From Podospora anserina (taxonomy: Eukaryota), in assembly GCA_017654855.1 (NCBI GenBank), contig CM030333.1:3658001-3722000 (forward strand): DNA of 64,000 bases. Direction: 5' to 3'. The stretch's first letter is position 1; every line of letters starts with the position of its first letter. This document shows, one piece after another, positions 1-64,000 of this stretch. A model generated the notes under the pieces. The model was not told the DNA's origin. It worked only from the letters and a program-made list of their open reading frames with translations, and did not search any database. A program made the translations under genes and the position numbers.

Positions 1-1320
1 GTCTCTGGACATGCAGTCCGGATACGGCCCGGTGAGGACCTCCTCCCCAGCTCAACAGTACACGCCATATGGCGGTGGATACAACCCTGCTGGGGAGTCG
101 CCGCGCAGTCCATCGGTGCAGCAACAGCCTGCTCAGCTCGCTGCAGCCACACCAGGCTACCAACCATATGGATATCCCGGTGCGCCGATCAATGGTGGGA
201 ATGCTGCCAGTGATCTGCCCACTCCCACTTCTGAGAAGCAAGGCTTTGAAACCAAGACTGAGGCCGCTGGGACCTCTGGTTATCAGGCCCCCTCGTACGG
301 ATATGAGCCGCCATCGTTCACTGCTTACGAGGCACTAAAGGAGGAGGAGAAGCCTGCATCGGAGGAGACTACTGGCGACGGCGGATATGAGCCTCCCTCG
401 TATCAACCATACAGCTACGAACCCCCCTCATACCAGCCTGACCCGCCCTCTAACGAGGACGAAAAGTCTGTGGATGAGAAGCCCAAGCACAAGAAGAAGA
501 GTTTCATGGATGATGACGATGATGACTACCCTCCCATGAAGCCATCATCATCGACACCAGCGGAGAAGAGCAAGGAAGAGAAAGACAGGGAAAACGCAGA
601 GATGTTCCGCAAGGCAGCTGAAGAAGATGGTAGGCCCCCTTTCGCCCCCTTTTTCACCAGTATAACACCGCTGACCATATCACAGCCAAACGCGCCGAAG
701 CAGCCAAAGCGCAAAAGAAAGGATGGGGCTTCGGCTCCTGGTTCGGCGGCAGGAAATCCGACGCCATGCCCCAGCAGCAAGAAGCCGCCGGCACACCCAA
801 CAAGCCCATCCGTGCCAAGCTTGGCGAGGCCAATTCTTTCTATTACGACCCTGAGCTCAAGCGGTGGGTGAATAAGAACAGTTCTGGGGAGGACACAGCC
901 AAGAAGGCGACGCCTCCTCCTCCAAAGGCGGGACCGCCGGGTGGTGGTGCTAGGTCTGCGACGGCTAGTCCGTCTTTTCCTCCTCCGGGGGCGGCTGATC
1001 CGGGGAGGGCCAGTGCGCCTCCTCCGAGGGTTGCGTCTGTTGGGAACCTGACACCGCCGGGGTCGGGATCTGAGATTGGTTTGAGTGCGCCGCCTGCTGG
1101 GCCGGTGGGCATGTTGAGGAGTGCGAGCAGTACTAGCACTGCTAGTGCGCCGCCTGGTGGTGGGGCGAGACCGCCTATGGCGGGTGCGGGACCGGCGAAG
1201 AGCTTGAGCAATAGCAGTAGTATCGATGATTTGTTGGGTGCGGCGGGGCCGAGGAGGCCGGGGCAGGGAAAGAAGCCTAGGAAGAGCGCTAGGTATGTGG
1301 ATGTTATGACGAAGGATTGA
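1..1320 (+). CDS. SEC16: COPII coat scaffold Sec16, C-terminal part (5' end outside window); intron 630-685
   Basis: Pro/Tyr-rich GYEPPSY repeats. Splicing GTAGGC..CTGAC..CAG joins ORF 11..871 to 766..1320, giving [36 protein letters not shown] and SIDDLLG..RYVDVM, typical of the fungal Sec16 C-terminus. Confidence 0.85.
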
Positions 1321-1753
1321 TTGAGGATTATCAAAGGATTGGGATGGGAATAAGGGTTGGGGGAGATATGTGAATACGCTCATTATGGGGTTTATGAAAG
1401 AAGGGTATAATAAAACGGGGGGGAGAGGGGGTGGGGTGTACAGTGGGTTGTACAGTTGACTGTTTTGTATTTATAGAAGCTGAGCCTTTTGTGTAATAAC
1501 TTTTTGGTTTTTTGCTGGTGTTTGGTGGGTTGGGGTTGCGAATATATGGGGTTCACAGGATTCTCTGTTTTATTATGGCAAATACTGTCTTGCTGTGTCA
1601 TACATACTAAGGTGTATCTATCTGTCTATCCCATTCTCGATATTAATAACGCTTTTTTTCATTGTGTCGCTATCCGGCCCCAAGCAATCCTAGACAGCAA
1701 ATAACGCCGCGCTGCAAATCATTACCCGATATCCCATCCAGCTGCTATTCTCT

Positions 1754-3006
1754 TTACGAACTAAAAGACGAGACGTAATACTACCGCCTGTTAGCAACCC
1801 CCCGGTCTCAAGATCTTCATGGAGGAAAAACTCACAGTAACAACATCCTCCATCCCCCCCACCCCACCCCCCACCCCACCGCTAGAATGCGGCACGTAGA
1901 CATACAGTATCAAAGCGTGCTCGTCGCTAAAACAAGCGATAACCCTCCCCTCCAGCCGTCCCACACTCAACACCCTGCTCCAGTCCTTCCCGTCGACCCT
2001 AACAGTAGCCCACTTATCCCTCCCCGCCTCTCTAAACACCGTACTCGGGTGCTCCTCGAGCGGCATCGCCAATTGACTAGGATCCAGCTCAGGGTTCTCC
2101 AGCCCGTCCCAGACAGAGGTTATATCCAGCGTGTCAGTTCTCAGCCGTAGCCGCAACGAGCCGTGCATGTTAGCTGATAACTCCAACTTTGGGTCCTTGG
2201 TCACGATGTTGTTGTGGGAAGAGGAGGAGGGAGAAGCGGTAGTCAAAGCAAGCTTGGTGAACCGATCGGAGATTGCTTTGAGCTGGAGGAGAGGGGGAAG
2301 TTGGATGTGGACGTCTGGCTCGCGGACTTTGGGCTGCATGATTGTTTCTACTGTGTCTGGGTGCAGGACGCGGACGGGGATGTCCTGGGTGATGATCTTT
2401 TCGCGTTCTCGTTTCATTTGGAGTTCTAAGGGTTCGGTGGGGAAGGGGGAGGGGTCGTTGAAGGGGTCATTGTCGTCGTCGTCGGCGGCGGGTCTGGAAT
2501 GAGGGGCTGCTGGGTTGGGACCCCCGGAGTCTTTGGTCATTGTGTGGATTACCATCGATAACATCGGGGCGCCGTCCTTTTTTGTGAGGCGGAGGTTGGC
2601 GTTGTGGGAGTTGATGGCGGAGCGGAGGGCTCGTTGGAGGGGGGCGAGGGGGAGCTCGAGGTTGATGGTGTTGGCTGGTTCGTTGGATTGGAGTTGGTAG
2701 TTGTCGAAGATTAGGTCTGCTGAGAGGGAGCTAGATAGAGGCGTTAGCTAGCTAGTAGAGGGTAAATGGGGGGAAGGGGGGACATACGCCCAGACTTGTG
2801 ATCCCACCTCTGGGATCACGGTGAAGCGGACCGTGTCATCGTCGAGACGGATCCAGGCGATCTTCTCGAGGGAGTTCAACGCTGCGGCGAGCTCTGCGAA
2901 ACATGTTAGCAACAACCCACATAAATGGCAATCAGCGGGCAATAATTTGGTGTGGTAATTTACTTGAAAAAGTCCTGATGTTCTTGAGATCCGTCTTGAA
3001 CCGCAT
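1754..3006 (-). CDS. HUS1: 9-1-1 checkpoint clamp subunit Hus1 (exons 3006-2964, 2893-2788, 2730-1836, 1780-1754; 356 aa)
   Basis: N-terminus [58 protein letters not shown]; three canonical introns keep the frame. Confidence 0.85.
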
Positions 3007-3423
3007 TTTCAATTTTCATAAATGGCACATCACAGAAAAAAGGTAACACATGTGAGATGAGATGCAATCAATTAAGTTGTGCCGTCGCGTCGTGTCAGGT
3101 CACAAGCTTACATCCATGGTACACACACTAAAGCTAGTGCGGGGTAGTACCTGGGGTTCCTGATCTGCCCCGCTATGCTTCCCTAGCCCCCCCGCCTAGA
3201 TAAACCCCCCCGTCCAGCTGTAGTCTATCGATGACAATTAAAAAGAAATCAGCCAAACGGCGCCCTTCGTAGAAAACCAAACCAGAATCCAAGTTCGTTG
3301 CAACTGTACCCTCGCGCCTACCAAAAAATTCCATAGATATCCCCCACATGGTCGTTCATCCGTAACCCGTTTGTACACAATATTGCGCTCATGTCATCAT
3401 ACACAGTCCATCACTTCATCCCG

Positions 3424-4182
3424 TTATACCTCCTGTGGAGCTTGTGCTTTCCACCACCTCTCCCATCCCGAATCCCTCGCTCTGGCCAGGTCCGGCTGGC
3501 CCCATAGTCCCGGCACATAAGGGGGATACTGTGGTGCCTGCCGACGATTCTCTCTTCTCCGGCGAGGGTTCAGTGCGTCGGCAATATATCGAAAAGGCCT
3601 CCATAGACGGCTCCTCTTCACCATGTACCCTGCCTGGACCCTCGCCTGATCGCAATACCCACAACTCTTCCAACCCAGATCGCCGAGTGCAGTTTTTTGT
3701 TTTGTAGTCGCCTTCCTCAGCTTTGAGACCGTACCAACGCATGGCATAGGGAGCACCGGGTGTCCGCAGGAGTGGTAGGCTTTCTGGCGGCAAATCGGGC
3801 ATGTTGGACGGTTGTCTGCCACGATGCCAAGATAGTGCTTGATGCAATGACTTCCGAACCGGTGTCCACAAGGTAGCTCACTCCATGTTTCTGTCGTGCC
3901 TTCTGGGTTTTCTGTGCCGACTAGGTCGGTGCAGATAGGGCATGACGCTTCCGGGTCTGGGGTTTCAATTTTCTTTTCCGACTCGACAACGGTTGGCCCG
4001 CCTTTTCGGTCGTAGAAAGCTACCATTTTCCCCATTCTGCTGTTTAGGTGAAATAACGTCTGGAGCAGAAGAAAAAAAGATAATAAGAGGGGAGAGCTTT
4101 TGCTGATAACAGCGGCGATTTCTGTCCAAGTCCAAGGCCTGCCTGTGGCTATTTGCACTGGCGGTACAGCCCCGGGTGACAT
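3424..4182 (-). CDS. RING-finger protein (putative E3 ligase) with an N-terminal hydrophobic segment
   Basis: CPIC...LPCGHRFGSHCIKHYL...CPICR RING pattern, followed by an extra HSCGH..CGYC Cys cluster; the start codon is uncertain. Confidence 0.75.
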   Translation of the reverse strand: MSPGAVPPVQIATGRPWTWTEIAAVISKSSPLLLSFFLLLQTLFHLNSRMGKMVAFYDRKGGPTVVESEKKIETPDPEASCPICTDLVGTENPEGTTETWSELPCGHRFGSHCIKHYLGIVADNRPTCPICRQKAYHSCGHPVLPMPCVGTVSKLRKATTKQKTALGDLGWKSCGYCDQARVQAGYMVKRSRLWRPFRYIADALNPRRRRENRRQAPQYPPYVPGLWGQPDLARARDSGWERWWKAQAPQEV

Positions 4183-5320
4183 TCAGATGAGTTGAAAGGG
4201 GGGGTTGTTGGGAAGGAAGGAGTCCCCTTTTTGCTTTTTGAGCAGCGTTCGGCGAGAAAATAGGCGTGGAGCGGAGGGCGGACAAGGCTGCCAGCAAAAG
4301 GCAGATTGGCTGGGCTGAGTTTCTAAGCCCGAAAGAACAACATGAGAGAAACAAGCGCGAGCAAAAGAAAAGAAGTGGAAGAAAACCAGGACTCTTGGGG
4401 ACAGCACAGCTGAATGTCAAGAAGAAGAAGAAGATGGAGAAAGGGCAGGGCAGGCTGCCAGAATATATTTTGCACGCTCGATGTGTGAACTTCAGAACCA
4501 AACGACAACTGGTACCCGGAGCTCGGCCTCCCTAACTTATACCATCCACATCAACCTTAAAAGGCATGCGTCGAAGCAAACTTGACAGATGCCGGCGCGC
4601 CAATGAAATGACGCAGACACATGATCATGACCTCTCCCTCCACACTCTTGCCTAGGCTCAGCGCCGGTCCCGTCTGCCAATGGGGGTCAATCAAAGCTAA
4701 CAGCTCCCGTCAGCTAGGGCTACCCAGGACTCCCGCATCAACCTGCGTCCCTGAGGCGCCTAAATTCCGACAGCTAGCATCTCGACGGGCTGCTTTCGTA
4801 CGATTTGTGCTTTGGAGATTTTGAGTTTCTGCTACACGTCCTGGCATCCCCCAGCCCTAAAACGAAGCCGTTGTTTCTTCCCAGGCCCTCTTCTGTGCCT
4901 TCACCATGTTTGCTCCTTGAGGTGAGAGGACCTGGCCCGCAAGGTTCTTTCGAGACATGCATCACGGGTGGGGCACCTGATGGATCCACGCGGGCATCGA
5001 ACCCACAGGCCACAGGTTCTCTCGAACTGCAACTCTCCGGCAAATGCAGATATGATTTGATGTATCGCTTTTCCCGAGGTTCTGGGAGGGTGTTGAAGAA
5101 GGTGAGCTCATGACTGCATTATTCTCTCTTGCCAGTAGCTTTCGTGCGTGGCTTCGTGAAATGGTCGGCATTTCTTATCACCTTATCTACATGCTTCCCC
5201 CCCCCCTTGCTGCCCACCCCCGCCGAACAGCCTTGGCAAGACACGGCCGCTTGGCAAAAGGTGAGGACCGACCACCGACCGCAAAACGCCACAAGAAAGT
5301 ACACTGCGCAAACACGACCG

Positions 5321-5350
5321 TTGACACCTTGACACCTTGACACCTTGACA
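5321..5350. repeat. 8-nt tandem repeat (TTGACACC) x ~3.7
   Basis: ttgacaccttgacaccttgacaccttgaca seen directly. Confidence 0.85.
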
Positions 5351-5389
5351 GCCCTGTCACCAACCACCACGTCGCATCACGCATACACG

Positions 5390-6814
5390 ATGGATTCCGC
5401 TCCAGCCCAGTCCACTGCGCTCGTTCGCAAGCGGACAGATACAGAACTGATGCCACCACCTCCTCGAGCAAAACGCATCAAACGACCAAAGCGAGTCCTG
5501 GACGAGGATACCTACACCGATGCCTTGTCCCACATCATCGCCCGCGACTTCTTCCCCGGCCTGCTTGAGAGCGAGACCCAGCAAGAATATCTCGATGCCC
5601 TGGATTCCAAAGATGACGAGTGGATTGCGAGTGCTGGCCGCCGGCTCCAGCAAGTAGTTATGACACCTGGCCGACGACGAAACCTCGCGACTCCTTTGCG
5701 GCAGCCCTTGCAGACAACAACGGGTCAGACACCTCTGAATTTCGTGGGTGACACGCCTGCCTCGATCGCATCATCTTCGGTAACAGCCGCGACCAACAAG
5801 GCAACAAATGTGGACACCAACATGTCTCTTGCAGCCTTCCAGTCGAAATACACCTCGGAAGACAACGAGTCCTTTTACAAGCTGCTCGACAGACAAAATC
5901 AAAAACACGTCGAGAAATACGCCTGGCTATGGACTGGAAACAAGCTACCTTCAAAACAACAGCTTAAACAAAAGGAGGTGCAGGCCAAGTTGCTCGCTCA
6001 ACGGGGCGCGACGGGTCTAACAGACGATGGCTTCAAAAAGGACCGACTCGCCATAATGGATCAGGATGCTTTTGACCGCCCGGCAGCACCAGACCAATGG
6101 AAGTTCAAGCCACAAAACGAGCTCATGTTCACGCCTGCTGGCATCGAAGGGGTGGAGACGGTGTCGGAAAGAAGAGAAAGGGAATCAAGAATGGATCAGA
6201 AGAGGGTCGTCTACGAGAACACAAGAGTGCCGGGCCCAAATCTGAAAATCACCACTGAAGGTGAAGAAGATAGGTCTCGGGCTGGATCACCTACTCTATC
6301 CGAAATCCGAAACGCCATCGCCGGCAAGAGAAGAGCGTGTGACACGGAAACTAAAGCTAGCAGCGTCGCGGGAGGGGAAACGCCAAGGGTGAACGGCTAT
6401 GCTTTTGTTGACGATGAAGAGCCGGAGCCAGAACCGGTCAGGAGGTCAAAATCATCAAAGGCACCGGTCATCAATCTTGGTCCGGGGGATGCAACACCTA
6501 ATCCGTTCAAAATCCAGGAACAGCGGGGACGAGAGGCGCTGCATCATCGGATGGTGGAGAGAATATCGCAATCCAAGAGAACGAGCGCGAGGCTGGGGGT
6601 GACTGGGAAGGTGGAGAGGACGCCGGCGCCCAAGTTTCCTAGTAGTCCTAAGGTTGGGGCTCCGGGGCTTACACCTGCTGCGCAGAGGTTGTGGGGGAAG
6701 ATTGGGGGTTCTGGGAGGGGGAACGAGTCGCCTTTTAGCGGGTCGGTGAAGGCGACTCCGAGGGCGGCGACGCCCAAGCTGAAGGGATCGGGCTTGAAGA
6801 GTATGGGGAAATAG
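5390..6814 (+). CDS. Nuclear protein ES2/DGCR14 (Bis1-like splicing-associated factor)
   Basis: VLDEDTYTDALSHIIARDFFPGL, SLAAFQSKYTSEDNESF and ETPRVNGYAFV motifs; first ATG at 5390. Confidence 0.85.
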   Translation: MDSAPAQSTALVRKRTDTELMPPPPRAKRIKRPKRVLDEDTYTDALSHIIARDFFPGLLESETQQEYLDALDSKDDEWIASAGRRLQQVVMTPGRRRNLATPLRQPLQTTTGQTPLNFVGDTPASIASSSVTAATNKATNVDTNMSLAAFQSKYTSEDNESFYKLLDRQNQKHVEKYAWLWTGNKLPSKQQLKQKEVQAKLLAQRGATGLTDDGFKKDRLAIMDQDAFDRPAAPDQWKFKPQNELMFTPAGIEGVETVSERRERESRMDQKRVVYENTRVPGPNLKITTEGEEDRSRAGSPTLSEIRNAIAGKRRACDTETKASSVAGGETPRVNGYAFVDDEEPEPEPVRRSKSSKAPVINLGPGDATPNPFKIQEQRGREALHHRMVERISQSKRTSARLGVTGKVERTPAPKFPSSPKVGAPGLTPAAQRLWGKIGGSGRGNESPFSGSVKATPRAATPKLKGSGLKSMGK

Positions 6815-7321
6815 ATGGGGCGGCAGCATGGGAATGGGAGTTTGGCCTGTGATACCCTAGAGTTTTCCATTTGATTTGAATGTTTTGTACTAGCATTTTA
6901 GATAGCGACGTGGCTTGTAGTCGGGAATGTACAATGTATTGCGGAATATATGATGGTACCTTTCTTGAGGTGTTCCAAACGCGCGTGGCCATCCCGCGCC
7001 CGCCAAAAACAGTGGGGCTGGTTGTGTCCCGAGTCCACGGATCACTACCGGCCGCTAGGCAGGGGCCCCCGGCTCAGCTTGGGACAGGGGCTGGATCAAC
7101 GTCACTCCCAAATTTTTGCGGCTCTTTCCAATTTCCTCGGCTCCGTGCCCACGAACCGGCCAGCTCCATTCGGAGTTTAGGAACATCCACACAGTCTACG
7201 ATATCACTCACCCAGCCTCACAATATGAGAGGTGTATCGCAGCACAATATCTCTCGATAACGACTTTCTTTTTTTTTCTTTTTTTCACAATCGAGAATTG
7301 CGGGATTAACTGCAGCGCAGA

Positions 7322-9580
7322 ATGAGGTTAGCGGACCTCCTCGTCGACCTGGCCGCCGTGGCCAGTGCGTCGAAAAGCGTGGCGGCCAAGCATGTCGCGC
7401 TGAGGGCGAGGCAGGTGGAGAGGTATGGGCAGACGTCGAGTATATTGAGGGATGCTCTTCTTGGGAGGCAGAAGGCAGCACAAGGTCAAAAAGAGGAACC
7501 ACCAAATGTGGAGAGGGGGGATGAGGAAAAAGCAACACCACCACCACCAGCCGAAACTCACCAGCAGCCAGAGCCGCCAAAAGAAAAGGAGGTGTCGGGT
7601 GCCATTCCCAAGGAAGCACCACCGCCGCCGCCGCCGCCGGAAGAGACAACACAACCCGCTCCTACCCCAGAAAAGAAACGCCCAACCCAAGAATTCAAAC
7701 CAGCCCCCTGGGCAGAAGGTTCCATCGCCCTTTTGAAGCAGGGGTTTGTCCCGCCCAGAAGACCACCAACTTCCCTCCCCAGCATTGGAAAACAAAAGAT
7801 CGACATCCCTCTTCTGAAAGTTGACGAGACAGAAGAGGTAGATGTCAGTTCTCTGTTTCACACGTCTAAGGGGTCCAAAATCCTGGAGGCCTTGAAGTCG
7901 AAGGAGGATGAAACCAAAGAAGCGGCAGGGGAGTACGTCCAGGTTGCTGAGGCTGGCAAAACCGAAAACAAGGTGGTTGAAAAAGAAGAAGAGCAGCCAT
8001 CAAAGGAGGTTGACTCGGCGCCGGCGGTGAAAGACGTGATATCCGAACCGACCAAAGAAGTCGTGGCAGAGCCAGTAAAGGAAGTCGTCTCCAAGCCTTT
8101 GAAGGAAGCCGTTTCGGAACCAATCAAAGAAGTCGTCTCCGAGCCTCTGGAAGAGGTCCTCTCAACCCCCGAAAAAGAAGCCACAGCAGAAACCACCCCC
8201 CCTCCCCCATCACCACCACCACCACCACCCGCACAATACGAACTCCGCGAGTCCCGAGTCCCCTCCACCCGCCTCGGCCGCCTCTGGAACTACGGCGGCC
8301 TAGCAGCAGGCATGCTTGCCGGCGCAGTCACCGAGTCCGTCTCCCGCACCTTCAACGGCTCCTCCTCCTCCTCCTCTTCTTCTTCCGTAATGCTCTCCCC
8401 ATCAAACATGACCCGCCTAGTCAGCAAACTCTCCCGCATGCGCGGTGCAGCCCTCAAGCTAGGCCAGATGATGTCCTTCCAGGACGCAAAAATGCTACCC
8501 CCCCCTATCCAAGAGGTCTTGCAACGTGTCCAAGACAGAGCAGATTACATGCCCTCCTACCAGCGCGACCGCGTCCTCGGTCAGAGCTTGGGAGAGAACT
8601 GGAGGGAGCTATTCAGTGAATTTGACGAGAAACCTATTGCAGCCGCCTCGATAGGGCAGGTTCACCGCGCGGTGTTGAAACAGTCTGGGGAGAGGGTTGC
8701 AGTCAAGATTCAGTTCCCGGGTGTGGCGGAGAGTATCAACTCTGACTTGGACAACATTGCCGTGTTGCTGACCGCGACAAAGCTGCTCCCGAAGGGGTTG
8801 TACTTGGATAAGACGATCGAGAATGCGAGGTTGGAGCTGGGGTGGGAGTGTGATTATGAGCGGGAGGCGGAGTGCGCGGAGAGATACAGGCAGAACCTGC
8901 TGTCGGATGAGGTGTTTGCCGTGCCGGGGATCTATCCCGAGGCGAGCGGGAGGCATGTGCTGACGATGGAGTGGATGTCTGGCACCGGAGTGACGCGCAT
9001 CGCACCAAACCTGACGCAAGAACAAAAAGATTGGATCGGGACGCAGATCTTGAGGTTGTGTCTCAGGGAAATCACAGAGTTCAAATTCATGCAGACGGAC
9101 CCGAACTGGACGAATTTCTTGTACAACCCCCAGGAAAACAAGCTGGAGCTGTTGGACTTCGGGGCGTCGAGGGAGTACCCTGACTCTTTTATCAAGCTGT
9201 ATGTCCAGCTTTTGGAGGCTTCGTCACGGAATGATAAAGATGCGGTGAAGGAATTGTCGGAGGAGTTGGGGTACTTGACTGGTCATGAAAGCAAGCAGAT
9301 GCTCGAGGCGCACTTGACGAGCGTGATGACGCTCGCGGAACCGTTCATGGAGACGGCGCCGGAGGTGTACGATTTTAAGGATCAGACGATTACGGAAAGA
9401 GTAAAAGCGCAGATTGGGGTCATGATACATGAGCGGTTGGCGCCGCCGCCCGAGGAGACGTATTCGTTGCATCGGAAGCTGTCGGGCGCGTTTTTGCTGT
9501 GTGCGAGGTTGGGTAGCAGGGTGAGGTGTAGGGAGTTGTTCCAGGACGCTCTGGAAAAGTCGGGGTATAAGAAGGACTGA
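7322..9580 (+). CDS. COQ8: Mitochondrial atypical kinase ABC1/COQ8 (ubiquinone biosynthesis); may start at 7225 via an intron
   Basis: MRGAALKLGQ (KxGQ), PIAAASIGQVH, VAVKIQFPG, MQTDPNWTNF and LLDFGA motifs. Confidence 0.92.
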   Translation: MRLADLLVDLAAVASASKSVAAKHVALRARQVERYGQTSSILRDALLGRQKAAQGQKEEPPNVERGDEEKATPPPPAETHQQPEPPKEKEVSGAIPKEAPPPPPPPEETTQPAPTPEKKRPTQEFKPAPWAEGSIALLKQGFVPPRRPPTSLPSIGKQKIDIPLLKVDETEEVDVSSLFHTSKGSKILEALKSKEDETKEAAGEYVQVAEAGKTENKVVEKEEEQPSKEVDSAPAVKDVISEPTKEVVAEPVKEVVSKPLKEAVSEPIKEVVSEPLEEVLSTPEKEATAETTPPPPSPPPPPPAQYELRESRVPSTRLGRLWNYGGLAAGMLAGAVTESVSRTFNGSSSSSSSSSVMLSPSNMTRLVSKLSRMRGAALKLGQMMSFQDAKMLPPPIQEVLQRVQDRADYMPSYQRDRVLGQSLGENWRELFSEFDEKPIAAASIGQVHRAVLKQSGERVAVKIQFPGVAESINSDLDNIAVLLTATKLLPKGLYLDKTIENARLELGWECDYEREAECAERYRQNLLSDEVFAVPGIYPEASGRHVLTMEWMSGTGVTRIAPNLTQEQKDWIGTQILRLCLREITEFKFMQTDPNWTNFLYNPQENKLELLDFGASREYPDSFIKLYVQLLEASSRNDKDAVKELSEELGYLTGHESKQMLEAHLTSVMTLAEPFMETAPEVYDFKDQTITERVKAQIGVMIHERLAPPPEETYSLHRKLSGAFLLCARLGSRVRCRELFQDALEKSGYKKD

Positions 9581-9938
9581 TGGACATGTGTAAGATCGTG
9601 TAAGATGAGTTGTTTAAATCATGCAGAAAGCGTCAAGGCAAGCTGTGTCGTGTCTTGGGTAGAATACACCTGGAGAGCATGTCTGCTAGAGGAGATCATT
9701 ATCATACCAACCCCCTCCACGAATAATCACAACTACATCCGGCATCGAGACAAGTAAACGTGCCCTAGCGCTTACTATAGCTATGTCTGACTTAATGATA
9801 TTATAGTTGGAATGTTAATAGTAACGACCAACGAACCGACTAATAAACGACCCGCTCACCGTCACTATCAACCAACCATTCCAACCACCTACAAACCTCT
9901 ACCCTTCCCAACTCGTGCCCCATAACCCCCCAAACAAA

Positions 9939-10988
9939 TCACCGATCCTCCACCGTCCTCCGAGCCCAAGGCAGCAACTTCTTCTCCTTACCCGCCACCT
10001 TCTTCCTCCTCCTCTCAATCGCCCTATCCACCTGCCCCTTCTTCATCCCCTTGAACGTCTCCACCACCACCCTCTTCTTCTGCTCGCTCCTCTTCAGATA
10101 GAAAGGATTCTTCCCCTGCCTCACCAGCTCCTTCTCCTTCTTCTTGTGCTCATCCAGCACCTTTTGCGCCTTGTCCTTCCTCTCCTGCGCCTTCTTCTTG
10201 CTCTCCATCGACAGCAACGCCTTCTGCAGCTTCTCCTTCTCCTCCGCGTTCTTGCTCTTCTTGATCGCCACCCGAAGCTCCTGCATCTCCTTCTCGCGGT
10301 ACTCATCCAAAAAAGCGTACGCTTTTCGGGCTTTGATCTCGTCTATTTTCGACGTGGCCGACATGGTGGAGGGCGCAAAGAAGCGGGGGTCGCGATGCTG
10401 GGGTTTGGTCGATGTTGGGTCGAGGAGGAAGTCACGGCGGCGGGAGACCTGGCGTTTTGACGACAACTCGACAGGGGCGTGTTTGCTTGTGCGGGAGGGC
10501 TTTTCCAGGGGTTTCTTGTGATTCTTCTCAAGAGAAAACTTGTTGTCGTTGTTGCTGTTATCCCGAGAGCTGGACGCTTCGGAAGCGGCGCTGCTGGAGC
10601 GGCGCTTGCGCTTGTTGAGCTTGTCGCCTAGGGCTGCTTGGGCTTTGGCGAGGGCGCCAAAGGAGAGCTGGTGGGTGGGTTGGGGGGTGTCATCTTCCGA
10701 TTCATCCTCGCCGTCTTCGGGGTCTGAGCCGAGTTCGGAGTTTTCCTGGGAAGATTTTGTTAGCATTTTGTTCTGAAAGTGAAAATATGGCGAGTTGCAA
10801 ACCTCATCGCTGCCGCTTCTCATCTCAGCCTCACTCATCTCCTCGTCTTCACTGTCAAACCCGGCACCCTCCTCACTTGGCGCATCGCTCATCTCCTCGA
10901 CATCTGATTCAGGCTCCGGCTCATACCTGGGGCGAACCCGCCTCTGCAGGAGAGTGGCAGGCGGCTGCTTGCGTTTGACGGATGACAT
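9939..10988 (-). CDS. RRP36: rRNA biogenesis protein Rrp36 (in-frame 57-nt intron 10746-10802)
   Basis: SKHAPVELSSKRQV, RDPRF, YAFLDEYREKE and GKNPFYLKRSEQKK motifs. Confidence 0.88.
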   Translation of the reverse strand: MSSVKRKQPPATLLQRRVRPRYEPEPESDVEEMSDAPSEEGAGFDSEDEEMSEAEMRSGSDEVCNSPYFHFQNKMLTKSSQENSELGSDPEDGEDESEDDTPQPTHQLSFGALAKAQAALGDKLNKRKRRSSSAASEASSSRDNSNNDNKFSLEKNHKKPLEKPSRTSKHAPVELSSKRQVSRRRDFLLDPTSTKPQHRDPRFFAPSTMSATSKIDEIKARKAYAFLDEYREKEMQELRVAIKKSKNAEEKEKLQKALLSMESKKKAQERKDKAQKVLDEHKKKEKELVRQGKNPFYLKRSEQKKRVVVETFKGMKKGQVDRAIERRRKKVAGKEKKLLPWARRTVEDR

Positions 10989-11589
10989 GGTGGTTTATGA
11001 GTGACGCTTGTTTGCAAAGTATCGGCAGGAGTGATGAGCGTGAATGAGAATAACTGAGTCAGGCAGTGAGATTCTGTGTCGCTCGTTTAGATTGTTTGAC
11101 GGTGTGTAGTGTCGGTGCCGTGTTGGGTGGTTGATGAGATTTCGCGATAGAAGGCGAACCTTGATTGATGCCTTGTCGTTGACCAGTTGGAAAAAAATGT
11201 TGGAGAGCAAGCGACGTGCTGCACTAACAGAAACGGGTGGAAAGTATGGTGGTAATTGTTTACACCGTACATAGACCCACTTTTCGCGGATGGCTATGTT
11301 CTTTATAGCAGTATGGCAACAGCCATCAGTTCAACGGAGCAGGATACAAGAAATTCACAGGTAATTCGAAGTTCCACAGGCTCAATAGCCTACAAGAATA
11401 TTTATATTCATACCATCCGCATACAGCCCCAAATCAAGTCATCGTCTTCATCAAGTGCAAGCAACAAACTCTGGTATCATTCTCCCTAACAAAATCACCA
11501 CCCAAACGCCATTCCCATGATCGCTATGACATCAAACCTAACAGACCGCCCATTCATGACATAAACTGTACAAATCCGCTCCCCAAGCC

Positions 11590-12618
11590 TTAAAACCGCG
11601 GCCTTTTACTAGGAGCATCACCGCCACTGCCCCTCGACTCCCGCGCTCTCTTCCTCTCAAGCTCCTCCATCATGATCCTCTCCCCAGCACTCATCTTCTT
11701 CGGCTGCGCAACCATGACCTTCTTGGGCGCCCCAGCAAGCGCGTTCCTGAACACATTCTTCGCCGCCGGTGGCTTAACCCCAAACTTCAACGACACCTTC
11801 GCCGGTGGTGCCGCCGCCGCCGCCCCCTCAGCAGGCTTACCCTCCCCCTCCTTTATCTCCCCCTCCTTCTTCTCCCCCTCCTTCTTCTCCCCATCCTTCT
11901 TCTCCGCCTGGTCCTTCCCCTCAACCTTCTCTTCCCCCCCACTCCCCGGCGTCGGCGTCGGTGTCGTACTCTCACCCTTCTTCCCAAAACTCAACTTAAT
12001 CCTCTCCCCCTCCTCCCTCCTCAACTCTTTTTCCCTCTCCCCCTCCAAATCCACCCCCCTCTCCTCCGCCTCCCTCCTAGCCCGTTCAATCTGCCCCCTC
12101 AAAACAGCCATCTCCCTCTCCTCATCCCCCTTGTCCATCATCTCCCTCCTCCTAACCGCCTCCCTCCTCCTCATCGCCTCAGGACTGTCATCCACCCAAG
12201 CAATAAACAACCCATCCTCCTTCTCCACAACCCTACAAATCCCCTCCCGCCCAATGTACTTCACAAACTCCGTCAAGCTATGCCACCTCGTCGCATTCAA
12301 ATGAACATGATCCTTCTTTGCAATCACCTCCTGATAGAATTTATTCGCGTGAATCTCCTTTTCTCCATGGCTCGTCTTGAGAAGGGAGATAAACTCTTGT
12401 TGGAACGCACGGGAGTAATCGTCGGTGACTTGCTTGATGTTTTGCCCTACAGACAGCGCGCGCCGGGTGTGCGATTCGGACTGGCAGTGCATCTTGAAGG
12501 CGTTCTCGTCTCTGCAGGCTTTTTCGCAGATTTGGCAGAACCAGCGGAGGCGCGTGAGGCCTTTTTGCTTCATCTTGTTGGAGAGGTATTTGGTTGAGCC
12601 GACTTCTGCTTTGCCCAT
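11590..12618 (-). CDS. RTS2: KIN17/Rts2 zinc-finger protein
   Basis: KGLTRLRWFCQICEKACRDENAFKMHCQSESH zinc finger; HVHLNATRWHSLTEF. Confidence 0.9.
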   Translation of the reverse strand: MGKAEVGSTKYLSNKMKQKGLTRLRWFCQICEKACRDENAFKMHCQSESHTRRALSVGQNIKQVTDDYSRAFQQEFISLLKTSHGEKEIHANKFYQEVIAKKDHVHLNATRWHSLTEFVKYIGREGICRVVEKEDGLFIAWVDDSPEAMRRREAVRRREMMDKGDEEREMAVLRGQIERARREAEERGVDLEGEREKELRREEGERIKLSFGKKGESTTPTPTPGSGGEEKVEGKDQAEKKDGEKKEGEKKEGEIKEGEGKPAEGAAAAAPPAKVSLKFGVKPPAAKNVFRNALAGAPKKVMVAQPKKMSAGERIMMEELERKRARESRGSGGDAPSKRPRF

Positions 12619-13307
12619 GGTTGATGAAGAAGGGGGAACTCGCTGCGCGCGAGCCGAGCGGAGGTAGAAGGGTAGGTGGGTGGTTTAAATGACGGGAATG
12701 GTCGTCGCGATTATTTGACGAGGGTCGAGGACTCGAGGTTTGGTGGGTGATGCGAAAGTCGAGTTTGCGACAGGTTTTGGGAAGCGTGGAAGTTTGAAAG
12801 GCGTGAATGCGAGGGGGAAGCAAAGTCGCCCCCACAAGGCTGATTGATTAACTGGCTGGCCTGAAAGGCTCGGCGCCGGAGCTCTTTCACAAACCCTAAC
12901 CCGATTTTGATCAAGCAAGAGGGCAGAACAGTTACTAAATGATGCTCGCAATATTCACACATAGACACCCGGTTTATCCAAAACCTTCCATGTATGATTC
13001 CTTTTAAACATATGCTGTAATAATCCCTTCGAAGTCCACTCCCTCCCTTCCGCACGCCTACCAGGCGCCTCCCTGTCTCTCATCTACAGCCCCTTCCCAA
13101 GGTATCACCTCTTGCTCTATCGCACTAATCATCTCTTAAAGCAAACGCCATGCTTTCTTGCCTCAAATTATCAACCCCCGCTCTATCATCTCTAACCCCA
13201 GCACCCCCAATCAATCAAGTGCGTGTTCCTGTCTTCACCATTGCCGCCCATGTTAGCTCCTCTGTCCCTTTCTCGGAAAGAGCAAAACTGCAAGGTTGCT
13301 TATCGGT

Positions 13308-15303
13308 TTAGTTCCCATACTCAAGGAAAGTAAACAAGCTCGTGTGCAGGATATTCATGGCCCTCTCAGCATCCCGCGATTCTATCACGCACGAGATGTT
13401 GATCTCGCTGGCACCTATACATAGTTCAATCAGTCAGCATATGATATGTCCCACAAGTGCCCTTGCACTCTGAAGGCAAAACATACCCTGAGAAATCATC
13501 TCGATATTGATCGAATTCTCACCCAACGTCGAAAACATCTTGCCCGCAATACCCCTCATGTTCTTCATCTCGGCCCCCACCAGACTCAAAATCGTCATGT
13601 TGTGAATCACCGTCACATCGCCGCACTCCCTCAGCTCCTCCACAGCCTGGTTCAGGCTGTCATACTCGGAGCTGCCGTTATGTACCGCAATGGAAACATG
13701 CACCTCGCTCGTGGAGATCAAATCCACCGAGATACGCCTCTGGTTGAGGATGGAAAACACCCTCGCCAAAAAGGCGTGGGCAATCGACCTCTTGTTCGAG
13801 TGGATGTTGAGGATCGAAATCTTGTCCTTGACCGTCACGGCAGTAGGACGCTTCGGCTTCTTGCGGGCCGATGGGTCGGATGGTTTCCTCGGCCGTTGGA
13901 TCTGCTGGTCGGCGGCCAGGGTAGGGTCTGGCTTGACGATGGTGCCTTCGCCGCGGGGGTTCTTGACGTTCTTGATTCTGATGGGGATTGGGGGCTGGGC
14001 CTTGATCACTTGGTCCATGGTCAAGTGGTGGATGACTTCGGAGCCGTAAAAGGTCAACTCGGCGGCCTCGGCTGGGGTGATGGAAGGGATGAGTCTGGCG
14101 GTGGGGACCTTGGTAGGGTCGGCGGTGAAGATGCCATCAACTTCCTTCCAGATCTGAAGCTCATCAGCCCTGAGGCCGACAGCAGCCAGGGAAGCGCAGA
14201 GATCCGTGTAGCCACGGCCGATGTCACCATCCAAAAGACTTCCAGGGACGTTACCGAAGAAGCCAGTGACGACTGGTACACGGTCCTCACACGCAAGGAT
14301 CTTCTTGGCAATGACGGCGGTGACTTGACGGTAAAAGCCGGCATCGAGCCGCCCTGGGCTGTCAAGGTGTAGTACGTCAGCCAAGTCAACATACTCGGCA
14401 TCGACTCCCTATGTCGTGTCAGTATTGTTCACCGGCGCAACCTATCCCTCAACAAAACTTACCCTGTCCTTGAGCAGATAAGTCATAAACCTACAGCTCA
14501 GCTTCTCACCAAAGCTCACCACCCTGTCCTTCGCCCTCGAGTTGATCTCCAAATTGAAGCGCTTAGCAGCCAAGAGATACTCATTGAGCAAGTGGCAGTC
14601 CTTCTCCGTATACTTCTTCACGGCCACGCTCAGCTCCGCATCCTTGATAAAAGTCTCGGCCGCATCCACATGATCATCCAGTATGTCCTGAACAATGCGC
14701 TTGGCCTCCTCCAGTAGCACATCCTGTGACTCCTCATCACCAGCCGAGGCAACAATAGCCCTAAGCTTTTTGTACACCTCCAATAACCTATCCGCGCAAC
14801 AAACAAGCACGTTGTCAGTCCATCAGGTAAACTTTCAGGTAACAACAACGTGGGGCGTGCCGATCCGGGTGTGTGTGTGATGTGTGGGGGAGAGGGGTCA
14901 AGGAAAAGAACACGGGGAATGCGGGATACCCCCAAAAGGGCATGGGAATTTCCAACATTCAGACACATACATGTCTCTCCCCAAACCTGCACATTCTCCC
15001 CCGTCCCGCACTCTCACAAGCGGTCTCTCCCGAAAATTGACACCCCCAACCCATACCCCATACCCCATACCCCATACTCGACAGGAAAAAAAATCAAAAA
15101 TCAAAAACTCACCTGCTCGTGGTCCCCGTCACCTTCTTCCCCGTGCTCCTCGCCGAGCACACCACCACCAGCCGATTATTCTCCACATGCGTCCTGATGA
15201 TATCCTCCGCAATCCTATCAGGAAACTTGCCCACGCTCGTGCCACCAAACTTTTGCACCACCCACCCGTTCGTGCTGGTGTTTTTCAGTAGCGCTTGGAC
15301 CAT
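13308..15303 (-). CDS. HOM3: Aspartokinase (exons 15303-15113, 14787-14463, 14408-13487, 13414-13308; 514 aa)
   Basis: WVVQKFGGTSVGK, VVCSARS, IGRGYTDL, WKEVDGIFTADP, ELTFYGSEVIH and ACT domains (VDLISTSEVHVS, IEMISQGASEINIS). Confidence 0.95.
15043..15073 (-). repeat. (GGGGTAT)x3 GGGTT GGGGG G-run array in HOM3 intron 1
   Basis: Seen directly as ccccc aa ccc ata cccc ata cccc ata cccc on the + strand. Confidence 0.85.
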
Positions 15304-15382
15304 TTTGTCGTTGTGTTTCTAGTGTACCGGCAGGCAAAAAAAATATTGCTTCTTCCGCTTTGCTGACCCTTGCTAGTGAGGG

Positions 15383-15389
15383 TGACTCA
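15383..15389. promoter_or_regulatory. Candidate Gcn4/CPC-1 site TGACTCA upstream of HOM3 (further TGACTC cores at 15609, 16273 and 16463)
   Basis: Exact TGACTCA 80 nt upstream of an amino-acid biosynthesis gene; three more cores within 1.2 kb. Confidence 0.5.
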
Positions 15390-16335
15390 AAAAGACCGTT
15401 GGTTTTTGGCGGGGTATTCCTCAAAAATGAAGAGGATAAATAAAACGTCGAGTGAGAAACCGATGAAACGGTCTATATATCTCAACTCAACTCAATTCTC
15501 TCTCGGCTGTGTCTCAACAAGACCGGGAAGAAGGATACCACCAAAAAGCGCAATGGCTCCAATGGCTAGGCTGAGGAAAGATATTTGAATGCTGAAGAGG
15601 GTGAGTGATGACTCTTCTCTTGTCCCCTGGTCCTGAGTGAAGTGGGGAGGTGTGTAATCTTTAAATATCAACAGTTAGCGCATTGGATGCCATATATAAA
15701 AAATTCAATAAAAGAAAAGAACCCTCCCCCCACGCCCGGCTGCTGCTGTCTGTCCTGAAGAGGTGAGTGAGAACGTGCAGTTCCTCGTGGGGCTTCGGGT
15801 GAGACACATATGCCCACTACCTACTACAGTCACATGCTGCGCGGCGGGAGGGGATTGGAATTGGTAGGTTCGGGCAAGTGGAAGTATCCAGATGTTTTCG
15901 TGCTCGTGCAATGCGGGATATGACCAACCACCTCGTGAAAATGAAAATGAAGGGGTAGGTGAGGTGCAAGTACCTTTTTTATGTGGTGTATATACTGACA
16001 CCCCAAAGGTCCAGGCGCAGGTGCCGTAGGTGTAGGTAGGTGGGCGGGCAAAATCCTCGTCCAGTAGTAGCAATTGGTTTTCAATGCAGTTGTTGAAAAA
16101 AATAAAGCCACACTCCCAAAAGAAAGCGGTATAACCTCTCGGTCTAGACAACCGGAAGGGATGTTTCGCCTTAACAACCTGGGCGAGGGCTCCGCATAAA
16201 AAACCGGAGAGAGAGTGAGATATCGGAGATGGAGGGGTGGTGGTAGTAAGAAAAAAAGAACTAAGAAGCGGATGACTCCTCCGTTCAACACAAGCAATCA
16301 AGCCCCCGGTCCTGGTTCTCCAAACTGTAACAAGG

Positions 16336-16389
16336 AAGAGAGAGAGAGAGAGAAGAAAAATGTGTGTGTGTGTGTGTGAGAGAGAGAGG
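16336..16389. repeat. Compound (GA)n/(TG)n microsatellite
   Basis: agagagagagagagag...tgtgtgtgtgtgtgtgtgagagagag seen directly. Confidence 0.85.
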
Positions 16390-17440
16390 AGACACAAAGG
16401 CCGATCCGGTAAAAAATCCCCCAAGGTAATCGAGCAACAACCCACACACCCCCAATCCGACCGAGTCACAACTGACAACAACCCGGGAAGGGGAAGGGAA
16501 GGGATATCGGATGCTCGTTACCGCGCCGGTACAGGCGTCCGGGGACCGCTGCGCTTGTTAGAGACCGCCTACTTCGGAGGCAGGGTTTTCGCGACTTTGC
16601 TGTCATTCATCAGAAACTCGCTGCTGGAGTACCTAGGAGTGTGGGGCCCGCCCGCCCGCCTGTGGTGGGGTCCTGTCTGAAGTTTCGCGAACCGCCACGC
16701 TGGAGTGCATGTGAGATTTCGACAAGGAGAAATCGAGTTCCTGGCCACTTGCAGGCCACTTGTTCGTGGGTCTCGGTGGATATGAATCGGGGTTGTTGCT
16801 GTTCAAGTCTGCATCTGACGTAGTAATGGCCCTTGAACGTGAACATCACGGTCATATTTGGAAGGATACACACACGGACGGGAACATATTCAGAGAGTAG
16901 AACAATTTCAAAAAGCTCTTTCAAAATCGCCACAAAATCACGCCTTCGGGAGGCAACAATGCCTTCCACCCAGCAATCAACACCACCTAATATACAATTG
17001 TTCTCTCCTCTTCCTCTCAAGCAAAAAAAAAATGATCTTTTGGTCTAAAAGAGCTAGGTATATCCGTATATGCCCCCTTTTCGCCAAATTTTTGAACACC
17101 TTTTCCCTTTTTCTGTCTCTGTTTCCCATGTATCGAGTGGAGATTTCCGCTCACCCTGAATCCCGAATGATGTATACACATTAATCCATAAATGCAACCA
17201 CATCTTTCCTGTATATAGACAGACGCCTCTACCCATATATGAATATGCAAATTCCGCGGTGGTTAGGTCCCGTCTTTCATATGCGACGGGCACACGCGAA
17301 CAATCGGCTTCTCCGTTCTCTCAAGGAGCTCAGATATCTGGGTCCATTTAGGTGATCGCACACCAGTCACCGATCGAGCAACCCGTTAACCTTGAGCATA
17401 TCGTAAAGAGGATGTCTCCTCCCAGATATCCCTGGTTCAT

Positions 17441-19867
17441 TTACCGCTTCTTCTCCTCAACCTCCTTAACCTCCTCAGAATGCTCATCATACTCTTCTTC
17501 CTCCAAGTCCTCCTCAATCTCCTCAGCCTCGGTAATACGAGGACTGGCCGACGTGGGGACATCAGCACCAGACATTTGCCACTCCATAAGCTTGCTGAAA
17601 GCGCTGTTGGGGTTGTTGCTCAGCTCAGTGTAGCTGCCAATTTCGGCCACGGTGCCTTCGCTGGACAGAACAATGATCTTGTCCGACCGTTTGATGGTGG
17701 AGAGTCTGTGGGCAATCGAGATGGTGGTGCTGCGTCCCTTGAGCAATTCAGCAAGGGCAGAGTTGACGAGAGTCTCGGATTCGGCGTCAAGTGCCGAGGT
17801 CGCCTCATCCAGGAGCAAAATATCGGGATCCTTGAGGAGAGCGCGAGCAATGGCGATGCGTTGCTTCTGCCCACCCGAGAGCTGGGCTCCACGGGCACCA
17901 ACCTGCGTTTCCAAGCCATCAGGGAAGTCGCTGATGAAACCGCAGTTGGCCTTTTGAGCAGCCGCAATGATCTCCCATCTCTTAGCTTCGGGCCGTCCAT
18001 ACGAGATATTCTCGGCAATGGTACCCGAAAAGAGCACGGGCTCCTGTGCGACCATGCCGATGCGTCGCCTAAGCGATTTGACGTTCATTGTCGAAATATC
18101 GACGCCATTGATAGTGATAGTGCCTGACGTTGGGTTGTAGAAGCGAAGCAACATGGAGGCTACAGTCGACTTGCCACCGCCGGAAGGACCAACAATACAG
18201 ATATTGCTGCCAGAAGGAATCTCGAAATCAAGGCCGTTGAAGATAGCCACCGCCGGTCTCGTGGGGTAAGCGAAGTGGACGTTGGAGAACTTGATAGGGC
18301 CCTGCGCCGACTTGACTTTCGTACCCACAGTTTGGTGAATGCTGGGCTTTCGGTCCTGGAGCTCAAAAAGACGACTAGCAGCACCAACACCTTTCATCAG
18401 TTCCGAGTAGAAGCCGCTGACACCGAACAAACTGGACCCTGCAAAGACGGTGTACATCATAAAAGACGTCAAGTCGCCCAATGTCATGGCCCCAGTCCGA
18501 ACAAGGTTGCCTCCCACAATGAGCATGGCCAGGATAGTCATGTTGCCCGCCCAACTGGTAGAAGCGAAGAATGTGCCAGAAATGATAGCATCCCGTCTGC
18601 CGAGCGCAAAGATCTTCTTGACCTGCTTGCTGTACCGTCCAATCTCTTGAACCTCGCCGGCAAAAGCCTGGCTCGTCTTGATGTTGCCCAACCTTTCCTC
18701 TGCAATCTTCATAAGCGTGCCGACATTCTTTTGAATCTGTCGACTGAGGTTGCGAATCGAACGGCCGTACAAGACAGCGCCGATACCGATAGGAGGGACC
18801 ATAACAAGGATAATAGACGTCAGCTTCGGGCTTAGCCAAGCCATGGCGACAAACCCAGCAGCACCGCTAACCAAAGATCGAAGACCATCCGAGACGTTCT
18901 GCGTGATACTCTTGCCGACAATGACCGTATCCGAGTTGAGCCTCGAGATCAAGTCACCGACCCGGTTGGCATCAAAGAACTCGGCATCCTGAACATACGT
19001 CCTCCGGTAAAGCTGCGTCCTCAACCTAGCCACAACGCGCTCGCCAACAATTCTGAGCAGAATAATCCGCCCAAAGTTGGCAGTCGCACCAATGGTAAGC
19101 ACAGCAGCAAGTCCGCAAAAGAACTGTGTCAGAGTAAGCCCAAATAGCCTAACCTCGTCGACATCTTCCTTGGTGGAGAGATCCAGAATACGGCCCACGG
19201 AGAAGGGAATCGACATGGTGACACTGGAAGAAATGAGCAGCAGGACAAAGGCCACGCCCAGCCATCTGAGCTCAGGCCGGGCGATCTTGATCAGACGCCA
19301 GACCTCAGCCCAGCCAGGCTTGCCTTCCTGACCTTTCCCTTCCTTGGACAAGCGCGCCGCCATGTTGATGTGCGCAGCCTTGGCCGCCTTTGCGCTCTTT
19401 TGGAATCCATGCGCCTTGAGGTGCTGGTCCACCTCTTCCTCCTTTTCCTCTTGTTCCTCTTGTGTTGAAGACTGCTGGTCCTTTTTGGCAACAGCCTGCT
19501 CTGGGTTTGGTGGTGACGTAGATAACCGGCGAAGAATGTTGATCGGCGACGTCCATGTTGGCTGGGCAAGCCTAGGTCGTAGTCCGAGTGATGATTGTGG
19601 TGAACATGTTGGTGTTGCTGCCGCGGGGGTCCTCCCCGCTCCCACGCGGGAGGAGAAGTGGCGGCAGGGTTGGAGCTTTGCGGGAGCTGCGGCCGAGGAT
19701 GGCCTCAGCGTCTGGAACGCATCCCGGGATAATATAAGCGACGCTGGTGATGGTGAAGGTGCGAGTAAGGGCGCATTTGCATAGCATATCCCGCCTGCAC
19801 ATAATGTGCGTTGCGGGAGCAGAGCCGCGCGGCGAAAAGCAGCCGCTGCGACCGCCCCCGAAACCAT
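17441..19867 (-). CDS. MDL1: Mitochondrial half-size ABC-B transporter (Mdl1/Mdl2 family)
   Basis: Arg-rich presequence, transmembrane domain, Walker A GPSGGGKST, signature LSGGQKQRIAIARA, Walker B LLLDEATSALD, IAHRLSTI. MDL1 versus MDL2 cannot be resolved. Confidence 0.88.
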   Translation of the reverse strand: MVSGAVAAAAFRRAALLPQRTLCAGGICYANAPLLAPSPSPASLILSRDAFQTLRPSSAAAPAKLQPCRHFSSRVGAGRTPAAATPTCSPQSSLGLRPRLAQPTWTSPINILRRLSTSPPNPEQAVAKKDQQSSTQEEQEEKEEEVDQHLKAHGFQKSAKAAKAAHINMAARLSKEGKGQEGKPGWAEVWRLIKIARPELRWLGVAFVLLLISSSVTMSIPFSVGRILDLSTKEDVDEVRLFGLTLTQFFCGLAAVLTIGATANFGRIILLRIVGERVVARLRTQLYRRTYVQDAEFFDANRVGDLISRLNSDTVIVGKSITQNVSDGLRSLVSGAAGFVAMAWLSPKLTSIILVMVPPIGIGAVLYGRSIRNLSRQIQKNVGTLMKIAEERLGNIKTSQAFAGEVQEIGRYSKQVKKIFALGRRDAIISGTFFASTSWAGNMTILAMLIVGGNLVRTGAMTLGDLTSFMMYTVFAGSSLFGVSGFYSELMKGVGAASRLFELQDRKPSIHQTVGTKVKSAQGPIKFSNVHFAYPTRPAVAIFNGLDFEIPSGSNICIVGPSGGGKSTVASMLLRFYNPTSGTITINGVDISTMNVKSLRRRIGMVAQEPVLFSGTIAENISYGRPEAKRWEIIAAAQKANCGFISDFPDGLETQVGARGAQLSGGQKQRIAIARALLKDPDILLLDEATSALDAESETLVNSALAELLKGRSTTISIAHRLSTIKRSDKIIVLSSEGTVAEIGSYTELSNNPNSAFSKLMEWQMSGADVPTSASPRITEAEEIEEDLEEEEYDEHSEEVKEVEEKKR

Positions 19868-20898
19868 GACGAGTGCTTTCTAAGCTCGAGCTGGCTGTAT
19901 GAGAGAATTCCAAGTCGTCGTTGGGGTGGAAGTGGGCCTCGCTATCTCGAGAAGATCCAATATTCGGGGGTTGTCATGTCGACCAGGCGCAGGCCGTAGT
20001 GTGCGCAGTTGTCGGCCTCAGGGCGCGTCGACTTCCATGTGAATCACGGAGCAATGGGGGAGCGGAAGTGAATGGAAGAAAAATCGCGGCTCGGATGGAT
20101 GAGGTTCGGTCGCAGTACCGGCTGCCAAATGGGATCCCTGTCGATAAATTGCTGGGCATCGGGATTCCGTCATCCTAATCGCCGAGGCGGCAAGCGTGGG
20201 GTCCACTGTGCGGTTTGAGCCTGAACGGGCCGGATGCGGTTTTTCTTCGTGGCTTCCCGGTGCCTGCCAGGTGGCAGGTGCAATTGCTCTTGGCATCATT
20301 TAGTGTAGACATATGACCAAACTTAATCCCAAGCACTACCTACATAAGAGCCTACGAGCCTAGTCGATGCCAGTGAAGCGTAATGCCTCCGCTTGATCGC
20401 TATATAATACAGCAACAAAACTATACACCTTGAAAAGTCCTGATTCGGAGAAAAGAGGAACCTCGGAGGAAAGCCTCAACTCCAGTTCAAATTCCAAAAA
20501 CATTTGAACATAAATTGCCGTCATCTCTCAAAGTGATTTTGGGAGAGAATCAAGGTCAAGGTAGAGTGGTTTTGGTTTTGGTTGTGCTTGCGGGCGGTTT
20601 TTCCCGTCTTGCCATGCGCAGTCGCTTAAAAGAGAGAATATTTGCCCCTGAATAAGAGCAAGTTGCGCATCAAATCTACACCTTTATATGCCACCACATG
20701 TTGTACATGCGCAGAAACGGCAAATTTATATTTCACAAGATAACAGATACGCAACTCACGTAACAGGAAGTAAACCTTCAAGATACCGTTCAACCGGGTA
20801 TCATTTTTATGCTTTTTCTATATCCCACCTATCTATCATTATTTATATCTTAAAAACCCTTTTCGCCACCCTCTCTTCCATCCCTCCCTTGTCTCCGT

Positions 20899-21310
20899 TT
20901 ACTTCGTCCTCACCACCGTCGTCCCCTCCGCCGGCTCCAGCACCTTCCAGCTGCACGTAATCTTGTTCTCCTCAAACTTCTTGATGATCCTGCTGGCAAT
21001 CTCCTCAAAGTTGCTCGTCGCCAACGCCAGAATCGTCGGCCCGGCACCAGACAAGCAAACGCCCAACAGCCCCGGCTGCGTAGCAGGCGTCATGCTCTCC
21101 ACAATCTCCGTCAGCCCCGGAATGAGCGTCTGCCTGTACGGCTGGTGCAACTTATCCTGCATAGCAAGATAGATCAGCTCCGGATCAGGCGGGCTCTGGC
21201 CCAGCGCAACCGGCAAAAGCGCTATCCTCTGGAGGTTGAATGTCTGTTTCCCATAAAAATCAGCATCACTTGACCCCCCACTGTCCCTTCCTCACCCATC
21301 CAGAAAACGG

Positions 21311-21343
<33 letters not shown>

Positions 21344-22123
21344 TACCACATCGTTCCTAGGATACTCCGCCGGCAAAACCTGCCTCGCCTTCGCCGTAGG
21401 CACCTCAAACTCGGGAATGATGGCCACAGCCTTGATCTCCCCCGCCCAAGGGAACTTGATATGGTGCCCAATCCCCACCGGCGGCTCAGGAGGTCTATCC
21501 CCCGTGTCAACTCCCCCCTGCGGCGCAGGCAACACCTCACTGAGCGGGATCTCCACCCTCGCCGTGTCCTCGGGCGTCAACGGCTTCAGGTAAGTCCCCA
21601 CAAACCCGCCAAACAACGAAGCCCCAACATTGTCAGGATGTCTCTCTGACCCGTATATCAGCAACCGTTTCCCCAAATCATCCCAAAAAGACTCACCAAT
21701 CATCAAAATAAAATCAAACAACCTCTCCATGGTCAAATGGTGCAACCCGCCCACCTCCTTCCCCAACATCACCCCCGCCACAACCGCCGTCCCGCTCGAC
21801 CCAAGCCCCCTCCCCAACGGAATAGGGTTCTTGACATGGACGTGCGTGTTCTTGGGAAAGGCCCTCTGGTCGTGACACCGGAGCACGTACAGCGCCACCC
21901 TCGTGATGAGATTCACCTCCGGGTCGAGGGAAATCTCATCCTCCCCTTCCCCTTCGTATGTGATCTTGCAGTTGAGGGGGTAATTCTCTGTTGAAGATGC
22001 AGGTGGGTCGACAGTGACGTGCAGCTCCAGGAACATTGACAGGGCGAGGCCGATGACGTCGAAGCCCGGGCCGATATTGGCGGAGGAGCAAGGGGATCTG
22101 ATGACAAAAGATTGGGAGGCCAT
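20899..22123 (-). CDS. THR1: Homoserine kinase (introns 21646-21696 and 21244-21346; 356 aa)
   Basis: PCSSANIGPGFDVIGLAL, GHMP motif PLGRGLGSSG, ERHPDN, MQDKLHQPYR, LSGAGPT. Confidence 0.95.
21311..21341. repeat. Poly(A) run of 31 nt (poly-U in THR1 intron 2)
   Basis: Seen directly. Confidence 0.9.
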
Positions 22124-22643
22124 GCTTGCTGGTTGAGGAGAGAAGAAGGGGTGTTACAAAGGGGTCGTGATGTCGGGAAGAGCCGCTCCCGTCGTGTGTG
22201 TGTCACTCTCTCACAGCCAAAACGTGTGAGTGATCTGTGTAACACCTGGTGAATGAGTCGAAATATTTTTGTTGGAGAACCATCTGCCCGCGCATCCACA
22301 TCCACCCACCGGGTCAACCCCCGATCACGGAGTGTGGGGTCGCAGCCCACCCCTCCAGGGCCTGAGCGCCGCCAGCTTGGCTGAAGATGCCCCGGGCCGC
22401 TTGTAACCGCTGCAACCTACGCAGTACATTCACCTGATACTAAATTAAATTCACAATGATCAACAGTATCATGCCAAAAACACTGCTTGTATTGCATAAT
22501 AAACTAATCCTACCAAAACGTTGCAGCAAACAAGGGGCCCGAATGTGTTCCTTCATCCATCACCCACAGAAGACGATTCAGCCATCCTATCATCTCACCT
22601 CTTACGATAAATCTGTCCAGCAGCCAGAATAATAACAACTCAA

Positions 22644-24111
22644 CTAGCAATCAGAAGGGCAGACGAAGGCAGAATTGGCGATGCAGACCGACTTCTTGGC
22701 AGGGCTCTTGTCGAGCGTGCAAATCACCTTCTGCGCACCATCACCGTCCTTGGATGGCTCGGGAGCCTTCTGCTCCTTCTCGATCTTGGGAACGGCACCA
22801 AAGCGCGAGTTGCCCTGGTCCCAAATAGCGTAGATGGACTTCAAGAACGTGTCTCCAAGAATATCAAACGGCATGGAACCGCGCGACTGGACACCGCCGT
22901 AATAATTGCTCTCATCGGCTTCCGCAAAAATGAGATCCTCTTTCTGGATGACAAACTCTCTCCCACCGACAGCCACGCTAAACTCTGGAAGACTGTCAAC
23001 CTTGATAGACTTGGGGATGAGATAGCCCTGGTACTTCTCGCTGTAGGCAGCTCCGTCGATCTTCTTGTACAGAGCGTCACAAGCCTCGTCTGAGATGAGC
23101 GCGAGGGTAGTGCCAGTGTCAGCAATGGCCTTGTTGTCAGACAGTTCGATCTTGTCACCATCAACGCTGGCACTCGTGCTGTCGAACATCCAGAAACCCT
23201 GAGAGTTGTCCACCTTGGCCCAGGTGATCTCCTCTCCGCATTTCTTGACCAGATCTTGATCGATCCAGCCAAAGGTATAGAAAGACTCGGGCTTGAGATC
23301 ACGAGAGCTATAAAAGGCCGATGTGAATAGCTCGGCTTCCTTGGGGATATCCTCCTGCTCAATCATGTTGTCGACTGGGGTTGGCTGAGGATCGCGGATG
23401 CCCATGGTCGAGTGTACAGTGTTGATCTGCTTGAAAGCCAGTCCAAGGAGACCGCCCATGACGCCCTGGCTGAATTGAGAGGACACATGCTTGGCCACCT
23501 CAACCGCTTGTTTCTTGATGACGAGGCCACCAATGGAGATGGTATCCTGGCCAACAAAGCCGGACGCAGAGCTGCCATCACCGTACTCAATCTTCCAGCT
23601 TTTGTTGTGCATAGGTGCGAAGGTGCTGGACTGATCGTTCTTGAAAGCATCCGGACGAACCTGTGTTGGTAACTGTCAGCAGGCCATAGCAATCTGAAGG
23701 GGAGACGTTGTAGCAACATACCCAGAGGTCGGCAGAGCCAGTGTCAAAGTCCAACAGGACTTTCTGAGGAGGGGTACCGATCAACACCTCGCAAAGGTAC
23801 TCCATGTCACCTTGTTGGTCTTGGGCCCCAACCTCTCCCGGCTTGTTGTCTCCCGTCTTCTCAACGAGAGAGGTCCACATGTCGCGTATGGCCCCCACGG
23901 CAAACTTGCCAGAGGTCCAGTTGGTGCTCGGGTCGCGGATCTTGCCGGAAGTAAGAGGGCCTGGCTTGGTGGGCTGGAGGCCATAGCGGTTGATGGCAGA
24001 AGCGTAGGCCTTGGTGCCATGGCGCTGGAACTTGCTGTTGGGGATGGCCTTGACTTTGTGCAGGCCGAGCTCGGCGCGGAGCTTGGACTGGGCAATGAAG
24101 ATGGACTCCAT
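22644..24111 (-). CDS. Pepsin-like (A1) aspartic protease; intron 23661-23721; alternative in-frame ATG at 24243
   Basis: Two catalytic motifs DFDTGSADLW and IADTGTTL, flap YGDGS, ILGDTFLK. Confidence 0.9.
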
Positions 24112-24914
24112 GATGTTGTGTTGGTGGTGTGGGTTTTGGTAGTTGGGAGAGTCTTGGGTGTAGTTGGTGGTGAGTAGAGAAAGGAGAAGCAGTTGTTGAA
24201 GGCTGAGGGTAGTGGTGTTGCTAAAGTAGGATGGTATTGTCATAGGAAATCAAGTAGGAAATGAATGGGAAAACCGAAGAGGGAGTTCGTTTGCTTAAAT
24301 AAGACTCATGCTGTCATGTGTGACTGGGTTGATGTCTGGATGGAAAGAGCGAGGTGACCTTCCCCGCGCGGAGGAGCTCACACATGATGGCTGCCTTGGT
24401 ACCAGCCGTCAATTTCCGTTGTCGCTCTTTCCTCTCCATAATGGCTATGTTGATAACGCGCGCAAACCGCAGTCGTGTGTGACTCAAATCGCAGAAGCAT
24501 TACGTCGACAGCAGGAAGGGCGCAATGACAGAGCATTGTCATCGGTCGGCTGGTTTTAACGGCCGAGACTGGTGTTGACAAGTGTTATCTGAAGCAGAGC
24601 CGCGGTGAGCCGTGGTGTTACCAGTTCCATGGTGTTTACCATGTGACAAAAGGTGCGACTGCTTGTTTTGACCGGTTGATACCAAGATTGTTTGCCTTGT
24701 CGCAGAGCCTGTTCATGAGCCATCCCGATAAGCCAGTCAACTATATTTCTCCAGCAAAACCCGCCCAGCCTCCCATAAGCCTTACACGAACCTCTGTCGC
24801 GGATTTCCTATCACGGTAGACTCAACATACTGCTATGGTCGACGTAGGCCGCCTCATGATGCCACAGGTGACAGAATTGGCTTGCCACGCGTTTGACGTG
24901 GCTAGAGAATCATC

Positions 24915-25785
24915 TCATGGGTTCAGTTTTACCCGCCCAAGTATGAACCCTCTAACTCCGGTGCTCAGCCAGCATTTTTCTCCATCAACCAGAGACTGAG
25001 CTAAAACAACCTCCTCAACAACAAGTCCCCTACCCAAACCCGTTAGTACATCGCCCCATATCAATCATCCCCTTCTTAGAAACATACCTCTCCAGAGCCC
25101 ACCTCCTGGTGGTACCATCCTGCCCACCATGCCATTCTTTATCAGTCTCCTTATTCACGAACGGTGTGACCCATTTCCCATCCCGAAAGAAATAAGGCGT
25201 GCTAATCGACCCCTCCATTACCGACCCATCCTTGCTATCCATAATCAAGACTTCCCTGGAAATCGTGGGTGACGTGATACCTGCCCGTTGCCTCGCCTCC
25301 TCGTATACTTGTCTCTGGCTGGTCTTGTAATGTGTGAACTCTGATGGATTGACGTTGTCTGTTGTGTCGACTACCACTTCGAACACACTGCCCGAGTACA
25401 AGTCCAGTGTAGGGGGGTCTAGTGTTGTTGGAAAGAGTCTTGAGAGGGGGACTGATGGGACGGGAGCGGACGTCACTGTTAGTTTCCCGTTCTGGAAAAT
25501 GTCCACCCTTACTCGGGCTGGCTGGTCTTTTTGAGCGAGATGAGCTGTGATATTATCCGCCAAAAGTTGAAGTCCAGCGTCACCAGTGAGAGAAGAGATG
25601 ACAGAGTCCCATTTCCAATGATGAGCTGCGCGAAGCATGCGGTCGCGGTGGTAGTCTAGCATGTAAAAGGGAGAGGAGTGGCCATGGTTCCAGCTTGCGT
25701 GGGTGAAGTCTGGGTGGGAGTGAACTTGGAGGAGGGCAGGGTCGTAACGAAGAGAAGTAAAGATCTGAAAATCGGACGATGCCAT
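24915..25785 (-). CDS. ABZ2: Aminotransferase class IV / 4-amino-4-deoxychorismate lyase-like (intron 25030-25087)
   Basis: FTSLRYDP, YHRDRM, THYKTSQR (PLP lysine), VMEGSIST and GTTRRWALE motifs. Confidence 0.75.
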
Positions 25786-26396
25786 TTTGAATCAAGAATT
25801 GAACAAAGTGTTGAGCTATCTCCCAAAATCAAGCGGTAATTTGATTACTTCCTGATACTGCCAAAAAGCGTCCCCTCCTAAATTGCCCCTGAGGGTTACT
25901 GTGGGGACCCGCAGAAGCTGGGCGTTCTGTGTTGACACAAGACAAAGTATTGGTGCCTCAGGTTGCAATGCTGCTTCTGCTTGGTGTTGGTGGGGGTGGA
26001 GCTTGGACCTTGATTAGCAAAGAGTGAAGTCACCGTTTTCTTATCGGTGGCAGGAGGCAAGTCCAAAAGGTGTGCCAGGTCAGGTTCCGGAAAAACCGCG
26101 TGGTGGAGCAGGTTGCAGCAGTTGCAATTGGCGGGCCGCGCTGGACCGATTTTTTTTGATCAAGCTTCCATGGCTTGCTGTCGGCTGCTCAGTTGCTGGG
26201 AGAGACGTCAAGGCTTTGCTTCGCAGGATATTCACAAATAATCTGCATCACCAACCCGGCCGTCCACCCACACCCAGTCCAGTGTTGAGTGGCTTGTTAT
26301 CTCACTTTTTTTATCGTCCCTTCCCAGTCTTGACCACCCGTATCATCTTTCTCCGGCTGAGCCCTTCACTAAGCGCTCCCTGCACCCAAAAGAGCC

Positions 26397-28413
26397 ATGG
26401 CTCCCACGATTGCTTCAGGCCCCGCGGGGACCACTGTAACAGTGCCGGGCAATTCATCGCTGTGGGACCGCATCTCCAACTGGGCCTCTGAGAACAAAGG
26501 CCTCGTCTATACCATTGCTGGTGTCGCCGTAGTGGTCACCGGTGCCGGTGTTGTTTACTATATCCGCAAGGGTCCTGATGAAGTGAGCAGAAGCACCCAC
26601 CCTGTCGTCAACCCCATCATACCCCTCGTCGCCGCCGTTATCGTCGTCGTCATCGTCGCCTACCGGGATACTGACCCTTTGTTCTCTTTTCTAGGAGTCT
26701 GTCCCAAAGCCCAGCAAGAAGGAGAGGCGGAAACGGAAACAGGCCGAGAAGGAAGCCGAGAAGGGCGCTGCCGCCGAGAAGCAAGCAGAAACCTCCAAGA
26801 CCGCCACAGTAGAGACCGCCGATGAGCTGCCAGAAATTGACGAGGCCAGTGTCATCGGCCTATCCGAATCCCAACGCAAGGAGTATGCCGCTAAGCTTAA
26901 GGAGGCTGGTAACAAGGCCTACAACCAGAAGGATTTCAACAAGGCCATTGAGCTTTACTCGAAAGCCATCCTTTGCAAGCCAGACCCAGTTTACTACTGC
27001 AACCGCGCTGCCTGCCACAACGCCCTGAGCGAATGGGAAAAGGTTGTTGAGGACACCACCGCCGCTCTTGCCTTCGACAATGAGTACATCAAGGCCCTCA
27101 ACCGCCGCTCGAATGCTTACGACCACCTCGGCAAGTACAGCGAAGCTCTCCTCGACATCACCGCCAGCTGTATCATCGATGGTTTCAGGAACGAGCAGAG
27201 TGCGCAGGCCGTCGAGCGTCTTCTGAAGAAGTTTGCCGAGACCAAGGCGAAGGAAATCCTCGAAACCAAGCCCGCCAGACTGCCCAGCGCGACCTTTGTG
27301 GGCAACTATCTTCAAAGCTTCAGGGCCAAGCCAAGGCCAGCGGGGTTGGAGGATGACGCCGAATTGGACGAGGAGACTGGAAAGGGCCAGCTGCAAAAGG
27401 GTCTGAAGGCGATGGAAAGCAAGATTGCGCCATCGTACGAGGAGGCTGCCGAGGCTTTCGAGAAGGCTCTGACTCTGGGAGACCTCGGTGAATACGAGGC
27501 TTACGCTCACAACCTTCGCGGTACATTCCAATGCCTCAAAGGCAAGCATCAGGAGGCTTTGGCCGATCTGTCCAAGAGTATCGAGCTTGATCCCGGGCTC
27601 ACCCAGAGTTATATCAAGCGGGCCAGCATGAATCTGGAGCTCGGTGCCCCAGACAAGGCTGAGGAGGATTTCGAAGCCGCCCTCGCCAAGAACCCAGAAG
27701 ACCCGGATATTTACTACCACCGCGCCCAGCTTCATTTCATCAAGGGCGAGTTCGCCGATGCGCAGAAGGATTACCAAAAGTCGATCGATTTGGACCCCGA
27801 TTTCATCTTCTCTCACATCCAACTCGGTGTGACCCAGTACAAGCTCGGTTCCATCGCTTCATCCATGGCGACCTTCAGGCGGTGCATCAAGAACTTCCCC
27901 AAGATCCCAGACGTCTACAACTACTATGGTGAACTTCTTCTGGACCAGACCAAGTTCAGCGAAGCTATCGAGAAATTCGACACTGCCATTGAGCTGGAAA
28001 AGGAGACCAAGCCCATGTCGATGAATGTGCTGCCTTTGATCAACAAGTCTCTTGCCCTCTTCCAATGGAAGCAGGACTTCAGCGAGGCTGAGAAGCTCTG
28101 CGAGAAGGCCCTCATCAGTAAGTGGTTGCACATTTTCACATATCTTCTTTGTTGTTTGCTAACATGGAATTTCGTAGTTGACCCCGAGTGCGATATCGCC
28201 GTTGCCACCATGGCACAATTGCTTCTCCAACAGGGCCGCGTGACCGAGGCCCTCAAGTACTTTGAGCGTGCTGCTGAACTTGCCAGAACAGAGGGAGAGC
28301 TTGTCAGCGCCATCTCATATGCCGAGGCCACGAGAACCCAGATCCAAGTGCAGGAGAAGTATCCCGACTTGGCTAGCAAGCTGTCGGGCATGGGCGGCGG
28401 TGTGGTCCGATAG
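26397..28413 (+). CDS. TOM70: Mitochondrial import receptor Tom70 (introns 26583-26694 and 28118-28177; 614 aa)
   Basis: N-terminal anchor [20 protein letters not shown], then TPR repeats ([29 protein letters not shown]). Confidence 0.95.
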
Positions 28414-29858
28414 AAGGCTGTGTGGGTGTGGGGAAGCCGGACAGGAGCACAGATGCGAAGAATGCTATTTCGTTGGGTGGTGATATGACCGTCCTGCGAT
28501 CTCAAAATTGAACCGTGATGAATGGTATACCCCGTCAAAACGCGCGCCGCAACTGGAGTCTGAACCGTTTTTCCAAACATGTATCATGAGCAGTCCATGG
28601 TGTTTTTTGTATTTTTCTTGTTCATCTCATACATCTGTATGACTGCATGCTTGGGGAGAGGGTGGGTAATATCTGTGTACGATGACGGGAGAGAAAGACT
28701 GGGGAAAGAAACAAACCAGCGGGTCGTCCCGCAACGAAAACCACGCCACTCTATTACGCAACCCATGGAGGAATGAACATCTCCTTTTTTCATGGTCATG
28801 ATTCTTGTTTTTATTCTTGTTTGTCATTATAGGTGTGGGAGTGTTTTGTTTTTGGCTGGGTGGGAAAGGGGGTGAGGGTGAGGGTGAGGTTGGTGGGAAG
28901 TATACAAGTACATTACTCTTGTTTGTTTACATATGTAGCTTTGGGAGAAGCGCTCAATGAGAATCGATCAAAAAGCGGTATAAGAAAAAGGTTGAACTCT
29001 TTGCTTTTTGTGTTGTGTCAAGGGATCCCAAATAACCCAGGCACCCTGCCCACAACAAATTAATACACACAAATAGGATAGCCCCCATATTATGTTGCAA
29101 ACTACACCTTGCGGGATAACCAATAGTCTTTGAATTATAGTTAATAGCCCTTCAAAAGTGTTCAGAAGGCCCATTAATTTACCTTCGATGCATGGTTTAC
29201 AACATCATATGGGCCAACCAACCTACTTGTGTCTATCAGCTATTTTGTGGTGAGGGAGCCAGGGATGAAAGGATTGCGCAACGTCCAAAGGGGTGAGCGA
29301 AGGGAACAAAAAAAAAGACATGAATTAATCCGTATGTACTCTGTACTTTTGTACATGCTACATAGTGGTTTACTCAAAAAGAATTAACAACGCGCGTGAG
29401 CCTCCTCCCCAATTAAATAAAACCAAAAAAGAACAAGAAAAACTACCATCTTCTCTTATACCTAGACTGAGAAGAAGAAGGAAAGAAACCCCTGATTTCC
29501 CGCTCCCGGCCAATGACGGACCCATCATCATTAGCAGCATGTTCCATCAAAAACCCGTCATTAAGTCCCGCCTAACATCAATCACCAGCTACCACCACCA
29601 AACCAGGGTCCTGTTTTTGCGTTGCTACACGTCCCCCCCCCAACCCTATTGGGAGTCTATTATAATGATCTTGTAAATCAACATTTCCACCGCCCACGCC
29701 CTTCGCTCATACAACATCAACAGATTGCATGTTGAAAACGCTCTGCTCCACTCTTTCGCATTACGCCTTTTCTCCTCGACAAAACAGGCGCCAAAAAGTG
29801 CCAAACACAACCCAGTCAATCAGCGCTTCCGCAAACGCGGATTCTAACATTGGCATGC

Positions 29859-31051
29859 TTATTGAGCGGGAGGGTTGTTCTTTTGGACAACAGAAACACC
29901 GACACCAACACCCACAGCGATGATGATCAGGATCAAGATGGTAATACCCAAGCACCACCACTTGAGCTTTCTCCGGTTGCGAGCGCTCTTGACAGCAGTC
30001 TGGATCTGGGTGTTGGCATTGCCGAGGTGGTCCGTCGTCTGCTCGGCCTTTTGAGCCACATCCTCGATGATGGCGCTCTGCTGGACGATCAGCTGGTTGA
30101 GGATGTCGAGAAGGTCGACAAGGTCGTTGATGGACTGTTCAATCTTCATCATGTCGTTGTGGCGAGCGCGGACATTGCCGAGAACTTCCGAGGCGCGGCC
30201 AGAGCGGTTGGAGCGGAGGGCAGTCTGGAAGATACCCTCGTCACCCCAGTTGGCATCAGCGGCTTGCTGCAGCTCGGCTTCGGTGGCGTTCTCGTTGACG
30301 ATTCTGTACTGGCGCATGATCTGCTCGCGGCAGCGCTGTCTGTAGGCTTGCTCCTCCTGCAAGAACTTTTGGATGGTGTCCTTGAAATCATTGTTGAGAC
30401 TGTCGAACTGGCGCTTCTTCAGGGAAAAGGTGCCGTGCTCGGCTGTCGTCCGCTCCGTATCCGTCTTCAAAGACTGGATCTGGTCCTTGATGGCCGTGTT
30501 CTTGAGTTGCGATTTGGCGACCTCGGCGTCGAGCTCGGCCTGAGCATGGCCGTCGGTGCTGGACAAGGCAGCATGGTGAAGAGATTCGACTCTGCGGATA
30601 ATCTGGGTCAAGCCTTGAATTTCCTGGCGAATGGCCGACACGCGCTCGAGGAATTGGTTTTGGGTGAGGACGGTAGCTGATGAGCCGTACTGTTGCTGAG
30701 GAGGGTCATATGGTTGCTGTTGTGGCGCGCCGTAGGGTTGTTGTCCGTAAGATTGTCCACCGTAGGGTTGTCCATACTGCTGTCCATATGATTGCATCTC
30801 ATGTTGTTCCTGTCGACGGAAAGCGACGAGTTAGCATGTCAAACCCATGAATAGTAGTGCGCGCGCTTGGCGGTGACCGCAAAAAGAGCATCCGTGCCTC
30901 TATGAAAACAAGGCATATGACTTTCGGCACTGTCCGGCCCATCCGCACCTGATACCGCGACGCGATTCAGAGAAATACTCACAGGTTGTCCATATCCACC
31001 GCCATATCCAGCTTCGGCCGAGGGGCCCTGGTTATAAGGATTGTACGACAT
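29859..31051 (-). CDS. SSO1: Plasma-membrane syntaxin (Sso1/2-like t-SNARE); intron 30810-30982
   Basis: Habc region, RQYRIVN, SNARE motif VRARHNDMMKIEQSI, AVKSARNRRKLKWWC and a C-terminal transmembrane helix. Confidence 0.88.
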
Positions 31052-32623
31052 TGTAGCTGACGCAATTGCACCGCTTTCTGTTCAATTGATGTGTTTTGTC
31101 CTGGTCTCGTCGAAGGTTGCTGTAATGATATCTGTCGGGATCAATGCGATGGCGCGCTCCGTCGTTGTTCAACTTGCTTCCTTGAAAATTGACTGGAAGG
31201 AAGAAGTGGTAACTGGTTGTTGGTGGTTTGTGAAGGCTCGGATTGATCCAATCTCCCCAGCTTGCGCTGCCTTGGCCCTCTCCCGTCCAGTGCCTGCACG
31301 TTGCTGGCCGGTTGACGAGCACCCGAGTGGTCCGTTCAGGTGTGGCTGATGGCTTTTTGTCGCTGCACCTGGTCTCCACTTTGACGGTTGATGGACCCGC
31401 AAATTTCCCTTTTCTCTCTCAGTTTTCAGGACGAGGTCCAAGCCGCCGCCCATACCAAACCCTTTTTGGTTAAGATGATGAACCCTGCGAGTCTTAGCCC
31501 CGTGCTTACGAGGCCTGCAGCGCGAGGCAGTGACTTTTTTTTTTGGTTCTTCTTGTTAGGGGTCTTTTCAGGGCACGAGACCTAGGATCGGTGAATATAA
31601 ACGTACTGCATAGAAGACGATGTTGGAGAGCTTGGTTTGGAAAGGAGCTCATGTACGTAAGGCACGGAGTACTTGAGCCCCTTTTGTCACAAGACGAAGC
31701 TGCTTAGCTGAAGCTTCGTCGTGGAGATAGCGGAGTCGAGCTCTTCTGTGTGTTCTGGACCATCCCGATAAAGCGGTCAAAACAAGGAAGGTATACCAGC
31801 TCACTTCTGTTCTCGGCAACCGTTGGATATCGTTTGTGGAATGGCAAGGCAACCTCCGAGACGGGCAGCGTGAGAGCTTCGAGCTCCTTTAATGACAACT
31901 GGTAGAAAGTCCTGGGCCTGGAAATTGTTCCGGTCCATTTATCTGTTGATACTTGCTCATTGAACTCCCATAATCTGCAGCATTGTCTCATCGCCAGCCG
32001 TGTTAAGCAATTATACCCGGATACCTACTAGGCACTTGCCCTCAGAAATAACATGTCGCTGTCCAGCTCCTCGGAATCATATGCAACGGCGGCAAACTTG
32101 ATGGCGTCACCTGCAGCGAGGCTGAGACTGATCTGCATGTCTCCCCACAATTGGTTGAAATGGTCCACTATCGCAGCTCTGGCTTTCCGTTTTTTAGATG
32201 GCAGTCACCGGGCACTGAAACAAAAGCGAGTGACCCAACGTCTTACTATGAAGCTTCACATTTAAAACCGAGCCTTGTATGTGCTGGATCGCCCCCAGCA
32301 CACTGCCCTTGAACCCCTTGGTTATATAAGCAACCCGATTTTTCCCTTCCATTAAACGCCCTGTCGCCATTACTCCTGCATCCACCCACTTCTTTGCACC
32401 GATTCTGCGTCCACCAACATCTGGGGTTTCCGTATTGCGCTGAGCCCGTGTCTCGCCATAGAGGGATATCCCCCTCCCACCCAAGCGCCTACTTGTCGAC
32501 GCAGCTCTTCGTGGTCTGCCAGATGTCCTCTAGCTGGCCTGACCGCGCTTCTTCATACGGGCGGTTGATCACCTTTCACCGTCCCTTCACTTAAAAACCA
32601 GGCCAAAAGTAACCCTATGCCGC

Positions 32624-33740
32624 TCAGAAGTAGTTCTTCTTTCTGCTGGTGCGAGTATACTGGCTTAGGTGCCATTCGCTATCGGCATCCTTGTTCTCGA
32701 GTGTTCCCATGGTGATGGAGAATGGTCGCATAGTGAACCGTGGGCCAACCTCGGAAAGTTCGACTGAGTCGTAACTTGTCCTCACATACACGTGATGACG
32801 GACCTCGATGCAGTCGTCTTGGTTCACGAAAGTAATAACTCTGTTGCCTGCGGCTTTGCTGGCAGTAACGTCTCGTGGCGGGAACAAATGCTTCAGGATC
32901 TTGACAATTCTCAGACCCAGTTTTGTTGTAAAGCCGTCGAAAATGAGGTGCGGGTAGGATTCTGATACCGTTCCCTTGATCGACCTTGGAATATCGGCTC
33001 TGAGTACAACATTGTGAAGGGAAGCCATCAATGTCGGGCCGTGGGGGAAATGGCTGATGGTCATGGCCGTGGGTGTACCACTATGTCGGGTTAGAAGACA
33101 TTCAATTAAAGCCAGTATACATAACTCACCGATGTTCGTGCAGCAAAATCACATCACTGAGCTTCTCGGCTTGCGCTGAGCGGACCAGTTCTGGCAGCAC
33201 CAAATTACCACGATTCAGTCTGATGCCCGTGGGAAATAGTAATCGGATTTCCTTGCTGAAGGACATGAGTCTCGAGCTCTATAGAGAAAAGGTTAGTCTC
33301 ACAATGCAAAGATGACGGCAAATGACACTTACGGGGTCTCGAGAAGTAGTCACAAGAATGCGAGGGTCTAGAAGGAATATCAGCACCTGGCCATGTGCGC
33401 TTTCACCACCCACAGAAGAGAGCCATACCAACGACACCTGAAAGCTCGGAGTATTCATCATCGATATCGAGAGAATCATCCTCGGCGACGTCGCGCGACG
33501 CATCGTAGTCGTAGTCTTTGCGCAGTTGGGTATCTTTGGCGAGTTCTGGATCCAGCGGCTTGCCCGAAGCCAAGGCAGCTCTCAGCTTCGCCCTCTTCTC
33601 TGAAACTTCGGCATCGCGCAGAAGAACTGCTTTTCGGTAGAGATAGTCTCGCCTTTGCCTGGCTTGTTTGCGCTGAAGATACTTGTTAGATGGTGGATAC
33701 GCGAGGTTCGGGGCAGCGACATCCAAGTACTGACAATCAT
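32624..33740 (-). CDS. IMP4: U3 snoRNP protein Imp4 (introns 33673-33734, 33368-33428, 33279-33332, 33081-33129; 296 aa)
   Basis: [37 protein letters not shown], Brix motif [10 protein letters not shown]. Confidence 0.93.
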
Positions 33741-34598
33741 TGTGAATGTTGTTGGTATGACGCTTAATCTGGAGGATGGCGAACGGTGCGCTGAGAGATA
33801 TCGCTTTCGGAGTTTCGGGATCTGTAAATTTTGGCGTAGTTTCCTTGCTGAATGGCCAAAAGGGTTCTCGAAATGGCTTTTTGATGGAAGGTTACCACAG
33901 CGCTGGAGAAAATAATTCCCCTGCAAGGCTGAGAAGCCAACGCTATCAGCGCCTATCAATCGGCCATATCAGTGGAGGGGCACCAACAGAAACAGGAAGC
34001 ACGGACCCCTGGCCAACTTTTTTCCCACCTGCCGTGCAGCTGTACCCGCAGCCTGATAGCCGCCACTTTCCACTTTGGGAGGCGTCTCTTTGCCTATGAG
34101 CGCTGACAAGGTGCAGGATTCCCACAGCCAAAAAATCGCAAACCGCCGGCAGCGAGCAACGAAACACACGAATTTCCAGAGCTTCCCTCACCACCCATTC
34201 ATTCTGTGGACTTGCGAGCCCATCAGCTGCCTCGATTTCCTGTGTCAGCGATGATGTGACCGTCCCGTCGCTTGCAATTCCATCAGCTCTTTTTTTGTCT
34301 CTATCAACGTCCTGTCACTGCGACATCCCAACGATACCTAGACAGCTGCGCGCAGTGTGTGCCCTCCAACCTACCAAATAATAATTCTCGACCGGTGATT
34401 CAAGGTTAGCCTCGGCAGCACCCAACACGTTGTGCGCCATTCCCCTCCCTCACTTCGTCGCGTTCAAGCAACATTAGCATACTTTTGCCCCCCGTCCTCT
34501 TGTCACACATCTCTCTTGCCTGCAAGTCCCATGATTGCGTTCGCCTGCTTACCATCCTGCAGCCCAAGTGTCCCGGCACCCTTGCCGTCTGTTTGATA

Positions 34599-37500
34599 AT
34601 GGAGGACGCCTTCAACCACCTCGGAAACCACCTTGTTTCCGACTCTGCCGCCACCATTAATGCCACCGCCGACGACTTCGACGATGAAACCGAGAGCTTC
34701 CTGGGCGATCTTAAGGAACACGGCTCCCCGACAAACGCCCTCCGTCGCCATGATGACAATGACAACCAGGGCCCCGAAGACTTCCGCGATGATGACAGCA
34801 ACTTCAGTGGCCCAAGAAACGATGTAAACTCGAGAGGTCCAGAAGAGGAAAAGGAGCTGCCCGCTCACGCTTGCGCGTAAGTCATGGGTTTTGGGAGCAT
34901 GGTGGGGGGTATCATAACTGACTGGTTTATGTAGGTATTGCGGCATTCACTCCCCGTCCTGTGTGGTCAAGTGCATTGCAAAGGAATGCAACAAGTGGTT
35001 CTGCAGTGCTCGTGGTAATTCGAGTTCCTCACATATTGTCAACCACCTTGTACGAGCCCGCCACAAGGAGGTTCAGCTTCATCCCGAGTCAGCCCTTGGC
35101 GATACCACCCTCGAATGCTACAACTGCGGCAACAAGAATGTCTTTATGCTGGGCTTCATCCCCGCCAAATCCGATACCGTTGTCGTTCTTTTGTGTCGCC
35201 AACCTTGCGCTGCTGGCAGTTCGGCCAAGGACATGAGCTGGGATGTTTCGCGATGGCAACCCCTCATCGAGGATCGGTCCTTTCTCAACTGGATTGTCTC
35301 CCCACCGACCGACGCCGAACAGCTTCGAGCTCGCCATTTGACCCCGCCCATGATTGCGAAACTTGAGGAGATGTGGAAAGAGGCTCCAAGTGCCACTGTC
35401 GCCGATCTGGAGAAAGGAACCGGCGTAGACGACGATCCACATCCCGTGCTCCTGAAGTACGATGATCCGTACCACTATCAGAATGTCTTTGGGCCCCTTG
35501 TGAAGATGGAGTCGGACTATGACAAGAAGCTCAAGGAAGCGCAGTCTGAGGACCACCTCGTGGTTCGCTGGGATATGGGTCTGAATAACAAGCACCTGGC
35601 CAGCTTTATCCTGCCCAAGATCGAATCCGGCGATGTCAAATTGGCCGTGGGCGATGAGATGCGCATCAAGTACAAGGGCGAACTTCGTGCCCCATGGGAG
35701 GGTGTTGGATATGTTATCAAGATCCCCAACAACCAGTCGGACGAAGTTACCCTTGAGTTAAGAAAGGCGGCGAACGACAAATCGGTCCCCACCGAATGCA
35801 CGCACAACTTTTCGGCCGACTATGTCTGGAAGGCCACGTCCTACGACCGTATGCAATTCGCTATGAAGACCTTCGCTGTGGATGAGCTCAGTGTTTCTGG
35901 GTACATTTTCCATAAGTTGCTGGGCCACGAGGTAGCCGTTGCTCCCATGAAGACGCAGATGCCGAAGAGGTTCCACGTTCCAGGGTTGCCTGAGTTGAAT
36001 CACAGTCAGATCACTGCCATCAAGACTGTTCTGTCCACCCCTCTCAGTTTGATCCAGGGGCCGCCAGGTACCGGAAAGACGGTCACCTCAGCCACCATCA
36101 TCTACCATCTTGCCAGAATGAACAATAGTCAGGTTCTCGTCTGCGCCCCCTCCAACGTTGCTGTCGACCAGCTTTGCGAACGTATTCACCGCACGGGTCT
36201 CAAGGTCGTTCGCTTGACAGCCAAGTCTCGTGAGGATGTCGAATCGTCCGTCAGCTTCTTGGCCCTCCACGAGCAGGTCCGCCTTTACAAGCAGAGCAGT
36301 GAGCTCACAAATCTCAACAAGCTCAAGGCCGCCGCAGGTGAACTGTCTTCTCAGGACGAGAAGAGGTTCAAGCAACTGACTCGCCAGGCCGAGAGGGAGA
36401 TTCTCAACAGCGCTGATGTCGTGTGCTGCACTTGCGTCGGTGCCGGCGACCCGAGACTGTCCAAAATGAAGTTCCGAAACGTGCTGATCGACGAGTCTAC
36501 TCAGTCAGCTGAGCCCGAGTGCATGATTCCTCTTGTCCTCGGATGCAAGCAGGTTGTTCTTGTTGGTGATCACAAGCAGCTCGGCCCCGTCATCATGAAC
36601 AAGAAGGCGGCCAAGGCTGGTCTTAACCAGTCTCTGTTCGAGAGGTTGGTCAAGCTCAACCTGGTTCCCATTCGGCTCAACGTTCAGTATCGTATGCACC
36701 CTTGCCTTTCAGAATTTCCTTCCAACATGTTTTACGAAGGATCGCTCCAGAACGGTGTCACCATAACTGAGCGGCTTCGCAAGGATGTCGATTTCCCCTG
36801 GCCTGTTGCTGAAACTCCGATGATGTTCTGGTCCAACTTGGGCAATGAAGAAATTTCGGCATCCGGAACATCTTACCTGAACCGCACCGAAGCTTCCAAC
36901 GTGGAGAAGATTGTTACTCGCTTCTTCAAGGCTGGTGTGAAGCCGTCTGATATCGGTGTCATTACTCCGTACGAAGGCCAGCGCAGCTACATTGTCAGCA
37001 CCATGCAGAATACGGGCACTTTCAAAAAAGAGAGCTACAAGGAGGTCGAGGTTGCTTCGGTCGACGCTTTCCAGGGCCGTGAGAAGGACTTTATCGTTCT
37101 TTCTTGCGTCCGTTCCAACGACAACCAGGGCATTGGTTTCTTGTCCGACCCTCGTCGTCTCAACGTCGCGCTCACTCGAGCCAAGTATGGTCTTGTCATC
37201 ATCGGCAACCCCAAGGTTCTGTCCAAGCATGAGTTATGGCATCATCTTCTTGTTCACTTTAAGGATCGCAAGTGTTTGGTGGAAGGCCCTCTTACCAACC
37301 TTCAGACTTCCCTCATCCAGTTCAGCCGGCCCAAGATGAGCTTCCGTCCCCGCCACAACGCACAGGCCCAGCATGTGTCTGGTGGTTATACCAACGGCAG
37401 AGGTTATGGCGGCGGTGTCAACGGCTCCCACCGCGATTTCGACACTGGCTCGGTGCTTTCGTATGCTAACGGTATTCCGGATGATGTCTCGTCCATTCAC

Positions 37501-37929
37501 AGCTCTGCCTTGGGGGGTGCGGGCCTTACATCGGCCTACCCTCAGATGTTCTCCAACTTCCATCCAGAGCAGTGGCCCGGCTTGCCCGGGGCCAACCCGG
37601 CTAGCCGTCCCGGGGCCAAGGGTCGTGCTCGCATTGCTGAGAGTGTTGCTGGCGAGAGCGTTGCCAACAGCGAGTTTACGGATGCGAGTGCGAGTGTTAT
37701 TGGTGGCAAGGGCGTCGGTCAGGGTGGTGCGAGCCTGGGAGCTGGTCTTAGCGAGGCTATCAGCTCGGCTCGTCCTACCTCGTACAGCCGTAGCGACCGT
37801 CTCAAGCAGTACGTGGAGAGCGGCGGGCGCAGTCTTGGCTTGGGCAGCGGATATGGCCGTCGCTTCGATGATGACGAGAAGAGCGTCAGCACAGCGTTTG
37901 CTAGTCAAATTGGGACAGGGTTCGACTGA
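34599..37929 (+). CDS. UPF1: NMD RNA helicase Upf1/Nam7 (intron 34877-34934; 1090 aa)
   Basis: CH domain (HACAYCGIH, KWFC, LECYNCG), [43 protein letters not shown]. Confidence 0.97.
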
Positions 37930-39043
37930 GTGTTTTGAGCAGCGTGGTTGTGCTGGTATTGTTTTTGAAGCAAAACCAAACAACTGAAGCAGTTATCGCA
38001 CCAAGCAGCATATGGAGGACCATCTCGTCTGGCTCCGCCCAGCATACCTCGGTCGAGCACGCAACTTCGGATCCGCCCGGTCGTTCCTGATCAGTCATGA
38101 AAACGAGTCACAGTTTCCGGGAGCGCTGATCCTACCTACTTTGGTAGAGACTGGGTACATATATCCTTCTGCGCCTCGCAGCGACCCGCCGCTGCCAAAG
38201 CGTTGCTCTGACGACCTATGGTGCCTGTCGATTCTTGACAGGCAGATGTGGCTCGACCGGCCTCGGAGGCCTCGAGTTTTGAGATGCAGGAGGTAGTTGA
38301 GAATTGTTAGGGTCTTTTGTTCCAGCATTACGTCGCTCAGGGGAGGGAGCTAGTGTAGCGAGCCGAGGTGGTCACACATGTGGCATGGACAAGTCGGTCC
38401 AGCCTTCTGTACCACCCAGGGGCATCCTGTTTTGGAACTAGCTATGGACGAGAAGGACAGCGGTGGTAGTCTGATAAATTTTGGGGAGGAAGGCTGAAGG
38501 TTGCCGCTCATTTTCACGCCTGTTGGGCATTCACTTCGTACAGGCTGGATATCTGACTTGATCAGATTCTAGTGCTGAAACACTAACCACTAGTCACTCG
38601 TTCACTCCTATTTGAGATTGGTGATTTCTAAGCAAACGAGCGGATAGATCAATAGAGGATCAGAATAGCACTATCATTTATTCCGCTACCATATGTGCCC
38701 CTTATCATTGTGAAGTCTTTGAGCCGCCAGACGCGACACGCTTCTTTCTTTGTGAGCCTCGACGATCAAGTAACACGAACTCACGTGAAGATAGCCGATA
38801 AACGCCATGGGTTCTAAGGGAAAGTTCCACTGTGACCTCATCCCGCCCCACCCTTTGCCTGCCACGCACCACCACTGGGCAACCCCACCCCGCCTTTTGG
38901 AGTCGCAGACCCAACCAAGCTGATGATCATGCTGGTTGGGGGTTCAGCGATGCACGTTCTAGATTACCTAGCACACACCTTAAACTTTTGGCGCCACGGT
39001 ACCTGAATACTCGAGCCTTTCAAAAGCCCAACATATAACCATC

Positions 39044-40333
39044 ATGGCGTCGCCCCCGAAAGATCTAGCGCCGGACGTGCCAACAACCACAGTCACCCCC
39101 GACACCACGGTTACAGAAAGCGGAGCGGGCGCCGCTGCCGCCAAGCCGGAGACTAATACGACGTTGGGCGGTGATGGTGCTGGGACGACGACGAGGAGGG
39201 CAGCTACCTTTAGTGTCTCACCATCACAGTCACAGCAGCAGTCTGGAACAAACGGTGGCAGTGGTAGTGGTGGTGGTTCTGTCAAGTCGGCGGCGGCCAA
39301 CAGGAACTCAACAGCCGACATTGACACGACCAACCCCCTCGACTTTTCCGAAGACGTCTCGGCGGACAACTCCCTTCCTACGCTGGCGACGCTGAAGAAG
39401 ATTGACAACTACATTGTGCTGGACCGCAATGGAAAGTCGCACACGTTTCGGTCGCTGTACACGGGGCGGCATGTGGCGAGGAGGGTGTTGCTTGTGTTTG
39501 TTAGGCATTTTTACTGTGGTGTATGTGTACTCTCCGATTACCCCTCCCGTGGTATGATTGATGACTGATTGTGATGGTGGGGATAGAACTGTCAAGATTA
39601 CCTCCGGACCTTGTCGTCTGCGTTTTCGCCGTCGGATTTGCTGGGTTTGCCCATCCCGACGTTTATCGTTGTGATTGGGTGTGGCGATCCGGGCTTGATC
39701 GATATGTACACCTCTGAGACTGGGTGTCCTTTTCCTGTTTACACGGATCCCACGCGGAAATTGTATGCGGAGCTGGGCATGATTCGGACGTTGGCTTTGG
39801 GGGAGAGGCCAGCGTATACAAAGACTCATCTGGTCAGGTCGAGTTTGGCGAGTGTGGTTCAGGGTCTGAAGCAGATACCCAAGGGGCTGGCGCACAAGGG
39901 GGGCGATTCGAGGCAGATAGGAGGCGAGTTCTTGTTTGAGCCGGTTGGTGGGGAGGATGTGGCTAGTCCGATCAAGGAGTTGGGGGAGTGGGGGAGGGGA
40001 GAGAGGGCTGGGAATGGGGATGGGGAGAGTGTGAAGATGGGGGTTAGGCATAGGGCGAGTGAGACGCCGAGTATTGATGGGAAGAACATGGAGTTGGGAG
40101 GGGATGGGAGTGAGGGGGTGGATAAGATTGTTAGTTGGTGTCATAGGATGAGGAATACGAGGGATCATGCCGAGGTGCCGGAGTTGATGGAGGTGTTTGG
40201 GATGGCGGTGGGGGAGATGGAGAAGATACCCGGGGATGTGAAGGGGTTGGAGAGGGAGAGGTGGGAGAGGGCGATTAGGGAGAGGAAGGGAGTAGGTTTG
40301 GGGGGGAAGGGGAGGGGGAGTTTAGAGAGATGA
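39044..40333 (+). CDS. AhpC/TSA-like (peroxiredoxin-like 2/AAED1 type) thioredoxin-fold protein; intron 39521-39586
   Basis: Spliced VFVRHFYCGNCQDY (CxxC), VVIGCGD, YTDPTRKLY, QIGGEFLF, WCHRMRNTRDH. Confidence 0.8.
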
Positions 40334-41032
40334 CTTGAGGGTGTGATGGAAAGCTGATTGGATTGGGTTTATTCAAAAGTGTCAAAGCATGCATTTTAGC
40401 AAGCAGGAGTTTTCATAAATGGGAATTAAAATGATATTATGCTCTAGGTCGTGGTCCGCACGGATAGATTTGTGAAGTCAGGTTGTGTACACGACATACG
40501 GGAGTTTCCGAGTGCATCGATGTTTCACGCCCTTCATATGTTTGTCTCTCCTGAGATAATAGAGCAAACAACAGTCAGGAAGGATAACCCCTGGAGGGAC
40601 TGTGATACCATCGGATGTGAATAGTGCGCTTCATCAAATGATAGCCCCATATTATCCGATGTCGTCAAGCGCACTGCGTATTGGTAGTCTCTCGCCGAGT
40701 GGCTAGCATACGCTAGGTATGCTCTCATCGTGCCCTTTCCACCAAGTAATCCGGTGCAACATTTCTGGTGAGAGTCTGGGGAAGATATTCTGTGGTTTCT
40801 CTGGCGTGGTAGTTCAACCTCCAAGTAACGAAGCACAAGGCCATTTCCCATCTAACCCACCGTGTAATCTCTTGGTTGTCTTGTTTACAATAATTCCACA
40901 TTGTGCCCCCCCTCCCCCCCCCTTACGTACCCTTTCCCCCGCCTACCTAATCATCATCTCTGTATTTTTTTTTTTTTTGCCTTTTTCATCCTCACCGCCC
41001 ATCTATCTCCTTTCGATGTCTCCTCGATCAGG

Positions 41033-43495
41033 ATGGCTTCCCAGGTACCCTGCCCCATCCCAGGAAACCCGTCCATGTACGGCCTCGGCCTCCGCACGTC
41101 CTTTTACCTCCTCCACCTCTCGACCCTGTTCCTCGAGCTCCTGGAGCAGGAATATATTGTCCTTCTCCTATCCGCCGAGCTCGTCCTCAACTTTGCGCTT
41201 TTGCTTGCATTGATATTGCAGGTTGCTGCTGGGGGGTTGCATGTTGTTGAGGTGTATATTCTTCTTCTTCTCCTCTCTGTCACTGTCTACCTCTTCGTCC
41301 CGAGACATGCGGCGGATTTGGCAATGGTGTTTTGTCCTCATTTGGGGTTGCGGGTGAAAAGTAGGGGGTGGGGGGTAGATGTGCTGGGTTGTTTGAGGGG
41401 GGGTTATGGATTGGTTGTGGTTGGTGTGCAGGTTTGGTTTTGGGGTAGGGGGGTGGATTCGGTTAGGTATGATGACGGTGGTGGTGGTGGTGGTGGTGAT
41501 GGGAAAGGGTGTTTGGAGTATGGGTTTTTGTTTGGGGCGATGGATCTTAAGAGCGGGAGTATGAAGGGGTTGAATATTTTGTTGGTGTTGGGGATGCTGG
41601 CTGGGGGGTTGGCGGTGGTGGGTTGTGTGAAGAGTGGGTGGTGGGGGGTTAGGAAGGGAGGGAGGAAGAAGAAAATGTGAGTCGCCCCTATTTTTCATCT
41701 CTGCCCCTAATCGTTGCCGGGTGGGTTTATTTTTTTTTTCTTTTTCGGTCGTGGTAGAAAGTGACATTTTCCACTTTCCTTTTTCGGAGGTGGTGTGGTA
41801 GGCCGCAGCTTGATGATAGCTAACCGTCGGGGACAAACTCACCGAGATTAGCCGCTCAAGGTGGGAAGCACAAAAGTGGTTGGAGGCCTTGGGGGGCCTT
41901 GCGGTCGCCGTAACCGTGATCGTTGCGATTGAGCTGACGATTCGATGGAACCGCATCGGGGCTGAGAACAGTGTAAATCAGGCAACCACCGCCGCCCAAC
42001 TCATCCCGCTCTTGCTGGTTATCGCACTCATTTCGACATTTTTGTACGGGGTCTTCAGCAACGACAAGTCAGACGACGGTAGTCTGGTTGTTACGCTTGA
42101 AGCAGGGTCGTCATCGTCGCCATCGGGCTCAGGTACTGGGTCAAGCCCATCCGGCTCTGGTGGTTCCGGTCCTACACCAGTTGTCGTTGCTGAAAGGTAA
42201 AACTCTATTGAGTCTTATCAACTTGAATCTTTTACTTACATGGATTCAGATCACGATCTCAAACACGCCGATCTAGATCTCGTCAAAGTTCCCGCAGACC
42301 ACCAGCCCCATCGCCACCAATGCCACCATCAAGACACAGCCCGAGATTCCCTGGGCCACCACCCGGTCCACCTCCAGCTTCTCATCACAGCGGCTATAGT
42401 CACAGCGGCTCACCTACTCCTCCATCGCCTCTGAGCCCAAGGATAATCAACGTCTCCCCCTCCGGGCCAGTAGCCAGACCATCAGTCAACTATTATCGCC
42501 AAGTGGTTCCCCATCCCTACTTCCCGTATGAAGGACCCGAGTACTACGACCCGAACGGATCACCTCCCCGCATGTCAGGAGGTATCGGGGCAAGGTGGCC
42601 ACGTTTCGCAAAACCAATGGGTCCCCGCCCGCCTCCCTCTCCTACCAAGTCAATAGACCCAGCCAACGACAAACTCTGGGACGAAGTTCTCAGCGGCGCA
42701 CCAGGCACGCAAGGGGAACCACTGATAACTCAAAAAGACATCGACGACTTGTTCAACCCGCCACCGTCAGCAATGCTGATTACCGATGCGGATGTGGCGG
42801 CTGTGATGGAGCCTTTGGTGACAGACGCAGATGTGGAGGAAGTGATAAGGGAGATGCTGACGGAGCAGGACATAGCAGACGCTCTGAAAGATAAGGTTAC
42901 TGACGCTGATGTCGACAGGGTTATGAAGTCTAGTTTTACTGATGCCGATGCAGAAGCCGTGATGGGGGATTTGATACCGGATGAGTTGGTTGAAGAGGTG
43001 ATGATGAGTGGGGCGATACCGGATGAGATGGTGGAGGAGGTGATGAGATCTCCCAGACAGGCAAAGGTCGAGGATGAGAGTGATCACCTAAGTCAGCAGG
43101 CCCATGACTCCGAGGATTCAGATGAGGAGGAAGAGTCGAGTTCGGATAGCAATTCGGATTCAGGTTCAAGTTCAAGTTCGAGTGGAGAGAGGCATGATGA
43201 AGATGAGGATGAAGAAAAGGGTCCGGCCGAGTCGATTCCGGAGACGGAGACTGAACCCCGTACACCTAGGTCGGTACGTTGGGCGATGCCCCTGGACGAG
43301 GAAATTGATTCGAGGTATGCTTCTGATGGTGGGTTCTATCACTCACCTGAGCTTAGAAGCAGGGACGATGACGTGGAAGAAATTGTGAGAGATCGATACG
43401 GTGATGATGATGCTCGAATAGTTGCTGTAGTTCGCTATTTTCCTACTCCTGGGTATTCATCAGGCTATGGGTCGTCATGGGGTCAGAAATACTAA
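41033..43495 (+). CDS. Uncharacterised multi-pass membrane protein with a long Pro-rich/acidic C-terminal tail (introns 41677-41851 and 42197-42249; 744 aa)
   Basis: GNPSMYGLGLRTSFYL start, several hydrophobic helices, IELTIRWNRI..AQLIPLL; two canonical introns join three ORFs in frame. Confidence 0.7.
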
Positions 43496-44671
43496 AACAA
43501 AACGCACCATTACGAAAGCAACTTTTTGCTGTGGCGGATGATGGTGTTCAGGAAGTTCATAAGACAAGTCATAAGAAAGGCCAAGCGAACTTGGTGGTTG
43601 GCATGCTGGGATGAAGAAGGATGGTCACGAAGTAATGACAAAAATAGCAAGCCATGGTACTCATTCCTCTGAAAAAACACACCAAGTGTCAGTTATTCCA
43701 GTGTGACTTTTCCCTTGACAACTGGTTGCACACTCTAGACTCTAGATTTCGTTGCTGTATTTCCCTTCTGTGCTCGTCGCATGAGGATCTTGCTTCCTGC
43801 CCCACTTGCTCTTAATTTCAGGCATTTTTTTTTTTTTGAAAAAAAGGCTGGAAGTTTACGGATCTGCCCAAAATGCCTTCGTTTCTATGCAGGCCAACAA
43901 TCCACTATTTTGCATCGGATCTCACCTGGTGTCCGTTCTTTCATTGCTTTGAAGAGGCAAGCTCACCAATTTTCACCTCTTTCTTCGCCTCTTCTTCCAT
44001 GCTTGCTGATGATCATGAAGAGACTACAACCTCGGACACGGTACACAAGACAAAGTGCGACTATGTAGGTTAGAATATGCTTAGGGTTATGGGTCTAGGC
44101 ATGTTTTTTAAAGTCAGGATGGCAGGGTTGTATATGTAGTGGAATGGTTAGTTGATCTGAGCTGCTTAACTGACCCTCGGGTTAAGATTCCACCGCAAAA
44201 CGTGAATGAGAAATCTCAGCAGTATATATCAGTTTTCGCCCCATTATTTCGCCTGATATCATATCTTTGTTCCCGAAAACTCTGCCAACAACGTCAAATC
44301 TTGCCTACTTTGAGTGAACTTCTTCGAATGTCGAGTGAATCTTGCGGAATTGCCTTCTACAAGAGGACCCATAGCCCCACCTTCATCTCTGGGCCAAGCT
44401 GCTAGTGGCAGGCAGCATCTCTCTTCCCGGCGACAGCTAGAACATTTGAACTTTCTACACTTCCCTTCACCAACCATCCCACGCCCGGGTTCGTAAACAC
44501 CGCGGCCACTGCAGACTACCGCGCCATCATCGAACCCCCACCTTTTCATCGCAGAGCTTCCGCTTCTCTTGCAACTCAAGGTCTCGTGATCAGCGCCTCG
44601 CATACAGCCAGCCCCAGCTACCCCCAACTTTTCTGATCGATCGCTCACCATATCCACCTAATATCGTCACC

Positions 44672-45403
44672 ATGGGTTCGACACTCTGCCAGAACCGTCT
44701 GATTGAGGAGAGGTAAGTCGCCTCTTTCGTCGCTTGCAGATGCGCGCGCCGACCTTCGGACATTTTCCTCCTGTTCGCGACAGCCTCGCTGACCGGCGCC
44801 ATGCCCTCTACAGAAAGCAGTGGCGGAAAGACCACCCGTTCGGCTTCTGGGCCAAACCCCAGAAGAACCCCCAAGGTGTGCTGGACATGAAGGTCTGGGA
44901 GTGTGCTATTCCTGGCAAGAAAGACACAATCTGGGAGGGCGGCCAGTTCAAGCTGCACATCACTTTTCCAGATGGTATGTAGCTACCCTCGGTGTAACAC
45001 ATGATGTTGCAGATGGACTTTGATAGCTGACCTGTCTCTTTTTCCCTTCCTGCAGAATATCCCACGAAGCCCCCCAAGTGTAAGTTTTTTTCGCCGAATT
45101 ACCCCAACATGGGCAGGTCACACGACTAATCAACGTCCTCTCCTTGTAGGCAAATTCGTCCCTCCTCTGTTCCACCCCAATGTCTACCCTTCGGGCACCG
45201 TCTGCCTTTCGATCCTCAACGAGGAAGAGGCTTGGAAACCGGCCATCACTCTCAAGCAGATTCTCCTTGGTGTCCAAGACCTCCTGAACGACCCAAACCC
45301 CGAGTCACCAGCTCAGGCCGAGGCTTACAACCTATTCAAGAAGGACAGAGCCGAGTACGAAAGACGTATCAAACGGATTGTTCGAGAGAATGCTGCTCCA
45401 TAG
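44672..45403 (+). CDS. UBC9: SUMO-conjugating enzyme Ubc9 (introns 44713-44813, 44975-45055, 45080-45149; 159 aa)
   Basis: [50 protein letters not shown]. Confidence 0.96.
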
Positions 45404-46296
45404 ACGAGCTCGCTTCTGGGGGCATACTGGAAAAGGACGACAGTAGAATAACGTATTAGTGGGATCTACGATTGTGGTCATTTATTTCTGGAGTTACTTG
45501 GGAACATCATGGACGGCTGGGAAGGCAGGCAGGGGCGTAGCATTGATTGGGAACGAGCTTGTAGACGGACGACTCTCGACAGGGAAGGGTTCTTCTTTTC
45601 ACTCAACGAACTGGTATTTGACTTTCTGGAGTGGGGGTTAATGGAATTGGCTTTTTTTCCAACAATACGAACCACTGAATCAACCATCCCGTCTCTGGCA
45701 CCCGTGACTTGCGCCTCCATGCAGTGTTTCCGATACAGAATTTGTGACGCTGGTGTCGTGTGTGGCCCCTGGCTCTGAGCTGTCATAGCTACGAGCAATA
45801 CCCCCGCGTAACATTGGGGAAGCAACGCGGGCTCCCATCTACGATTGGCGATACCCCACACTCGGGATGAAGAAGAGTCTGGCATTCTGTCGCTCACAGC
45901 TGATGGATGATGTCCTCTCACATATGCAGAGTCTCACGTGGACAGTTTACCAGGCACTTTGCAGGCTCCCACACCTTTATATCGCGATTATCGCAAACTT
46001 CTTATCAGGGCGGTTTATCTAATTGTGGAGGGCCGGAACGGGTTCTGGCACACGGCTGGGACGGTCTCGCCTCCGAGTCCCCAGGTTCCGGACCGCGCTA
46101 ACAAATTATACCAGGGGGTGGATTTGAGGAGTGGCGATATCGGCGTCCACTTGGCTCCTCACGATTAACAATGGAGGACTAGGAAGCCCCGGGTACCAAG
46201 AGGTCTGGGGTCTTAGAAGGTACTTAAAATTTTGCAGGGGCAATGTAGTCGACTCATACTCCAAAGCCAAATTTGGAATTCCCAGACAAATTTCTG

Positions 46297-46302
46297 TGAC
46301 TC
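46297..46302. promoter_or_regulatory. Candidate Gcn4/CPC-1 core TGACTC upstream of asparagine synthetase (TATA-like TATAAA at about 46490)
   Basis: Motif seen 300 nt upstream of the ATG; ASN genes are established Gcn4 targets in yeast. Confidence 0.4.
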
Positions 46303-46605
46303 TTACCCATCTCTTCCTTTCCACACCTTTGTGCTGTGGCCTCCTTCCTTCAAAAACCATCCCACGCTCTTCTGCAGCTCTCACCTGTAGACCAACCATC
46401 AGCTGCTCACCTGCGCCTTGCCGGATCGAACGCCCTCTCTCCCATCGCAACAGACACCAGCTTGCGCGCGCCGCGACGGCCAGAGTAAGTATAAAGACCG
46501 TTGTCACTGACTGGCTTGTAGTCCGCTCTCAACGTCCGCTCCAAAATCCCAAGAACTAGTTGCCTCCTAGCCTCCCGTCCAAAAACAAGAGAATAGACAG
46601 TCAAC

Positions 46606-48997
46606 ATGTGCGGCATCTTCGCCTGCCATAGGTCAGTCTCGAACACCTGGTCTTTTCCCTGGCTATCATGAACAATTGCTCGGCATTGGCTCCGTGGTGG
46701 TGACTTGTCAACGACTTTCTGTCCTTGGAGGGGTCAATGCCCCACCACACCACCAAGCCGTTGTCCTTATCGCCGTTATCGCTTCACAAATTCTCGAGAT
46801 CAGCATCAACACCACAGCAAGCATAACGCAGAACGCTAATATGAAGAGCAACCCAGTCACCCAGACGTCGCCAAATTCAAGCCGACTGCTCTGAAGCTTT
46901 CCAAGCAGATCAGACACAGAGGCCCGGATTGGTGAGTCAATCCCTTGCGCAACCCCTCCTGGTAGCTCCAAGACATTTTGTGCTAACTGATTTGATAGGA
47001 GTAAGAATCTCACCCCTGAGTCGGACAAAGACGGATAAACAAGATAAGGAGAAACAATTGGTTTGGCTAACACATTGTCTTCCCACAGGCGGCAGCGTTA
47101 TCTCTAACAACACGAGTACGATAAGGAACCCCAACCCCCCTGGACACATAGAAAACCTCCCACTTTTCTCGAATGTCTTTGAAAGAGCGATGCTAACGCG
47201 GCGCCACAGTTCTGTGCCATGAACGGCTCAGCATCGTCGGTGTTGGTGGGTCTAGATCTGTATATCTGGTTTCGAGGCCGTCGTCTAACCTCAAAGCAGA
47301 GAGCGGAGCTCAGCCACTTACCAATGCCGATGACAGCATTATCCTCGCCGTCAACGGCGAAATCTACAACCACCGTCTTGTTCGCAAGACCTTGAAGACC
47401 CCCTACCACTTCAAGACCACCTCGGATTGCGAGGTTGTGATTCCTCTGGTGAGTCACTGCGAGAGGAGAACTGCGGGGGAGAGCACATGAGATTAACCGG
47501 TGCAACAGTACCTCGAGTATGGCATTGATGCGCCCAAGCACCTCGATGGCATGTTCTCCTTCGTTCTTTACGACAAGAAGAAGGACCGCACAATCGCCGC
47601 CCGCGACCCCATCGGTATCACAACCCTTTACCAGGGCTGGTCCTCCAAGGAGCCCGGCACTGTCTACTTCGCTTCCGAGCTGAAGTCCCTCCACCCCGTC
47701 TGCGACAAGATCGAGGCTTTCCCCCCCGGACACATCTTCGACAGCTTGACTGGCGAGAGGACACGGTACTTTGAGCCCACATGGTGGGATGGCGAGAAGA
47801 TCCCCCAGACCCCTGTCGACCTCAAGAAGCTCCGCGAGACTCTTGAGAGGTCTGTCAGGAAAAGGTTGATGGCTGAGGTTCCTTATGGTGTTCTCCTTTC
47901 CGGCGGTCTTGACTCTTCGCTTGTTGCTTCCATTGCCCAGAGGGAAACCCTGCGCCTGAAGAAGCTTGCAGAGGAGGCCAACGGCGCCGCTGAGGAGAAG
48001 CCTGAGGATTTGGACAAGGGCGAGGGTCTTGTTGGTCTCGATGACGAGGGCAAGCTCTCTACCATGACCTTCCTTCCCCAGCTCAACTCCTTCTCCATTG
48101 GCCTTCCCGGCTCTCCCGACAACGAGGCTGCCCTCAAGGTGGCCAAGTTCCTCGGCACCAAGCACCACGTCATGACCTTCACCATCGAGGATGGTCTTAA
48201 CGCCTTGTCTGATGTCATCTACCACCTCGAGACCTACGATGTCACCACCATCCGTGCCTCGACTCCCATGTACCTGCTCTCTCGCAAGATCAAGGCCATG
48301 GGCATCAAGATGGTCCTCTCTGGTGAGGGTTCCGACGAGATCTTCGGCGGTTACCTCTACTTCCACGGCGCCCCCAACAAGGAGGAGTTCCACACCGAGT
48401 GCGTCCGCCGCGTCAAGAACCTTCACTTGGCCGACTGCCTGCGCGCCAACAAGTCCACCTCCGCGTGGGGTCTTGAGGCCCGTGTGCCCTTCCTCGACAA
48501 GGAGTTCCTCGAGGTGTCGATGAACATCGACCCTGCGGACAAGATGATCAACAAGGAAAGAATGGAGAAGTACATTCTCCGCAAGGCTTTCGACACCTCG
48601 GACGACCCGACCGCCGAGCCCTACCTTCCCGACAACATCCTCTGGCGCCAGAAGGAGCAGTTCTCTGACGGTGTCGGATACGGATGGATCGATGCCCTCA
48701 AGGACAATGCCGAGCTCCACGTCACCGACGAGATGATGAAGAACCCCAAGCCTGAGTGGGGCAGCGATATCCCTGACACCAAGGAGGCCTACTGGTACCG
48801 CCTGATGTTCGACGAGCACTTCCCCCAGTCGTGCGCGTCGACCGTCATGAGGTGGACACCCACATGGTCCAAGCAGACGGATCCCAGTGGCAGGTGAGTT
48901 GAACTTTGGTTCTGAATGGACGCGGTTTGAGAATTGATACTGACGTGGCTTTTACAGAGCTATCTCGATCCATCAGGCCAAGTATGAGGATGCTTAA
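46606..48997 (+). CDS. ASN1: Glutamine-dependent asparagine synthetase; 8 exons (46606-46631, 46857-46931, 46999-47000, 47089-47115, 47210-47245, 47300-47448, 47509-48893, 48958-48997; 579 aa)
   Basis: MCGIF Ntn start, [59 protein letters not shown]. Confidence 0.95.
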
Positions 48998-49949
48998 ATG
49001 TCTTTCCCATCATTTTTGTATATGAGTCATGGCTTCCGGAGGGTCTGGTATCTAGCAGGGCGTCATGTCAAAAGATAGGGTGAGGGATGCGTTGAAGTAC
49101 AGCACAGCTAGCCTGTGAGAATGCAAAAGCTCTGAAAAGTTCATTTTGGTGCAGGGTTTTTGATGGTTGAATTGCCTTGGCAAGGCATATCCGTAGATAT
49201 GCAGGCTGTGAGGTTGGGGGTGATGGGCAGGAGGGAATGCAATGCAGATATCAACCTGATAAAACCTGGGGAAGAAGAGCCAAGCTCTCAAAGCTGGAGC
49301 CAAAGTGTCTGCATAGAGGAAACAGCCGCCAATATGCTTAGCGGATTCATCCACGTGGAGGACCTTGACATAAACTACCACTCTATATGAACAAGGGGTT
49401 CTGTTAAAGGGAACAAACAAATAACTGCCTTGAAAAACATTAAATATAGGTAATGACCAAAAGATTGCTCAGACATGCCATATTTGCATCTGGTTGTTGA
49501 AATAGGTCTCTCAAGTCTCAATATCGTGGATAGACACATACCTGTCGTCTCTCGGGATAGCATACAGATCGGCAGGATGGTCTTTCTTGAGAATCTGGCT
49601 TGTAGACAAAGTAACTGCAACCTCAAGTCAAGCAAATATGAAACAAACGACAGTGCAACTGAGGCAATGCCCCCAAGTCACAACGGCCAAGAGGAAGCCA
49701 TTGACTGATGTGTTTCAAGGGTTAGGGTAATCCCAGGCGATGGCAGCCGTTGCTGCTGGAACTTGGCACTTCCCACCTGGGAGCGATGGCCCAATCACGG
49801 TGGAGAAAGAAATTTGGCAGTTCCGATACTTTACCTTCCCAACATTTCCACGCCTTTCGAGTTCCACCGTCCGACCTAGTCTCTACAAGTTTTCTTGTTT
49901 ACTTTGTTTGCTCGTTATCACCAGTTAAACACACACAATCATCATCAAA

Positions 49950-51250
49950 ATGGCTGCTGTCCCTGCCTACTCCGATATCGCCAAGGCGGCGAACGATGTA
50001 CGTCTTACTCCCCCCATGGCTGTTGTTGGCGAAGGGGGGTTTGATAGAGCGGCATTTCCAAAGCTTGCCTATGCGCCCTCGCCCACAGCGACACCACCGG
50101 CCACAACACTTGCGCATAACCAATTGCTAACTCTCGGGGTCAACCCGCACTCATGTAGCTCCTTTCCAAGGATTTCTACCATCTCTCCTCCGGCAGCCTT
50201 GAGGTCAAGGACACCACCCCCAACCGCGTTGCCTTCAAGGTTACCGGCAAGAGCAGCCACGATGCTGCCACCTCCGGCGCTGTACGTACACTCCTTTGAG
50301 ACACTGCACACGAGGACACTGGCTAACCGCGTCCGCAATAGATCGAGGCCAAGTACTCTGACAAGTCCACCGGTGAATACGCCCCGCCCCCCGCTGTCAA
50401 TCTGCCAATATATCGGGAACCCCTCGATTGCCATGCGGTGCTCAGCCGTATCAGAGGACCCAGGCTACACAAGGCCCCTGTTTAGTGGACAGTGGTTCTT
50501 TCACCAGGCAATACACAGCTGCTAACGTCCTGGCACCGTGCAGGCGTGACCGTCACCCAGACCTGGAACACCGCCAACGCTCTCGAGTCCAAGGTTGAAC
50601 TTGCCGACACCCTCGCCAAGGGTCTCAAGGCCGAGGGTATCTTCTCCTTCCTCCCCGCCTCCCAGGCCAAGGGTGTCAAGGCCAACCTGCAGTTCAAGCA
50701 GTCCAACTTCCACGGCCGCGCTTTCGTCGACCTCCTCAAGGGCCCCACCACCAGCATCGATGCCCTTATCGGCCACGAGGGCTTCCTCGCCGGTGGTTCC
50801 GCTGCTTTTGATGTCCAGAAGGCTAAGATCACCAACTACTCCCTGGCCGTCGGTTACCACGCCCCTACCTACAACGCCGCTGTCACCGCCACCGACAACC
50901 TGAGCGTTTTCTCCGCCAGCTACTACCACAAGGTCAACAAGCTTGTCGAGGCTGGTTCCAAGGCCACCTGGAACTCCAAGACTGGCAACACCGTTGGTCT
51001 TGAGGTTGCCGCCAAGTACCGCATTGACCCCGTTTCCTTCGTCAAGGTTAGTCTCCTGAGGATTTGCTTGTTTGTGTGACAAAACTGACTTTGAAAACAG
51101 GCCAAGATCAACGACCGCGGCGTCGCCGCCGTTGCCTACAACGTCCTCCTCCGTGACGGCGTCAAGCTCGGTCTCGGTGCCTCTTTCGACACCCAGAAGC
51201 TCGACCAGGCCACCCACAAAGTCGGCACCAGCCTTACCTTTGAGAACTAA
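49950..51250 (+). CDS. POR1: Mitochondrial outer-membrane porin VDAC (introns 49998-50158, 50282-50341, 50373-50543, 51047-51100; 284 aa)
   Basis: MAAVPAYSDIAKAANDLLSKDFYH, VTQTWNTAN, SASYYHKVN, FVKAKINDRG, HKVGTSLTFE. Confidence 0.96.
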
Positions 51251-51358
51251 GTTTGATATCCCCGGGATTGTTGTAAAGGTCGGGAGTTGGGGACAAGCCA
51301 TGGCGTTGAATGATTCTCTGTTGTTTTTCTGAAGAATGAGGATACAACATCAATCACC

Positions 51359-51376
51359 GTGTGTGTGTGTGTGTGT
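51359..51376. repeat. (GT)n microsatellite downstream of VDAC
   Basis: Seen directly. Confidence 0.85.
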
Positions 51377-51802
51377 ATCGATTAGACGAAAATAAATGGA
51401 TCACGATGATCAGGGCAAACAAACGTTAGAGTTGGGTCCTTAGCAGGATGAGCATGATTTGTATGAATTCTGCGATCTTTCCAACAGTGCCAATTAATAT
51501 GATTAGGATATCTCACGTTCGTTTATGTGGCGTGCGTGATGCTGCTTGACATATCTCACGGCAACTAGCCTGGGATTATGCTTCACCGAGGTTTTCAAAG
51601 GACTCTTGTTGGCTTTTGTTCTCATTGTTAAGTATCATATGTAATCTCATGTAATGTATATACGACAAAAACAGCAAGTAAATAAATGACTTGGCCATGA
51701 ATCAGGGGGGTGTTGTTTACATCATTACCAACACCCCCCCCCCACACACACACCCCCCTTTCTTTCTATCTTACACTCTTGATTCACTCTCTTTTTCGGG
51801 CT

Positions 51803-52818
51803 CTACCTTCCAAGCCCACCTCCAAACCCCCCTATCAGCATCGCGCCCACAACACTAGCAGCCACGCACCCGCTCAAGACAAAAAAAGTCCCAATCATGC
51901 TGTCATCCGCGTCCAAGCTCAACCCCCTCCGCTTCATGGCCCTCTTTGCCCGCCGTTCCTCATGCCGCCTGTGCGTCCGCTGATGAGAATGCGGGTCAAA
52001 AAACGGGTTCGATCCGGTGTTGGTCCCGTACCCGAACCCCCCAAAGCCGTATTTATAATAGGGATCCTGACCGAAGCCCATCCCGGGGTTGGATTCAGGG
52101 CCGGTGGTGTTCTCCCATCCTTGGTGGTCTTTTGCACTGGTGTCTTGTCTGGCATGTGTTTTCCCCTCTGGCGAGCCCTGCTGGGCTGTTGAGCTCTCGT
52201 GGGCAGCGCGTCGTTTTGAGGCGTGAGCGCCCCACCCCCCTGACTTGTAGAATGAAGGGGGGGGGCCTTGGAAGGTGGTTTTCCGACGGGAGGATAGACC
52301 TGAGGGGGGGCGGCCGCCAGCTGGGTTGCTGGAGTGGTAGGATCCCGACTTTGGGGCGTGGGGGTGGTGCTGGTGGGCGTAGCGGGGGTTTGTGGCGCGG
52401 GAGCGGTCGTATCTGGCGCGGTTTGCCGGGTGGGAGAGGATGGTGTAGGCTTCCGAGATGCGCATGAAGCGGTGGGAGGAGGAGGGGTCGGAGGGGTTGT
52501 GGTCGGGGTGGTGGAGTTTGGAGAGGTGGAAGTAGCTTCTGAAGGGTACCGTTAACAACCATTGGGAGGGGGGATATGGTACATAAGGGAGGCGGACTTT
52601 TTGATCTCGGCTGGGGAGGCGGAGGGGTGGACGTTTAGGGTCTCGTAATGGTCATGGGTTGAGTCGTCTGGGTTGCTGCTGCCGGCAGGGGCGCGATCAT
52701 GGCGGGAGGAGTGAAAGGGTCGGCATGGTTGGGGGTTGTTGACAAGAACATGGTGAGGAGGGTTGGCGATATGGCGTGGGATCGCGCTGCGCGGAGGATG
52801 GTAGTAACGGAATGGCAT
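51803..52818 (-). CDS. J-domain (DnaJ-family) protein with a C-terminal transmembrane helix, likely mitochondrial; intron 52539-52597
   Basis: HYETLNV..ASPAEIKK|SYFHLSKLHHPD..FMRISEAYTILS..RARYD (HPD motif); Arg-rich N-terminus. Confidence 0.85.
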
Positions 52819-53195
52819 TCCTCATCCCGATTGTTGAAGGGGCTGTTATGTCGAGGTTTGGTGATGTTGTCGGCCTCGTGTAAGTCGAGACGTTGGGAAA
52901 ACGCTCCACCTTGAATTGGCACCAGTGACGAAATGGATGCGCGAGAGAACGGAGACTGAGGTCCAATTGTGGCTTGTCACGGCTGTCAAACCTGCAAATT
53001 TGTGGCTCTTGCCCAGCAAACGCCGCACTTGCCCCGCGATTGGTACCAAGCTGCACGCCCTGCCAAGAACAACGGAAAAAAAGAAGCGGGGCTTTTCTGA
53101 CTTGCCATCACTTTGGATCAGGCTTTTGGCTTCCTTCAACTCTCTGAATTATTTCACATAGTTGAAAGCATAAAATCACATATTTGAATCTCACA

Positions 53196-54651
53196 ATGGC
53201 GGCTCAAGCGCCGGTAGATGAGATCGCGCAGCTCAGCGGTAAGCTCAACCTCCACCGGGAGACTGTCAAAGCGTGGCAGCAACTGATAGGATGAGGGAGA
53301 AAAGTGAGCGATGCGGCTACCACAAAGCCCAAGCCAGGTCTTGATTCGGCTACCGCCACCAATGGCAACCTGAACCGTGACAGCGATGATTCCGACGACG
53401 ACGCGGAAAATGCTGCCCCGGGCGCTGAGACGGGGGCCGCCAAGAAGAAGAAGAAGAGAAAGCCGAAGAAGAAGAAGAAGAACCCCACGGCCCAGTCCGA
53501 CCCCCCGCGGGTTCTGATCTCGCAGCTCTTTCCCGACAAGGTGTACCCCAAGGGCGAGGAGGTGGAATATGTGAACGAGAACAGATATCGCACCACCAAC
53601 GAGGAGAAGCGCCACCTCGACAACCTCAAGAATGACTTTTACAATGACTACCGTCATGCTGCTGAGGCCCACCGCCAGACTCGCCAGTGGGCACAAAAGA
53701 ACATCAAGCCTGGCTGGTCGCTGACTGACATTGCCAACGGCATTGAAGACAGCGTCCGTGCTCTTGTTGGTCACCAGGGTCTTGAGGAGGGTGATGCTTT
53801 GAAGGCAGGTATGGGTTTCCCTACTGGCCTCAGTCTCAACCACTGCGCTGCCCACTACAACCCCAACGCTGGAAACAAGATGGTTCTCCAGCAGGATGAT
53901 GTCTTGAAGGTCGATATCGGCGTGCACGTCAACGGCAACATTGTCGACAGTGCCTTCACCTTGGCTTTCAACCCCCGTTATGACCCTCTTCTCGAGGCTT
54001 GCAAGGCGGCCACCAACGAAGGTCTCAAGCAGGCTGGTATTGATGCCAGACTTGGCGAGATTGGTGGGTACATCCAGGAAGTCATGGAGAGTTACGAGGT
54101 TGAGCTGGACGGCAACACGTACCAGGTTAAGCCGATCCGCAACCTCAACGGACACACTATCCTCCCATACAACATTCACGGAGGCAAGAGCGTGCCCATT
54201 GTGAAGAGCAACGACCAGACCAAGATGGAGGAGGGTGATGTCTTCGCCATCGAGACCTTCGGTAGCACTGGCAACGGCTACGTGCACGAGGAAGGTGAGG
54301 TCTCTCACTACGCAAAGAGAATGGATGCGCCCAAGGTGGACCTCCGTCTCAGCTCAGCCAAGTCTTTGTTGAACGTCATCAACAAGAACTTTGGCACCCT
54401 GCCATTCTGCAGACGTTACCTGGACCGCCTTGGCCAGGACAAGTACCTGCTTGGCTTGAACAGCCTCGTTGCCAACGGGGTTGTGGAGTCTTATCCTCCT
54501 CTGGTGGACAAGAAGGGTTCATACACAGCACAGTTTGAGCATGTGAGTATTTCTTTCCCTTGCGCGAGAGACTGCGGAAACTAACGAGTGACAGACCATC
54601 TTGATCCGACCTACCGTAAAGGAGGTCATCAGCCGTGGAGATGATTACTAG
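53196..54651 (+). CDS. MAP2: Methionine aminopeptidase 2 (introns 53239-53304 and 54543-54594; 445 aa)
   Basis: Poly-Lys N-terminus, [53 protein letters not shown]. Confidence 0.95.
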
Positions 54652-55997
54652 AGGAGGTTTGAGCATCGTTTGGTTGGTCTGACAGCATGAAACCTGCCAG
54701 GCCAGGCCTGATGCCACAACAAAATATGTGCAAAGTCTGAAATGACCCTGCTAGCAATACCATTCACGGTCTTGAGTTTGATCTCCTAAACAAACAAGTC
54801 TTTAGAAATGCCAAGCATTCTCAACACTATGTGAATTATAGACTGGGATTCCACGCAAAACTTTCCTGCCAGGTGTTTCCCAGGCACTTCAGGTCCAATC
54901 CCACGTGCCCACCTTCTCCTTGTATCCTAGGTGAGACTGTAAGGTGAGTTGGCAAGCGTGCCCCACTGCTTCCACGCGTGGAAGTGAATATCCACGAAGC
55001 GTTCCAACCAAAGACACCGAACGGGCCGGGTCCGGACCGAGGGAGCATTCTCCACCCGGATCCGTTCCGTAGGTCTGCAAACGGCGTCACTTCCGTGCAA
55101 CATGTGAAAATCGCAACTGGGACTTCTACGGGGTTCGGGATCGTCGCCGTGTTCTAAAGTCCTGACGCCGTGATGAAGTCGGCGGCTGACGATAGGAAAA
55201 CATCGGAGCCACCGACGCATGCACGAAGGGTTAACAATGACGGCACTGACAGCTATCTGGGGGCCAGCGCCCACCGTCAGAGGCAAAATGACATATCCGT
55301 TGTTACCGCTTGCAAACGTGGGGGTAACGCTCGGCATTCCCATTGGGCCGATTGGGTTCGAGAACGGTCGACGGTCCCCGCACCGTTCCGATTCTTTTCA
55401 TCATCGCTCCCCTCTTCTTGGGTATGACAGGGATGCATCGCCCCCCTCCTCTCCCTCAAAGATTTTGCGCCTGCTTGTGCCTGTCAGTGCCTGTCAGTGC
55501 CGAGCAGGGACCGGGACGGGGGAGGCGCTCCTCTTATCGGCCAGTCCCAGAAAGAAAATCTTCAGGTGTTAAAAAAAAGCCCGCAAATTCCGGGGCCCCC
55601 CCCCATCTATCTCCTCCCTTCGGCTCCATCTTACCAATAATTTTTCTGCCTCATATCTTTTTTGCCTCTGTCATTTTTTTTTTGCATGTGCCACAGAGCG
55701 AACGGGTCTTTGCGCCTTTGAAACAAACCAAAAAACGAAATACAGCACGACGGAGCATTTATTCACTTGATACTTGGCAACGCGAAAGGTCGATTGTCAA
55801 ATTCGTTGTTTCGCAACCACCTGCAATTGATTTTTCACCCTCCCTCTTTCTGCGCGGCGTTCACCAACCCCCCCCCTTCTCGCACGCGATCGCGAAAATC
55901 GGAGATTCGGTACGGTCGGCGATCCTTTAGACGCCCAACCAACAAACGGAAAACCACTCTCTGACTGAGAGCACATCCTCAAGAAAACACCGACAAA

Positions 55998-56594
55998 ATG
56001 AAGGTCTTTTCCAACACAGAAACCTTCAACTACTCCTGGGAGGAGGTATCAACCGCCAACTGGCGGAAATACTGCCCATGGAACGACAAGTCCACCCACG
56101 TTCTCGCCGTCGACACCATCAGCCGGACCGTCGACCCCGAGACTGGCATCCTGCGCACAGAACGCCTCATCACCTGCAAGCAGAGCATGCCTGAGATCTT
56201 GAAGAAGATCCTGGGCGCCGGCATGGAGGATCAACAAGTTTTTGAGACGTCCTATGTCGACCCAAAGCAGAGGACCGTCACCATGGTCTCGGAGAACATC
56301 ACATGGAACAACCTTCTCAACGTTCAGGAGACGGTTGTCTACAGACCACTCAATGACCATCAGACATCCTTCGAGCAGGCGGCCAAGATCACCGCTCTGT
56401 GCGGCGGGTGGCAGAAGATTAAGAACAGCATGGAGGACGCGCTCGTCAAGAGGTTTCGCGACAACGCTGCCAGGGGCAAGGAAGGGTTCGAGGCTGTGCT
56501 TGCCATGAGCAGGAGGGTGTTCGCCGAGGAGCAGCAGCGGGAGAAGATGATGCTCATCCAAGCCCAGGCCGTCAACATCCGCATGGCTGCTTAG
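55998..56594 (+). CDS. UPS2: PRELI/MSF1-domain mitochondrial lipid-transfer protein (Ups2-like)
   Basis: MKVF..FNYSWEEVSTANWRKY, THVLAVD, ILRTERLITCKQ, RFRDNAARGKEGFEAVL. Confidence 0.88.
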   Translation: MKVFSNTETFNYSWEEVSTANWRKYCPWNDKSTHVLAVDTISRTVDPETGILRTERLITCKQSMPEILKKILGAGMEDQQVFETSYVDPKQRTVTMVSENITWNNLLNVQETVVYRPLNDHQTSFEQAAKITALCGGWQKIKNSMEDALVKRFRDNAARGKEGFEAVLAMSRRVFAEEQQREKMMLIQAQAVNIRMAA

Positions 56595-57455
56595 GAGGCT
56601 GCCGTCGACTGCAACGATATTGAAGTTGATGGTGAGCACGACAGCAGCACCGGCGATGACGAAAATAGCAACATCGCCTTCAACGTGGATGACCGCTGTC
56701 ATCGGGAGAAAACGGAGCAATTGAAAGAGTGTGACGGCGCAACCACCAACAAAGCCCGACGAACAAGAAGCACAACAACAACGGACCATCAACTGGGAAC
56801 AACGCCTTCAGGACAAAGACGTCATCCCGGGGGTCTCATCACCACCACTAGCATGTTTTGCCCTACACCACGGGGCTGGTTACGGAAAAAGGGTCTTATT
56901 TCACACTATCAAAAAGGTGGCCGCGGGATAGAGGGGATTTATTACACTGGGCTGGAGCTTTGGCGTCGGGGCTTCTTTTACTTCTGAGCATTTTCGCAAC
57001 TGTAACATCATCAAGGGGTTGTTTTTTTCTTTGCTTTTCCCAGCTTTTACCTCTCCTTTTGTCACTCTGTGCGTTTCTTCATTCAAAAGGAGTTCTGGGA
57101 AAAAATACCCCGATGTTGATTTTTGATTTTCATGCCTTTCTTTGTATTGTCTACACGGATAGACGTTTTGTTTTAGAGGGCTTGCTTTACAAAAGAGGAG
57201 CATTAGACAGTTTATAGAACTGGTTGCGGTGTGCTTTCGCGTTTGAGGAGATAGAGGAGGAAGATGGTGGTGAAGAAGATGAAGAGAAAGAATGGGAAAT
57301 GAAATGGACACTCTCCGCTGTGCTGGTTTAATTGGTTAGACCCTTGTTTGCCTAGTAGTTTGCCTTCCTAGCTTCTTTTATGATCATGATTCATGGTTTC
57401 ATGACTGTTGTCTTTTTGTTCGCTGGGTTTCTTGAATACTGGGTGATGCGGTATA

Positions 57456-57949
57456 TCATTGTGACGACTCCAGTTTTGATTTACATCTCCCCTCATACTT
57501 GCGCAGTAGCTCCCTCGTCTCCAGGTCTATTTTTTGTTCTCCCCCGTCAGCCATTATCTTTTTCACGAACCCTATCCCGTCGGAGTAGCGTCGGTAGAAA
57601 TACAACTCCTCCACTGCGTGCAGCAAGTCTTGGGCTTGGGGTTTGCTAATCAGACCGCCGCGGTTGGCGTCTGGTTCGGGGGTGAGAGGGAGAGGGATTT
57701 GAGTCCATAGCTGTGTTGCGGTGATTAGTAACTTGTTCTGATGGGGATGGGATGGGGGGGTGAGGGGCATACATCGCCGTTCTCGACTCGGGGGAAATAT
57801 TCTTTTTTCAGGGCTGCAAACGCTGACTGTGAGAGAGCGGAGCGGTCAGCTCGGGAGACGGGTTGTTTGGCGGGGCAGGAGGCGAGGTCTTCGGGGTCGG
57901 AGTCGGAGGAGGAGCCTAGGTTGAGGTTGAAGAGGAGGTCGTCTGCCAT
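57456..57949 (-). CDS. Small hypothetical protein (intron 57711-57772; 143 aa)
   Basis: ATG in CAAAATGG context; a GTATGC..CTAAT..CAG intron joins ORFs 57725..58006 and 57456..57770 in frame. Confidence 0.7.
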
Positions 57950-58496
57950 TTTGGGATGCGGGCAACTCCGCTGAAGGAGCTGGAGGATAAAATTTGATGA
58001 GAGCAACTTGAGGAGGTCTGGTTAATTGTAAATATTTTGAATGTGAGATTGCTGTGAGAACAAAAGTTGAGATTGTGGGCGAGTCAAGTGAGTGAATTGT
58101 AAAAGTTGAGAGGTGAGGTTGATGGATGGAGCTTTTCGGCAACGGCGCCGTGGCGGAGTCACCGCTTTGAACCTCCGCTCCGGCGATTCCCCCCGAGAGC
58201 TGCTGTCTCCGCACCGGCGAGTTCAACTTCGTCTTCAACGACAACTGTTCGGAAAGCTGGGGCTTTCTAACGTTCATATTGTAACTGTGTTTTTTTTTTC
58301 TGGTTTTCGAATGTGGTGTAAACTGACAAAAACTCGGCATTTGCATCCGAGTTTGCAGCTGCTGCATTGCTTGCTCTGAACCCAATCCTCGAGCGACTCC
58401 GAAGCACAAACTACACTTCCCGTCGGCACCTTTCACTTACACCTTGAATTATACCACACTTCCCCAAGTGTAGTTGTTTTGTACGCCATTACCGCA

Positions 58497-59421
58497 ATGG
58501 ACGAGCACCTCGCCCAAATCGTCTCCCTCGCCCAAGCCAAATTCAAGTCAACACCCCCCAACCGTCGGCTGTGTAAGTCCCCTTCCTCCTCCCCATCTCA
58601 CACACCCCCATCAAACTAACCGTCCCAAAAAGTAATCGGCATCTCCGGCCCTCCCGGCTCCGGTAAACCTCCCCATGCTCTCCAACACCCCCCCAAGCTC
58701 CTCACTAACATTTTTCCCTCGCCCCCCCCAGGCAAAACCACCCTCTCAACCCTCCTCACCACCTCCCTCAACTCCCTCCTCCCCCAAACAACAACCTTCC
58801 TCCCCCTAGACGGCTACCACCACCCCCGCTCCACCCTCGACACCTTCCCCGACCCAGCCCGCGCCCATAAATACCGCGGCTCAGAACCAACCTTCAACGG
58901 CCCCGCCTTCCTCTCCCTCGTCCAATCCCTCGCCGAACCCATCACCCCCTCCACATCCCCCATCTACGCCCCCAGCTTCGACCACGCCCTCAAAGACCCG
59001 GTCGAGAACGCCATCGAAATCCTACCGACGCACAGGATAGTGGTTATCGAGGGGAATTGTAGGCCCCCCGTCCATTTTCCCTCACACCCGCCCCCCTTTC
59101 CTTGCTTAAAATGCTGATGATCAAATGGATAAAAAAGATATCATGCTCAACAAACCACCCTGGTCATCCATCCCGCCGTTACTGGACATCAAGATCTTCA
59201 TCTCCGCGCCCGAGCCGATTTTGCGGCAAAGGCTGGCAAGGAGACATTTGGCTGCTGGGTTAGTCGACAGTGTGGAAAAGGGGGAGGAGAGGGCCGATTT
59301 TAACGATGTACCCAACGGTAGGCAGATCATTGAGAATCTGGTTCTCTATCAGGGGGACGTAATTCAGATCGGGAGCGCGGATGATGTGACGTGGGGACCT
59401 GTCTCCTCGTCGTCAATGTAG
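58497..59421 (+). CDS. P-loop kinase of the phosphoribulokinase/uridine/pantothenate kinase family, Yfh7/YggC-like (introns 58573-58632, 58663-58731, 59059-59137; 238 aa)
   Basis: Spliced LIGISGPPGSGKTT, LPLDGYH, YRGSEPTFNG, APSFDHALKDPV, VVIEGNY, RLARRH, NDVPNG; mostly absent from the supplied ORF track. Confidence 0.88.
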
Positions 59422-59856
59422 ATATCAAACTTGAAATGAAGGACATTGTGACCACACAGTCACTCAGTCTTGCTGAATTCTAACATTCACAGTCAGTCAC
59501 TTCAATTCTTCACTTCAGAGTCAGAATGGGCATCGCTATAATTCAGAACGAACAATCATCTTCATCTGTCTCAATCGAGTGCCTCTGCAGACCCTAAAGC
59601 AAGAACACTTACGCAGCCCATGCTGCCAAGTAGTGGTTGATATCCGAACCCAAGATCCCATTGCGGATAAGCAAACTCCTCCAGACTCCAGACGCCTTCT
59701 CGAAACAACTAGCAAATCCCTTCACAACGCTTTCCGCCGCGCTCTTAGTCTTACGAATATACTCCCATGAAAATCTTCTGTGCTACTCCAAATAGCACCG
59801 ATATTAATCATATGTCAGCTCCATCTCCTCTATCCCAAGGTGGGAACCGTGCCAAT

Positions 59857-62733
59857 TCACTTGGGAAGGTGAAAATTAAAGCGGCCTGCGGTCGGCGGCG
59901 CGGCTCTGCTGGCATGACGGGACGCTCCAAGGCCGCGCAATGTCGACGCACTGGATGATCTACGCGTGTTTGCGGGCGGTGGTGTAGCCGCTGCAGGCAC
60001 GAATGCGCGAGCAGTCGGTGTGAACGTCCGCGCGGCCGCGTTCAACGGCGGAGTTGGCTCTTCGATGGGGATCAGTTGTGATCCCTGCTCGAACGCGTCT
60101 TTACGCACGGTAGAGCACGAGGTCGCTCGTGACCCTGCCGGTGACTCAAGAGTGAGCCGTGACATTCGGCGGTCAAGATCGCCCACCTGGGTGTCACTGC
60201 CCAAATCGCGGGCAGACGGCTGCAAAGTCGCAAGCGCTCCGGCACGGTCCCCAACAGCACGCGAACCCGGAAAGAAAAAGTCCTCCAGGTTCTCAGCCTC
60301 GTCAATCCTGGTCTCAGGGTCAAGCTGAGCGAGGTCGTGGAAATAGCTACCCTCCTTCCAGCGCTTTTCGTACGGGAATCCCGTGAAAGCATTACTGTTT
60401 TGAATGGGGGCATCCATGGTTGAGGACCACCGTGAGGCACCAAGTCCAGCATCGGGTTTTCGATATTCAGCCATGGGCATCACAGGGGCCTGGACTGGCT
60501 TCAAGGCGGCAGCTGATGCCTGCGGTGAAATGTTCTCCACGGCCACGGACGACTCCGTTTTGGCGATAGTCATAGGCTGCTTTTGAGTTGTGGCAGCGGA
60601 TGACTCTGCTTTCCCCAACACCCAGTCCATACCAATGGTGGACTTCCGGATGTACTCCTTCGTGTCAACACCCTCAACAGGAGGAGTGGGGGTCCCATCT
60701 TTGCCGTGTGGATACGGGACATCTGCCAACCAGGCCGGGGGTTGGACCTGGGAGTCCTTCATGGCCATCATCTCTTCATTCGTATACTGAAGACGACGGG
60801 GCTTGACAAACGCCACTGCAGAGGAGTTGAGATAGTCCTCTATCTGTGCGACTACCTCTCGTCGCTCGGACTTGGTGTGGTCCTGGCAGACCACATCGAT
60901 GAATGCTTCGCGGATACCTTCAACAGTTGCGGTAATCTCCCGCTTGGTCTTCCCGCCAGCCTTCTTCCTGAGAAAAGCCGTGAGCATGTTTCGGAGCATG
61001 GCAACTGCATCAGGGACTGATAGCCTGACTGGTTCACGTGTCAAAGCATCATTCTCTACCGGCGTGCTGGTTCTGCTGATGTGGTGGCCGAGTGAAGCCA
61101 CAGCAGGCGCCACCTCCAAGGCATCTTCGTTGCCGTATGGCTCCAAGGTCGAGAGCAGTGCCGATGCCTCCGAACTTCCACGTTTTAGGACCGGACTGGT
61201 GTCCTTCCCCTCGACATTGATAAGGACACCTTGTGTCGCTTTGAGCTCCGACTCGTCATCGTGTTGGCGCGTGCCGCTGGCTTCACCCGTGATGAACCGA
61301 GAAGCGTACTGCACCGCCCTGTTATTGGACATGCTAGCCTGTGGCTTGACCGGTGGTAAACGAATCACAGTAGTGTTTTCGTTCGCGGGAGCAGCGTTTG
61401 CTGGAGTAGCCGGCGGCTGAGGTGCAATCGATGGCTTGGGAGCAACCGATGGCTCTGGGGCAGGCTTCTGCCCGGAGGTTTCAAAAGCCCCCACGGCATA
61501 TTTGCCAGCTTTGAGGTCTCTCAAAACTTTGAGGAAACTCTCAAGCTCACCAGCGGTACTAAAAGTCAGGCCGAAATACAGAACGTTCTGTCCAAAATGA
61601 AGAGAGAGGGTCAGGTCGCTTGAGACAAAGTCCTGATATTCGGCAATGGTGAACTGAACGAATAGTTTGTTTTCGGCAAACATCATGCAGAAGCCCAGTG
61701 TGGGAGCTGGAGCCACTGTCAAGAAGACAATGGCAGGCAACGGCTGATTTCTTCCAGGTGGGTTGAGGAGAACCTTTGCCCGAGCGACCATGTGGGGAGG
61801 GTTGGCGACATGTTGGTTCCCACCATATTGGGATGGCGGGACTGGGACGTCTCTAGGAGCTTGCTGCACAATCCTGGAGGGGCCTGGGAGCGGGCTCAAA
61901 ACCGGTTGGCGAAGGGGAGCAGACTCTGACGGCTGCCGGAGGTGGACAGACGCTGATGGGAGCCGGGATGGACCGGCATTTCTGGAGCTGGACATCTTCT
62001 GTTTGCGGTTGCGGTTGCTTACGAACGGGGACCCGCTCTTGACCATTTGCTGAACGTGCGCAAACGAGTGATGTGGCTCCTGGGCCGGAGGCATCTGACT
62101 TCGGGTCGCATAGGGATGAAGGTTACTATACAGTATGGTTAGCACTAGGGCTTCTTCTTGACCCAACAGCTGGCAAAATGTGACCCACTTGCGGCTCTGG
62201 CTCTCCTGATATTTCAGCAAAACCGTCGCCTTTCTCTTGGCCTCTGCCTTCAGCTCGTGAAGGCGAGGACCTCCAAGATCAGCAAGCCCTTTGACCGCGG
62301 CAGCGTCATCATCCTCGAAGACGCCGGACGCAATGGCATCTGGCGAAATGTCAGCATCTACCATTCTATCAACTTTGGATGAGAGATCATACCCTGCCAA
62401 ACATTCGACATCTTCGCGCCCCTCGCTACGAGCGCATCATTCTGGATTTGGGGCCGACGAATATACTCTTGTCTGGGCTCGCGGTCGCCCCGGTCACCCC
62501 GACCATGTCGGCCATTCTTTCCGCCTCCCTTCTTTTTATTCATGGCCGCCAACTCGCCGTCATCGACGGGAAGTTCGTCCAGGCGGCCGATTCCCAAATC
62601 CGCCTGCAGATAACTAGTTAGCAGTATGTCGCATGACAATAGGAGCAGAGAACTTCACCATCATGGCCTGCTGGATAGCGGCCTCCTCCGCCAGCTCCTC
62701 TGAGGTCTTCTTGTTCTCTTTGTCGATCGACAT
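59857..62733 (-). CDS. Large uncharacterised, mostly low-complexity protein (exons 62733-62659, 62603-62393, 62339-62189, 62125-59857; 901 aa)
   Basis: Long ORF plus three canonical introns with CTRAC branch points; the exon sum is divisible by 3. Confidence 0.75.
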
Positions 62734-64000
62734 GATGACTAGATGCCCGTATGATCCTTGAAGGAGTCGTGATATTTGAGCGAACGAGTGACCTAAGCTG
62801 GGTCTGTAACGGGTGATGGAGTCGATCCAATCGAAAAGTCGTGCCCTGTCAAGTAGGACAAAACGTTGCTCACGACAACTGATCGATAATAGCGATCTGA
62901 AAGATGGTTACAAAGGCAATTGATATGACAAGATCCCGACGGATCGTTTGACTAGACGCTTTGGGTTGAACAGAGGCAGGAGGTTGGCGAAGAGTGGTAG
63001 AGATCGAAGAACGAGAGAATGTTGTGGAGAGGTAAGCAGGCAAAGTGGGGAGTGCAAGCTTCTTAGAGGCGGCCACTCGCGAGCTCGGTCAGGCTAGGCA
63101 ACGAGAGGGTTGGTATGAAGGAAGGTACGCGCGTGCGGTGGGAACAAGGCGAGCAGGGATGGCAGGAGCACTGCTCGTTGAGGGGGGAGGAAGGAAGAGA
63201 GCACGGAGAGTAGAGGTTGGTCGGGCACACCTCGAAGGCGGTTTACTTACCGAATGAGCTGCCCACCTCAGAGTGATGGAACAGAGACAACGAATGTATC
63301 AAACTCGTTTTCTGCGTGTAGCAGAGTCGTCGGTATTGGTTTCTTGGAGCAAAGCGGAAAAATACCGGGGAGCTGTCGAGTCGATCTGTTAGACGTCTGC
63401 AATTATTTTCGACTCTGTCATGTACATACCTTGATGATGGCGACGATGATGGAAACACCACTCGAGGTCGCGATAGATCGTCAATCATGCCTGAGTTCCC
63501 TTGGGTGGTGAGGGAGATTGTCGGCCGACGGGGACCTTTGGGTGGTCGTGTTGTCAAGACCACGGAGGCAAGGAAGCCAGGAAGATATCTCCAGCCTGTT
63601 GAGGTAACAAGATAAGTTGTCAAGGTACTCGAAGGGGATAAATCGAAAGATGAAGGGTAAGGTGAGCCAGTGGGAAAGCTAAGTAGTGGTGGCGGGAGGC
63701 TGTTGAGTTCGCAGTTAGATGTCTTTGTTGTGTTGTGTTTGGTTCAGGAAAAGAAAGCAACGACTGAGGGAGAAGGAAGAGACTTTATACCCTTTGTGGG
63801 ACCCACGATGCGGTCTGTGGGTGCTCTCAATATGAGCCGCACCATCATGCCGCCGCCGGGTTTTGATTGCGGCCGAGGCTAGGGCTTGGAGGTTGTCGTC
63901 GTCGAGATATCTCGGGGGTCGTCGGGGGTCATCGGTGGGGGTCGTCGGCGGGGGTCGACGCGGGGGTTAGACGGCGGGTGTGACAGAGGAGATTACGCAG

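Follow-up and report, generated by a model that had tools for sequence, protein, structure and literature searches.

Can two bases standing alone between two introns serve as an exon of a housekeeping enzyme? The question is raised by a gene for asparagine synthetase of the glutamine-hydrolysing type, on the + strand at 46606-48997 of the window (the whole stretch of Podospora DNA analysed here, 64,000 nt). An initial annotation, made from the sequence alone, had proposed that the dinucleotide GA forms an exon between two complete introns, each with its own branch point, and the coordinates it gave (46999-47000) proved exact. We conclude that GA is a genuine exon, present in every transcript contig examined. 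A genuine GA exon, kept while two complete U2-type introns are removed, is in our judgement very probably the correct explanation; its origin by intron insertion is a probable but less certain part.

The gene and its coding model

Pfam searches of the large exon find Asn_synthase (PF00733, 1.3e-81) and GATase_7 (PF13537, 1.1e-14), and the predicted protein begins MCGIF, with a Cys directly after the initiator Met. The combination of an Asn_synthase domain with an N-terminal class-II glutamine amidotransferase domain assigns the product to the AsnB/ASN1 type of asparagine synthetase, which hydrolyses glutamine. The N. crassa protein P0020 shares 88% identity with the large exon and in turn matches 1CT9, the E. 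coli AsnB structure, at 1e-177. The top database match is a 90%-identity cluster with a Triangularia verruculosa representative (97% identity across the large exon), and one member of this cluster, P0123 (filed for three Podospora species), agrees with our gene model at 577 of 579 residues, which places the window in a Podospora-type fungus of the Sordariales.

All seven introns of the gene are GT..AG introns, with lengths of 225, 67, 88, 94, 54, 60, and 64 nt. Throughout this text, "intron 1" is the 67-nt intron upstream of GA and "intron 2" is the 88-nt intron downstream of it. The features of the locus are collected in Table 1.

Table 1. Features of the asparagine synthetase locus, in window coordinates.
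Feature	Positions	Strand	Description
Coding region	46606..48997	+	8 exons, 1740 nt, 579 aa; each junction is a joint in the spliced X1, X5, and X9 contigs
Asparagine synthetase exons	46606-46631, 46857-46931, 46999-47000, 47089-47115, 47210-47245, 47300-47448, 47509-48893, 48958-48997	+	
Exon 2	46857..46931	+	Ends ...CGG CCC(G) GAT TG, where TG opens the Trp34 codon
Intron 1	46932..46998	+	67 nt, GTGAGT..TAG; phase 2 of the Trp codon; branch point GCTAAC at 46982-46987; lineage-specific position
TGAGTCA heptamer	46933..46939	+	Gcn4/CPC1/AP-1-type core, inside the donor of intron 1
Two-nucleotide exon GA	46999..47000	+	Third base of Trp34 and first base of Ser35
Intron 2	47001..47088	+	88 nt, GTAAGA..CAG; phase 1 of the Ser codon, after TGGN; branch point GCTAAC at 47066-47071
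TGAGTCG	47017..47023	+	6/7 bases matching the heptamer; at the spot of the conserved CTGAGTCACAC block in the closest relatives' intron
27-nt exon	47089..47115	+	GC GGC ... ACG A, encodes (S)GSVISNNT; joined on both sides in contigs
Exon start of alternative acceptor (gcggcag/C)	47096..47096	+	Restores the frame without GA on paper; used by some public models and by no contig

The layout around the two bases is GAT TG / GTGAGTCA...GCTAAC...TAG / GA / GTAAGA...GCTAAC...CAG / GC GGC, where slashes mark the exon boundaries. Both flanking introns thus have canonical GT..AG ends. The branch-point A lies 12 nt from the last intron base in intron 1 (position 46986) and 18 nt from it in intron 2 (position 47070), and the corresponding distances in the gene's other five introns are 11-20 nt. 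The hexamer AGGAGT, i.e., an acceptor AG, the exon GA, and a donor GT, occurs a single time within the 157-nt interval formed by the two introns and the exon, at 46997.

Transcript evidence

A search of sequencing runs listed 24, of which 22 contain the stretch. Sixteen carry 69-80% of the sampled words, which is approximately the exonic share, and six carry 100%. We took the runs at 69-80%, including X1, X5, and X9, to be RNA; this is a guess, with no run on record as RNA. Contigs were examined from X1, X5, and X9, which belong to three studies (P1, P2, and P4), and from X17, one of the runs with full cover.

X1, X5, and X9 each contain one contig with every intron of the model removed (7/7). 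At the site in question, the contigs pass from 46932 to 47089 through a single additional letter, A, so the resulting contig sequence is GATTGG-A-GCGGC (CCGGATTGGAGCGGC), two bases longer than if 46931 were joined directly to 47089. On the understanding that these runs are RNA, this is the cDNA junction that the initial annotation had predicted. The remaining introns of the gene are joined at GT..AG ends, and the contigs have no other letter differences from the window. In the DNA run X17, the whole stretch is colinear in one contig with zero joints; X17 may be the DNA behind the window's assembly.

The aligner set the exon's G on position 46932, which is one of two equal fits. The contig alignment alone cannot choose the G and the A, and GA is assigned to 46999-47000 because canonical splice signals surround those bases. 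No skipped or alternative product was found among the X1, X5, and X9 contigs, bearing in mind that contigs drop rare variants. The acceptor with exon start 47096 is used in none of them, and the sole joint at the site goes to 47089.

A low-depth unspliced contig of X9 spans 47003-47196, i.e., intron 2, the 27-nt exon, and intron 3. We considered it as a hint that intron 1 leaves first and set this aside, as one contig end cannot establish an order.

Need for the two bases

With GA in place, Trp34 is completed and Ser35 is begun, both within the RHRGPDWSG motif of the glutamine-amidotransferase domain. Without it, translation runs RGPDWRQRYL and then ends at a premature stop at codon 40, which bears out the earlier expectation that skipping would break the frame. 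Retaining either intron is no remedy: translation also ends at a stop when intron 2 is retained, and a stop follows directly after the Trp when intron 1 is retained. The initial annotation had named one result that would count against it, a junction restoring the frame without these bases. Such a junction exists on paper, since moving the acceptor seven bases further on, to exon start 47096, gives the in-frame RGPDCVISNNT, but it is the acceptor that no contig uses.

The motif itself is strongly conserved. RGPDWSG is present in 95 of the 120 best homologues, and the other 25 comprise 22 in which the N-terminus is absent or mis-modelled, two with RGPDWIL, and one with RGPDCIV. Aligning the Neurospora homologue with the E. 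coli AsnB structure 1CT9 shows RHRGPDWSG to be identical letter for letter. GA is therefore needed both for the reading frame and for the conserved motif.

Public gene models

That gene finders would miss such an exon had been anticipated, and public models of the closest relatives agree. The closest cluster has 27 members, of which 15 were listed, and six of those are full-length: two entries from Podospora, two from Triangularia, and one each from Cercophora samala and Apiosordaria backusii. Among these listed members, WSGS occurs in none of the six full-length models, and all six are wrong at the two-base exon.

The models fail in different ways. P0123 departs from our gene model only at columns 36-41, where it reads WSKNLTPD, and this reading can be reproduced exactly from the window by combining a 21-nt pseudo-exon at 46999-47019 (donor GTCGGA) with the acceptor at 47096. 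P0130 and P0131 read RGPDCVI, the product of the 47096 acceptor, while P0001 and P0129 splice from TG to later acceptors and P0127 reads WCGS. Two further public models, P0049 and P0096, skip the 27-nt exon at 47089-47115.

Five of the six full-length models place a donor directly after TG, which is possible only where GT follows TG, as it does in the window. This pattern of failure suggests that the TG/GT layout is common to the Podospora/Triangularia group, whose members NCBI classes under Podosporaceae and Lasiosphaeriaceae. All six full-length models examined for the Podospora group thus encode a damaged active-site motif, and studies using those protein sequences inherit the error.

Intron ages and origin of the exon

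A scan of metagenome contigs gave 80 related fungal loci at 67-92% identity. The HRGPDW coding stretch is contained in 65 of them; the other 15 have less than approximately 500 nt upstream of the large exon. At 43 of the 65 loci, one intron interrupts the Ser codon in phase 1, directly after TGGN, which is the position of intron 2. These same 43 loci continue with a 27-nt exon and then another intron, matching the 27-nt exon and the intron 3 position of the window. The remaining 22 have no intron at that site, and three of these code Ser-Gly as AGT GG. An intron after TG, or a two-base exon, was found in none of the 65 metagenome loci. The conservation check proposed earlier for both intron positions thus finds the position of intron 2 in 43/65 loci and that of intron 1 in 0/65.

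An alignment with 11 of the closest loci shows intron 2 matching the single intron of the relatives in two places: a CCCCTGAGTC block shortly past the donor and the branch region GGCTAACACATTG. The block lies at +17 from the intron 2 donor; in the closest relatives it lies at +19 to +33. Its 3' part also aligns with the introns of loci L005 and L006. Intron 1 falls in a gap against all 11 aligned relatives. As judged from these comparisons, intron 2 is an old intron common to many Pezizomycotina, and intron 1 is an extra one in this lineage.

The exon most likely came from an intron insertion, because the position of intron 2 is old and shared and that of intron 1 is occupied at none of the 65 loci. 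In this account, a ready-made 67-nt intron would have entered directly after TG, so that its acceptor came to lie two bases ahead of the old donor and GA became an exon; we regard this as the probable course of events. The insertion would be placed in an ancestor of the Podospora group.

A BLAST search of intron 1 within the window returns only intron 1 itself, with no sign there of a repeated, introner-like element. Introns 1 and 2 align best locally at the branch-point motif, with a score reached by 75 of 500 shuffles, so this comparison gives no sign of tandem duplication. The direct repeat GATTGG (46927-46932) and GATAGG (46994-46999) was considered as an insertion trace and given no weight, as most of its bases are forced by splice signals. 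A collection of prokaryote genomes, scanned for fungal contaminant contigs with HRGPD-TG/GTRAGT, gave 15 matches, all of them chance and outside an asparagine synthetase context.

Splicing of the two introns

In fungi, short introns are defined across the intron itself. Introns 1 and 2 are ordinary members of the short U2 type, and neither lacks a donor, a branch point, or an acceptor of its own; both are removed and GA is kept in the mRNA. No special means of defining a 2-nt exon would be needed, because both introns carry complete signals.

The facing splice sites of the two introns are two bases apart, so U1 pairing at the intron 2 donor would be expected to cover the intron 1 acceptor. Simultaneous engagement is thus unlikely, and we infer that the introns are removed one after the other. 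Intron definition with successive removal of introns 1 and 2 is the most likely mechanism. A fixed splicing order is not required, because either order gives the same mRNA. With a two-base exon, the splicing intermediates would read GATTG/GAGTAAGA or GATAG/GAGCGGC.

Alternative explanations

Two alternatives concern what happens in the transcript. The contig alignment, taken at face value, has the G on 46932 and only an A in between, with joint ends reported as TG..AG. One could therefore propose that the extra bases do not come from 46999-47000 at all: a shifted TG..AG intron could start at 46933 and be accompanied by a one-base exon or by an added A; alternatively, a different G and A of the interval could be used. 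We consider this extremely improbable. The TG..AG placement is the aligner's choice between equal fits, whereas the two-base exon gives GT..AG for both introns and puts both branch points at normal distances; moreover, AG/GA/GT is unique in the interval and every other intron in the gene is canonical. The second alternative, raised in the initial annotation as an on/off point coupled to nonsense-mediated decay (NMD), is a regulated switch in which GA is skipped under some conditions and NMD removes the transcript, tuning asparagine synthetase output. The premature stop at codon 40 would make the skipped form a typical NMD substrate, and splice sites 2 nt apart are a mechanically awkward site. 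The contigs did not bear the proposal out, as only the GA-included form is present in each of three runs from three studies, although this is a weak point given that contigs drop rare variants. Both introns also have strong consensus signals, and the RNA fold of 46920-47100 is less stable than shuffles (z = +2.09), with no special structure and none bridging the splice sites. Nothing links the GA exon to any condition, and we think a switch quite unlikely.

The other alternative concerns the origin of the exon. An ancestor reading TGGA/GTGAGTCA... could have lost GA from the end of its exon, after which a cryptic AG/GA/GT inside the intron was recruited in its place. This scenario has attractive features: the relatives' TGGAGTGAGTCA minus GA is exactly the window's TGGTGAGTCA, 5 of 39 distinct relatives have a GTGAGTCA donor at the orthologous intron, and Nelson and Syed (PMC12940212) propose the same course of events for a one-nucleotide exon of Fusarium. 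However, intron 2 alone already has the complete layout of the relatives' intron (donor, CCCCTGAGTC block, and branch region), and intron 1 stands in a gap against all 11 aligned relatives. We rate loss followed by rescue lower, as a possible but rather unlikely origin, because an insertion of 67-69 nt is required in any case. Insertion of a ready-made intron remains our preferred account.

The TGAGTCA heptamer

The upstream donor had also been said to embed a TGAGTCA site, and the heptamer is indeed present there (46933-46939). Factors of the Gcn4 type are known to act on asparagine synthetase genes, yeast ASN1 and ASN2 among them. Related literature includes work on Ganoderma GCN4 and a cited paper on ATF4 and ASNS.

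Across the window, TGASTCA is not enriched (7 observed versus 10.7 expected). Three of the seven sites lie in this gene, at 46933, 47450, and 49023 (p about 0.002): two are in the donors of introns 1 and 5, and one is in the 3' untranslated region. The orthologous introns are richer, with TGASTCA in 14 of 39 distinct introns versus about 0.34 expected, a count that the relatedness of the loci inflates. Eight of the 11 closest relatives have it 19-33 nt past the donor (again inflated by relatedness), and in six of these eight the heptamer lies within a conserved CTGAGTCACAC block. In several closest relatives, the intron heptamer is the only TGASTCA in about 6 kb. Five more distant loci have the heptamer embedded in the donor itself, as GTGAGTCA, and these make up 5 of the 11 GTGAGT donors of the old intron (p about 3e-4).

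We treat the intronic TGAGTCA as a candidate site and a tentative lead to Gcn4/CPC1-type control. A more specific and rather doubtful reading is that the heptamer is a conserved intragenic Gcn4/CPC1-type element, that the old copy has decayed to the TGAGTCG at 47017, and that the new intron's donor, GTGAGTCA at 46932, may now supply the element. If this were true, one stretch of DNA would be a transcription-factor site and, in RNA, the 5' splice site that creates a 2-nt exon. The recurrence of TGAGTCA can in any event be tested as a pointer to starvation control of asparagine synthesis from within the gene.

Significance and comparison with known systems

Exons of one to three bases are already known in fungi, and the GA exon of asparagine synthetase adds one more case. 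We found no paper on this particular exon in the open-access literature and bioRxiv. Its value lies in being a transcript-backed 2-nt exon in a housekeeping enzyme, in the group of the model fungus Podospora. An old shared intron together with a second intron found only here makes the locus a clear illustration from nature of the way such exons can arise, and the exon is a convenient substrate for asking how the spliceosome handles splice sites two bases apart.

A close parallel comes from the CYP621A P450 genes of Fusarium, which have a one-nucleotide exon (Nelson and Syed 2026, PMC12940212). There too, an ascomycete has an ultra-short, frame-essential exon between two complete short introns in a conserved motif; it is confirmed by transcripts, and nearly all public gene models are wrong at it. 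The Podospora exon differs in having two nucleotides and in belonging to another gene family. Its origin is also clearer, as the 3' intron is old and the 5' intron lineage-specific.

Exons of the same size are known from another fungus: the long-read annotation of Coprinopsis cinerea contains 57 two-nucleotide exons in 50 genes, and their omission usually leads to a premature stop (PMC12230235). Coprinopsis cinerea, however, is an intron-rich basidiomycete whose exons are listed genome-wide without individual analysis, whereas the present exon lies in an ascomycete housekeeping enzyme and comes with comparative data. In plants, Arabidopsis APC11 has a single-nucleotide exon (PMC4674806), which is constitutive and, like GA, ultra-short and required for the frame, but is 1 nt long.

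Two other systems bring splice sites together without leaving an exon. The stwintrons (spliceosomal twin introns) of Pezizomycotina (PMC5639578, PMC5587772) resemble the present case in the closeness of two U2 introns, which are removed consecutively there and probably here; they occur in the same subphylum and have been linked to intron gain and shift. A stwintron, however, is defined by an internal intron that splits the donor, branch point, or acceptor of an external intron, and no base remains between the two. In the present gene, the signals of both introns are intact before splicing and the 2 nt between them stay in the mRNA, so we rejected this identity. The zero-nucleotide recursive splice sites (ratchet points) of Drosophila (bioRxiv 10.1101/006163, PMC8605326) likewise juxtapose an acceptor and a donor, and upstream splicing there regenerates a usable 5' splice site. 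Ratchet points divide very long introns and leave no base behind, whereas the introns here are 67 and 88 nt long; identity with them was rejected as well, as both bases of the GA exon are retained in the contigs.

Small exons and intron 4

Exons 3, 4 and 5 of the asparagine synthetase gene are consecutive and measure 2, 27 and 36 nt, and the size and place of the 27-nt exon are conserved across 43 related loci. Public models P0049 and P0096 (RGPDWILCHERL) omit this exon. Intron 4 is translated as 18 protein letters in public models P0127, P0129 and P0131, with similar read-through in P0007, P0037 and P0126; it is removed in the contigs of X1, X5 and X9 (sequencing runs guessed to be RNA, from three studies).

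Positions of features in and around the asparagine synthetase introns
Feature	Positions	Description
First intron	46632-46856	225 nt
Colinear contig, X1 and X5	46602-46884	separate, low depth; spans first intron
Perfect TGAGTCA	46933-46939	inside the new intron's donor
Unspliced contig, X9	47003-47196	low depth; intron 2, 27-nt exon, greater part of intron 3
TGAGTCG	47017-47023	decayed counterpart of relatives' TGAGTCA
27-nt exon	47089-47115	3' of the 2-nt exon
Intron 4	47246-47299	54 nt; no stops, frame kept

Contigs that keep introns

Because the X1 and X5 contigs run colinearly through the first intron, both runs contain some transcripts, or traces of DNA, that retain it. This intron is unusually long. 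The X9 contig, which starts 2 nt past the first base of intron 2, may represent pre-mRNA or a splicing intermediate.

Neighbouring genes in public models

Five models (P0009, P0059, P0080, P0100 and P0114) join the synthetase to the adjacent ubiquitin-conjugating gene (UBC9-type, PF00179). P0121 is a mitochondrial porin protein placed in the synthetase's own protein cluster, which looks like a clustering artefact caused by neighbouring genes.

The TGAGTCA block in the old intron

In the closest relatives, the old intron (intron 2 here) keeps a block resembling CTGAGTCACAC that includes a perfect TGAGTCA, while its remaining sequence aligns poorly. The block is found in eight related fungal loci from metagenome contigs (L002, L003, L005, L006, L007, L028, L029 and L034), in the intron after the Trp codon. 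The heptamer in the relatives' old intron is often the sole TGASTCA within ~6 kb.
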